From contig CAZSYL010000005.1 of assembly GCA_964610745.1 (NCBI GenBank), positions 1 through 31,159 on the forward strand: a DNA stretch of 31,159 nucleotides, in the 5' to 3' direction. The notes below the pieces were generated by a model. It saw nothing but the letters and a program-made list of their open reading frames with translations, was not told the origin of the DNA and made no database searches. The stretch is from an uncultured Acidimicrobiales bacterium. GTDB lineage: Bacteria > Actinomycetota > Acidimicrobiia > Acidimicrobiales > SHLQ01. The first letter of the stretch is position 1, and the number at the start of each line of letters is the position of its first letter. This document shows positions 1 to 31,159 of the stretch, one piece after another. The position numbers and the translations under genes are program-made.

Positions 1-1
1 A

Positions 2-92
2 ACCGGCCTAGCCAGACCAAACGGCGCGGAAAACACCGCACACCCGCACACACCAACGCCACCGGCCTAGCCAGACCAAACGGCGCGGAAAA
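2..92. repeat. Perfect 32-bp direct repeat (accggcctagccagaccaaacggcgcggaaaa) present twice (2..33 and 61..92), separated by a CA-rich 27-bp spacer, immediately 3' of the GDPD gene stop; touches the window edge
   Basis: Identical 32-mers read directly from the sequence at 2..33 and 61..92; spacer 34..60 is caccgcacacccgcacacaccaacgcc. Confidence 0.8.
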
Positions 93-93
93 T

Positions 94-774
94 TCAGCTC
101 AGGGCTTGAACAGCGACGTCGGGGACGTTCGTGATGATTCCGCCTACGCCCATCTTCACGAGTTCGACCATGCGCTCGGGGTCGTCGACCGTCCAGACAT
201 TGACATCGAGGTCGGCTTCAGTAGCGGCTTCAATCCAGCGCGGCGTGACTAGTGCATCCCAGGGGTTGATCGCTCCATGGGAGTGAGCGGTCACTCGACC
301 GATCGAGACCTCGGGACCAGTGTCGTCCATTGTGATGAACGCCGTCGGCAGGTGTGGATCAAGGTCTCGAACAGCGTTCACGGCGCCCATATCGAACGAA
401 CTGATGAGGATCTTCTCTGTTGCAAGGTGCTCCCGCGCTGTTCTAATGACGCCGGGGACCATCGTGTGCTCGGGGTCGAAGCTGTCGAGTGCGGGGTCGT
501 TTTTGATCTCGATGTTGACGCCCAGGTCCCCGCACACCGCCAATGCTTCGGCGAGGCTGGGAACGAAATCAGGAAGGTCGGAGAACGCAACATCCTTGAG
601 CCACGTGCCATCCTCTAGCTCCTCGTCGTGGAACACCGCGAGCTGGCCATCGGCGGTTTGTTGTACGTCGAGTTCGACCCAGTCAGCGCCGAGGTCGGCC
701 GCACCGGTGAAGGCTTCGAGTGTGTTCTCTGTGAAAGCTGCCGAGGCACCGCGGTGGCCGATAATTCGCGTCAT
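94..774 (-). CDS. Glycerophosphodiester phosphodiesterase (GDPD/UgpQ family)
   Basis: ORF 94..816(-) contains the N-terminal GDPD signature IIGHRGASAAFTENTLEAF...GADWVELDVQQTADGQLAVFHD. ATG at 774 gives the typical MTRIIGHRG start; an alternative TTG start at 816 would add 14 aa. Confidence 0.8.
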   Translation of the reverse strand: MTRIIGHRGASAAFTENTLEAFTGAADLGADWVELDVQQTADGQLAVFHDEELEDGTWLKDVAFSDLPDFVPSLAEALAVCGDLGVNIEIKNDPALDSFDPEHTMVPGVIRTAREHLATEKILISSFDMGAVNAVRDLDPHLPTAFITMDDTGPEVSIGRVTAHSHGAINPWDALVTPRWIEAATEADLDVNVWTVDDPERMVELVKMGVGGIITNVPDVAVQALS

Positions 775-838
775 GGATCGATGGTACCGATTTGGCTTGG
801 GCGATGTGTGAGACAACGGACCCAGCCCGAGTTAGACA

Positions 839-926
839 GGCGTCACAGCCTGCGCAATTCCGCGTCACAGCCTGCGGAGTATCGCGTCACAGCCTGTGGA
901 GTATCGCGTCACAGCCTGTCTTTTGG
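839..926. promoter_or_regulatory. Four phased copies of motif GCGTCACAGCCTG at 22-bp spacing (units starting about 839, 861, 883, 905) in the divergent GDPD/whiB intergenic region; candidate transcription-factor binding array
   Basis: ggcgtcacagcctgcgcaattc / cgcgtcacagcctgcggagtat / cgcgtcacagcctgtggagtat / cgcgtcacagcctgtcttttgg; copies 2 and 3 are near-perfect 22-mers. Confidence 0.45.
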
Positions 927-1089
927 GTCGAGTTTTCGGACCCGCAAATTACACCGATGTAACACTAAAAGTAGGGATCTCACTACAAAGAGCGAGGAAA
1001 TGCTTGCTACGCAAAGTGCACGGATATACATTCTGCGTAGCGAGTTACGTTCTGGGCATGTTGGGCGGCATGGGCATGGGACTAATTCG

Positions 1090-1431
1090 ATGCGTGGAGG
1101 AAACGTGTCACTTTCAATTGAAGATCCAGCGGTATTCCCAACTCGGGAGTCCATCGAGCCAAAGGTGTGGCGCAGTGATGCGGCATGTCGAGATACCGAT
1201 CCAGATCTCTTCTTCCCGGTTGGACAAACCGGCCCGGCAATCGAGCACATCGAGAACGCCAAGGCCGTTTGTCAGACGTGTGTCGTCAAGATTGAGTGTC
1301 TTGAATACGCGCTGATGACCAACCAGGACGCAGGCATCTGGGGCGGACTCACCGAAGACGACCGTCGCAAGATCCGTCGTGAGCGCCGCAAGGCCAACCG
1401 AGCAGCCCAGGCTGCTGCTCAGCAGAAGTAA
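1090..1431 (+). CDS. whiB: WhiB-family (Wbl) Fe-S transcription factor, WhiB1/WhiB2-like
   Basis: The C-terminal 113 aa of ORF 628..1431 hold four Cys in the WhiB arrangement (AACRDTDPDLFFP...AKAVCQTCVVKIECLEYAL) and the GIWGGLTEDDRRKIRR DNA-binding tail. ATG 1090 (MRGGNVSLSIEDP) or GTG 1105 are plausible starts; the upstream 460 nt of the ORF look non-coding. Confidence 0.85.
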   Translation: MRGGNVSLSIEDPAVFPTRESIEPKVWRSDAACRDTDPDLFFPVGQTGPAIEHIENAKAVCQTCVVKIECLEYALMTNQDAGIWGGLTEDDRRKIRRERRKANRAAQAAAQQK

Positions 1432-1466
1432 CGAGGTTCAACCGGCTTGCCGGGCTGAATCTAATC

Positions 1467-2315
1467 TCAGAAATCGAGTCGAAGCGCCAGGTCATAGACC
1501 TGGCGCTTCTTCGCGCCCGTCATCGCCACGACCGTTTCGACGGCATCGCGTCGACTCGCTCCCCCGTCGGCCTCGCGCTGCAACGCCTCCAACAACGAGT
1601 CGTCCGTCGAGGCAACAGGCGCTGACCCATCGATAACAACAACGAACTCACCGCGCGGTTCTCGATCTTCGTAAAGCACAACGGCTTCGGCTAGCGAACC
1701 CCGCCACACTTCTTCGTAGGTCTTGGTCAGCTCTCGGGCGAGCACGACACGCCGCTCTCCATCGAGAACAGCGGCAAGATCGGTCAGGGTGCGCACCAGG
1801 CGATGAGGCGCCTCGAAGAGCACCACCGTGCGAGACTCGTTCGCCAGTTCCGAGAGACGCGTCGACCGCTCAGCGCCTTTTCTTGGGAGAAACCCATCGA
1901 AACAGAACCGACCGGTGGCCAACCCACTCACGAGTAATCCGGCAAGCGCCGCACTCGATCCGGGAATTGCCTCAACCCGGTACCCAGCTTCGATGACCGC
2001 CTCAACAGCACGCTGGCCGGGATCCGAAACCGCTGGCGTCCCTGCGTCCGACACGAGTGCAACCACTTCGCCGCGGCCGATACGAGCCACGATTTCGGCG
2101 GCCGCAGCCGCTTCGGTGTGCTCGTTGCAGACGATGAACGGGTCATGGGCAATGCCGAAGTGGGAAAACAACGCACCCGTGCGGCGCGTGTCTTCGACGG
2201 CAACCGAGTCCGCATTTGTGAGGACGTCGATCGCCCGGGGCGACATGTCACCCATGTTCCCAATCGGGGTTGCGACCAGCAAGAGCCCCGGCTCTCGGCG
2301 AGAGCGATCTGTCAC
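1467..2315 (-). CDS. rsmI: 16S rRNA (cytidine1402-2'-O)-methyltransferase RsmI
   Basis: LLLVATPIGNMGDMSPRAIDVLTNADSVAVEDTRRT...SDAGTPAVSDPG...ELTKTYEE is the RsmI/tetrapyrrole-methylase-like signature. The likely start is GTG at 2315, which overlaps the TGA stop of the upstream DUF192 gene (GTGA) and gives about 282 aa; the six-frame ORF extends to 2411. Confidence 0.8.
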   Translation of the reverse strand: MTDRSRREPGLLLVATPIGNMGDMSPRAIDVLTNADSVAVEDTRRTGALFSHFGIAHDPFIVCNEHTEAAAAAEIVARIGRGEVVALVSDAGTPAVSDPGQRAVEAVIEAGYRVEAIPGSSAALAGLLVSGLATGRFCFDGFLPRKGAERSTRLSELANESRTVVLFEAPHRLVRTLTDLAAVLDGERRVVLARELTKTYEEVWRGSLAEAVVLYEDREPRGEFVVVIDGSAPVASTDDSLLEALQREADGGASRRDAVETVVAMTGAKKRQVYDLALRLDF

Positions 2316-2662
2316 GCGATCGGGCTGGTTGATTCGCCGAGAATCTCCAGCTGAGCACCAGGTTCGATCTGCCAGTGTCTGAATCGGCCAGCGGTGGTCT
2401 CGATCGCGCACTTCGCACCGAACTCCACCTTCGAGACCCGGTGTTGCGGCATCGTGACGATTCGAAGCACCTTCATCTCGTCATCGCAGAAGGCCACATC
2501 GATCGGGAACCGCATGCCAATGGTGTGCACACTGCGGGTCTTATCAAGAAGGAGCGCTCCGTCGATTCTGTCTCGTCCGAGGAGACCCTTTGTTCGGGAA
2601 CGAACCGAGTCTGCCCGCTCCACCGACGCGAGAACCGTCCCTTCGTGAACCAGCCATGCCAT
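2312..2662 (-). CDS. DUF192 (COG1430) family protein
   Basis: MAWLVHEGTVLASVERADSVRSRTKGLLGRDRIDGALLLDKTRSVHTIGMRFPIDVAFCDDEMKVLRIV matches the DUF192 pattern (GLMGR ... HTxGMxFPIDVxFlD). ATG at 2662 is preferred over the ORF-track start at 2728 (GTG). Confidence 0.7.
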   Translation of the reverse strand: MAWLVHEGTVLASVERADSVRSRTKGLLGRDRIDGALLLDKTRSVHTIGMRFPIDVAFCDDEMKVLRIVTMPQHRVSKVEFGAKCAIETTAGRFRHWQIEPGAQLEILGESTSPIA

Positions 2663-2731
2663 AGCGGCGAGCTTAGGACTTGGACTGGTCAGAGAACGAA
2701 TGGAGCGACCGCCGGTAGGCTCGTGCACCGT

Positions 2732-3805
2732 ATGGAACGATTTGGATTCGTCGGACTTCCTAACGCAGGAAAGTCATCACTATTCAACGCACTCGCTGGC
2801 GGTGGCGCGCTCGCTGCCCCTTACGCGTTTGCCACCACCGACCCCAACGTTGGTGTGGCAAAGGTATTCGACGAGCGGGTCGATGCGCTCTCTGAAATGT
2901 CGGGGTCTCAGAAGCTCATCCATGCCAGTGTGCAGTTCAACGACATCGGTGGCCTCGTAGAGGGAGCAAGCCAGGGCGAAGGTCTGGGCAACAAGTTCCT
3001 CGCCGGAATCCGCGAGGTCGATGCCATCGTGTTTGTGCTTCGAGCGTTCCCCGACGACGACGTCCCCGGTCCAACCGATCCGCTCGAGCATTTGGGTGTC
3101 GTCGAAACCGAACTCGCGCTTGCCGACCTCGACACAGCCGAGAAGCAGCTCGAGAAGGTCGGACGCGCGGCCAGGGTCGACAAGTCCAAGGAGGGCGAGA
3201 CCGCCCTTCTCGAAAAGGTCGTCGAGCTGCTCAGCGATGGCACTCCGCTCTACAAGAGCGCGCTGACCGACGACGAGCGACTCGAACTGAAGCCCTTTTT
3301 CTTCCTGACCAACAAGCCTGTCCTCGCGGTCGTGAACATCGGCGAAGATCAACTCGAAGACGGCGAAGCGCTCGCCGCACCCGTCAGCGAAGCACTCGGT
3401 GGTGCCGAGGTCGTCGCGACGTGTGTCCAGCTCGAAGCCGAGGCGGCACAGCTCGACGACGACGAGCGTGCCGAAATGCTCGAAGGCCTCGGACTGGGCG
3501 AAGGTGCCATGCCTCGATTCATCCGCGCTGCCTACGAACTGATGGGCCTTCGCACGTACCTCACGACCGGCGAGAAGGAAACACGAGCTTGGACGTTCCG
3601 TGCAGGCTCGACGGCACCTCAAGCAGCGGGCGTTATCCACACCGATTTCGAACGAGGCTTCATCCGGGCTGAGACAATCAATTGGAAAGAGCTTGTCGAT
3701 GCGGGTTCGTGGGCAGCTGCTCGTGACAAGGGCCTGGTGCGTTCGGAAGGCAAGGACTACATCGTTGAGGATGGCGACGTGATGGAGTTCCGTTTCAACG
3801 TCTGA
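2732..3805 (+). CDS. ychF: Ribosome-binding ATPase YchF (Obg-family GTPase/ATPase)
   Basis: MERFGFVGLPNAGKSSLFNALAGG (P-loop), then DIGGLVEGASQGEGLGNKFL and a C-terminal TGS domain ending DGDVMEFRFNV; 357 aa from ATG 2732. The upstream part of ORF 2375..3805 overlaps the DUF192 gene and is not coding. Confidence 0.9.
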   Translation: MERFGFVGLPNAGKSSLFNALAGGGALAAPYAFATTDPNVGVAKVFDERVDALSEMSGSQKLIHASVQFNDIGGLVEGASQGEGLGNKFLAGIREVDAIVFVLRAFPDDDVPGPTDPLEHLGVVETELALADLDTAEKQLEKVGRAARVDKSKEGETALLEKVVELLSDGTPLYKSALTDDERLELKPFFFLTNKPVLAVVNIGEDQLEDGEALAAPVSEALGGAEVVATCVQLEAEAAQLDDDERAEMLEGLGLGEGAMPRFIRAAYELMGLRTYLTTGEKETRAWTFRAGSTAPQAAGVIHTDFERGFIRAETINWKELVDAGSWAAARDKGLVRSEGKDYIVEDGDVMEFRFNV

Positions 3806-3819
3806 ACTACGCTGTCGCA

Positions 3820-4833
3820 ATGGCTGAAGCCACGAAAGCCACCGAGGCTCTCAACCGGGCGATCTACTACCTCGACCGGCAGTTCGCGCCCAGGGAGAAG
3901 GTGCGGGCCTTCAAGAATGCCCGCGACGCAATCATCGAAATCGGTCCAGACGAAACTGCGCGTCGAGTCGAAGCGGGAACCATCACGGAGCTCACCGGCA
4001 TAGGTAAGTCCACAGCAGCGGTCATTACTCAGGCCATAGCTGGTGTCGACGACGGGTACCTGCACAAGCTCGACGTTGCGTCTGCGGTCCCCCTCGGTGC
4101 AGGAGCAGAATTGCGCGACAGCTTGAGAGGCGACTGCCATATGCACAGCGTTTGGTCAGATGGCGGCGCCCCGCTAGAAGAGATGGCACGGACCGCTCGA
4201 GAACTGGGTCATGACTATGTCGTCGCGACGGACCATTCGGCTCGACTGACGATCGCGCACGGTCTGAGCGAGGAACGGCTAGAGGCCCAACTCGAACTCC
4301 TCGACGATCTCAACCGCGAGATGACTCCGTTCCGAGTGTTGTCCGGTATGGAGGTCGACATCTTTGAAGACGGCTCACTCGATTTGTCAGACGACATGCT
4401 CGGGCGCCTAGATGTCGTGGTTGCCTCAGTCCATTCCAAGCTTGATCTCGACTCTGAGCTGATGACCCGACGCCTCGTGACCGCAGTCGCCAATCCCCAC
4501 GTCGACATTCTTGGCCACATGACCAACCGCCGCCTCAATGCCTCTGGTCGACCCCCGTCGAAGTTCAACGCCGAAGTCGTTTTCGCGGCATGTAAACAAT
4601 TCAACACCGCAGTCGAAATCAACTGTCGACCCGAGCGCCAAGACCCACCGGAGGAGCTGCTCGAGTTGGCTGTCGAATGGGACTGCTATATCTCGATCGA
4701 CACCGATGCTCACGCTCCCGGACAGCTGGAGTGGCAGGCTTATGGTTGTGACAAGGCAGTCCGCTGCGGAGTCAACCCCGACCGAATCATCAATACCTGG
4801 TCAGCCGACGAACTTCTCGCCTGGACGAACTAA
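3820..4833 (+). CDS. PHP-domain phosphoesterase with N-terminal helix-hairpin-helix (PolX C-terminal-like, no polymerase domain)
   Basis: HhH motif ITELTGIGKSTAAVI; PHP metal-binding motifs GDCHMHSVWSDG, VATDH, GHMTNRRL, SIDTDAH; starts 15 nt after the ychF stop. Confidence 0.8.
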   Translation: MAEATKATEALNRAIYYLDRQFAPREKVRAFKNARDAIIEIGPDETARRVEAGTITELTGIGKSTAAVITQAIAGVDDGYLHKLDVASAVPLGAGAELRDSLRGDCHMHSVWSDGGAPLEEMARTARELGHDYVVATDHSARLTIAHGLSEERLEAQLELLDDLNREMTPFRVLSGMEVDIFEDGSLDLSDDMLGRLDVVVASVHSKLDLDSELMTRRLVTAVANPHVDILGHMTNRRLNASGRPPSKFNAEVVFAACKQFNTAVEINCRPERQDPPEELLELAVEWDCYISIDTDAHAPGQLEWQAYGCDKAVRCGVNPDRIINTWSADELLAWTN

Positions 4834-4917
4834 GACCACGAGCTCGGGTATTTCCCAAAGTCCAAGTCCCAAATTACCTATATCGATCTACGGAACGGCA
4901 GCTGTACTATAAAGGGT

Positions 4918-4962
4918 GTAGACGCTACAGGGATCCCGCCCCCTGTAGCGTCTGCCCTTTTT
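4918..4962 (+). terminator. Intrinsic terminator after the PHP-domain gene
   Basis: Perfect 13-bp stem agacgctacaggg/ccctgtagcgtct (4920..4932 / 4941..4953) with 8-nt loop atcccgcc, followed by cccTTTTTgtgg. Confidence 0.7.
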
Positions 4963-5060
4963 GTGGCCATTGCCGGCACATAGCAACCCCGTTGGACGTG
5001 TGCGGGCCGCTCGATAGGAATTGCGCGACTTTCTGCTGATTTCGGCCGTCCTATATCCGT

Positions 5061-5104
5061 AAGCGCTGCAGGTAACCCGCCACCTGCAGCGTTTGCGTAT
5101 TTTT
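5061..5104 (+). terminator. Second terminator-like hairpin, a paralogue of the 4918..4962 hairpin, about 75 nt upstream of the bL37-like gene; possible leader/attenuator or sRNA terminator
   Basis: 13-bp stem aagcgctgcaggt/acctgcagcgttt (one G.U) with 8-nt loop aacccgcc, followed by gcgtaTTTTT; the stem is 9/13 identical to the upstream hairpin and the loop is almost the same. Confidence 0.5.
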
Positions 5105-5177
5105 CAGGCAGCTACACACAGGATTTGTGCAGCGTTGTCGCGCTGTTTTGTTGAGGAAGCGGGATAACCTCATCAGA

Positions 5178-5267
5178 ATGTCGAAGCGCACCCAGAAGAA
5201 AAAGTTGAAGGCTCGTCGCTCGAAGGCCAACCACGGTCGCAAGCCAAACATGGGCCGCAACAGCTAA
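5178..5267 (+). CDS. Small basic ribosomal protein, bL37-like (29 aa), not in the six-frame track
   Basis: Manual translation ATG 5178..TAA 5267 gives MSKRTQKKKLKARRSKANHGRKPNMGRNS. It is extremely basic, and its SKANHG(R/K)(K/R)PN core matches my recollection of the roughly 24-aa mycobacterial ribosomal protein bL37 (MAKRGRKKRDRKHSKANHGKRPNA). Confidence 0.5.
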   Translation: MSKRTQKKKLKARRSKANHGRKPNMGRNS

Positions 5268-5314
5268 CTCGAATGATTCCGGACACGATGGCTCCCTAGA
5301 TTGAGAGTGGTGCC

Positions 5315-5455
5315 GTGTCCATAGTTGGAGTCTTTGCTATTGGCCTGATGGTGATCGTTCTCGCGATCGCCATCTTTTCTTTGGTGGTTCTCGCCATCAT
5401 TCCAATTGGTCGTTACCTCGAAAAGCGCAATGAGCGGACCGAAAAGGACGACTAG
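5315..5455 (+). CDS. Hypothetical small single-pass membrane peptide (46 aa from GTG 5315; 35 aa if ATG 5348)
   Basis: Manual translation MSIVGVFAIGLMVIVLAIAIFSLVVLAIIPIGRYLEKRNERTEKDD*: one hydrophobic helix then a charged tail; gagag lies 8 nt upstream of the GTG. No family recognised. Confidence 0.25.
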   Translation: MSIVGVFAIGLMVIVLAIAIFSLVVLAIIPIGRYLEKRNERTEKDD

Positions 5456-5603
5456 AGCGCAATCGTGAACCTTCAGCCAACGTGACAGACGCGTGAATTT
5501 GGCTTCCCGAATGCGCAAGTAGCTGATCCTTGGCTAGCTTGTTGACCCAGATGAAGGCAGGCCAAGACCGGCTTGCCTGCGCCACAAGCCGGAGGGGCCC
5601 CAA

Positions 5604-6746
5604 ATGCGCAGAAACAAGAAACTCATCCTCGCGCTGATTGCAGTGCTGAGCCTGATCGCCGCCGCGTGCGGAAGCTCGGCCGACACTGCCACCGACGCCG
5701 GGAGCGATACCGACGCCGGGAGCGACACCGCTGAAGATGACGCGGTCGAGCCGACAGGTGAAACCGTTGGTCTCGTATATGACATTGGTGGCCGAGGCGA
5801 CCTCTCGTTCAACGACTCAGCAGCTGAAGGACTCGATCGTGCCGAGGCCGAACTCGGCTTTGGGTTCACCGACCTTTCCCCAAACGACGATGGGTCAAAC
5901 CGCGCCGAGCTGCTGCAGCTCTCCGCTGAAGCGAACCCAATCGTGATCGGCGTTGGGTTCCTCTTCGAGGCCGACGCCGCAGCGACCGCCGCAGAGAACC
6001 CGGACACCAACTTCGCGGTCGTCGATTCGTCGATGATCGATTTCAGCCAGGACCCTCCTGCGCCGTATGGTCCGAACGTTGCGGGCCTTGTATTTGCTGA
6101 AGAGCAGGGTTCCTACCTTGTGGGCGTTGCAGCTGCTCTCAAGTCCGAGTCAAACCAGCTCGGCTTCATCGGCGGTGTCAGCGGCATTGGTCTCATCGAG
6201 AAGTTCGAGGCTGGCTTCCGCGCCGGTGCACTCTCGGTCAACCCCGACATCGAGATCGTTGCGGAGTACATCACCGCAGCACCTGACTTCGATGGCTTCA
6301 ACCAGCCAGACCGCGCCCAGGTCATTGCAACCACCATGTACGAAGGTGGAGCCGACATCATCTACCACGCAGCTGGCGGTGCTGGCAACGGCATGTTCCA
6401 GGCAGCAGCAGACTTCACCGATGACAGCGGCAGCAAGGTATGGGGCATCGGCGTTGACTCCGATCAGTTCCAGACCGTCGGCGTCAATAACCCTGAGCTC
6501 CAGGAGTTCATCCTGACCTCGATGCTCAAGCGTGTCGACGTCGCAGTCTTTGAAATTCTTCAGGCTCAGCAGGACGGCGAGTTCGTCGCTGGTCCGACCA
6601 CCTACGACCTCTCGGTCGACGGTGTTGGCTACGCCACCTCCGGCGGATTCGTCGACGACATCATCGACGATATCGAGGCCGCCAAGGCAGCGATCATCGC
6701 TGGTGACGTCACCGTCCCAACGGATCCAACCGAGGTTGGTGGCTGA
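5604..6746 (+). CDS. BMP-family (PnrA/Med-like) ABC transporter substrate-binding lipoprotein, presumed nucleoside-binding
   Basis: Signal peptide with lipobox LIAAAC-G; BMP-family body (VGLVYDIGGRGDLSFND ... GFIGGVSGIGLIEKFEAGF ... KVWGIGVDSDQ); low-complexity TDAGSD linker after the lipidated Cys; SD ggagggg before the ATG. Confidence 0.85.
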   Translation: MRRNKKLILALIAVLSLIAAACGSSADTATDAGSDTDAGSDTAEDDAVEPTGETVGLVYDIGGRGDLSFNDSAAEGLDRAEAELGFGFTDLSPNDDGSNRAELLQLSAEANPIVIGVGFLFEADAAATAAENPDTNFAVVDSSMIDFSQDPPAPYGPNVAGLVFAEEQGSYLVGVAAALKSESNQLGFIGGVSGIGLIEKFEAGFRAGALSVNPDIEIVAEYITAAPDFDGFNQPDRAQVIATTMYEGGADIIYHAAGGAGNGMFQAAADFTDDSGSKVWGIGVDSDQFQTVGVNNPELQEFILTSMLKRVDVAVFEILQAQQDGEFVAGPTTYDLSVDGVGYATSGGFVDDIIDDIEAAKAAIIAGDVTVPTDPTEVGG

Positions 6747-6798
6747 TCCCATCGGATCCTCATCGCCGTCGAGTGTGACGGCTTAGTGAAGTACTTCC

Positions 6799-6870
6799 AG
6801 ACCGGACTCATCCCGCTTTCCTCCCTTTGGGCGGATCGGGTAGGGTCCGGTCTCGGTCGTTTTACGCGGA
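6799..6870 (+). promoter_or_regulatory. Intercistronic stem-loop with T-rich tail between the SBP gene and the ABC ATPase gene; candidate partial terminator or mRNA-stabilising hairpin
   Basis: agaccggac (6800..6808) pairs with gtccggtct (6846..6854) around a structured 37-nt loop, followed by cggtcgTTTTacgcgg. Confidence 0.35.
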
Positions 6871-6896
6871 GGTTTTGAAAGCGACATGACCAACCC

Positions 6897-8435
6897 ATGA
6901 GTGCCGCAATCGAACTGACCGGTATCACAAAACGCTTCCCAGGCGTCATTGCGAATGACAACGTGAACCTCACCGTCGAGAAGGGTGAGATTCACGCCAT
7001 CTGCGGCGAAAACGGCGCGGGCAAATCAACCCTCATGAAGATTCTGTACGGTCTTCAACCACCAGATGAGGGCACGATGAGAGTGGATGGCGAAGCCGTG
7101 AGCTTCGCGACCCCCAACGACGCGATCGATCGCGGCATTGGCATGGTCCACCAGCACTTCATGCTCGCCGATCAGCTGACGGTGCTGGAGAACATCATTC
7201 TTGGAGCAGAACCCGCTGGCCGTAGCGGCCTGATCCGGTTCAACGAAGCCGAAGCGCACCTTGCCCAGGTGGCCAGCGACTACGGACTGACGATCGACCC
7301 AAACGACCTCGTCGAAACGCTCGAGGTGGGTGAACGTCAGCGGGTCGAGATCATCAAGGTGCTGTACCGGGGCGCGAACATCCTCATCCTCGATGAGCCA
7401 ACTGCGGTGCTCGTACCCCAGGAGGTTGAAGCACTGTTTGAGAACATGCGAGATCTCAAGGACGCGGGCGCCACGATCCTCTTTATCGATCACAAGCTCG
7501 AAGAGGTTCTGGAGATCTCCGACAGCATCACCGTGCTGCGCCACGGCAAAACGGTTGCGAGCCTTCCCAACGAAGGTGTCACCGCCCACGACCTGGCCGA
7601 ACTTATGGTAGGCAGCGAGCTGCCAACACCCGAGACCGCCGAATCGACGGTCACCGATGACGTGGCTCTGCAGATTCAGAACCTCGCCGTGCTTGGTGGC
7701 GATGACCGCCCAGCGATCGAAGGGATCGACCTCAAGATCCACAAAGGCGAGATTCTTGGCATCGCCGGAGTCGAGGGCAACGGACAGGGTGAACTTGTCG
7801 ACGCCATCATCGGCACAGCAGACGCCGCTGCCGGCTCGATCAAGCTACTCGGAACCGACATCACGAGTATGTCCGTACGCAAACGCCGTGAGGCCGGCAT
7901 CGGCTATGTTCCAGAAGACCGTCATCAGGAAGGCCTGATGCTCGACGCTCCATTGTGGGAGAACGCCGCACTCGGTCACCAAACCCAAGCCCCGTACGGC
8001 TCGCGGTGGTTCATGAACCGCAATGGGGCACGCGCTCAGACCGAAGTGATCAAAGAAGAGTTCGATGTGCGCACGCCGAACATCGATGTCTCAGCTCACG
8101 CGCTCTCGGGCGGCAATCAACAAAAGCTGATCATCGGACGCGAACTGACAGCGAACCCCTCTCTGCTCATCGCTGCCCACCCGACCCGTGGCATCGATGT
8201 TGGAGCCCAGGCCGCTGTCTGGGAACAGATCCGCGACGCTCGAGCTGGTGGGCTCGCGACGCTGCTTATCTCCGCGGACCTCGATGAGCTCATTGGATTG
8301 TCAGACTCGATCGTCGTGATGTTCCGCGGTCGTCTCGTCGCACGTGTGGCTCCAGAAGAGGTCACTCCCCGCGACCTTGGTGCTTACATGACGGGCGCCG
8401 CCGTCCAGGACACCGGAAATGAGGTCACGAACTAA
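6897..8435 (+). CDS. ABC transporter ATP-binding protein with two fused ATPase domains (nucleoside/sugar type)
   Basis: Two Walker A motifs (GENGAGKST; GVEGNGQGE), two signature motifs (LEVGERQRVEI; LSGGNQQKL) and Walker B (LILDEPT); 512 aa; its stop overlaps the next ATG. Confidence 0.9.
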   Translation: MSAAIELTGITKRFPGVIANDNVNLTVEKGEIHAICGENGAGKSTLMKILYGLQPPDEGTMRVDGEAVSFATPNDAIDRGIGMVHQHFMLADQLTVLENIILGAEPAGRSGLIRFNEAEAHLAQVASDYGLTIDPNDLVETLEVGERQRVEIIKVLYRGANILILDEPTAVLVPQEVEALFENMRDLKDAGATILFIDHKLEEVLEISDSITVLRHGKTVASLPNEGVTAHDLAELMVGSELPTPETAESTVTDDVALQIQNLAVLGGDDRPAIEGIDLKIHKGEILGIAGVEGNGQGELVDAIIGTADAAAGSIKLLGTDITSMSVRKRREAGIGYVPEDRHQEGLMLDAPLWENAALGHQTQAPYGSRWFMNRNGARAQTEVIKEEFDVRTPNIDVSAHALSGGNQQKLIIGRELTANPSLLIAAHPTRGIDVGAQAAVWEQIRDARAGGLATLLISADLDELIGLSDSIVVMFRGRLVARVAPEEVTPRDLGAYMTGAAVQDTGNEVTN

Positions 8436-9565
8436 TGGCACGCAAGATGCTCTTTTCGGTTGCACCAGCGCTTGGTGCCTTTGTGCTGACGCTTGTGATC
8501 TCGTCGTTGGCACTGATCGCATTCGGCTCAAACCCGATCGATGCGTTCTCCGACATGTTGGGACATGCCTCGCGCCTCGAAACCCAGGTCGACATACTGA
8601 ATCGTGCGACACCGCTCTACCTGTCCGCAGTTGCGGCAGCTATCGGCTTTCGAATGAACCTTTTCAACATCGGCGTCGAAGGCCAGTACCTATTCGCCTT
8701 TATTGTCGCCGCCCAGGTTGGTGCGGTCCTGTCTCTTCCGGCAATCCTGCACATTCCCGTGATTCTGATCACCGCCATGATCACCGGTGGACTGTTCGCT
8801 GGGATCGCCGGCGTCTTGAAGGTGACCCGAGGCGTGAACGAGGTGATCTCCACGATCATGCTCAACTCGATTGGTGTCGCCGGACTGATCGCAGCGCTAC
8901 AGGCTCGCTGGCAACCCGAGCAGGAGCAGTTCACGTCGACGACCCTCGGCACGGCCCCGGTCGATGAAAGCGGCCTGATCCCCAACATCAACGGAGTCCT
9001 CGAGATCTTCACCAGAGAAATCGGCCAGGGTGGTGAGTTGACGGGCATGCTCCTCGTCGCGATCGCTGTCGGGATTGGCTACCACCTACTTCTCACCCGC
9101 CTGCGATTCGGTTTCGATCTTCGTGCGAGTGGAATTAACCCCTTCGCAGCGCGCGCTGGTGGAGTGGCGCCAAAGCAAATGATCGTCGCCGCGATGTTCC
9201 TATCGGGAGCCGTTGCCGGCCTGATTGGCATGGTCGAACTCGCCGAGGTCGGCCGCTTCCCGGCGGACCCAATCCAAGGCCTCGGCTTCGCAGGAATCGC
9301 GGTGGCGCTCCTTGGCCGAAACAACCCAGGGGCCATGGCATTCTCGGCACTGCTCTTCGCGTTCCTCGATGTGTCCGCTGGCATCTTGCAGAGCACGCAG
9401 ACGGCAACCAAAGAGATCGTCAACATCATGCAGGGCATCGTCCTGCTCGCTGCAGTGATCGCGTACGGCGTAACCAAGCGCATCCAGACGCGCGAGGAGG
9501 CCCGGGCCACTGCCGAGGCGCTGCTTCATGAGGATGAGGACACACCGTCGGGAGCAGAGGTATGA
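8435..9565 (+). CDS. ABC transporter permease (BMP-type, first of two)
   Basis: Multi-span hydrophobic protein; the ATG overlaps the ATPase stop (taATGg) and its stop overlaps the next ATG (ATGA). Confidence 0.85.
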   Translation: MARKMLFSVAPALGAFVLTLVISSLALIAFGSNPIDAFSDMLGHASRLETQVDILNRATPLYLSAVAAAIGFRMNLFNIGVEGQYLFAFIVAAQVGAVLSLPAILHIPVILITAMITGGLFAGIAGVLKVTRGVNEVISTIMLNSIGVAGLIAALQARWQPEQEQFTSTTLGTAPVDESGLIPNINGVLEIFTREIGQGGELTGMLLVAIAVGIGYHLLLTRLRFGFDLRASGINPFAARAGGVAPKQMIVAAMFLSGAVAGLIGMVELAEVGRFPADPIQGLGFAGIAVALLGRNNPGAMAFSALLFAFLDVSAGILQSTQTATKEIVNIMQGIVLLAAVIAYGVTKRIQTREEARATAEALLHEDEDTPSGAEV

Positions 9566-10800
9566 AAACCCTCCGCGAGCTTCCCGCTTGGATTCGCTGG
9601 CCGCTCTATGCGTTCGCAGGGATCTTCCTACTCACGCTCGTCCAGTCAATCTCCGATACCGAACGGCTCACGGAGGTCGCCACAGCGAGGCAGATGCTTC
9701 GCTTCGCCGTACCGATCTTCCTCGCAGGGCTTGGAGGACTCTTCAGCGAACGCTCGGGTGTCATCAACATTGGACTTGAAGGCATGTTGATTCTCGGCAT
9801 GTGGTTCGGTGCGTGGGGGTCTATCGAATTCGGGCCCTGGTGGGGCTTGCTCATCGGCATGATCGGCGGGGCCATCGGCGGGCTGCTTCACGCAGTTGCC
9901 ACCGTTGGTTTCGGCGTCGATCACATCATCTCTGGAGTCGCCATCAACATTCTCGCTCCGGCGTTTACAAGATTTCTTTCCGACGAGGTGTGGGCCTCCC
10001 CAACGACCTCGCCGCAGACCCAAAGCGTTGGCACCTGGGACGTCCCGTTCCTCGCTGGTGGAACGATCTTCGGGTGGGAATCGCCCGACTGGCTCTTGAG
10101 CATTAGCCAGACGGAAATATGGTTCCTTCACGACACCGCCCAACTGGCGCGCGGGCTTCTGCGCGGTACGCACTGGGTGTCCTACTTGGTGATCGTGCTC
10201 GTGCCATTCACAACGTGGCTGATCTGGCGCACGCGGTTCGGTCTTCGGCTCCGTATCGCTGGTGAGAATCCGCAAGCGGGAGCCGCTCAGGGCGTGAACA
10301 TCATCCGATACAAGTACGTCGGCGTGATTATTTCCGGTGCCCTCGCTGGACTCGGCGGAGCGTTCATCTCCACCGAGTTGTCGGGCTTGTTCCAAGGCGG
10401 AAACAGCGCTGGCCGAGGCTTCATTGGGCTCGCGGCGCTGATCTTCGGCAATTGGCGCCCCGGAGGAGTGCTCATTGGAGCACTCCTATTCGGGTACGTG
10501 TTCGGCCTCGATCTGCGGGATCTCGACGGCACTGCTTCGCACGCCATGTTGCTCGTGAACACCATTGCGCTTGCTGGTGTTGCGGCATGGGCGGTGAAGG
10601 GCCAGCGAACCACCGATGCGATCATGGCCGTCATTCTCGGCGGATTGTCCTTTGTTTGGTGGTTATCTGCCGACACCGTGCCGAGTTGGTGGAGCGATGT
10701 CTTACCCTTCGTACTCGTGCTGTTGGTTTTGGTCTTCTTCGCTCAACGACTTCGGGCGCCAGAGAAACTCGGGGCACCGTACTTTAGGGGATCGAGTTAG
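9562..10800 (+). CDS. ABC transporter permease (BMP-type, second of two)
   Basis: Multi-span hydrophobic protein, translationally coupled to the upstream permease; stop TAG 10798..10800 is immediately followed by the ATG of the next gene. Confidence 0.85.
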   Translation: MKTLRELPAWIRWPLYAFAGIFLLTLVQSISDTERLTEVATARQMLRFAVPIFLAGLGGLFSERSGVINIGLEGMLILGMWFGAWGSIEFGPWWGLLIGMIGGAIGGLLHAVATVGFGVDHIISGVAINILAPAFTRFLSDEVWASPTTSPQTQSVGTWDVPFLAGGTIFGWESPDWLLSISQTEIWFLHDTAQLARGLLRGTHWVSYLVIVLVPFTTWLIWRTRFGLRLRIAGENPQAGAAQGVNIIRYKYVGVIISGALAGLGGAFISTELSGLFQGGNSAGRGFIGLAALIFGNWRPGGVLIGALLFGYVFGLDLRDLDGTASHAMLLVNTIALAGVAAWAVKGQRTTDAIMAVILGGLSFVWWLSADTVPSWWSDVLPFVLVLLVLVFFAQRLRAPEKLGAPYFRGSS

Positions 10801-11628
10801 ATGTACGATCCGAGCGACTTCGCCGAGAACGGTGTCGCTATCTTCGCCGATGCTGTCTCACCTGCACAGCTCAACAGCTTCCGAGATGCGGTCGATAGGT
10901 TGGTCGACGACTTCGACCCAGATGGTGTCCGCACCGTGTTCTCGACCGATGATCAAAGCCACGCTCGCAGTGACTACTTCCTGACATCTGGGGGAAGAAT
11001 CCGATACTTCCTCGAGGACGGCGCTATCGACGCCAATGGCGAACTGTCCCGCGGAAAACGTCAGGCTCTCAACAAGATCGGTCATGCGATGCATGACATC
11101 GATCCCGATATCTCGGCGTTCTCTCGATCGCACGGATTCGCGAACGCCGCCAGCGCGGTCGGAATGACCAACCCCCTGCTGCTGCAATCGATGATCATCT
11201 TCAAGAACCCCGAGGTTGGAGGCGAGGTCAACATTCACACCGACCACACATTCCTGTGGACCGCACCTCAAAGTGTGATCGGGTTTTGGGTGGCTGCTGA
11301 TGACGCCGACCAAGAGAACGGTTGCCTTTGGGCGTTGCCGGGCGGCCACACCATCCCGGTCAAGGAACGCTTCCAACGGACCGCTGACGGCACAGCGACC
11401 GAGATGATCGTGCTCGACGAAGAACCGTATCCAAGCTCTGGTTGGGTACCCCTTGAGGTTGAGGCCGGAACGGTTATTGCGCTGCACGGCACGCTCCCTC
11501 ACCGAAGTGCGCCAAACCTCTCCCACAAACCTCGACTTGCATTCACACTGCACTGCATCGAGGCCGATGCCCAGTACCCGGAGAACAACTGGTTGCAGCG
11601 ACCCGATCTCCCCCTCAGGGGCTTCTAG
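10801..11628 (+). CDS. Phytanoyl-CoA dioxygenase (PhyH) family Fe(II)/2-oxoglutarate-dependent oxygenase
   Basis: PhyH-like layout with the HTDHTF (HxD) iron-binding motif and distal His in ALHGTLPHRS; the start abuts the permease stop (tagATG). Confidence 0.75.
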   Translation: MYDPSDFAENGVAIFADAVSPAQLNSFRDAVDRLVDDFDPDGVRTVFSTDDQSHARSDYFLTSGGRIRYFLEDGAIDANGELSRGKRQALNKIGHAMHDIDPDISAFSRSHGFANAASAVGMTNPLLLQSMIIFKNPEVGGEVNIHTDHTFLWTAPQSVIGFWVAADDADQENGCLWALPGGHTIPVKERFQRTADGTATEMIVLDEEPYPSSGWVPLEVEAGTVIALHGTLPHRSAPNLSHKPRLAFTLHCIEADAQYPENNWLQRPDLPLRGF

Positions 11629-11647
11629 GCAGCGTTACGCTGTCGAC

Positions 11648-13723
11648 GTGACGAACTCCGAAGAACACGCCGACCCTACAACGAACGACCCGTACCTCTG
11701 GCTTGAAGACGTCGAGGGCGACCAAGCGTTGGAGTGGGTGCGCTCCCAGAACGAGCGGACGCTCGCCGAGCTACAGAGCAACCCCCGCTATGACGGCTTC
11801 GAGGCCTCAGCACTCGATGTCCTGACCGCCGACGATCGGATTCCTTACGGATCCATTCGGGATGGCTATCTCTACAATTTCTGGCAGGACGACGAGAACG
11901 TCCGCGGACTGTGGCGCAGAACTCCGCTGGACAGCTATCGAAGTGATGACCCTCAATGGGAAATCCTTCTCGACGTCGACGCGCTCTCAGAACAAGAGGA
12001 TGCCAACCATGTCTTCAAAGGAGCGAATGTTTTTCGCCGCCACGGTGGGGACTCATACCGATGCCTCATCTCATTGTCGGACGGTGGCAAGGACGCGGTG
12101 GTTCAACGCGAGTTTGATATCGCCACCAAATCCTTCGTCACCGATGGCTTCATCACTCCCGAAGCTAAACAGGGTGCGGAGTGGAGCGATGATGACACCG
12201 TTCTCATCGCGACCGATTGGACCGATGACGACACCTCGACACTCACCGAGTCCGGGTATCCATTCGTAGTGAAACGTTGGAAGCGCGGAACCCCACTGAA
12301 CGAGGCTGTCGAGGTTCTTCGGGGGACGCCGAGCGACGTTGGCGTGTTTCCGTTCACGATGGAAACCGAGGACGGGTCTCTACTCGTCGGCGCGGCACAA
12401 GCCGACACCTTCTTCACCTCCACCTACTGGTTGTTCACCGACTCGGGGTCCATTCAGCTGCCGTTGCCACCAAAGTCCACACCGAACGGTCTCACTCACG
12501 GCCATCTTCTGTTCTCGCTAGAGCAGGACTGGCAGCCCCACGACACGTCGTTTCAAACCGGTGACCTTGTCGCATTCGACCTCGACGACTTCCTCGACAA
12601 CGGCCAGCTCGGACCGGTCGAACTGGTCTTCCGGCCCACCAAGACCCAAGCCGTAAGTGGTGTCGCTGTCGCTGCCGGAGGAACATTTCTCGCCATCACG
12701 GAGAACGTGGTGGGCAGAATCCTCCGGCTCGGGCTGCCAGACCAAGGCTGGGCAACCACCCCGATCGACTTGCCCGGTTCAGGTGATGTGGCCATTACCT
12801 TCTCCGATCGCGACGAGGACCTCGTATTGGTCAACTACGAGGACTTCCTCACGCCGAGTTCGCTTCTCGCGCTCGACAGCACGACCGGCGAGATCGAGAC
12901 CCTCAAGACAGTTCCTCCACGCTTTGATGCGAGCGGCCTCATTGTCGAACAGCTCATGGCAACATCACCTGACGGCACGGCGATCCCGCACTTCATCGTC
13001 CGCTCGGAGGACGCGGCCTTTGACAGCACCACGCCAACGCTGCTCTACGGCTACGGCGGCTTTCAGGTCTCGCTCAACCCGTCCTATAGCGGCACGATCG
13101 GCAGGAACTGGCTCGAACAGGGTGGAGCATTCGTGTTGGCCAATATTCGAGGTGGCGGAGAGTTTGGCCCGACCTGGCATCAGGCCGGGCTGAAGACAAA
13201 CCGCCAACGTATCTACGACGACTTCATTGCGGTCGCGGAATCGGTCATCGCAACGGGTCTGACTTCACCGGAGCACCTGGGCATCATGGGCGGCTCGAAC
13301 GGCGGGCTCTTGATGGGCGTGATGTTGAACCAACGACCGGACCTGTGGAACGCGGTCGTTGTTCAGGTGCCCCTCCTCGACATGCTCCGATATCACCTGC
13401 TGCTCGCCGGCGCGTCCTGGGTGGACGAATACGGCTCCCCAGACGACCCGGACGAGCGCGAGTTCCTCGAGACGATCTCGCCCTATCAGAACTTCGACGC
13501 CAAACTTCCGTATCCCACCCCGCTCTTCGTCACCTCGACGAAGGACGATCGCGTTCACCCAGGACATGCACGGAAACTCGCAAAAAAGTTCGAGGACGCT
13601 GGCCTTGCGTTCTGGTACTACGAGAACATCGACGGTGGACACTCCGCAGCTGCGAACCAAACCGAGGCAGCCAAGCGGACCGCTCTGGAATTCACCTACC
13701 TGATGGCACAGCTTTCAAGCTGA
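11648..13723 (+). CDS. Prolyl oligopeptidase (S9A family serine peptidase)
   Basis: N-terminal DPYLWLEDVEGDQALEWVRSQN, beta-propeller region, catalytic GGSNGGLLMG nucleophile motif, and C-terminal DDRVHPGHARK with the catalytic His. Likely GTG start at 11648, 20 nt after the PhyH stop, about 691 aa; the upstream part of ORF 11453..13723 overlaps PhyH and is rejected. Confidence 0.8.
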   Translation: MTNSEEHADPTTNDPYLWLEDVEGDQALEWVRSQNERTLAELQSNPRYDGFEASALDVLTADDRIPYGSIRDGYLYNFWQDDENVRGLWRRTPLDSYRSDDPQWEILLDVDALSEQEDANHVFKGANVFRRHGGDSYRCLISLSDGGKDAVVQREFDIATKSFVTDGFITPEAKQGAEWSDDDTVLIATDWTDDDTSTLTESGYPFVVKRWKRGTPLNEAVEVLRGTPSDVGVFPFTMETEDGSLLVGAAQADTFFTSTYWLFTDSGSIQLPLPPKSTPNGLTHGHLLFSLEQDWQPHDTSFQTGDLVAFDLDDFLDNGQLGPVELVFRPTKTQAVSGVAVAAGGTFLAITENVVGRILRLGLPDQGWATTPIDLPGSGDVAITFSDRDEDLVLVNYEDFLTPSSLLALDSTTGEIETLKTVPPRFDASGLIVEQLMATSPDGTAIPHFIVRSEDAAFDSTTPTLLYGYGGFQVSLNPSYSGTIGRNWLEQGGAFVLANIRGGGEFGPTWHQAGLKTNRQRIYDDFIAVAESVIATGLTSPEHLGIMGGSNGGLLMGVMLNQRPDLWNAVVVQVPLLDMLRYHLLLAGASWVDEYGSPDDPDEREFLETISPYQNFDAKLPYPTPLFVTSTKDDRVHPGHARKLAKKFEDAGLAFWYYENIDGGHSAAANQTEAAKRTALEFTYLMAQLSS

Positions 13724-13848
13724 GGCAGATTTGTGACCGATTAGACCCCCTATACGGTCGGAAAGTCATCACAAAACCCGTGGCGACGCGTCAGCGGATG
13801 GTTTGGGATCCTCGGGGTTTACCTGAGGCCAGTATGTGGTGGGGCGGT

Positions 13849-14712
13849 CTATTGGTTGAATAGGGTCGCCTCGGTGACGAGTGGGGCGTCGGGTTGCGCG
13901 GCAAGTTCGGGGACGTACGCACGTACCTCGTCGTAGAACTGGCGGGACAGATCGATGGCCGCTGCATTGTCGGGTGTGTGAATGAACACGATCGGTGACC
14001 GGTCATCGCGTAGCCATCGGACAACCGTCTGCACCCACGGCTCCCAAAAGGTGGGATTGGCGTCAGGATTGGTCTGGCCAATGAACCGCACGATTGGTGT
14101 GGTACTCGTTGCAACAGCCCTGACCGGTAGCCGGGGCTTGTTCTCGAAGGCCTCGTGCTCGGCGGGAGTGATGCGCGGGCCAGCAAACACCGCTCGGGAA
14201 TCAAAGATGATGCGATCCGCACCAAAGGTAGCCAGCAGGTCGTTCAAGGACCGCTCCTGGGCGCCGCCGTCGAAGAAGTCTGGGTGGCGAACTTCCACTC
14301 CGTAACGAACCATCGTTGGAGCCGCTCTCATGAAACTCTCGAGCACGTTGAGCGAGTCGGGCCCAAAGGACGCGGGCAGTTGAATCGCCACGGGATCCAT
14401 CTTGGGAAGGCACGGGTCGAGTGTGCGAAAGAACGTTCCCACCTCGTCAGCGCAGTTTCGGAGCTTGCGGTCATGGGTGATTGTCTTTGGCAGCTTGAAC
14501 ATGAACCGAAAATGCTCGGGGGTTGCCTCGGCCCAGCGCTGAGCGACGGCCTTGGTCGGCAGTGCATAGAACGTCGTATTTCCTTCGACCGCTGACAGAA
14601 GAGCCGAATAGGCGGCGAGCTCGGCCCCAGAGGCCGTGGTGCGTGGAATCGAACGCCCCGGCCACGCCGGATTGGTCCACATTGCACAGCCAACACGCAA
14701 CACCCCTACCAT
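13849..14712 (-). CDS. DUF72 (YecE/UPF0759) family protein
   Basis: MVGVLRVGCAMWTNPAWPG...GNTTFYALP...RWAEATPEHFRFMFKLPKTITH are typical DUF72 motifs. ATG at 14712 is preferred, 287 aa; the longer six-frame ORF to 14907 has a low-complexity N-terminal extension. Confidence 0.7.
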   Translation of the reverse strand: MVGVLRVGCAMWTNPAWPGRSIPRTTASGAELAAYSALLSAVEGNTTFYALPTKAVAQRWAEATPEHFRFMFKLPKTITHDRKLRNCADEVGTFFRTLDPCLPKMDPVAIQLPASFGPDSLNVLESFMRAAPTMVRYGVEVRHPDFFDGGAQERSLNDLLATFGADRIIFDSRAVFAGPRITPAEHEAFENKPRLPVRAVATSTTPIVRFIGQTNPDANPTFWEPWVQTVVRWLRDDRSPIVFIHTPDNAAAIDLSRQFYDEVRAYVPELAAQPDAPLVTEATLFNQ

Positions 14713-14779
14713 CAGGCCAAATCTATCAATCTGGCCAATGGGTCGAAGTTTCGGGCTCGATCGCTGGCAAGCTAGAACC

Positions 14780-16003
14780 ATGTCATCGTCATCTGCTGAC
14801 CTGGTCGTCATAGGCGCTGGTCCCGCCGGCGCCGCCGTCGCGATTCGTGCAGCCCGTGGTGGGGCCAAGGTCGTTGTATTCGATAAGGCCCCGTACGGGC
14901 GCGACAAAGTTTGCGGCGACGGTCTGACGCCGCGTGCGATCGCTGCGCTGAACGAACTCGAGATCGACTTTAGCGACGCTCACCACATCGTTGGCCTGCG
15001 AATGATCGCGAACTCGACGGTCCGCGAGCTCGATTGGCCATCTGGAGGACGTTTCCCAAATCACGGTGCCGTCTGGCCTCGGCAGCGCCTCGATGCTTCC
15101 TTGATCGACGCCGCGACCGCTGCAGGAGCGGAGGTCATTTGGGAGACCGAAGCACTCCCAATAATCGAAGGCGAACGAGTCGTCGGCGTCACCGCGGGCA
15201 ACACGACCTGGAAAGCACCCATGACCGTGATCGCGGCGGGCGCACCGGGCAAGGTCGCGAAGATGCTCGGCACCGACCGGGTGGCCGACGAGCCGTTCGG
15301 ACTCGCGATTCGGGCCTACGTTCCATCGCCCCGCCACGATGACCAACATCTCGAAGCCTGTCTGACGCTCAAGGACGAGCACGGGACCCCTGTCCCCGGC
15401 TACGGCTGGATGTTTCCCGCAGGTGATGGCACGGTCAACATCGGTGCGGGGGCACTCAGCACCATGAAAGGCTTTAAGAAGCTCAACCTCAACACCCTGC
15501 TCGACTCATACCGCGAGATGGTGCTCGAGCCATGGGGACTTGGCGACTACGTCGAACGTCCCCGAGCCTGGCGCCTGCCAATGAGCGCCCAACGCCGACA
15601 TGGCACAGGCTGGGTCGCCATTGGCGATGCCGCTGGTCTAATCAATCCAATGAACGGTGAGGGCATCGACTATGGCCTCGAGAGCGGCATCCTCGCCGCC
15701 GACCTCTTCCTCGACAACCCCGTCACCGCGCCCGCTCGCTATGACCTCGAGGTTGCCGAGTTGTTCGATGGCTTCCTCAGCACTGGTCGCCGCTTCAGCT
15801 TCCTGATCGGTCATCCGTGGATTCTGAACAACGGGCTCAAGATGGCTGTCGGGACCGATGCGATCGCGAAGATCACGCTTCAGGTGATGGGCAATCTCGT
15901 AGATGGCCAAACCCCCGGTGCCGCCGGACGCATATTCCGTCTCACCGACAAGACGCTCAAAACCGCCGATCCTGTGCTTCGGCGCACCCGTGCCGCAGCC
16001 TAG
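14780..16003 (+). CDS. Geranylgeranyl reductase-family FAD-dependent oxidoreductase
   Basis: MSSSSADLVVIGAGPAGAAVAIRAARGGAKVVVFDK (Rossmann GxGxxG) ... CGDGLTPRA ... GDAAGLINPMNGEGI; 407 aa from ATG 14780. Confidence 0.75.
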   Translation: MSSSSADLVVIGAGPAGAAVAIRAARGGAKVVVFDKAPYGRDKVCGDGLTPRAIAALNELEIDFSDAHHIVGLRMIANSTVRELDWPSGGRFPNHGAVWPRQRLDASLIDAATAAGAEVIWETEALPIIEGERVVGVTAGNTTWKAPMTVIAAGAPGKVAKMLGTDRVADEPFGLAIRAYVPSPRHDDQHLEACLTLKDEHGTPVPGYGWMFPAGDGTVNIGAGALSTMKGFKKLNLNTLLDSYREMVLEPWGLGDYVERPRAWRLPMSAQRRHGTGWVAIGDAAGLINPMNGEGIDYGLESGILAADLFLDNPVTAPARYDLEVAELFDGFLSTGRRFSFLIGHPWILNNGLKMAVGTDAIAKITLQVMGNLVDGQTPGAAGRIFRLTDKTLKTADPVLRRTRAAA

Positions 16004-16015
16004 AAAGTTCAGCCG

Positions 16016-16740
16016 GTGACCGTCCGTGTCCGATCGGACGCCCCGATTCAGCTCGTCGTGTTCGATCTGATGGGCACGCTCATCTGCGATGACGGCGTGG
16101 TCAATCGCGCCTACGAGGCAGCGCTTCGTCAGGCGGGGATCCATCGGACGATCCGCTGTTCGAGCCTTCACGAAATCGAATCGACGAACTGCGCGGCAGG
16201 CCAACTCTCGTCGTCCTCATCGAAGTTCTCGGCGACCCCGTGGTAGCCGAAGAAGCAACATGGGCGTTCGATGACCACATTCTCAAAGCGATCGACACCA
16301 TGGAGCCGATCCCCGGCGTCGAAAACGTGTTTGAGTACCTGTCGACCGCCGGGATCCTCACCGCGGTGACGACCAGTTTTACCCCGGAAGTGCGCAAAGC
16401 CGTGCTCACTCGCTTCGGCTGGGCCGGAACGTTCGCCGTGGCGCTCTCGGCCCGCGGTAGACGACGAGGCCACCCAGCTCCGGACCTACTGCTCGAAGCA
16501 ATCCTCGAACTCGGCGTCGACAGCGTTTCCCAGGTGGCGATCGTCGGCGACAGCGCAACGGACCTCGAAGCGGGCAATCGAGCAGGTGCCGGATTGGTCG
16601 TCGGCGTTCGGACAGGCGGAGCGCCGGGCGGCAGGCTTGAAGCTGCGCCACACACCCACCTGGTCGATTCCGTGGCTGATCTTCCAACGGTTCTCGAAGC
16701 GCCGCGCACCCGCGGTGCTCGACGCACCTCGGACCACTAG
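16016..16740 (+). pseudogene. HAD-superfamily hydrolase interrupted by a single-nucleotide frameshift near 16133..16140 (G-run)
   Basis: Frame A (16016..16246) encodes HAD motif I, LVVFDLMGTLICDDG...AYEAALRQAG. Frame B continues coherently (DPSDDPLFEPSRNRIDELRGRPTLVVLIEVLGDPVVAEEATW...) through to the HAD C-terminus (VAIVGDSATDLEAGNRAGAG, 16240..16740). Inserting one G in gcggggat restores a single 240-aa reading frame. Confidence 0.65.
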
Positions 16741-16779
16741 AGCAGCGCTACTGCGCTCATCCGACGCTTTCGGGCATAC

Positions 16780-17865
16780 TTGGGGATGTCCACTGCACCG
16801 ACTCGAGAAATTCTGGCCAGCGCTCCAAAGGTGCTGCTACACGACCACCTCGACGGCGGTCTCCGTCCACAAACCGTCATCGAGCTCGCCGATGAGACCG
16901 GCTACCAGGGCCTGCCCACCTCGGACCCCGAAGAGCTCGCTCAGTGGATGACCCGCGGCGCCGACCGCAAAGACCTCGTTCTGTACCTCGATACGTTTGC
17001 ACACACCACCGGCGTCATGCAGAGCGCCAAAGCACTGCATCGGGTCGCCCGCGAGGCAGCCGTCGACCTTGCCGCCGATGGCGTGGTGTACGCAGAGGTG
17101 CGCTTCGCTCCGGAGCTTCACACCGAAGAAGGTCTGTCCATGGACGACGTCGTTGAGGCGGTGACATCCGGATTTGCCGAGGGCAGCGACGGCACGGCGT
17201 TGACGATCCGAACGATCTGCTCAGCAATGCGACAAAACAATCGCAGCCTCGAAGTGTCCCAGCTCGCCGTCAGATGGCGGGACAAGGGTGTGCTCGGCTT
17301 CGACATTGCAGGTCCAGAGGACGGCTTCCCACCCGATGATCACATCCTTGCGTTTCAATACGCTCAACGTGAGAACTTCCAGTTCACCATCCACGCAGGT
17401 GAGGCCTATGGGCCGCGGTCGATCTGGAAAGCACTCCAGTGGTGCGGAGCTGAACGGCTCGGCCATGGAGTCCGCATCATCGACGACATCACGATCGGCC
17501 CCGATGGCGATGCCCAGCTCGGCCACCTGGCAGCCTTGATTCGAGACCGCCGTATCCCACTTGAGGTTTGTCCCTCATCGAACCTGCACACCGGCGTCGT
17601 GGACGACCTTGCTGATCATCCAATCCGGTTGTTCAAGGAGCTCAGGTTTCGGGTCACTCTCAATACCGACAATCGGTTGATGAGCAACATCTCGATGACC
17701 CAAGAGATGGAAAACATGGTGCGCGTGTTCGACTGGGACCTCGCGGACATGCAATGGCTTACCGTCAATGCGATGAAGAGTGCGTTCCTGCCGTTCGACG
17801 AACGGTTGACACTGATCAACGATGTAATCAAGCCCCGCTACGCAGAGCTTCGCGGGATCAACTGA
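16780..17865 (+). CDS. add: Adenosine deaminase
   Basis: KVLLHDHLDGGLRP zinc-binding signature, FTIHAGE, CPSSNLHTG, TLNTDNRLMS; start is TTG 16780 or ATG 16786. Confidence 0.9.
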   Translation: MGMSTAPTREILASAPKVLLHDHLDGGLRPQTVIELADETGYQGLPTSDPEELAQWMTRGADRKDLVLYLDTFAHTTGVMQSAKALHRVAREAAVDLAADGVVYAEVRFAPELHTEEGLSMDDVVEAVTSGFAEGSDGTALTIRTICSAMRQNNRSLEVSQLAVRWRDKGVLGFDIAGPEDGFPPDDHILAFQYAQRENFQFTIHAGEAYGPRSIWKALQWCGAERLGHGVRIIDDITIGPDGDAQLGHLAALIRDRRIPLEVCPSSNLHTGVVDDLADHPIRLFKELRFRVTLNTDNRLMSNISMTQEMENMVRVFDWDLADMQWLTVNAMKSAFLPFDERLTLINDVIKPRYAELRGIN

Positions 17866-17871
17866 GCCCAG

Positions 17872-18102
17872 CTACGCGGCAATCTCGGTCTCTGAGCGAG
17901 CGCCAGCGGTAACGATCTCGTGTAGTTCCTTGATAGCTGTGCTGCCCGACGTACAGTGACGCCAGGGCATGATTGCGTGGACCGCGCAACACCATGCAGC
18001 TCGGATCAGCTTGGCAGACATGCCCGCCGCGAAGGCCATGTGCTCAAAGTAGGTCTCATCGACCGTCGCTGGATGCTCGGTGAATTTCTTTGGCAGCTGC
18101 AT
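17872..18102 (-). CDS. Hypothetical small protein (76 aa), divergent from lrp
   Basis: ORF MQLPKKFTEHPATVDETYFEHMAFAAGMSAKLIRAAWCCAVHAIMPWRHCTSGSTAIKELHEIV...; no family recognised; no obvious SD. Confidence 0.35.
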   Translation of the reverse strand: MQLPKKFTEHPATVDETYFEHMAFAAGMSAKLIRAAWCCAVHAIMPWRHCTSGSTAIKELHEIVTAGARSETEIAA

Positions 18103-18217
18103 AGGTCACAGAATAAACGACATCGTTGAGCATGTGGACGCAACAATCACGAACTTCGCCACTCCAGAGAGCCATCGTTTTTCACGAAATAGCCCAACCA
18201 GAGCATAAACTTGCACC

Positions 18218-18676
18218 ATGGACGAAATCGACAAGAAAATTGTGCAACTACTTCAGGTCGATGCCTCCATGTCCGTGCGCGATATCGCCGACCATGTGGG
18301 CCTCACAACAACGCCGTGCTGGCGTCGCATCCAGTCGTTAGAGAAGGCAGGTGTCATTACTCGACGAGTCGCGCTCGTCGACCGAAACAAAATCAACCTT
18401 GGCCTCACCGCTTTGGTTCTTATCCGCACGAACGAGCACAACTCGGGGTGGACAGACCGATTCCTCGAAACCGTCGACCAGTTCGATGAGGTCGTCGAGG
18501 CGTACCGGACGAGCGGAGAACTCGACTACCTGCTCAAAGTTCTCGTGCCGAACATGGACGCCTACGATCAGTTCTACCTTCGCCTCATCGAGTACATCGA
18601 CCTTTACGACGTGAGGAGCACCTTCGTTATGGAGGAGATGAAGCACACCACTGCCCTACCCCTCGACTACGTCTAG
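18218..18676 (+). CDS. lrp: Lrp/AsnC-family transcriptional regulator
   Basis: N-terminal HTH (DEIDKKIVQLLQVDASMSVRDIADHVGLTTTPCWRRIQSLEKAGVI) and C-terminal RAM/AsnC-C domain; the upstream intergenic region is AT-rich. Confidence 0.9.
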   Translation: MDEIDKKIVQLLQVDASMSVRDIADHVGLTTTPCWRRIQSLEKAGVITRRVALVDRNKINLGLTALVLIRTNEHNSGWTDRFLETVDQFDEVVEAYRTSGELDYLLKVLVPNMDAYDQFYLRLIEYIDLYDVRSTFVMEEMKHTTALPLDYV

Positions 18677-18700
18677 CTGCCAAGCACTAACGAAATCGAC

Positions 18701-19438
18701 TCAGGGCGAGCAGGCAAGGGCAGCGCCGACGATTCCAGCCTTATTCCGCATCTGCGCTGGGATCACCGGTGTGCGCACCTTGTCGAGATATTCGGCGAAT
18801 TCGTGGAACTCTTTGCTGATGCCGCCACCGAGAATAAACAGCTCGGGCCAGAAGAGTTTCTCCATCTCCTGGAGCACGTCTTCTACTGCACCGCCCCACT
18901 TCTTGTAGGACAGGTCCTTCTCGTCCTTGATTCGAGATGACGCCCGATCCTCGGCGATCTTTCCACCCATGTCGAGGTGTCCAAACTCGGTATTGGCCAC
19001 CAGCTTTCCATCGGTGAAGACCGCAGAACCAATACCGGTTCCGAGCGTGAGCAAGATGACGGTGCCATCAACTCCAGCGCCCGCACCAAAGCGGACTTCG
19101 GCGAGGCCAGCGGCATCGGCGTCATTGATCATCTTGACGTCGCATCCGACAACCTCGGTGAACACAGAGTCGGCATCGAGGTCGATCCACTTTTTGTGCA
19201 GGTTGGCTGCGGTTCGCACAACGCCGTTCTGGACGACGCCTGGAAAACCGATACCGACCGGACCGGACCATTCGTGATGTTCGACCAGCTGCCGGGCAAC
19301 ATCGGCGACTGCATCTGGCGTTGCTGGACTGGGGGTGACGATGCGATGCCGATCCGAGAGCATCGTCCCGGCCTCGGTGTCAACCGTCGCCGCCTTTACC
19401 CCAGACCCACCAATATCAATACCCAATACGACTGACAC
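18701..19438 (-). CDS. ppgK: Polyphosphate/ATP glucokinase (ROK family)
   Basis: VLGIDIGGSGVKAATVD ... GIGFPGVV ... LTLGTGIGSAVF ... EFGHL ... KKWGG are ROK/PPGK signatures. GTG 19438 with SD aaagga is preferred; the ORF-track TTG start is at 19492. Confidence 0.8.
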   Translation of the reverse strand: MSVVLGIDIGGSGVKAATVDTEAGTMLSDRHRIVTPSPATPDAVADVARQLVEHHEWSGPVGIGFPGVVQNGVVRTAANLHKKWIDLDADSVFTEVVGCDVKMINDADAAGLAEVRFGAGAGVDGTVILLTLGTGIGSAVFTDGKLVANTEFGHLDMGGKIAEDRASSRIKDEKDLSYKKWGGAVEDVLQEMEKLFWPELFILGGGISKEFHEFAEYLDKVRTPVIPAQMRNKAGIVGAALACSP

Positions 19439-19501
19439 TGCAGTTCCTTTTCCACTCGATCCGACACCGGATCGCCCGAGTGCCAGAGTCAAGGTTAGAA
19501 G

Positions 19502-20920
19502 CTAGGAGTTGGCTTGTGGTGCGGGTGGCTGAGGATCAGCCGATGGTGCCGGAGGCGTAGCCTCTACCGCTGAGTCGCTGGACACGTTGATCTGCGGCGC
19601 TTCCGATGCAGAGCTCGTACCCAGAGCGGGCGTACTGTCGTTGGATTTCGGGTCGATGCTGCCACCCATGCGATCCCGGAGCGGACCCATGATGTCGACA
19701 CCGGTCGCCGTCTCGATCTGTTCAGCAATGGCGATGACCGATGCGGGAAGCTGCTTGGCAATGCCAGGCAATGCCTGTCCGTCGCCACCCGAGTCGATAA
19801 CGGTCATCTTGTCGATGTCGATATTGTTGACAGTCGACACGATCTGCTCGATCAGTTCTGGCAGCATGTTCAGCACGAAGATGTCGTGGGCATCCTCTCC
19901 CGCTGCCTGATACTGGGCGGTGAGACGCTGGAACACCTCGACCTGAGCGGCGCCTTCTTCGACGATGTGTGCTGCATCTGCACGGGCTTCGAGCTGTCGA
20001 GCTTCAAGATCGGCCTGCGCGGGCAGTACGACATCGGCCTGAAGACGACGCCGCTCAAGCTCGATTCGTTCGAGTTCAAGTTCCTGCTGGGCAACGGCCT
20101 TTGCTTTCTCACCAGCTACCCGGGCTTCCTCCTCAGACGCTCGTGCGACACCGTCGAGCTCTGCACTACGAACACGCAAGAGGTTTCGTTCTTCGACGAT
20201 TTTGCGCTCGGCCTGAGCCTGGGCGATCTCGGCACGCTGCTTGGATTCGGCCTCGGCCTGCTCGGCCTCAGCTTTCTTCTCCGCTTCGGTTACCCGAGCA
20301 GACTTCAGTACGTCGGCGGTACGACGACGTCCAACCGCATCGAGGTAACCAACTTCATCGGTAACGTTCTGAATCTTCAGCACATCGAGCTCGAGACCTA
20401 GCGTCTTGATGTCGTCATCGGCCTCTTCGATAAGAAACTGGCTGAACTTCAGACGGTCTTCGTTGACCTCTTCGGGGGTCAGAGTCGCCAACACACCACG
20501 GAGGTTTGCTTCGAGGGTCTCCTTGGCAATCTGGGCAATCGACTGATGAGGAACGTTCAAAAAGCGCTCCACCGAGTTGCCGAGGAGCGAATCGACACTG
20601 GAGACCTTGACGTTGGCTATGCCCTGAACGTTGAGCGGGATTGCACCCTTGGAGTATGCGTTGAGAACGGAGACCTCGAGCGGGATGTTGTTGAGGTCCA
20701 TCCAGGAGACTTGTTCGAGCAGTGGGATTCGGATGGTACGGCCACCTTTGAGGGTGCGATACCCAAGCTTCCGGCCGTCGGGACCAATCTGTCCCTTTCC
20801 ACCCGAAATCACCGCAACACGGTTTGGCGGACAAATCACGATCAGACTCTTCACGACAAAGATCGCGGCAAGAATCGCCAGAAGAACCCCGATACCAAGA
20901 ATTGCAAAAATCATACGCAA
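19502..20920 (-). CDS. Flotillin-like SPFH/band-7 protein (FloT/YqiK family)
   Basis: N-terminal TM segment, an SPFH domain and a long Ala/Glu-rich coiled coil (AEKKAEAEQAEAESKQRAEIAQAQAERK...); 472 aa. Confidence 0.85.
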   Translation of the reverse strand: MRMIFAILGIGVLLAILAAIFVVKSLIVICPPNRVAVISGGKGQIGPDGRKLGYRTLKGGRTIRIPLLEQVSWMDLNNIPLEVSVLNAYSKGAIPLNVQGIANVKVSSVDSLLGNSVERFLNVPHQSIAQIAKETLEANLRGVLATLTPEEVNEDRLKFSQFLIEEADDDIKTLGLELDVLKIQNVTDEVGYLDAVGRRRTADVLKSARVTEAEKKAEAEQAEAESKQRAEIAQAQAERKIVEERNLLRVRSAELDGVARASEEEARVAGEKAKAVAQQELELERIELERRRLQADVVLPAQADLEARQLEARADAAHIVEEGAAQVEVFQRLTAQYQAAGEDAHDIFVLNMLPELIEQIVSTVNNIDIDKMTVIDSGGDGQALPGIAKQLPASVIAIAEQIETATGVDIMGPLRDRMGGSIDPKSNDSTPALGTSSASEAPQINVSSDSAVEATPPAPSADPQPPAPQANS

Positions 20921-21050
20921 CTAACCTTCCCGTCTAGTTCTCACTTAGAGCCGCACGTAACACTCAGTTATTCCCGTTCCTATCGGTAAGCCGATAGTCG
21001 GGTCAAAGCAACGCCTGGAAATATCTCGCAGCCGCCGACCAATTTGTTGG

Positions 21051-21650
21051 TCAATCCTTCAGGTCAGGATCGACGGCCATGACCTGAGCCACGCCGTTCT
21101 CAACCTTGATAATGACGACCTCTTCGCCCCGTTCGAAACCCATATCGGGCATCGATTCGACGGCTCCGGCGGTGAGTTGTAACCGCTCGCCGCCGGTATC
21201 GAGCGTGACCCGACCGCGTTTTCCCACATCGATTGGGATGTTGACGATCGCTATCCGCCCTTCGAGCTGTCGGTCCGAGATCGAGCTGTCGGACTGCGTA
21301 TTCTTTAACACGCTGAAGAGCGCGGTGTTCACGCCGGCCGCGAAGATACCGAGGACGATCGCCAAGATCAGAGTGGCGGTCGCGCCAACGCCGAGCAGCG
21401 AGGAAACCACACCCGTTCCGCCGAAGAACGCCATAAACGACGTGTACGAGCTGACCGGGATCTTCCGAAAGACCGATGCGTCGCCAATGCCACCATCGAC
21501 ACCCGATACGTCAAGATCGGCGCCGAGGTCGGCATCGAAATCAACGTCCATGCCTGCGCCGATCTCTCCTTCGATATCGCCACCGCCCGCCGCGAAAAGG
21601 ATAAGAAGAGGAATTCCAACCACTGCGAAAAAGATGTAGACCCCAAACAT
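21051..21650 (-). CDS. NfeD-family membrane protein, partner of the flotillin gene
   Basis: Hydrophobic N-terminal segments then a C-terminal OB-fold region (RIAIVNIPIDVGKRGRVTLDTGGERLQLTAGAVE...EEVVIIKVENGV); lies directly upstream of the flotillin gene. ATG 21650 (MFGVYIFF) is preferred, because the ORF-track start at 21713 would overlap the convincing upp start. Confidence 0.7.
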   Translation of the reverse strand: MFGVYIFFAVVGIPLLILFAAGGGDIEGEIGAGMDVDFDADLGADLDVSGVDGGIGDASVFRKIPVSSYTSFMAFFGGTGVVSSLLGVGATATLILAIVLGIFAAGVNTALFSVLKNTQSDSSISDRQLEGRIAIVNIPIDVGKRGRVTLDTGGERLQLTAGAVESMPDMGFERGEEVVIIKVENGVAQVMAVDPDLKD

Positions 21651-21689
21651 CAGTCCAGTGTAGTTGGTCGACCGCGCTACATTCAGGGG

Positions 21690-22313
21690 ATGGCCACGCA
21701 CCTCGTCGAGCATCCACTGATCAGCGAACGACTGACCCGCCTTCGAATGCGAGCGACACCACGTCCCGAATTCCGTCGAGTTCTCACCGAGCTATCGAGC
21801 TTCGTCATTTACGAAGCCATGCGAGACCTCGAGACGACCACGATCGATATCGACACGCCGCTCGAACCAACTACCGGGGTCAAGATCACCACATCACCAA
21901 TCCTCGTACCGGTCATGCGCGCTGGACTCGGCATGCTCGATGCTGCGCTCGACCTGTTGCCCGAAGCCCGAGTGGGTTTTATTGGGCTCAAGCGGGACGA
22001 GGACACCCTGCTTCCCCACGCATACGCCAACACCGTACCCAGCGACCTCGATGGGCGCTCCACGCTCGTCCTCGATCCAATGCTTGCGACCGGTGGATCG
22101 CTTGCGCACACCTGCAAGCTTCTCCGCGAGTCAAACGCCGGAACGATCACCGTCGCCTGTGTCCTGACCTGTCCAGAAGGTATTGCATTGATGGATGAGG
22201 AGTACCCCGATATCGACATTTACACCGGATCGATCGACACCGCCCTTAACGAGGTCGGCTTCATCCGCCCGGGGCTCGGAGACGCGGGCGATCGCCAATT
22301 TGGTCTGTCCTGA
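21690..22313 (+). CDS. upp: Uracil phosphoribosyltransferase
   Basis: HPLISERLTRLR N-terminus, ILVPVMRAGLGM, PRPP-binding LVLDPMLATGGS, and the C-terminal GFIRPGLGDAGDRQFG motif. Confidence 0.9.
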   Translation: MATHLVEHPLISERLTRLRMRATPRPEFRRVLTELSSFVIYEAMRDLETTTIDIDTPLEPTTGVKITTSPILVPVMRAGLGMLDAALDLLPEARVGFIGLKRDEDTLLPHAYANTVPSDLDGRSTLVLDPMLATGGSLAHTCKLLRESNAGTITVACVLTCPEGIALMDEEYPDIDIYTGSIDTALNEVGFIRPGLGDAGDRQFGLS

Positions 22314-22885
22314 TGCTCGATCACGTCTTCGCAGACGCGATCGGAGCGCTGCGTGCTGCACTCGAGAACGCTCTACTCGAACGCCAAGCGGTCGAGGAAC
22401 GCTTTACCACCGACGCTCTCCTCGGCGACACCCGCTGGGAGACGTCGTACAGCATTCCCGGTGAGGGGGTCCCACCGCGAGTGCAAGCCGACATGACCCT
22501 GCTGTGGCCTACGTGGTCACAGACGGCATACCGAAGCTGGTATCTCACCGGAGAGCTCAACGACATCCCAGCAATCGAAGCCGAAGTCGTTGCCCGCGCA
22601 CAGCGATTGCCTGAACCACCCGATCCTTCGGTCGTGCTCGATATTGTTCCCGAGGAATCACCGCCGATTGGCAAGAACATCCTGCACCGAGCCGAAGGCA
22701 CGACGATCGAGACGATCTACGGCAGTGACCTCAGCAGAGCCGAATACGCAATCGAGATCAGCTACTCGGGCGAGTTTGAGTTACACGGCGACGTGCTTGC
22801 CGATGGAAACCTGCTCGACGAGATGTTCCAAGCTGCGGGTGGCTGGATTTCCAGCACCCTCGTGCTGCTTTCCGACTCGGTGTAA
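22313..22885 (+). CDS. Hypothetical acidic protein (190 aa), translationally coupled to upp
   Basis: Its ATG at 22313 overlaps the upp TGA by 1 nt; no family recognised. Confidence 0.5.
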   Translation: MLDHVFADAIGALRAALENALLERQAVEERFTTDALLGDTRWETSYSIPGEGVPPRVQADMTLLWPTWSQTAYRSWYLTGELNDIPAIEAEVVARAQRLPEPPDPSVVLDIVPEESPPIGKNILHRAEGTTIETIYGSDLSRAEYAIEISYSGEFELHGDVLADGNLLDEMFQAAGGWISSTLVLLSDSV

Positions 22886-22898
22886 CCAGAACGACCGA

Positions 22899-23738
22899 TT
22901 ACAGCCCGGTCTGAATCTCTGGCAAGTCGTCAAAGTTGGGCTCGCGACCTTCTGCCTTCGCCCCGAATGACTCGATCATGTCGGTCGGCTGAAACATCCC
23001 GGTCTGCCAGGTAGCGATAAACGACAACGAGTCCGCGACCGAATGGTCACGGGTGTAGTTGATCGTCTCCTTCGTGCCGTGAATTGCGAGCGGCGACTTC
23101 GACGCGATCCGTCCTGCGATGTCCATCACGGCCTCGAGCATCGACTCCTGGTCGGCATACACCTCGTTGACAAGACCCACCTCCTTGGCTCGTATTGCTG
23201 GCATGCGGTCTCCGGTGAAGGCCATCTCGCGGGCGATACCTTCGGGAATGATCTTCGGGAGTCGTTGGAGGGTGCCGACGTCGGCTGTCATTCCAATGTT
23301 GATCTCGTGGATGCAGAACCACGAGTCCTCGGTGGCATAGCGCATGTCGCATGCGGTGATCATGTCGACCCCTGCGCCCACCACTCCGCCCTGTGTGGCG
23401 ACGAGCACCGGCATACGAGCACGCTCGAGCGCGGTGAACGTGTCTTGCAGGTGCAGAACGTTGTAACGGAAGACCGAGCGGGCCCGACCCACCTCGACCT
23501 GGCCATCATCGTTGAGCGCTCCACCAGTGAACACGGCCAGGTCCATCCCCGCAGTGAAGTGTTTGCCCGTCGAGGAGATGACGATCGCGCGGGCCGCCCC
23601 GCGGTTGCTGATCTCGTCCACGAGTTGAGGCAACTCGCTCCAGAACTCAGGGATCATGGAATTGAGCTCATCAGGCCTGTTCAACACGATGTGCGCGATC
23701 GAATCGGATTCGGTTACCTCAAAACACTTATTTCCCAT
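22899..23738 (-). CDS. Enoyl-CoA hydratase/isomerase (crotonase) family protein
   Basis: IAHIVLNRPDELNSM ... GKHFTAGMDL ... crotonase fold; 279 aa. Confidence 0.8.
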   Translation of the reverse strand: MGNKCFEVTESDSIAHIVLNRPDELNSMIPEFWSELPQLVDEISNRGAARAIVISSTGKHFTAGMDLAVFTGGALNDDGQVEVGRARSVFRYNVLHLQDTFTALERARMPVLVATQGGVVGAGVDMITACDMRYATEDSWFCIHEINIGMTADVGTLQRLPKIIPEGIAREMAFTGDRMPAIRAKEVGLVNEVYADQESMLEAVMDIAGRIASKSPLAIHGTKETINYTRDHSVADSLSFIATWQTGMFQPTDMIESFGAKAEGREPNFDDLPEIQTGL

Positions 23739-23747
23739 AGCGGGACG

Positions 23748-24725
23748 TTACTCGGCGCAGAAGGTCGAAAGCGACTGGAGTGGACGAGCTCCGATGTGGG
23801 TGATGACCTCGGCAGCCGCGCAACTTCCCATCCTGCCAGCAACGTCGAGTGACGCGCCCGAAGCAAGACCAGCGAGCACACCAGCGGCATAGAGATCACC
23901 AGCGCCCGTGGTATCGACACGCTTGACCACCTCGACGACCGGTACCTCGATGAGTTCGTCACGGGTGACGATGAGCGAACCGTTGCGGCCCTGCGTGATG
24001 CATGCCGTCTCGGTCAGGTCACGCACGCCAGCGATCAGCGCGTCGTGATCATCGGTGCCGAGTAGCGACACGATCTCGTCCTGGTTGCCAAACAGGAGGG
24101 TTACCCGATCAGCGATAAGGGAGAGCCATTCATCGCGGTGACGATCGACGGCGAAGGGGTCGGACAGCGTGAACGATGCGGTCACATCGTTGTCACGGGC
24201 GATGTCTAGAGCGTGGCGGATGGCCTGCTTAGCTTCTTCGAGGTCCCACAGATACCCCTCGCAATAGAGGATCTTGGCACCGGCGACGAGGCTTTCGTCG
24301 ATATCGGCGACGGTGAGTCGCGAACTCGCTCCGAGGAACGTATTCATCGTGCGCTCACCGTCGGGCGTGACCTGAATCAAACACCGTGCGGTCGCTGGTC
24401 CGGCTTCAGCGGCAGCGACATCGAACTGGACCCCGGTCTTTCGGATATCGGTAACAAATGCGTCACCGAGCTCATCGTCGCGGATCTTGCCGACATAGGC
24501 AGCCCCCACGCCGAACGAAGCAACCCCGACCATCGTGTTCGCTGCCGAACCGCCAGATTCTTTGAGTCCCTCGGGCATGAGATGGGTGAGCGTCTCAGCA
24601 CGCGGTTCGTCGATCAATGTCATCGAACCACGATTCAGATCGTTCTCGACAATAAAGCTGTCGGGAACCTGGCCGATGACATCAACAATCGCATTGCCAA
24701 CGCCCACTACTTCTGCACTACTCAT
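23748..24725 (-). CDS. PfkB-family nucleoside kinase, likely adenosine kinase
   Basis: VVGVGNAIVDVI N-terminus, GGSAANT, and C-terminal DTTGAGDLYAAGVLAGL (the PfkB NXXE/GAGD region). The architecture resembles eukaryote-type adenosine kinases. It sits 9 bp upstream of the enoyl-CoA hydratase gene. Confidence 0.65.
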   Translation of the reverse strand: MSSAEVVGVGNAIVDVIGQVPDSFIVENDLNRGSMTLIDEPRAETLTHLMPEGLKESGGSAANTMVGVASFGVGAAYVGKIRDDELGDAFVTDIRKTGVQFDVAAAEAGPATARCLIQVTPDGERTMNTFLGASSRLTVADIDESLVAGAKILYCEGYLWDLEEAKQAIRHALDIARDNDVTASFTLSDPFAVDRHRDEWLSLIADRVTLLFGNQDEIVSLLGTDDHDALIAGVRDLTETACITQGRNGSLIVTRDELIEVPVVEVVKRVDTTGAGDLYAAGVLAGLASGASLDVAGRMGSCAAAEVITHIGARPLQSLSTFCAE

Positions 24726-24831
24726 TTACGCTCCTCGCCGCCTTGGCACGGCCTCCGAAGGTACCATTCCAAGCTCCGGGCCCCACCATTGCATGGCCCG
24801 ATACCGCACCCAACCAGTAAGTCAGGATCAC

Positions 24832-27330
24832 ATGGCCCATCGTCTCCCTCGTACGATTCTTCCATCTGCATACACAATCGAGATCCAACCGGATCTGACC
24901 AGCCACGCCTTCACCGGTTCGGTCATCGCTACTTGTGATGTCGTAGAACCAACGTCAGAACTGCGATGCAACGTTGCTGATCTCGAGCTCGGTGAAGTCA
25001 CGATTGATGGCGAACCGGTTCCGTTTACGATCGACGAGGAATCTGAGCAGCTAGTCATCGATCTAGGCGACGAGCGGACATCGGGAGCTCTGACCTTCTC
25101 GGCCTCGTTCTCCGGCGAGCTAAACGACGCACTCAAGGGCTTCTACCGGTCGACGTTCACTGACGACGATGGCGTTGAACACACGATCGCAACGACACAG
25201 TTTCAGTCCACTGACGCCCGTCGGGCTTTCCCCTGCTGGGACGAGCCCGACATGAAGGCCACGTTCGACGTCACCCTCGTGATCGATCCACAGTTCACCG
25301 CGGTCAGCAACGGTGCCGAGATAGCCCGGCAGGACCGTGAAGATGGTCTGGTCGCCATCTCCTTTGCCGAAACAATGAAAATGTCCACCTACCTGGTGGC
25401 CTTTGTGGTTGGCCCACTCGACGTGTCCGAACCTGCGTTTCACGGCGACGTTCCAATCCGTATTGTGCACCGCCCAGGCCAAGGCCATCTGACCGGCTTT
25501 GCACTCGAGGTCGCGGCTCACGCACTGGAGTACTTCGAGGACTACTACGGCATCCCGTACCCCACCGACAAGCTCGACATGATCGCGCTCCCCGATTTCG
25601 CGATGGGGGCCATGGAAAACCTCGGATGTGTCACCTACCGAGAGATCCTGCTCCTCGTCGATCCTGACGCTGCTACCCAACCCGAGCTACAGAACGTCGC
25701 AGACGTTATCAACCATGAACTCGCCCACATGTGGTTCGGCGATCTCGTGACGATGGGCTGGTGGAATGGGATCTGGCTGAACGAAGCGTTCGCGACGTTC
25801 ATGGAGATGAAGGCAACCGATCACCACCGGCCGGAATGGATGCGATGGACGAGTTTCGGCATCAGCCGATCTGCAGCATTCGACATCGACAGTCTCGAAG
25901 CAACCCGTCCAATCGAGTTTCCAGTCGTGTCTCCTGAAGATGCTGAGGCCATGTTCGACCTACTCACCTATGAGAAGGGTGCAGCGGTCGTACGCATGCT
26001 CGAACAGTGGTTGGGTGAAGAAACCTTCCGCGACGGAATCCGCCACTACCTCTCGACCCATGCCTACGGAAACACTGAGACGCACCACCTCTGGGATGCA
26101 CTCGAACACGTATCTGGCCGCCCCGTGACGGCGGCGATGGAAACATGGATCTTCCAGGGCGGCTATCCCGTCATCGAGGTCGACGCGAACACGCTGCATC
26201 AGCGCAGGTTCACCTACACGGGCAACGGAGCGGCTCAGACCTGGTCGGTTCCGGTCCAGCTACGTACGACCGCAGGGGAAGTACACACCGTCGAGCTCCA
26301 CGGCGAGTCTTCAGAACTCCCTGTTCCAGCGGCAGAGGTTTCGACATTCAACCACGAAGGCAACGGGTTCTTTCGCGTGAAGGTGCCGGCCGGTCAGCTC
26401 GCGTCGTACGGCTCGGACGGCGTTGGCAACCTCGCGCCGGTGGAACGATTCGGACTGCTCGACGACACCTGGACACTGACTCTTGCCGGAGAGGTTGAAC
26501 TCACCGACTACCTCGCCCTTCTCGGGGGCTACACCGCCGAGACCGACGTGTCGGTCTGGCAACGCGCTATTGGCTCGCTCGGCTTCATCGATCACGTGGC
26601 CCCGAGCGACGACCGGTCAGAACTGGGCGCGATGGTCGAGGCATTGATCGGCCCTGCGGTCGGTCGCCTGGGGCACAAACCGGTCGCCGGCGAATCACCC
26701 CGTGACAGTCAGCTTCGAGGGTCACTCTTTGGAGCAGCCGGAATGCTCGCGGCTGAGGGTTCACCCACCCGTGTTGCTGCAATCGAGCGAGCGCGGTCGA
26801 TCCTCGCTGAAGAGGCACCGGACGCCGAATTGCGCAGCGCTGCGGTCAAAATCGTTGCGGCGAACGGCACCGACGAGGACTTCGCCACCTTTCGCGCTGG
26901 CTTCGAGTCTGCCGCGACCCCCCAAGACGAGGTCCGGAATCTCTATGCGTTGCCAGCCTTTCCAGGAGCAAACCACATCGACACGGTGGTTGGAATGGCG
27001 CTCGACGGGTCGATTCGTACGCAGAATGCGCCGTTCGTTCTCGCTCAGGCCCTCATGAGCCGGGATCATGGGCCGGCGGTTTGGTCGCGCATCAGCGCCG
27101 AATGGGACAGACTCAACGACCTGTTTCCCTCAAACACCATCGTTCGCATGTTGACCGGTGTGCGCTGGCTCACCGGCTCCGATACGCGGACCGCTGTTCG
27201 CACCTTCTTCGCCGAGCGCGAGATCCCGCAGGGCCAGAAACAACTGGACCAACACCTCGAGCGTCTCGATGTAAACGCCGCGTTCCAATCTCGTGTGCAG
27301 CACAACCTGAGAGCTGCGTTGACCAGTTGA
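24832..27330 (+). CDS. pepN: Aminopeptidase N (M1 family)
   Basis: GAMENLGCVTYRE exopeptidase motif and the HELAHMWFGDLVTMGWWNGIWLNEAF zinc-binding HExxH...E motif. Start is ATG 24832 (MAHRLPRTILPSAYTIEIQPDL), or ATG 24793; the longer six-frame ORF from 24535 overlaps the divergent kinase gene. Confidence 0.85.
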   Translation: MAHRLPRTILPSAYTIEIQPDLTSHAFTGSVIATCDVVEPTSELRCNVADLELGEVTIDGEPVPFTIDEESEQLVIDLGDERTSGALTFSASFSGELNDALKGFYRSTFTDDDGVEHTIATTQFQSTDARRAFPCWDEPDMKATFDVTLVIDPQFTAVSNGAEIARQDREDGLVAISFAETMKMSTYLVAFVVGPLDVSEPAFHGDVPIRIVHRPGQGHLTGFALEVAAHALEYFEDYYGIPYPTDKLDMIALPDFAMGAMENLGCVTYREILLLVDPDAATQPELQNVADVINHELAHMWFGDLVTMGWWNGIWLNEAFATFMEMKATDHHRPEWMRWTSFGISRSAAFDIDSLEATRPIEFPVVSPEDAEAMFDLLTYEKGAAVVRMLEQWLGEETFRDGIRHYLSTHAYGNTETHHLWDALEHVSGRPVTAAMETWIFQGGYPVIEVDANTLHQRRFTYTGNGAAQTWSVPVQLRTTAGEVHTVELHGESSELPVPAAEVSTFNHEGNGFFRVKVPAGQLASYGSDGVGNLAPVERFGLLDDTWTLTLAGEVELTDYLALLGGYTAETDVSVWQRAIGSLGFIDHVAPSDDRSELGAMVEALIGPAVGRLGHKPVAGESPRDSQLRGSLFGAAGMLAAEGSPTRVAAIERARSILAEEAPDAELRSAAVKIVAANGTDEDFATFRAGFESAATPQDEVRNLYALPAFPGANHIDTVVGMALDGSIRTQNAPFVLAQALMSRDHGPAVWSRISAEWDRLNDLFPSNTIVRMLTGVRWLTGSDTRTAVRTFFAEREIPQGQKQLDQHLERLDVNAAFQSRVQHNLRAALTS

Positions 27331-27380
27331 TTCGTAGATTCCGAGTCCGACCTCCCCTCTCCAACCTCCGAGAGCATGAG

Positions 27381-28514
27381 GTGTTTGCCGTAGAAGCGAC
27401 GCGCGCCCAGGTATGCGTGCGTTCAAACGGCAGCGCCGTGACCATTCGCGTCGCAGGGCGCGAGATCATCGCCCCAACCACCAACGGGGTCGCCGTGGTC
27501 GACCTTGAACAGTTGCACCCAAAGACGAACTATGTCGCCCAGCTGCTCGACAGCGCCGGTGAGTCAATCGGCCAGCTGTCCTTCCAGACCAGGCGCCGAT
27601 TCGAAGGTGACACCGTCAAGTTCGCAACCATCTCTGACGTGCATCTCGGCGGCGAAGAATTCGGTGGCCACCCCGCGTACAACGAGCCGCCGGACACCGA
27701 GCCGCACTTTGCACTTCGATGCGCCGCCGCCGCAGTCCGCGAAGCCATCGAATGGGGTGCCGAGGTCCTCGTCATCAAGGGTGATCTGACAGACACGGGC
27801 GCACGAACCGATTGGGAGCTGGCTCACCGGTTGCTCGATGACCTTCCGATACCCGTCCTATCAACATGGGGAAATCACGACGTTTGGAAGACCCGAGAGG
27901 TCAACCCCGCGGAGATGGAACCAACCTTCGCCCTGAACCCCAACAGCAGCGGTGGCTCAGCCGGCCAGGTCACAAGCCACGACCTTGGACCTACACGAAT
28001 CATCCTTGCCGACACCAGTGTTCCCGATCGCGGACACGGCACCATTGCCCAACATGAAGAACAGATCCTCGAGCTCATCGACTTTGACGGACCAGTTTTT
28101 CTCGGCATCCATCACAACATCATGCGCACCCCCCTGCCGTGGTTCTGGCCGCCGGGCATTGCTCCGTCCAACGCCAGTTCGTTGCTGGCCGAAATCATCC
28201 GCGTGAACCCGAACGTCTTCGTTAGTTCGGGACACACCCACCGCAACCGACTTCACCGCATCGGGCCCGGAGGTCAGATCTGCTTTAGCGAAGTGTCTGC
28301 AACCGCGGACTACCCGGGGGCGTGGGCCGGCTATGAGGTCTCCGACACACTGCTTCGCCAAACAGTGCGGCGAATAGCTGCCCCAGAGGCACTCCTGTGG
28401 ACCGAGCGGGTCCGCGGGGCGATCTTCGGCGTATGGCCCCGCTGGTCACAGGGACGCCTCGATGACCGGTGCGTCGACATGTCGGTGCCTATCGCACCAA
28501 GATCAACCGATTAA
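27381..28514 (+). CDS. Metallophosphoesterase (calcineurin-like phosphoesterase)
   Basis: ISDVHLG, GDLTDTG, GNHD, GHTHRN metal-binding motifs; probable GTG start at 27381, 50 nt after the pepN stop; the earlier part of ORF 27081..28514 overlaps pepN. Confidence 0.7.
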   Translation: MFAVEATRAQVCVRSNGSAVTIRVAGREIIAPTTNGVAVVDLEQLHPKTNYVAQLLDSAGESIGQLSFQTRRRFEGDTVKFATISDVHLGGEEFGGHPAYNEPPDTEPHFALRCAAAAVREAIEWGAEVLVIKGDLTDTGARTDWELAHRLLDDLPIPVLSTWGNHDVWKTREVNPAEMEPTFALNPNSSGGSAGQVTSHDLGPTRIILADTSVPDRGHGTIAQHEEQILELIDFDGPVFLGIHHNIMRTPLPWFWPPGIAPSNASSLLAEIIRVNPNVFVSSGHTHRNRLHRIGPGGQICFSEVSATADYPGAWAGYEVSDTLLRQTVRRIAAPEALLWTERVRGAIFGVWPRWSQGRLDDRCVDMSVPIAPRSTD

Positions 28515-28524
28515 CCTCTGCGGT

Positions 28525-29784
28525 ATGGACTTTGACCTGTCAGCAGTAGAGCTTCGAGTGCTTTGTGCGTTGGTCGAAAAGGCCGAGACAACTCCGGATC
28601 AGTATCCACTGAGCACGACTGCTCTTCGGGCAGCGTGCAACCAGAAGACCAGCCGCGATCCTGTCACCGACTTCAGCGACTCCGACGTCGAAGCAGCCAT
28701 CTTGAGCCTCCGCGAACGCGGGGCCGCTCGCAGCGTCAGACCATCGGGATCACGTGGCTGGAAACACCGCCACACCATCGAGGAAGCACTCCCGTTGACA
28801 GCCGCGGAGAAAGCGCTCGTGACGGTGCTTGGATTGCGCGGTGCACAGACCCCCGGTGAGCTACGTCAGCGAACCGAACGCCTCCACCCTTTCGACTCGG
28901 TAGAGGCAACCGAAGCGGAACTACAGCGACTCGCTGCCAGGCCTGATCCACTCGTCGAGAACCTCGGCAGAGAGCCAGGGCAAAGCCAAGACCGATGGAT
29001 GCACCTTCTTTCGAGCGCGGTGCAGAGCCCCCAGCAAGGCCGTCAACGAGTAATGGCGGCCGAGTTCGAAGCGCTTCATCACTCCGGATTCTTCGCGTTG
29101 CCCAACCCATGGGACTCGATGTCCGCAAAGGCCATGGAAGCTGCTGGAGCAAAGGCTGTTGCGACGAGCAGCGCCGCGTTGGCTACCACCCTCGACAAAG
29201 ACGACTACGGGTTGAATCGAAACGAGTTGATCGGTCACGTGGAGACGCTCACCTCTCGCCTCGACATTCCGGTACACGTCGACGGAGAACAGCTCTTTGG
29301 CAACGAAGCGGGTGGCATTACCGAAACCGTTCGGCTGTTGTCCCATGCAGGTGCAGCCGGCGTCTCGATCGAAGATTACAACCCCGCAACCGGAGCCATC
29401 CTCGAACTCGACGAGGCCGTCAGCGCGGTCGCAGAGGCGGCTGTGGCCTGCGAGGAACATCACCTGTTCCTCACCGCACGCGCCGAGAACCACCTCCACG
29501 GTCGCGACTCGATCGGCGACACGATCGAACGATTGCAAGCCTACGCCGACGCTGGAGCGCAATGCGTCTACGCCCCGGGGCTCACCAATGTCGACGACAT
29601 CGAGCGCGTCGTGATCGAGGTTGGGGTCCCGGTTAATGTTCTGGCGGTTCCAGGTGCTCCGGACTTCGAGATGCTCGAGCTCATCGGCGTACGACGAGCA
29701 TCAGCGGGCTCCCTGCTGTTCCGTCAAGCGGAGAAGGCTATTGTCGATGCCATCGACGAATTTTTGGGGATCACTACATCATGA
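28525..29784 (+). CDS. Fusion of an N-terminal DUF480 (YceH/UPF0502) domain with a C-terminal PEP mutase/isocitrate lyase-family (ICL/PEPM) domain
   Basis: The N-terminal 175 aa track E. coli YceH (TTPDQYPLS, ACNQKT, LRGAQTPGELRQR, REPGQSQDRWMHLLS). From MAAEFEALHHSGFFALPNPWDSMSAKAMEAAGAKAVATSSAAL onward it is a typical ICL/PEPM-family (2-methylisocitrate lyase-like) domain. The reading frame is continuous with no stop between the two parts. Confidence 0.6.
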   Translation: MDFDLSAVELRVLCALVEKAETTPDQYPLSTTALRAACNQKTSRDPVTDFSDSDVEAAILSLRERGAARSVRPSGSRGWKHRHTIEEALPLTAAEKALVTVLGLRGAQTPGELRQRTERLHPFDSVEATEAELQRLAARPDPLVENLGREPGQSQDRWMHLLSSAVQSPQQGRQRVMAAEFEALHHSGFFALPNPWDSMSAKAMEAAGAKAVATSSAALATTLDKDDYGLNRNELIGHVETLTSRLDIPVHVDGEQLFGNEAGGITETVRLLSHAGAAGVSIEDYNPATGAILELDEAVSAVAEAAVACEEHHLFLTARAENHLHGRDSIGDTIERLQAYADAGAQCVYAPGLTNVDDIERVVIEVGVPVNVLAVPGAPDFEMLELIGVRRASAGSLLFRQAEKAIVDAIDEFLGITTS

Positions 29785-30437
29785 CCGACATCGACACCGC
29801 ACCCGGCCCTCGACCGGTCAAACTCACGGTCTATTCGGACTTTCTTTGACCGTGGTGTTTTGTCGGGACCGTGCGCCTCGACGAACTTCAAGAGCAAATG
29901 GGCGACCGAATCGAAGTCGACTGGAAATCATTCCTACTTCGGGCAGAGCCAAAGACCGGAGATCGGGAGCAGTTCATCGAGTACACGAAGTCGTGGTTGC
30001 GTCCCGCCGAAATGGAACCCAAGGCCGCCTTCACCGTCTGGGCCAGCGATGAAGACCAACCGTCGTCGAGCATTCCGGCACAAGTGGCCTTCAAGACCGT
30101 CGAGGCCATCGCCCCCGAACTCGCTAAGGCATATCACGACCGTCTGATGACGGCGTACTTCACCGAGAATCGCAATATCGCCGACAGCGATGTCCTGATC
30201 GAGTTGGCCGTCGAAGTTGGTGTGGACGCCGACGAGTTGGCTGAAGCTGGGCGAAGCCGTCGTGAAGAACTCACCCAACAGGTGATCGATGAGCACAACA
30301 ACGCCATGGCGAACAACGTCACCGGCATCCCGACCGTGCTGTTCGAAGATCAGTTCCCCGTGCCCGGCGCGCAGCCGGTCATGACGTATGTGGAGCTGGT
30401 CGAGCGCATCGAAGAGCACCTTGCTCAAAACAAGTAA
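29781..30437 (+). CDS. DsbA/FrnE-family thiol:disulfide oxidoreductase with an in-frame TGA (29847..29849) in place of the first Cys of the CxxC motif; candidate selenoprotein (U-P-W-C)
   Basis: ATG 29781 (ATGA overlap with the upstream stop) gives MTDIDTAPGPRPVKLTVYSDFL-[TGA]-PWCFVGTVRLDELQEQMGDRIEVDWKSF..., which matches the FrnE/DsbA consensus (I.V.SDf.CPWCyiG ... VeWr.F) straight across the TGA. The six-frame track reports only the downstream part (29871..30437). Confidence 0.6.
29859..29885 (+). promoter_or_regulatory. Candidate bacterial SECIS-like hairpin 10-13 nt downstream of the in-frame UGA
   Basis: gucggg (29862..29867) pairs with ccucgac (29877..29882) with one G.U; apical region accgugcg carries GU; the stem can extend with uuu/gaa. 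The apical loop lies about 21-25 nt from the UGA. Confidence 0.35.
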
Positions 30438-30521
30438 CCGGACCGGCCAGTTGATAACTCATAGCTGACCTGACCAAATGCGTCGGGTTGGCTACGGTGT
30501 GGTTTCCGGCGGCTCTCACGT

Positions 30522-31115
30522 ATGCATTTTTCTTTCGAACCACAACTGATCAAACAAGATTCGGCGGTTCCACTCCGAATGGTCGTCGGCGGCTGGCTAG
30601 CTGGCGTGGTCGTAATTTTCGTGCTCGGTCCGGTGACCAACCGCCTGATTGGGCTAATGGGAATCTCGCTCATCGCTGGAGGCCTCCTCGGCCTTTCTCT
30701 TCGGGCGACCCGGATGTGGCGGATGGTTCTCGGCGCGAGTACCGGTGCATTCGCTGCCTGGTTGGGTTTCCGATTCGCATTCGAAGATCGTCTAATTCCT
30801 GCGATTGGGGACCCCCTCGAACTGGCCGATGTCGACATCTTGGGCGCGATTGCACTCGGGTTGTCGGTGTTGTCGATCGGCGTCGGTGGAGTGCTCGAGG
30901 CCGTGCAGGCGCAAGCTGCACCGGGTTCGTCGCCGCTACCGGTCAAGGTGTTCCTTATCGCCGTCGGTCTCGTGATCACCGCAGCGATCGCAAGTGCAGC
31001 GGGCGTGTCCACGATGATCACGATCCTGCTGGCGCTTGCCGCGGCCGCTGGGCTGGCAGCGATTGCGTTCTTGCGCAGGGAACGTCCTTCGAGCGACTTT
31101 GTGCCACAGCCTTAG
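30522..31115 (+). CDS. Hypothetical multi-pass membrane protein
   Basis: ORF of 197 aa with several Gly/Ala/Leu-rich hydrophobic segments; the competing antisense ORF 30425..31021(-) is low-complexity Pro/Arg/Ala and is judged spurious. Confidence 0.4.
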   Translation: MHFSFEPQLIKQDSAVPLRMVVGGWLAGVVVIFVLGPVTNRLIGLMGISLIAGGLLGLSLRATRMWRMVLGASTGAFAAWLGFRFAFEDRLIPAIGDPLELADVDILGAIALGLSVLSIGVGGVLEAVQAQAAPGSSPLPVKVFLIAVGLVITAAIASAAGVSTMITILLALAAAAGLAAIAFLRRERPSSDFVPQP

Positions 31116-31159
31116 CTGCGAGCTATCCGAACTTGTCGAAGCTATACCCGAGTTCGTTG

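What the first reader, a model, noticed from the sequence alone, without database searches (positions are those of the whole stretch)
5178..5267. Unannotated 29-codon gene for a bL37-like small ribosomal protein
Manual translation gives MSKRTQKKKLKARRSKANHGRKPNMGRNS. Its core SKANHG(R)(K)PN matches what I recall of the roughly 24-aa actinobacterial large-subunit protein bL37, identified in mycobacterial ribosome cryo-EM structures. It lies in an AT-richer intergenic island just after a terminator-like hairpin. Genes this short are routinely missed by gene callers, and it is absent from the supplied ORF track.
Basis: partly seen in the sequence, partly recalled or inferred. Interest (0 to 1): 0.6.

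Follow-up and report, generated by a model that had tools for sequence, protein, structure and literature searches.

The report
Small ribosomal protein bL37 gene, Acidimicrobiales

Summary
The ORF at 5178-5267 (+) exists exactly as described. Its only family hit is NCBIfam NF047428 (bL37): E 6e-5, 23.1 bits, under the curated cut-off of 30. Its only matches among solved structures are the bL37 chains of M. smegmatis, M. tuberculosis and C. acnes ribosomes.

The window comes from an Acidimicrobiales bacterium (Actinomycetota). The same ORF is in 61 of 80 related loci. In 50 of them it lies within 1 kb downstream of the same PHP-domain gene.

- It is open in all 60 distinct sequences.
- pN/pS is 0.28 in frame, against 0.56-1.8 in the other five frames.
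- The flanks are no more alike than random sequence (25%).
- The start is the conserved ATG. A TANNNT hexamer lies 7-9 nt upstream in 57 of 62 copies and almost none has a Shine-Dalgarno sequence, so I infer a leaderless mRNA.

It differs from the 24-aa structural bL37 by one extra residue in the helix and a conserved C-terminal x-G-R-N-S tail.

The exact peptide is already in public collections as "hypothetical protein". Proteins 90% identical carry the NCBI name "50S ribosomal protein L37". The literature calls bL37 conserved throughout Actinobacteria.

The parts
5178..5267 (+). 29-codon gene (ATG to TAA) for a bL37-type large-subunit ribosomal protein, MSKRTQKKKLKARRSKANHGRKPNMGRNS, pI 12.0, 3.4 kDa
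   Evidence: Translation. Only NCBIfam hit is NF047428 bL37. Only PDB hits are bL37 chains. Present in 61 of 80 related loci. pN/pS is 0.28 in frame and the frame is open in 60 of 60 distinct sequences. pI and mass.
5165..5170 (+). TAACCT, a -10-like TANNNT hexamer ending 7 nt before the ATG. Inferred promoter of a leaderless (or nearly leaderless) mRNA.
   Evidence: TANNNT ends 7, 8 or 9 nt before the start codon in 57 of 62 copies, against 0-1 of 62 at any offset outside 6-10 nt (61 of 62 fall within 6-10). An SD-like 4-mer is present in only 2 of 62. The function is inferred, not shown.
5058..5107 (+). Terminator-like hairpin (16 bp, loop AACCCGCC) with a T-run, upstream of the bL37 promoter. 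Probably ends the ychF/PHP transcript.
   Evidence: Same hairpin family in the same gap in 11 related loci, with 7 of 13 pairs showing compensatory changes.
4918..4962 (+). Second copy of the same hairpin family (15 bp, loop ATCCCGCC) with a T-run
5129..5154 (+). Short hairpin (7 bp) with TTTTGTTG, just upstream of the -10-like hexamer
   Evidence: Not examined further.
5315..5455 (+). Neighbouring conserved 46-codon ORF (GTG start) for a single-pass membrane peptide. It may be co-transcribed with bL37. It is not part of bL37 itself.
   Evidence: tblastn matches directly downstream of the bL37 ORF in 15 related loci, and a homologous hydrophobic ORF in all 18 of the closest loci that carry bL37. 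No Pfam family.

Best explanation
5178-5267 (+) encodes the Acidimicrobiales orthologue of ribosomal protein bL37.

By homology with the mycobacterial and Cutibacterium structures, I infer the following. The very basic peptide sits in the 23S rRNA pocket formed by H39, H40, the H41/H42 junction, H72 and H89, beneath the tip of 5S rRNA and next to the peptidyl-transferase centre. Its N-terminal helix (about residues 3-17) lies against the H89 backbone. The invariant K-A-N-H-G-R-K-P-N segment forms the C-terminal loop.

This lineage's version has one more residue in the helix and a conserved 4-5 residue tail (x-G-R-N-S, Gly26 and Arg27 invariant). The tail presumably adds an rRNA contact.

The gene stands alone. 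An upstream hairpin terminator insulates it from the ychF/PHP genes. A TANNNT -10 element ends 7 nt before the ATG and there is no Shine-Dalgarno sequence, so I infer a leaderless mRNA.

Shown here: the ORF, its homology, its conservation, its coding selection and the conserved promoter-like signal. Inferred: ribosome binding, the contacts made and leaderless expression.
For: Homology:
- NF047428 bL37 is the only NCBIfam family matched by the window peptide (E 6.1e-5). It is also the only family matched by all 27 distinct relatives tested (best E 1.5e-7).
- The only PDB sequences matched by the peptide or its profile are bL37 chains from 5o60, 7kgb, 6dzi, 7sfr and 8crx.

Taxon:
- The best related loci are all Acidimicrobiales/Acidimicrobiia MAGs.
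- A WhiB-domain gene in the window fits Actinomycetota.
- bL37 is reported only in high-G+C actinobacterial species and as conserved throughout Actinobacteria (PMC5876184; PMC10081302).

Coding signal:
- Codon-position entropy is 0.34/0.32/0.84.
- pN/pS is 0.28 in frame, against 1.5-1.8 or 0.56 in the other five frames.
- Only this frame is open in all 60 distinct sequences.
- Flank identity is 25% against 82% inside the ORF.
- Thirteen residues are invariant, including K16-N24, G26 and R27.

Synteny: 50 of 80 loci have the ORF within 1 kb downstream of the PHP gene on the same strand.

Expression signal: TANNNT lies 7-9 nt upstream in 57 of 62 copies, and an SD-like sequence is present in 2 of 62.

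Structure: AlphaFold2 with the family alignment gives a helix over model residues 4-18 and then coil, pLDDT 84. This matches the 'helical N-terminus plus C-terminal loop' described for M. smegmatis bL37.

Public naming: proteins 90% identical are named 50S ribosomal protein L37 by NCBI.
Against: - The score of 23.1 bits is under the curated NF047428 cut-off of 30.
- E-values against PDB are only 0.008-0.02, because the peptides are so short.
- The local Pfam copy has no matching family.
- Foldseek finds nothing for a 30-residue model.
- No ribosome of any Acidimicrobiia has been solved, so occupancy of the pocket is untested.
- Nineteen of 80 related loci lack the ORF in the stretch fetched. 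Five of those have under 1.3 kb of downstream sequence.
- Only 31 kb of this genome is visible, so a second copy cannot be excluded.
- The helix prediction has little discriminating power for a lysine/arginine-rich peptide.
Confidence: 0.88

Rival explanations
1. The ORF is translated, but the peptide's main role is off the ribosome. It could be a secreted or released cationic antimicrobial peptide, or a general nucleic-acid-binding peptide. On this reading the similarity to bL37 reflects shared ancestry without ribosomal residence in this lineage.
For: C. acnes bL37 inhibited growth of Gram-positive bacteria in disk assays (PMC10085706). Deleting bL37 in M. smegmatis gave no growth or translation defect (PMC10081302). 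A conserved small membrane-peptide ORF follows the gene in the closest relatives.
Against: The residues that are invariant here (KANHG..PN) are the same ones conserved in the forms seen bound inside the 50S subunit. There is no signal peptide and no export or immunity genes adjacent. The extreme conservation across a whole order fits a structural rRNA-binding role.
Confidence: 0.06
2. It is a bL37 paralogue or alternative copy, analogous to the alternative zinc-free ribosomal protein paralogues of mycobacteria. The principal bL37 gene would lie elsewhere in the genome.
For: Only 31 kb of the genome is visible. The peptide scores below the equivalog cut-off. It differs in length from the 24-aa form.
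Against: No 24-aa-type copy was seen in any of the 80 related loci, where at most one bL37-like ORF was found per locus. In the library of 1.84 billion representatives, nearly all of the 150 best relatives stop 3-5 residues after the PN motif (27-29-aa form with an xGR tail), so this is the standard form of a large clade.
Confidence: 0.04
3. The conservation reflects a non-coding RNA or DNA element, or a chance ORF, and no protein is made.
For: The ORF is very short. No Shine-Dalgarno sequence precedes it. It lies among conserved hairpins.
Against: Third-position entropy is 2.5 times that of positions 1 and 2. pN/pS is 0.28 in this frame only, and the frame is open in 60 of 60 sequences while every other frame has stops in 5-12. 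All three stop codons are used, and the peptide length varies by at most two residues (27-29 aa). Rfam finds nothing. The absence of an SD sequence is explained by the conserved -10-like hexamer at leaderless spacing.
Confidence: 0.02

Closest known systems
bL37 of Mycobacterium smegmatis (MSMEG_1916, UniProt A0QTP4; PDB 5o60/5o61/5xym chain 3) and M. tuberculosis (PDB 7kgb chain v)
   Same: It is a tiny, very basic peptide (pI about 12) from an actinobacterium. It aligns end to end with identities M-x-K-R..K-K....S-K-A-N-H-G-[KR]-[KR]-P-N. It has a predicted N-terminal helix and a C-terminal loop. Like the M. tuberculosis gene, it is easily left unannotated.
   Different: It is 29 aa rather than 24. 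It has one extra residue in the helical part and a conserved C-terminal tail M/L/V-G-R-N-S after the P-N where the mycobacterial protein ends with one residue. It has R-K rather than K-R before P-N. It scores 23.1 bits, under the 30-bit cut-off of the mycobacteria-centred model NF047428. Ribosome binding has not been shown.
bL37 of Cutibacterium acnes (PDB 8crx chain V)
   Same: The ANHG-KRPN core matches. It shows that bL37 is present outside Mycobacteriales, contacting H39, H40, H72, H89 and the tip of 5S rRNA (PMC10085706).
   Different: The C. acnes protein is 24 aa and belongs to class Actinomycetes. The window's protein belongs to the deep-branching class Acidimicrobiia and carries the tail.
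NCBI proteins MGA0237700.1 (Acidimicrobiales bacterium MAG) and MFZ4432669.1 (Microthrixaceae bacterium MAG), both named '50S ribosomal protein L37'
   Same: Both are 29 aa and 90% identical to the window peptide, with the same KANHGRKPN-x-GRNS end. They are direct orthologues.
   Different: They differ by three substitutions each. The window's exact sequence is on record only as 'hypothetical protein'.
bS22 (the other small Actinobacteria-specific ribosomal protein, 33 aa)
   Same: It is also a very small, very basic ribosomal protein found in Actinobacteria and often missed in annotation.
   Different: It belongs to a different family and subunit. No bS22 model or chain was matched by the window peptide.

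Membership tests
bL37 (NCBIfam NF047428, ribo_Myco_bL37, equivalog) | Whole-protein score at or above the curated cut-off (30 bits) | tested here: not met
   The score is 23.1 bits, E 6.1e-5, covering model positions 1-23 of 24. All 27 relatives tested match this model and no other, with best E 1.5e-7. The model is named for and centred on the 24-aa mycobacterial form, so this is an annotation threshold rather than a biological criterion. By NCBI's rule the window's protein would not be auto-named from this model.
bL37 (protein family as defined by ribosome structures) | Conserved core S/K-K-A-N-H-G-[KR]-[KR]-P-N preceded by a Lys/Arg-rich N-terminal segment starting M-x-K-R | tested here: met
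   Residues 15-24 (SKANHGRKPN) align to SKANHGKRPN of M. smegmatis and M. tuberculosis and to GANHGKRPN of C. acnes. K16-N24 are invariant in 27 distinct Acidimicrobiales sequences.
bL37 (protein family as defined by ribosome structures) | Very small (24 aa) and highly basic (pI about 12) | tested here: met
   pI is 12.0, with 12 Lys/Arg among 29 residues. The length is 29 rather than 24 aa, because of one inserted residue and a 4-5 residue tail.
bL37 (protein family as defined by ribosome structures) | Restricted to Actinobacteria (Actinomycetota) | tested here: met
   The best related loci are Acidimicrobiales/Acidimicrobiia MAGs. A WhiB-domain gene is in the window.
bL37 (protein family as defined by ribosome structures) | N-terminal alpha-helix of about 13 residues followed by a C-terminal loop | tested here: inconclusive
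   The AlphaFold2 model has a helix at model residues 4-18 and then coil, mean pLDDT 84. This agrees. However, a prediction for a free basic peptide discriminates poorly, and Foldseek against PDB returned nothing.
bL37 (protein family as defined by ribosome structures) | Physically bound in the 23S rRNA pocket of H39/H40/H72/H89 beneath the 5S rRNA tip | not testable with these tools
   This needs 50S proteomics or cryo-EM from an Acidimicrobiia species. No rRNA gene lies in the window (Rfam: no hits), so even the conservation of the pocket could not be examined.
bS22 / Thx / bL36 (other very small basic ribosomal proteins) | Sequence match to the family model or to solved chains | tested here: not met
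   No NCBIfam model other than bL37 matched. One PDB entry labels the M. tuberculosis bL37 sequence 'THX', but the sequence is that of bL37.
Pfam PF26427 | Match to the Pfam model | not testable with these tools
   PF26427.1 is listed as a precomputed domain for many xGR-tailed relatives, but not for the GRNS-type sequences closest to the window. The model is absent from the local Pfam copy, so neither its name nor the window's score could be obtained.

The most novel reading that the evidence does not exclude
Two features may go beyond what is described for the 24-aa bL37.

1. The Acidimicrobiia-type bL37 has an invariant Gly26-Arg27 tail. It could make an rRNA or 5S contact that has no counterpart in solved ribosomes.
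2. A covarying hairpin with an invariant 8-nt loop (A-W-CCCGCC) was found only in the PHP-bL37 gap. It occurs in 1-3 copies and in either orientation. It could be a dedicated cis-element tied to bL37 expression (for example autoregulation or a protein-binding site) rather than a plain terminator.
Probability: 0.12. Interest if true: 0.4.

Novelty: new member of a known kind. Interest (0 to 1): 0.15.

Why it matters
Mostly as an annotation matter.

- bL37 orthologues in Acidimicrobiia score under NCBI's equivalog cut-off. The exact peptide here is on record only as "hypothetical protein".
- Gene callers usually give this family spurious N-terminal extensions, to 32-315 aa.
- The ribosomal protein complement of this abundant, mostly uncultured marine, soil and wastewater lineage is therefore systematically under-reported.
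- The gene confirms that bL37 reaches the deep-branching class Acidimicrobiia, in a slightly longer form. It also offers a clean example of a probable leaderless ribosomal-protein gene.

It does not change what is known about bL37, whose function remains undefined even in mycobacteria.

Tried and rejected
I used the 46-aa reading from the upstream GTG instead.
- Pfam gave nothing for the window peptide, for relatives, or for M. smegmatis bL37. The precomputed family PF26427 is not in the local copy.
- Foldseek of the AlphaFold model against PDB gave no hits, because the peptide is too short.
- Rfam at gathering thresholds found no hits anywhere in the window.
Of these, 119 are chance matches inside coding DNA with no stem extension. 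Only L144 is a true hairpin, again about 94 nt upstream of a bL37 ORF. The scan therefore says little about the hairpin's wider distribution.
- The longer ORF from GTG 5127 was rejected as the real start. The upstream in-frame sequence is unrelated between loci and often interrupted.
- A Shine-Dalgarno reading of GAGGAAG at 5153-5159 was rejected. It lies 18 nt (its G-rich core about 20 nt) from the ATG and is not conserved.
- A leader-peptide or attenuator reading was rejected. The downstream genes are a small membrane peptide and a Bmp-type ABC transporter with its own SD sequence, and the peptide sequence itself is under selection.
- The look-up of encoding contigs could not be used, because it needs at least 30 residues.

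Full report

- The mechanical ORF list shows the frame as 5127-5267 from an upstream GTG.
- The ORF lies in a 770-nt gap. Upstream is a PHP-domain gene (3820-4833), itself preceded by ychF (2375-3805) and by rsmI on the other strand. Downstream is a Bmp-family ABC substrate-binding gene starting at 5604.
- The gap has 54.5% GC against 59.8% for the window.
- Terminator-like hairpins with T-runs lie at 4918-4955, 5058-5097 and 5129-5146.

All the descriptive statements in the finding are therefore correct.

**Is it bL37?**

- Against NCBIfam, the peptide hits one model only: NF047428 '50S ribosomal protein bL37', E 6.1e-5, 23.1 bits, model positions 1-23 of 24. This is under the curated cut-off of 30 bits.
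- Against 177,635 distinct PDB sequences, the only five matches are bL37 chains of M. smegmatis, M. tuberculosis and C. acnes ribosomes. The alignment runs end to end and the SKANHG..PN core is identical.
- A profile of 27 distinct relatives gives the same five hits and nothing else, E 0.008-0.29.
- All 27 relatives hit NF047428 and no other family, best E 1.5e-7.
- The window has 450 ORFs of 20 aa or more, so the expected number of chance hits at this E-value is 0.03.
- An AlphaFold2 model built with the family alignment has a helix over model residues 4-18 followed by coil, pLDDT 84. This agrees with the 'helical N-terminus of about 13 residues plus C-terminal loop' of M. smegmatis bL37 (PMC5876184). 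It is weak evidence, and Foldseek found nothing for so short a model.

**Where the window comes from.** The PHP-domain protein retrieved 80 loci from one-genome-per-species contigs. The best are 60-78% identical, and nearly all are Acidimicrobiales/Acidimicrobiia MAGs. A WhiB-domain gene at 628-1431 fits Actinomycetota. bL37 is reported to occur only in high-G+C actinobacterial species (PMC5876184) and to be 'conserved throughout the Actinobacteria' (PMC10081302). The taxon is therefore within the family's known range.

**Conservation and coding signal.**

- A bL37-like ORF is present in 61 of the 80 loci. In 50 it lies within 1 kb downstream of the PHP gene on the same strand (median 135 nt). 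In 8 it lies further away, and in 3 it is on the other strand.
- Of the 19 loci without it, 5 have under 1.3 kb of downstream sequence.
- Sixty-one of 62 copies start with ATG at the M of MSKRT. In-frame sequence upstream of that M is unrelated between loci. All three stop codons are used, and lengths are 27-29 aa.
- Thirteen positions are invariant: M1, R13, K16-N24, G26, R27.
- Among 60 distinct nucleotide sequences, the entropy at codon positions 1/2/3 is 0.34/0.32/0.84.
- pN/pS is 0.28 in this frame, 1.5-1.8 in four other frames, and 0.56 in the antisense frame that shares third positions.
- Only this frame is open in all 60 sequences.
- Ungapped identity to the window is 82% inside the ORF and 25% on either side.

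This is a translated gene under purifying selection.

**Expression signals.**

- A TANNNT hexamer (TAACCT at 5165-5170 in the window) ends 7, 8 or 9 nt before the start codon in 57 of 62 copies. At any offset outside 6-10 nt the count is 0 or 1; 61 of 62 fall within 6-10 nt.
- An SD-like 4-mer occurs between -18 and -5 in only 2 of 62 copies.
- The Bmp gene downstream has a clear GGAGG sequence 8 nt before its ATG.
- The simplest reading is a stand-alone promoter giving a leaderless or nearly leaderless mRNA. Such mRNAs are common in Actinobacteria; about one third of mycobacterial mRNAs are leaderless (PMC10081302). This is an inference and no transcript data were available.

**How this version differs.**

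- Relative to the 24-aa structural bL37, it has one more residue in the helical part and a tail x-G-R-N-S after P-N.
- A profile search of 1.84 billion representative proteins found 209 relatives at E up to 0.001.
- Among the 181 proteins fetched to that point (the 150 best of these plus earlier hits), nearly all that carry the core motif end 3-5 residues after P-N with an xGR... tail. The tailed 27-29-aa form is therefore the norm for a large clade.
- Most of these are called with spurious N-terminal extensions, because gene callers chose upstream starts.
- A word-indexed search found 2,754 relatives. Named ones are 'hypothetical protein' from Acidimicrobiia or Actinomycetota MAGs. Many carry a precomputed Pfam PF26427.1 hit, which I could not identify because the model is not in the local Pfam copy.

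**Already on record?** The exact 29-aa sequence is in the public collection on 10 contigs as 'hypothetical protein'. Sequences 90% identical are named 'MAG: 50S ribosomal protein L37' by NCBI: MGA0237700.1 (Acidimicrobiales bacterium) and MFZ4432669.1 (Microthrixaceae bacterium). No paper in the searchable library discusses bL37 in Acidimicrobiia. The one co-occurrence concerns bS22.

**Mechanism.**

- In solved ribosomes, bL37 lies in a pocket formed by H39, H40, the H41/H42 junction, H72 and H89, under the tip of 5S rRNA near the peptidyl-transferase centre. Its N-terminus lies on the H89 backbone.
- I infer the same placement here, with the extra tail adding a contact.
- Its physiological role is undefined even in M. 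smegmatis, where deletion gave no growth or global translation phenotype.

**Rivals.** All three were considered and judged unlikely for the reasons given in their entries:

- a non-ribosomal cationic peptide;
- a second, alternative copy of bL37;
- non-coding conservation.

**Verdict.** This is an orthologue of a known family within its known phylum. It is already named in some sister genomes, though it falls under the automatic naming threshold. That makes it a new member of a known kind, of low interest (0.15).

Side observations are listed separately: a hairpin family with an invariant loop confined to this gap, and a conserved small membrane-peptide ORF just downstream.

Noticed in passing
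window 4918-4955 and 5058-5097 (+); L001, L003-L007, L011-L014, L017 between the PHP gene and the bL37 ORF; L144: A family of long hairpins (13-19 bp), each followed by a T-run. The stems covary: 7 of 13 pairs show compensatory changes. The 8-nt loop A-[A/T]-CCCGCC is invariant. In the roughly 0.85 Mb of related loci held, every long copy lies in the PHP-bL37 gap. There are 1-3 copies per locus, and the hairpin is inverted in L007 and L013. Rfam has no match. Why a terminator-like hairpin should keep an invariant loop is unexplained.
   Followed up: partly
window 5315-5455 (+): An unannotated 46-codon ORF with a GTG start encodes a single-pass membrane peptide, VSIVGVFAIGLMVIVLAIAIFSLVVLAIIPIGRYLEKRNERTEKDD. 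It is conserved directly downstream of the bL37 ORF in the window and in all 18 of the closest loci that carry bL37 (tblastn E 1e-6 to 1e-14 in 15 of them). It is absent in more distant loci. It has no Pfam family.
   Followed up: partly
proteins P0035-P0181 (relatives from public collections): Most public gene calls for this family are over-extended at the N-terminus (32-315 aa). The bL37 match sits at the extreme C-terminus, so the family is both missed and mis-started by gene callers.
   Followed up: partly
L023-L078, downstream of the bL37 ORF: In the more distant Acidimicrobiales loci, the gene after bL37 encodes a protein with a DGDCGFC motif (thiol-disulfide oxidoreductase-like) instead of the small membrane peptide.
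   Followed up: no
L019 and L020 (bL37 ATG 12 nt after the PHP stop codon): In these loci the -10-like TAACCT/TAAGCT hexamer sits at or overlaps the end of the PHP gene. The bL37 promoter signal is thus kept even when the intergenic gap is almost gone.
   Followed up: no
L008, L017, L026, L049 (record titles): MAGs labelled Chthoniobacterales, Verrucomicrobiales, Gammaproteobacteria and Acidobacteria carry this Acidimicrobiales-type locus, with a PHP protein 65-72% identical. L017, L026 and L049 also carry the bL37 ORF. This suggests mis-binned contigs or mislabelled bins.
   Followed up: no
window 628-1431 (+): The WhiB domain sits at residues 181-248 of a 267-aa ORF, much longer than typical WhiB proteins. 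The GTG start may be over-called, or this may be an N-terminally extended WhiB-like protein.
   Followed up: no
relatives listed: A precomputed Pfam accession, PF26427.1, is attached to many xGR-tailed bL37-like proteins but not to the GRNS-type ones closest to the window. The model is missing from the local Pfam copy, so its identity is unknown here.
   Followed up: partly

Follow-up and report, generated by a model that had tools for sequence, protein, structure and literature searches.

The window analysed here is a stretch of 31,159 nt from an uncultured Acidimicrobiales bacterium (assembly GCA_964610745.1, contig CAZSYL010000005.1, positions 1 to 31,159 of the forward strand). The locus under study carries the following features.

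28462..29784, plus strand: DUF480 and PEP_mutase fusion gene (PF04337, 171.5 bits; PF13714, 204.9 bits), given for context only
29781..29784, plus strand: ATGA start/stop overlap, in which ATG 29781-29783 lies over the TGA stop (29782-29784) of the open reading frame 28462..29784
29781..30437, plus strand: predicted coding sequence of a DsbA/FrnE-like selenoprotein, 217 residues (Sec23, Cys26) and a TAA stop, assigned by PF01323 and by alignment to 5cnw
29847..29849, plus strand: predicted Sec codon, an in-frame UGA, at residue 23 and position 1 of the UPWC motif
29850..29861, plus strand: 12-nt spacer between UGA and hairpin, constant in length and free of indels in the aligned family members
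29856..29858, plus strand: Cys26 codon (TGT), for the resolving residue of UxxC, which is the sole Cys of the protein
29862..29882, plus strand: SECIS-like hairpin, with 5′ arm 29862-29869, loop 29870-29874 (C-G-U-G-C) and 3′ arm 29875-29882
29871..29873, plus strand: GTG (Val30), the apparent false start used by gene callers, inside the SECIS loop, its G and U being the invariant loop GU

From ATG 29781 to the TAA at 30435-30437, the locus forms a single frame of 218 codons whose sole in-frame stop is the TGA at 29847-29849. The open frame 5′ of this TGA holds no other start codon. Around this codon the frame reads VKLTVYSDFL-stop-PWCFVG. The initial annotation had described this frame as running through the TGA into PWCFVG and the remainder of a FrnE protein, and the Pfam search bears this out: the match to the DSBA family (PF01323; 91.8 bits, cut-off 25.6) covers residues 15-205 and positions 2-188 of the 191-position profile, and therefore spans the TGA. 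The closest solved structure is that of Deinococcus radiodurans FrnE (5cnw; E = 3.5e-15, residues 10-208 against 9-216), in which the residue aligned with the UGA is the first Cys of the CPWC motif. The same codon is TGT or TGC in six distant homologues (L004-L009). The placement of the TGA at the first redox Cys of a CxxC motif, as originally suggested, is thus upheld both by distant homologues and by a crystal structure. The second Cys of the motif, Cys26, is invariant across 67 distinct sequences, where it is encoded by TGC in 34 and by TGT in 33.

D. radiodurans FrnE (DR_0659; PDB 5cnw, 5cp1, 5e59; cd03024) is a cytoplasmic member of the DsbA family that acts as a disulfide reductase/isomerase (motif described in PMC8945050). 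It shares with the window protein the position of its CPWC motif, but has Cys where the latter is predicted to have Sec, and it carries a C-terminal CxxxxC (residues 239-244) that has been proposed to regenerate the active site. This second motif is absent from the window protein, which has Cys26 alone in its 217 residues and stops short of the drFrnE tail, as do the tail-less FrnE proteins of S. roseofulvus and D. maricopensis (PMC8945050). Because S. roseofulvus FrnE lacks the motif, the C-terminal CxxxxC is not strictly defining for the FrnE subfamily. The N-terminus, MTDIDTAPGPRPVK, shows by eye no hydrophobic stretch ahead of the first strand, and the window protein may be cytoplasmic. 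We consider it very probable that 29781-30437 encodes a FrnE-type (DsbA-family, COG2761) thiol-disulfide oxidoreductase, presumably cytoplasmic, in which Sec takes the place of the nucleophilic Cys to give U23-P-W-C26.

Conservation of the UGA itself is extensive. TGA occupies the aligned codon in 82 loci (the window and 81 others, with protein identities of 43-98%), which include MAGs assigned to Acidimicrobiales and Actinomycetota as well as two independent assemblies of the window contig. The initial annotation had raised the prospect that close homologues carry a Cys codon at this position; none does, and TGA persists in the 81 other loci down to 43% identity. The Ser, Asp and Leu residues 5′ of the TGA are invariant while being encoded by five, two and three different codons, respectively. 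An in-frame start lies 5′ of the TGA in every locus (ATG in 76, GTG in 6), at a distance of 12-28 codons with the exception of one locus. As judged from these alignments, protein sequence is shown to be under selection on either side of the UGA. An error in sequencing, a pseudogene with a recent nonsense mutation or a global reassignment of UGA could be invoked to explain the TGA, on no more ground than a bare in-frame stop codon. The probability of this is negligible: error and pseudogene formation are already refuted, since 82 loci share the TGA at this codon and two independent assemblies agree on it, and reassignment is refuted because TGA is the normal stop for 13 of the window's 23 long ORFs, among them the gene directly upstream.

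All public gene calls begin this protein at GTG 29871 or its equivalent, and one could argue on that basis that the true product is a protein of 188 residues preceded by an untranslated segment. As the initial annotation had anticipated, gene callers do cut the gene at this GTG, and a 188-aa product is called in two public assemblies of the window contig. About 100 database homologues begin at the same "MRLD", and this gene and over 100 relatives in the databases are recorded as fragments of 185-190 residues that lack the active site. Such a start is extremely improbable as the biological one, however, since the codon at this position is GTG in just 22 of 67 distinct sequences, the others having GTT (29), GTC (15) or GTA (1), which cannot initiate. 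In addition, the segment 5′ of the TGA is conserved as protein, with synonymous variation, and initiation at residue 30 would discard residues 1-29, a segment that lies inside the Pfam and FrnE alignments and holds the CxxC-equivalent motif. The earlier question of whether homologues start at the downstream GTG is answered in the negative by the codon counts, the in-frame starts 5′ of the TGA and the synonymous variation.

We favor translation from ATG 29781 through the UGA, and the hairpin that follows this codon is further evidence. The hairpin sequence is GUCGGG-ACCGUGCGC-CUCGAC, and the loop contains G29871 and U29872; its location at 29862-29882, 12 nt past the UGA, and the GU in its loop agree with what had first been noted. 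The consensus structure of the family is an 8-bp stem with a 5-nt loop of the form N-G-U-N′-C. In the family alignment, 94.6% of the cells are paired, compared with 32-44% in slid registers, and none of 500 shuffles reached 94.6%. Compensatory changes occur at three pairs, in counts that are drawn from related sequences with kinship ignored: pair 27-37 (GC 46, CG 19, UA 2), pair 28-36 (AU 53, GC 8, GU 6) and pair 30-33, which takes five pair types and is complementary in 68 of 68 sequences. Columns G31, U32 and C34 are invariant. This covariation across the family supports the SECIS-like nature that the initial annotation had ascribed to the hairpin. A conserved lower stem was also considered and rejected, as RNAalifold supports the upper hairpin only.

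The RNA appears to leave its mark on the protein as well. Column 27 is a synonymous third position of a Gly codon, whereas its partner, column 37, toggles the encoded residue among Leu, Val and Ile, and RNA constraint therefore drives an amino-acid change. The YVGTVRLD segment is fixed in the Sec forms and free in the Cys forms, and the six Cys-type homologues lack both the hairpin and YVGTVRLD. This is the pattern of an RNA element dictating protein sequence.

Published criteria for a bacterial SECIS (bSECIS) element comprise an apical loop of 3-9 nt, an upper stem of 4-16 bp, a minimum free energy of −7.5 kcal/mol or lower, and a G within loop positions 1-2, usually followed by G or U, with complementary flanking bases N1:N2 (PMC13188914). 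The loop begins at 29870, 20 nt past A29849 and 23 nt from U29847, which is within the bSECIS range. Loop and stem sizes fall within the limits both for the family consensus and for the minimum-energy fold of the window sequence, and among 66 distinct copies 64 have an energy of −7.5 kcal/mol or lower; the window copy has −10.5 kcal/mol over 48 nt. In the family structure, the loop G also lies where the published pattern puts it: G and U never vary, and N is complementary to N′ in all 68 sequences. The element and the bSECIS model have in common a coding-region hairpin right after the UGA, a small apical loop with G then U, and a distance of 20 nt from UGA to loop. In E. coli fdhF, the SECIS lies 11 nt from the UGA, and its loop is GGUC, with complementary outer bases on either side of an exposed G23-U24. 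That element is the prototype of the bSECIS consensus model (Zhang & Gladyshev). Alignment and folding together show that the covarying hairpin fits the published bacterial SECIS model, to which the family adds restrictions of its own: a spacer fixed at 12 nt, a stem that starts with GUCG, and complementary bases that enclose only the invariant G-U. The family loop thus reads N1-G-U-N2 followed by an invariant C, whereas the published pattern is N1-G-[G/U]-N-N2. No Rfam model detects the element; at gathering thresholds the Rfam search gave no family match, and a permissive scan of 29750-29980 returned a chance sRNA (E = 7).

The window copy is the weakest hairpin in the family. An A29868·C29876 mismatch at pair 28-36 is unique among 68 distinct sequences, and the 21-nt core reaches just −5.7 kcal/mol, where the family averages −9.7. 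Because this mismatch opens the loop, the minimum-energy fold of the window sequence has a 6-bp stem and a 9-nt loop, with the G at loop position 4, outside the first two. Taken alone, the hairpin region (−11.6 kcal/mol over 54 nt, z = +0.74) is no stabler than shuffled sequence, and its significance therefore comes entirely from the comparative data. The mismatch and the weak core fold, together with the failure to find sel genes in the window or in the homologue flanks, could be read as signs of a gene that is decaying or poorly decoded, in an organism that has lost or weakened its Sec trait and in which most ribosomes stop at UGA 29847. We think this very unlikely. The frame of 218 codons has acquired no further stop and keeps the family-invariant residues, the sequence is identical in two independent assemblies, and in a syntenic orthologue with 78% identity (L001; CAYVHV01 MAG) both the TGA and the gene order persist and the hairpin is intact. 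Moreover, SelB binding may survive a lone mismatch beside a C-G closing pair. On a more radical and rather improbable reading, the weakened hairpin could mean that the source organism reads its UGA in part as Cys or that translation mostly ends there.

Sec at residue 23 is also the reading to which known relatives point. DsbA-like (UxxC, COG2761) selenoproteins were described from the Sargasso Sea by Zhang, Fomenko & Gladyshev in 2005 (PMC1088965). Peng et al. (2016) put the number of organisms with such proteins at 41 (PMC5029168), and the family appears in a 2026 review as "DsbA-like protein form 1, PF01323, UxxC" (PMC13188914). The window protein aligns without gaps to the published AACY01178397 (46% identity over 201 residues, E = 3e-71), and AACY01178397 and AACY01078317 are 99.7% identical in DNA sequence to clade members L076 and L091. 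By homology, the window gene is shown to belong to the clade of published DsbA-like selenoproteins, with which it shares PF01323, U-P-W-C at the same position and the same downstream hairpin (GUCGGGACAGUUCGUCUUGAG in AACY01178397). It differs in being a higher-GC (60%) Acidimicrobiales orthologue, itself undescribed, with Phe rather than Tyr after the CxxC-equivalent motif, the A·C mismatch peculiar to its hairpin, and the ATGA overlap with the DUF480/PEP-mutase gene. Other published "DsbA-like" entries, such as AACY01028493 (...IDYIuPWCYLSTV...), fall into separate clades whose downstream sequence is not the same. The gene is confirmed as a real, routinely mis-annotated and newly found member of a selenoprotein family first published in 2005; because the family, the motif and the SECIS all date from that publication, knowledge of selenoproteins is unchanged, and the practical value of the finding is in annotation. 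No NCBIfam model covers the clade. Because this gene and its relatives are recorded as fragments without an active site and have no NCBIfam model, inventories of redox enzymes and of selenium use in marine Acidimicrobiia undercount the enzyme.

Decoding of the UGA as Sec would call for the corresponding machinery. ARAGORN found no tRNA-Sec in the window or in 94 sequences totalling ~973 kb (homologue flanks), and tblastn gave no match to SelA, SelB or SelD in the window and all flanks, a weak negative given the approximate E. coli baits. Nor do sel genes occur in the 10 kb downstream, with ~51 kb of the ~130-kb source contig covered. Such genes are not expected to be linked to a selenoprotein gene. 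For Actinomarina, a different lineage of the Acidimicrobiia, the full Sec machinery has been documented. The low-GC members of the clade were considered as possible Actinomarina, an assignment rejected on GC content (41-46% versus 31-34%).

A search for TGA codons followed by the hairpin over all collected sequence returned, besides the DsbA-like genes, a single real match, an FdhA gene located ~450 bp from the clade member on contig L090. In alignment, the TGA of this gene falls on Sec140 of E. coli FDH-H, and the hairpin after it follows the family layout (12-nt spacer, a stem starting with GUCG and an N-GU-N′ loop). By these alignments, the L090 FdhA is a canonical selenoprotein gene, and it is the sole same-contig support for Sec decoding in the clade. 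The other 14 matches look like out-of-frame noise or adjacent same-frame genes and were set aside. Within the window, a crude screen based on GC3 and read-through yielded no convincing second selenoprotein. The source organism is presumed to have the Sec machinery (selA, selB, selC and selD).

The SelB route could in principle deliver another residue. A tRNAReC-type tRNA is known to decode UGA as Cys when a SECIS follows, and the sequence evidence is alike compatible with Sec and with Cys at residue 23, or with insertion of both. Yet the window and the 94 collected sequences (973 kb) yielded no tRNAReC-type tRNA, and membership of the clade in the published DsbA-like selenoprotein family disfavors Cys insertion. 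The FdhA gene that adjoins the L090 clade member, with TGA at a canonical Sec position, and the Sec machinery documented in the class Acidimicrobiia count against it too, and we rate insertion of Cys, alone or alongside Sec, as highly unlikely.

We propose that Sec is inserted as follows. Translation would start at ATG 29781, overlapping the stop of the DUF480/PEP-mutase gene that precedes it. Once a ribosome arrives at UGA 29847, the hairpin at 29862-29882, 12 nt downstream, would expose its loop GU and recruit SelB·GTP·Sec-tRNASec, so that Sec would be inserted in place of termination and translation would run on to the TAA at 30437. The mature enzyme would be expected to cycle between a selenolate/thiol and a selenenylsulfide (U23-C26) state, thereby reducing or isomerising disulfides in its presumed substrates.

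The 68 distinct UGA-hairpin segments provide a clean example of a SECIS, backed by covariation, from an actinobacterial lineage. The layout that the family shares with the unrelated L090 FdhA may, as a tentative and rather improbable reading, represent a lineage-specific SelB recognition code of marine Acidimicrobiia. If this were true, a dedicated covariance model could find all selenoprotein genes of marine Acidimicrobiia, which Rfam now misses.

Finally, the ATGA overlap with the upstream gene, which the initial annotation had read as a sign of translational coupling, is present, and is shared by the closest relative, L001, alone; seven other syntenic loci have a gap of 18-42 nt. The DUF480/PEP_mutase gene lies directly upstream in just the nine closest loci, and in the window it is probably co-transcribed with the selenoprotein gene.

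The DsbA/FrnE-like gene forms a single reading frame interrupted only by a TGA at the codon for the first redox-active Cys, as the initial annotation had proposed, with a hairpin shortly downstream:

29781-30437, plus strand: DsbA/FrnE-like gene, 218 codons from ATG 29781 to TAA 30435-30437
29847-29849, plus strand: in-frame TGA, the sole interruption, in the context ...VKLTVYSDFL-TGA-PWCFVG...
29862-29882, plus strand: hairpin GUCGGG-ACCGUGCGC-CUCGAC, exactly 12 nt 3' of the UGA

With Cys substituted for the stop, residues 15-205 match Pfam DSBA (PF01323) at 91.8 bits over profile positions 2-188 of 191, and the domain is therefore continuous across the TGA. The nearest solved structure is that of Deinococcus radiodurans FrnE (5cnw, E = 3.5e-15), in whose alignment the TGA codon lies opposite the first Cys of the CPWC motif.

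Among the 163 homologues from a protein search, nearly all those with at least ~47% identity span 185-190 residues and cover only ~85% of the query. Most of the short homologues share the start 'MRLD', a pattern typical of gene callers halting at a common in-frame stop. When the aligned codon was read in the DNA of 13 genome loci and 80 metagenome loci, TGA was found in 82 loci including the window, at protein identities of 43-98% and always in the context SD(F/Y)L-TGA-PWC; the close homologues thus have TGA instead of a Cys codon. Three of the carriers (loci L001-L003) belong to named Acidimicrobiales or Actinomycetota MAGs. Cys does occupy the position, as had been anticipated, in 5cnw and in six more distant homologues with TGT or TGC (Myxococcota, Pseudomonadota, another Acidimicrobiia MAG and TMED88, an unclassified marine MAG). 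The window sequence also lies on ~130-kb contigs of two independent ENA assemblies, with identical TGA and ATG, and TGA is an ordinary stop in 13 of the 23 long ORFs of the window. Sequencing error and recent nonsense mutation are therefore excluded by the 82 loci and the two assemblies, and reassignment of UGA by its normal use as a stop.

Upstream of the TGA, 67 distinct sequences all have Ser(-4), Asp(-3) and Leu(-1), encoded by 5, 2 and 3 codons, respectively, and nearly all have Trp(-5) and Phe(-2). Every locus has an in-frame start 5' of the TGA (ATG in 76, GTG in 6), at a distance of 12-28 codons in all but one; the window offers ATG 29781 as its sole candidate. The predicted truncation by gene callers is borne out by both ENA assemblies, where the gene is called as 188 residues from GTG 29871. 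The codon of this annotated start, Val30, is GTG in just 22 of the 67 sequences, so there is no conserved initiation site there, and with upstream starts everywhere the homologues do not truly begin at this point. GTG 29871-29873 sits in the apical loop of the putative SECIS, its G and U being the invariant loop GU.

Taken alone, the window cannot show that the hairpin matters, because its stability over 54 nt (-11.6 kcal/mol, z = +0.74) does not exceed that of shuffled sequence. Across a gapless alignment of 68 distinct 60-nt segments, 94.6% of the cells in the eight stem pairs and the GU-flanking pair are standard pairs, a level reached by 0 of 500 shuffles; every register slid by 1-3 columns gives 32-44%, and RNAalifold arrives independently at the core of this helix. 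Pairs 27-37 (GC 46, CG 19, UA 2) and 28-36 (AU 53, GC 8, GU 6) are compensatory among the related sequences. Columns 30 and 33 (window 29870 and 29873), synonymous third codon positions flanking the loop GU, are complementary in 68/68 through five pair types (CG, GU, GC, AU, UA), and their pair would close over two nucleotides only. G31, U32 and C34 are invariant. The covariation supports the proposed hairpin about 12 nt past the UGA, with GU in its loop. Substitutions in column 27 are synonymous for a Gly, whereas those in its partner, column 37, exchange the next-but-three residue between Leu, Val and Ile; the hairpin RNA here constrains the protein sequence. Codons for Arg(+9) are CGU or CGC only, and Val(+5) is GUC in 60/67 sequences. 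At the hairpin site, the six Cys-type homologues differ in their residues and lack an equivalent hairpin.

The bacterial SECIS model specifies a loop of 3-9 nt, a stem of 4-16 bp, a G in the first two loop positions that is usually followed by G or U, a UGA-to-loop distance of 16-37 nt and a free energy <= -7.5 kcal/mol (PMC13188914). The family consensus hairpin agrees with the model on every point, and over 48 nt 64 of 66 distinct copies lie within the energy threshold, as does the window copy at -10.5 kcal/mol. The clade loop differs in its complementary flanks around GU, which lie one position off the published pattern N1-G-[G/U]-N-N2. Alone in the family, the window carries A·C, a non-pair, at 28-36 (29868, 29876; Arg31 CGC vs CGU), because of which its 21-nt core reaches no more than -5.7 kcal/mol in stability and its loop widens to 9 nt. 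This core is the weakest type in the family, and the window hairpin would be a slightly weakened predicted SECIS.

In 2005 Zhang, Fomenko and Gladyshev reported a Sargasso Sea family of DsbA-like selenoproteins (COG2761) carrying a UxxC motif and showed a predicted SECIS for AACY01178397, listed in their supplement as MDSPISIVVWSDFLuPWCYVGTVRLEDVEK... (PMC1088965). AACY01178397 has the same downstream hairpin as the window's clade, shares 46% identity with the window protein over 201 gapless residues, and has 99.7% DNA identity to the gene at our locus L076; AACY01078317, also a published member, shares 99.7% with L091. A 2016 count found the family in 41 organisms (PMC5029168), and a 2026 review enters it as 'DsbA-like protein form 1, PF01323, UxxC' (PMC13188914). 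Given the conserved TGA, the family hairpin and the published clade, the initial annotation was correct in both its observation and its selenoprotein interpretation. Judged by sequence, the window gene is a new, unannotated orthologue in this predicted selenoprotein clade, and its novelty is low because the clade was published in 2005. No NCBIfam model covers the clade, which is why truncated annotations persist. More than 100 public protein entries of the clade (P0001-P0109; also the L094 and L095 gene calls) are N-terminally truncated and lack the active site. The original Sargasso Sea sequence falls in a low-GC (41-46%) TGA-bearing subclade from open-ocean metagenomes (L067, L069-L079, L081, L082, L085-L089).

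Neither the window nor 973 kb of DNA flanking the homologues yielded a tRNA-Sec. E. coli baits for SelA, SelB and SelD gave no homologue in the same DNA, a weak negative. At locus L090, a clade member (DsbA-like TGA at L090:7092) has a divergently transcribed neighbor ~450 bp away:

L090, 4967-6979, minus strand: FdhA gene with an in-frame TGA at L090:6638-6640

This gene scores 616 bits against TIGR01591 and aligns with E. coli FDH-H at E = 6e-126, its in-frame TGA lying opposite Sec140 of the latter. The downstream RNA has a 12-nt spacer, a GUCGUC/GGCGAC stem and a G-GU-C-U loop; the spacer, a GUCG... stem start and an N-GU-N' loop are common to it and the DsbA-like element. According to a 2026 preprint, all 84 complete genomes of Actinomarina, a genus of the same class as the window organism, carry selC, selA, selD and a divergent selB. 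We rejected the low-GC clade members as Actinomarina, given 41-46% GC vs 31-34%, and these sel genes therefore lend support at class level only. Together with the L090 FdhA gene, they provide indirect support for Sec machinery. Insertion of Cys from a tRNAReC-type tRNA at the UGA, rather than Sec, is a residual and unlikely alternative.

With Sec inserted, the window protein is predicted to contain Sec23, Cys26 and zero further Cys. Having no other Cys, it would be expected to cycle through a selenenylsulfide intermediate and to need an external reductant for recycling, as FrnE homologues may that lack the C-terminal CxxxxC tail of D. radiodurans FrnE.

The gene is flanked as follows:

28462-29784, plus strand: fusion of DUF480 (YceH-like) and PEP-mutase/isocitrate-lyase-superfamily domains in one 440-residue ORF
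29781, plus strand: ATG overlapping the TGA stop of the ORF 28462..29784 as ATGA
30522-31115, plus strand: hydrophobic 197-residue ORF downstream, without a Pfam match

The ATGA overlap noted initially is indeed present in the window and is shared by L001 only. Synteny with the DUF480/PEP-mutase, metallophosphoesterase, M1 aminopeptidase and downstream membrane-protein genes is limited to the closest relatives, and no functional link to the neighbors follows from synteny or overlap. The nine closest loci all have the fusion gene directly 5' of the DsbA-like gene, and seven of the closest loci keep the ORF at 30522-31115 in synteny.
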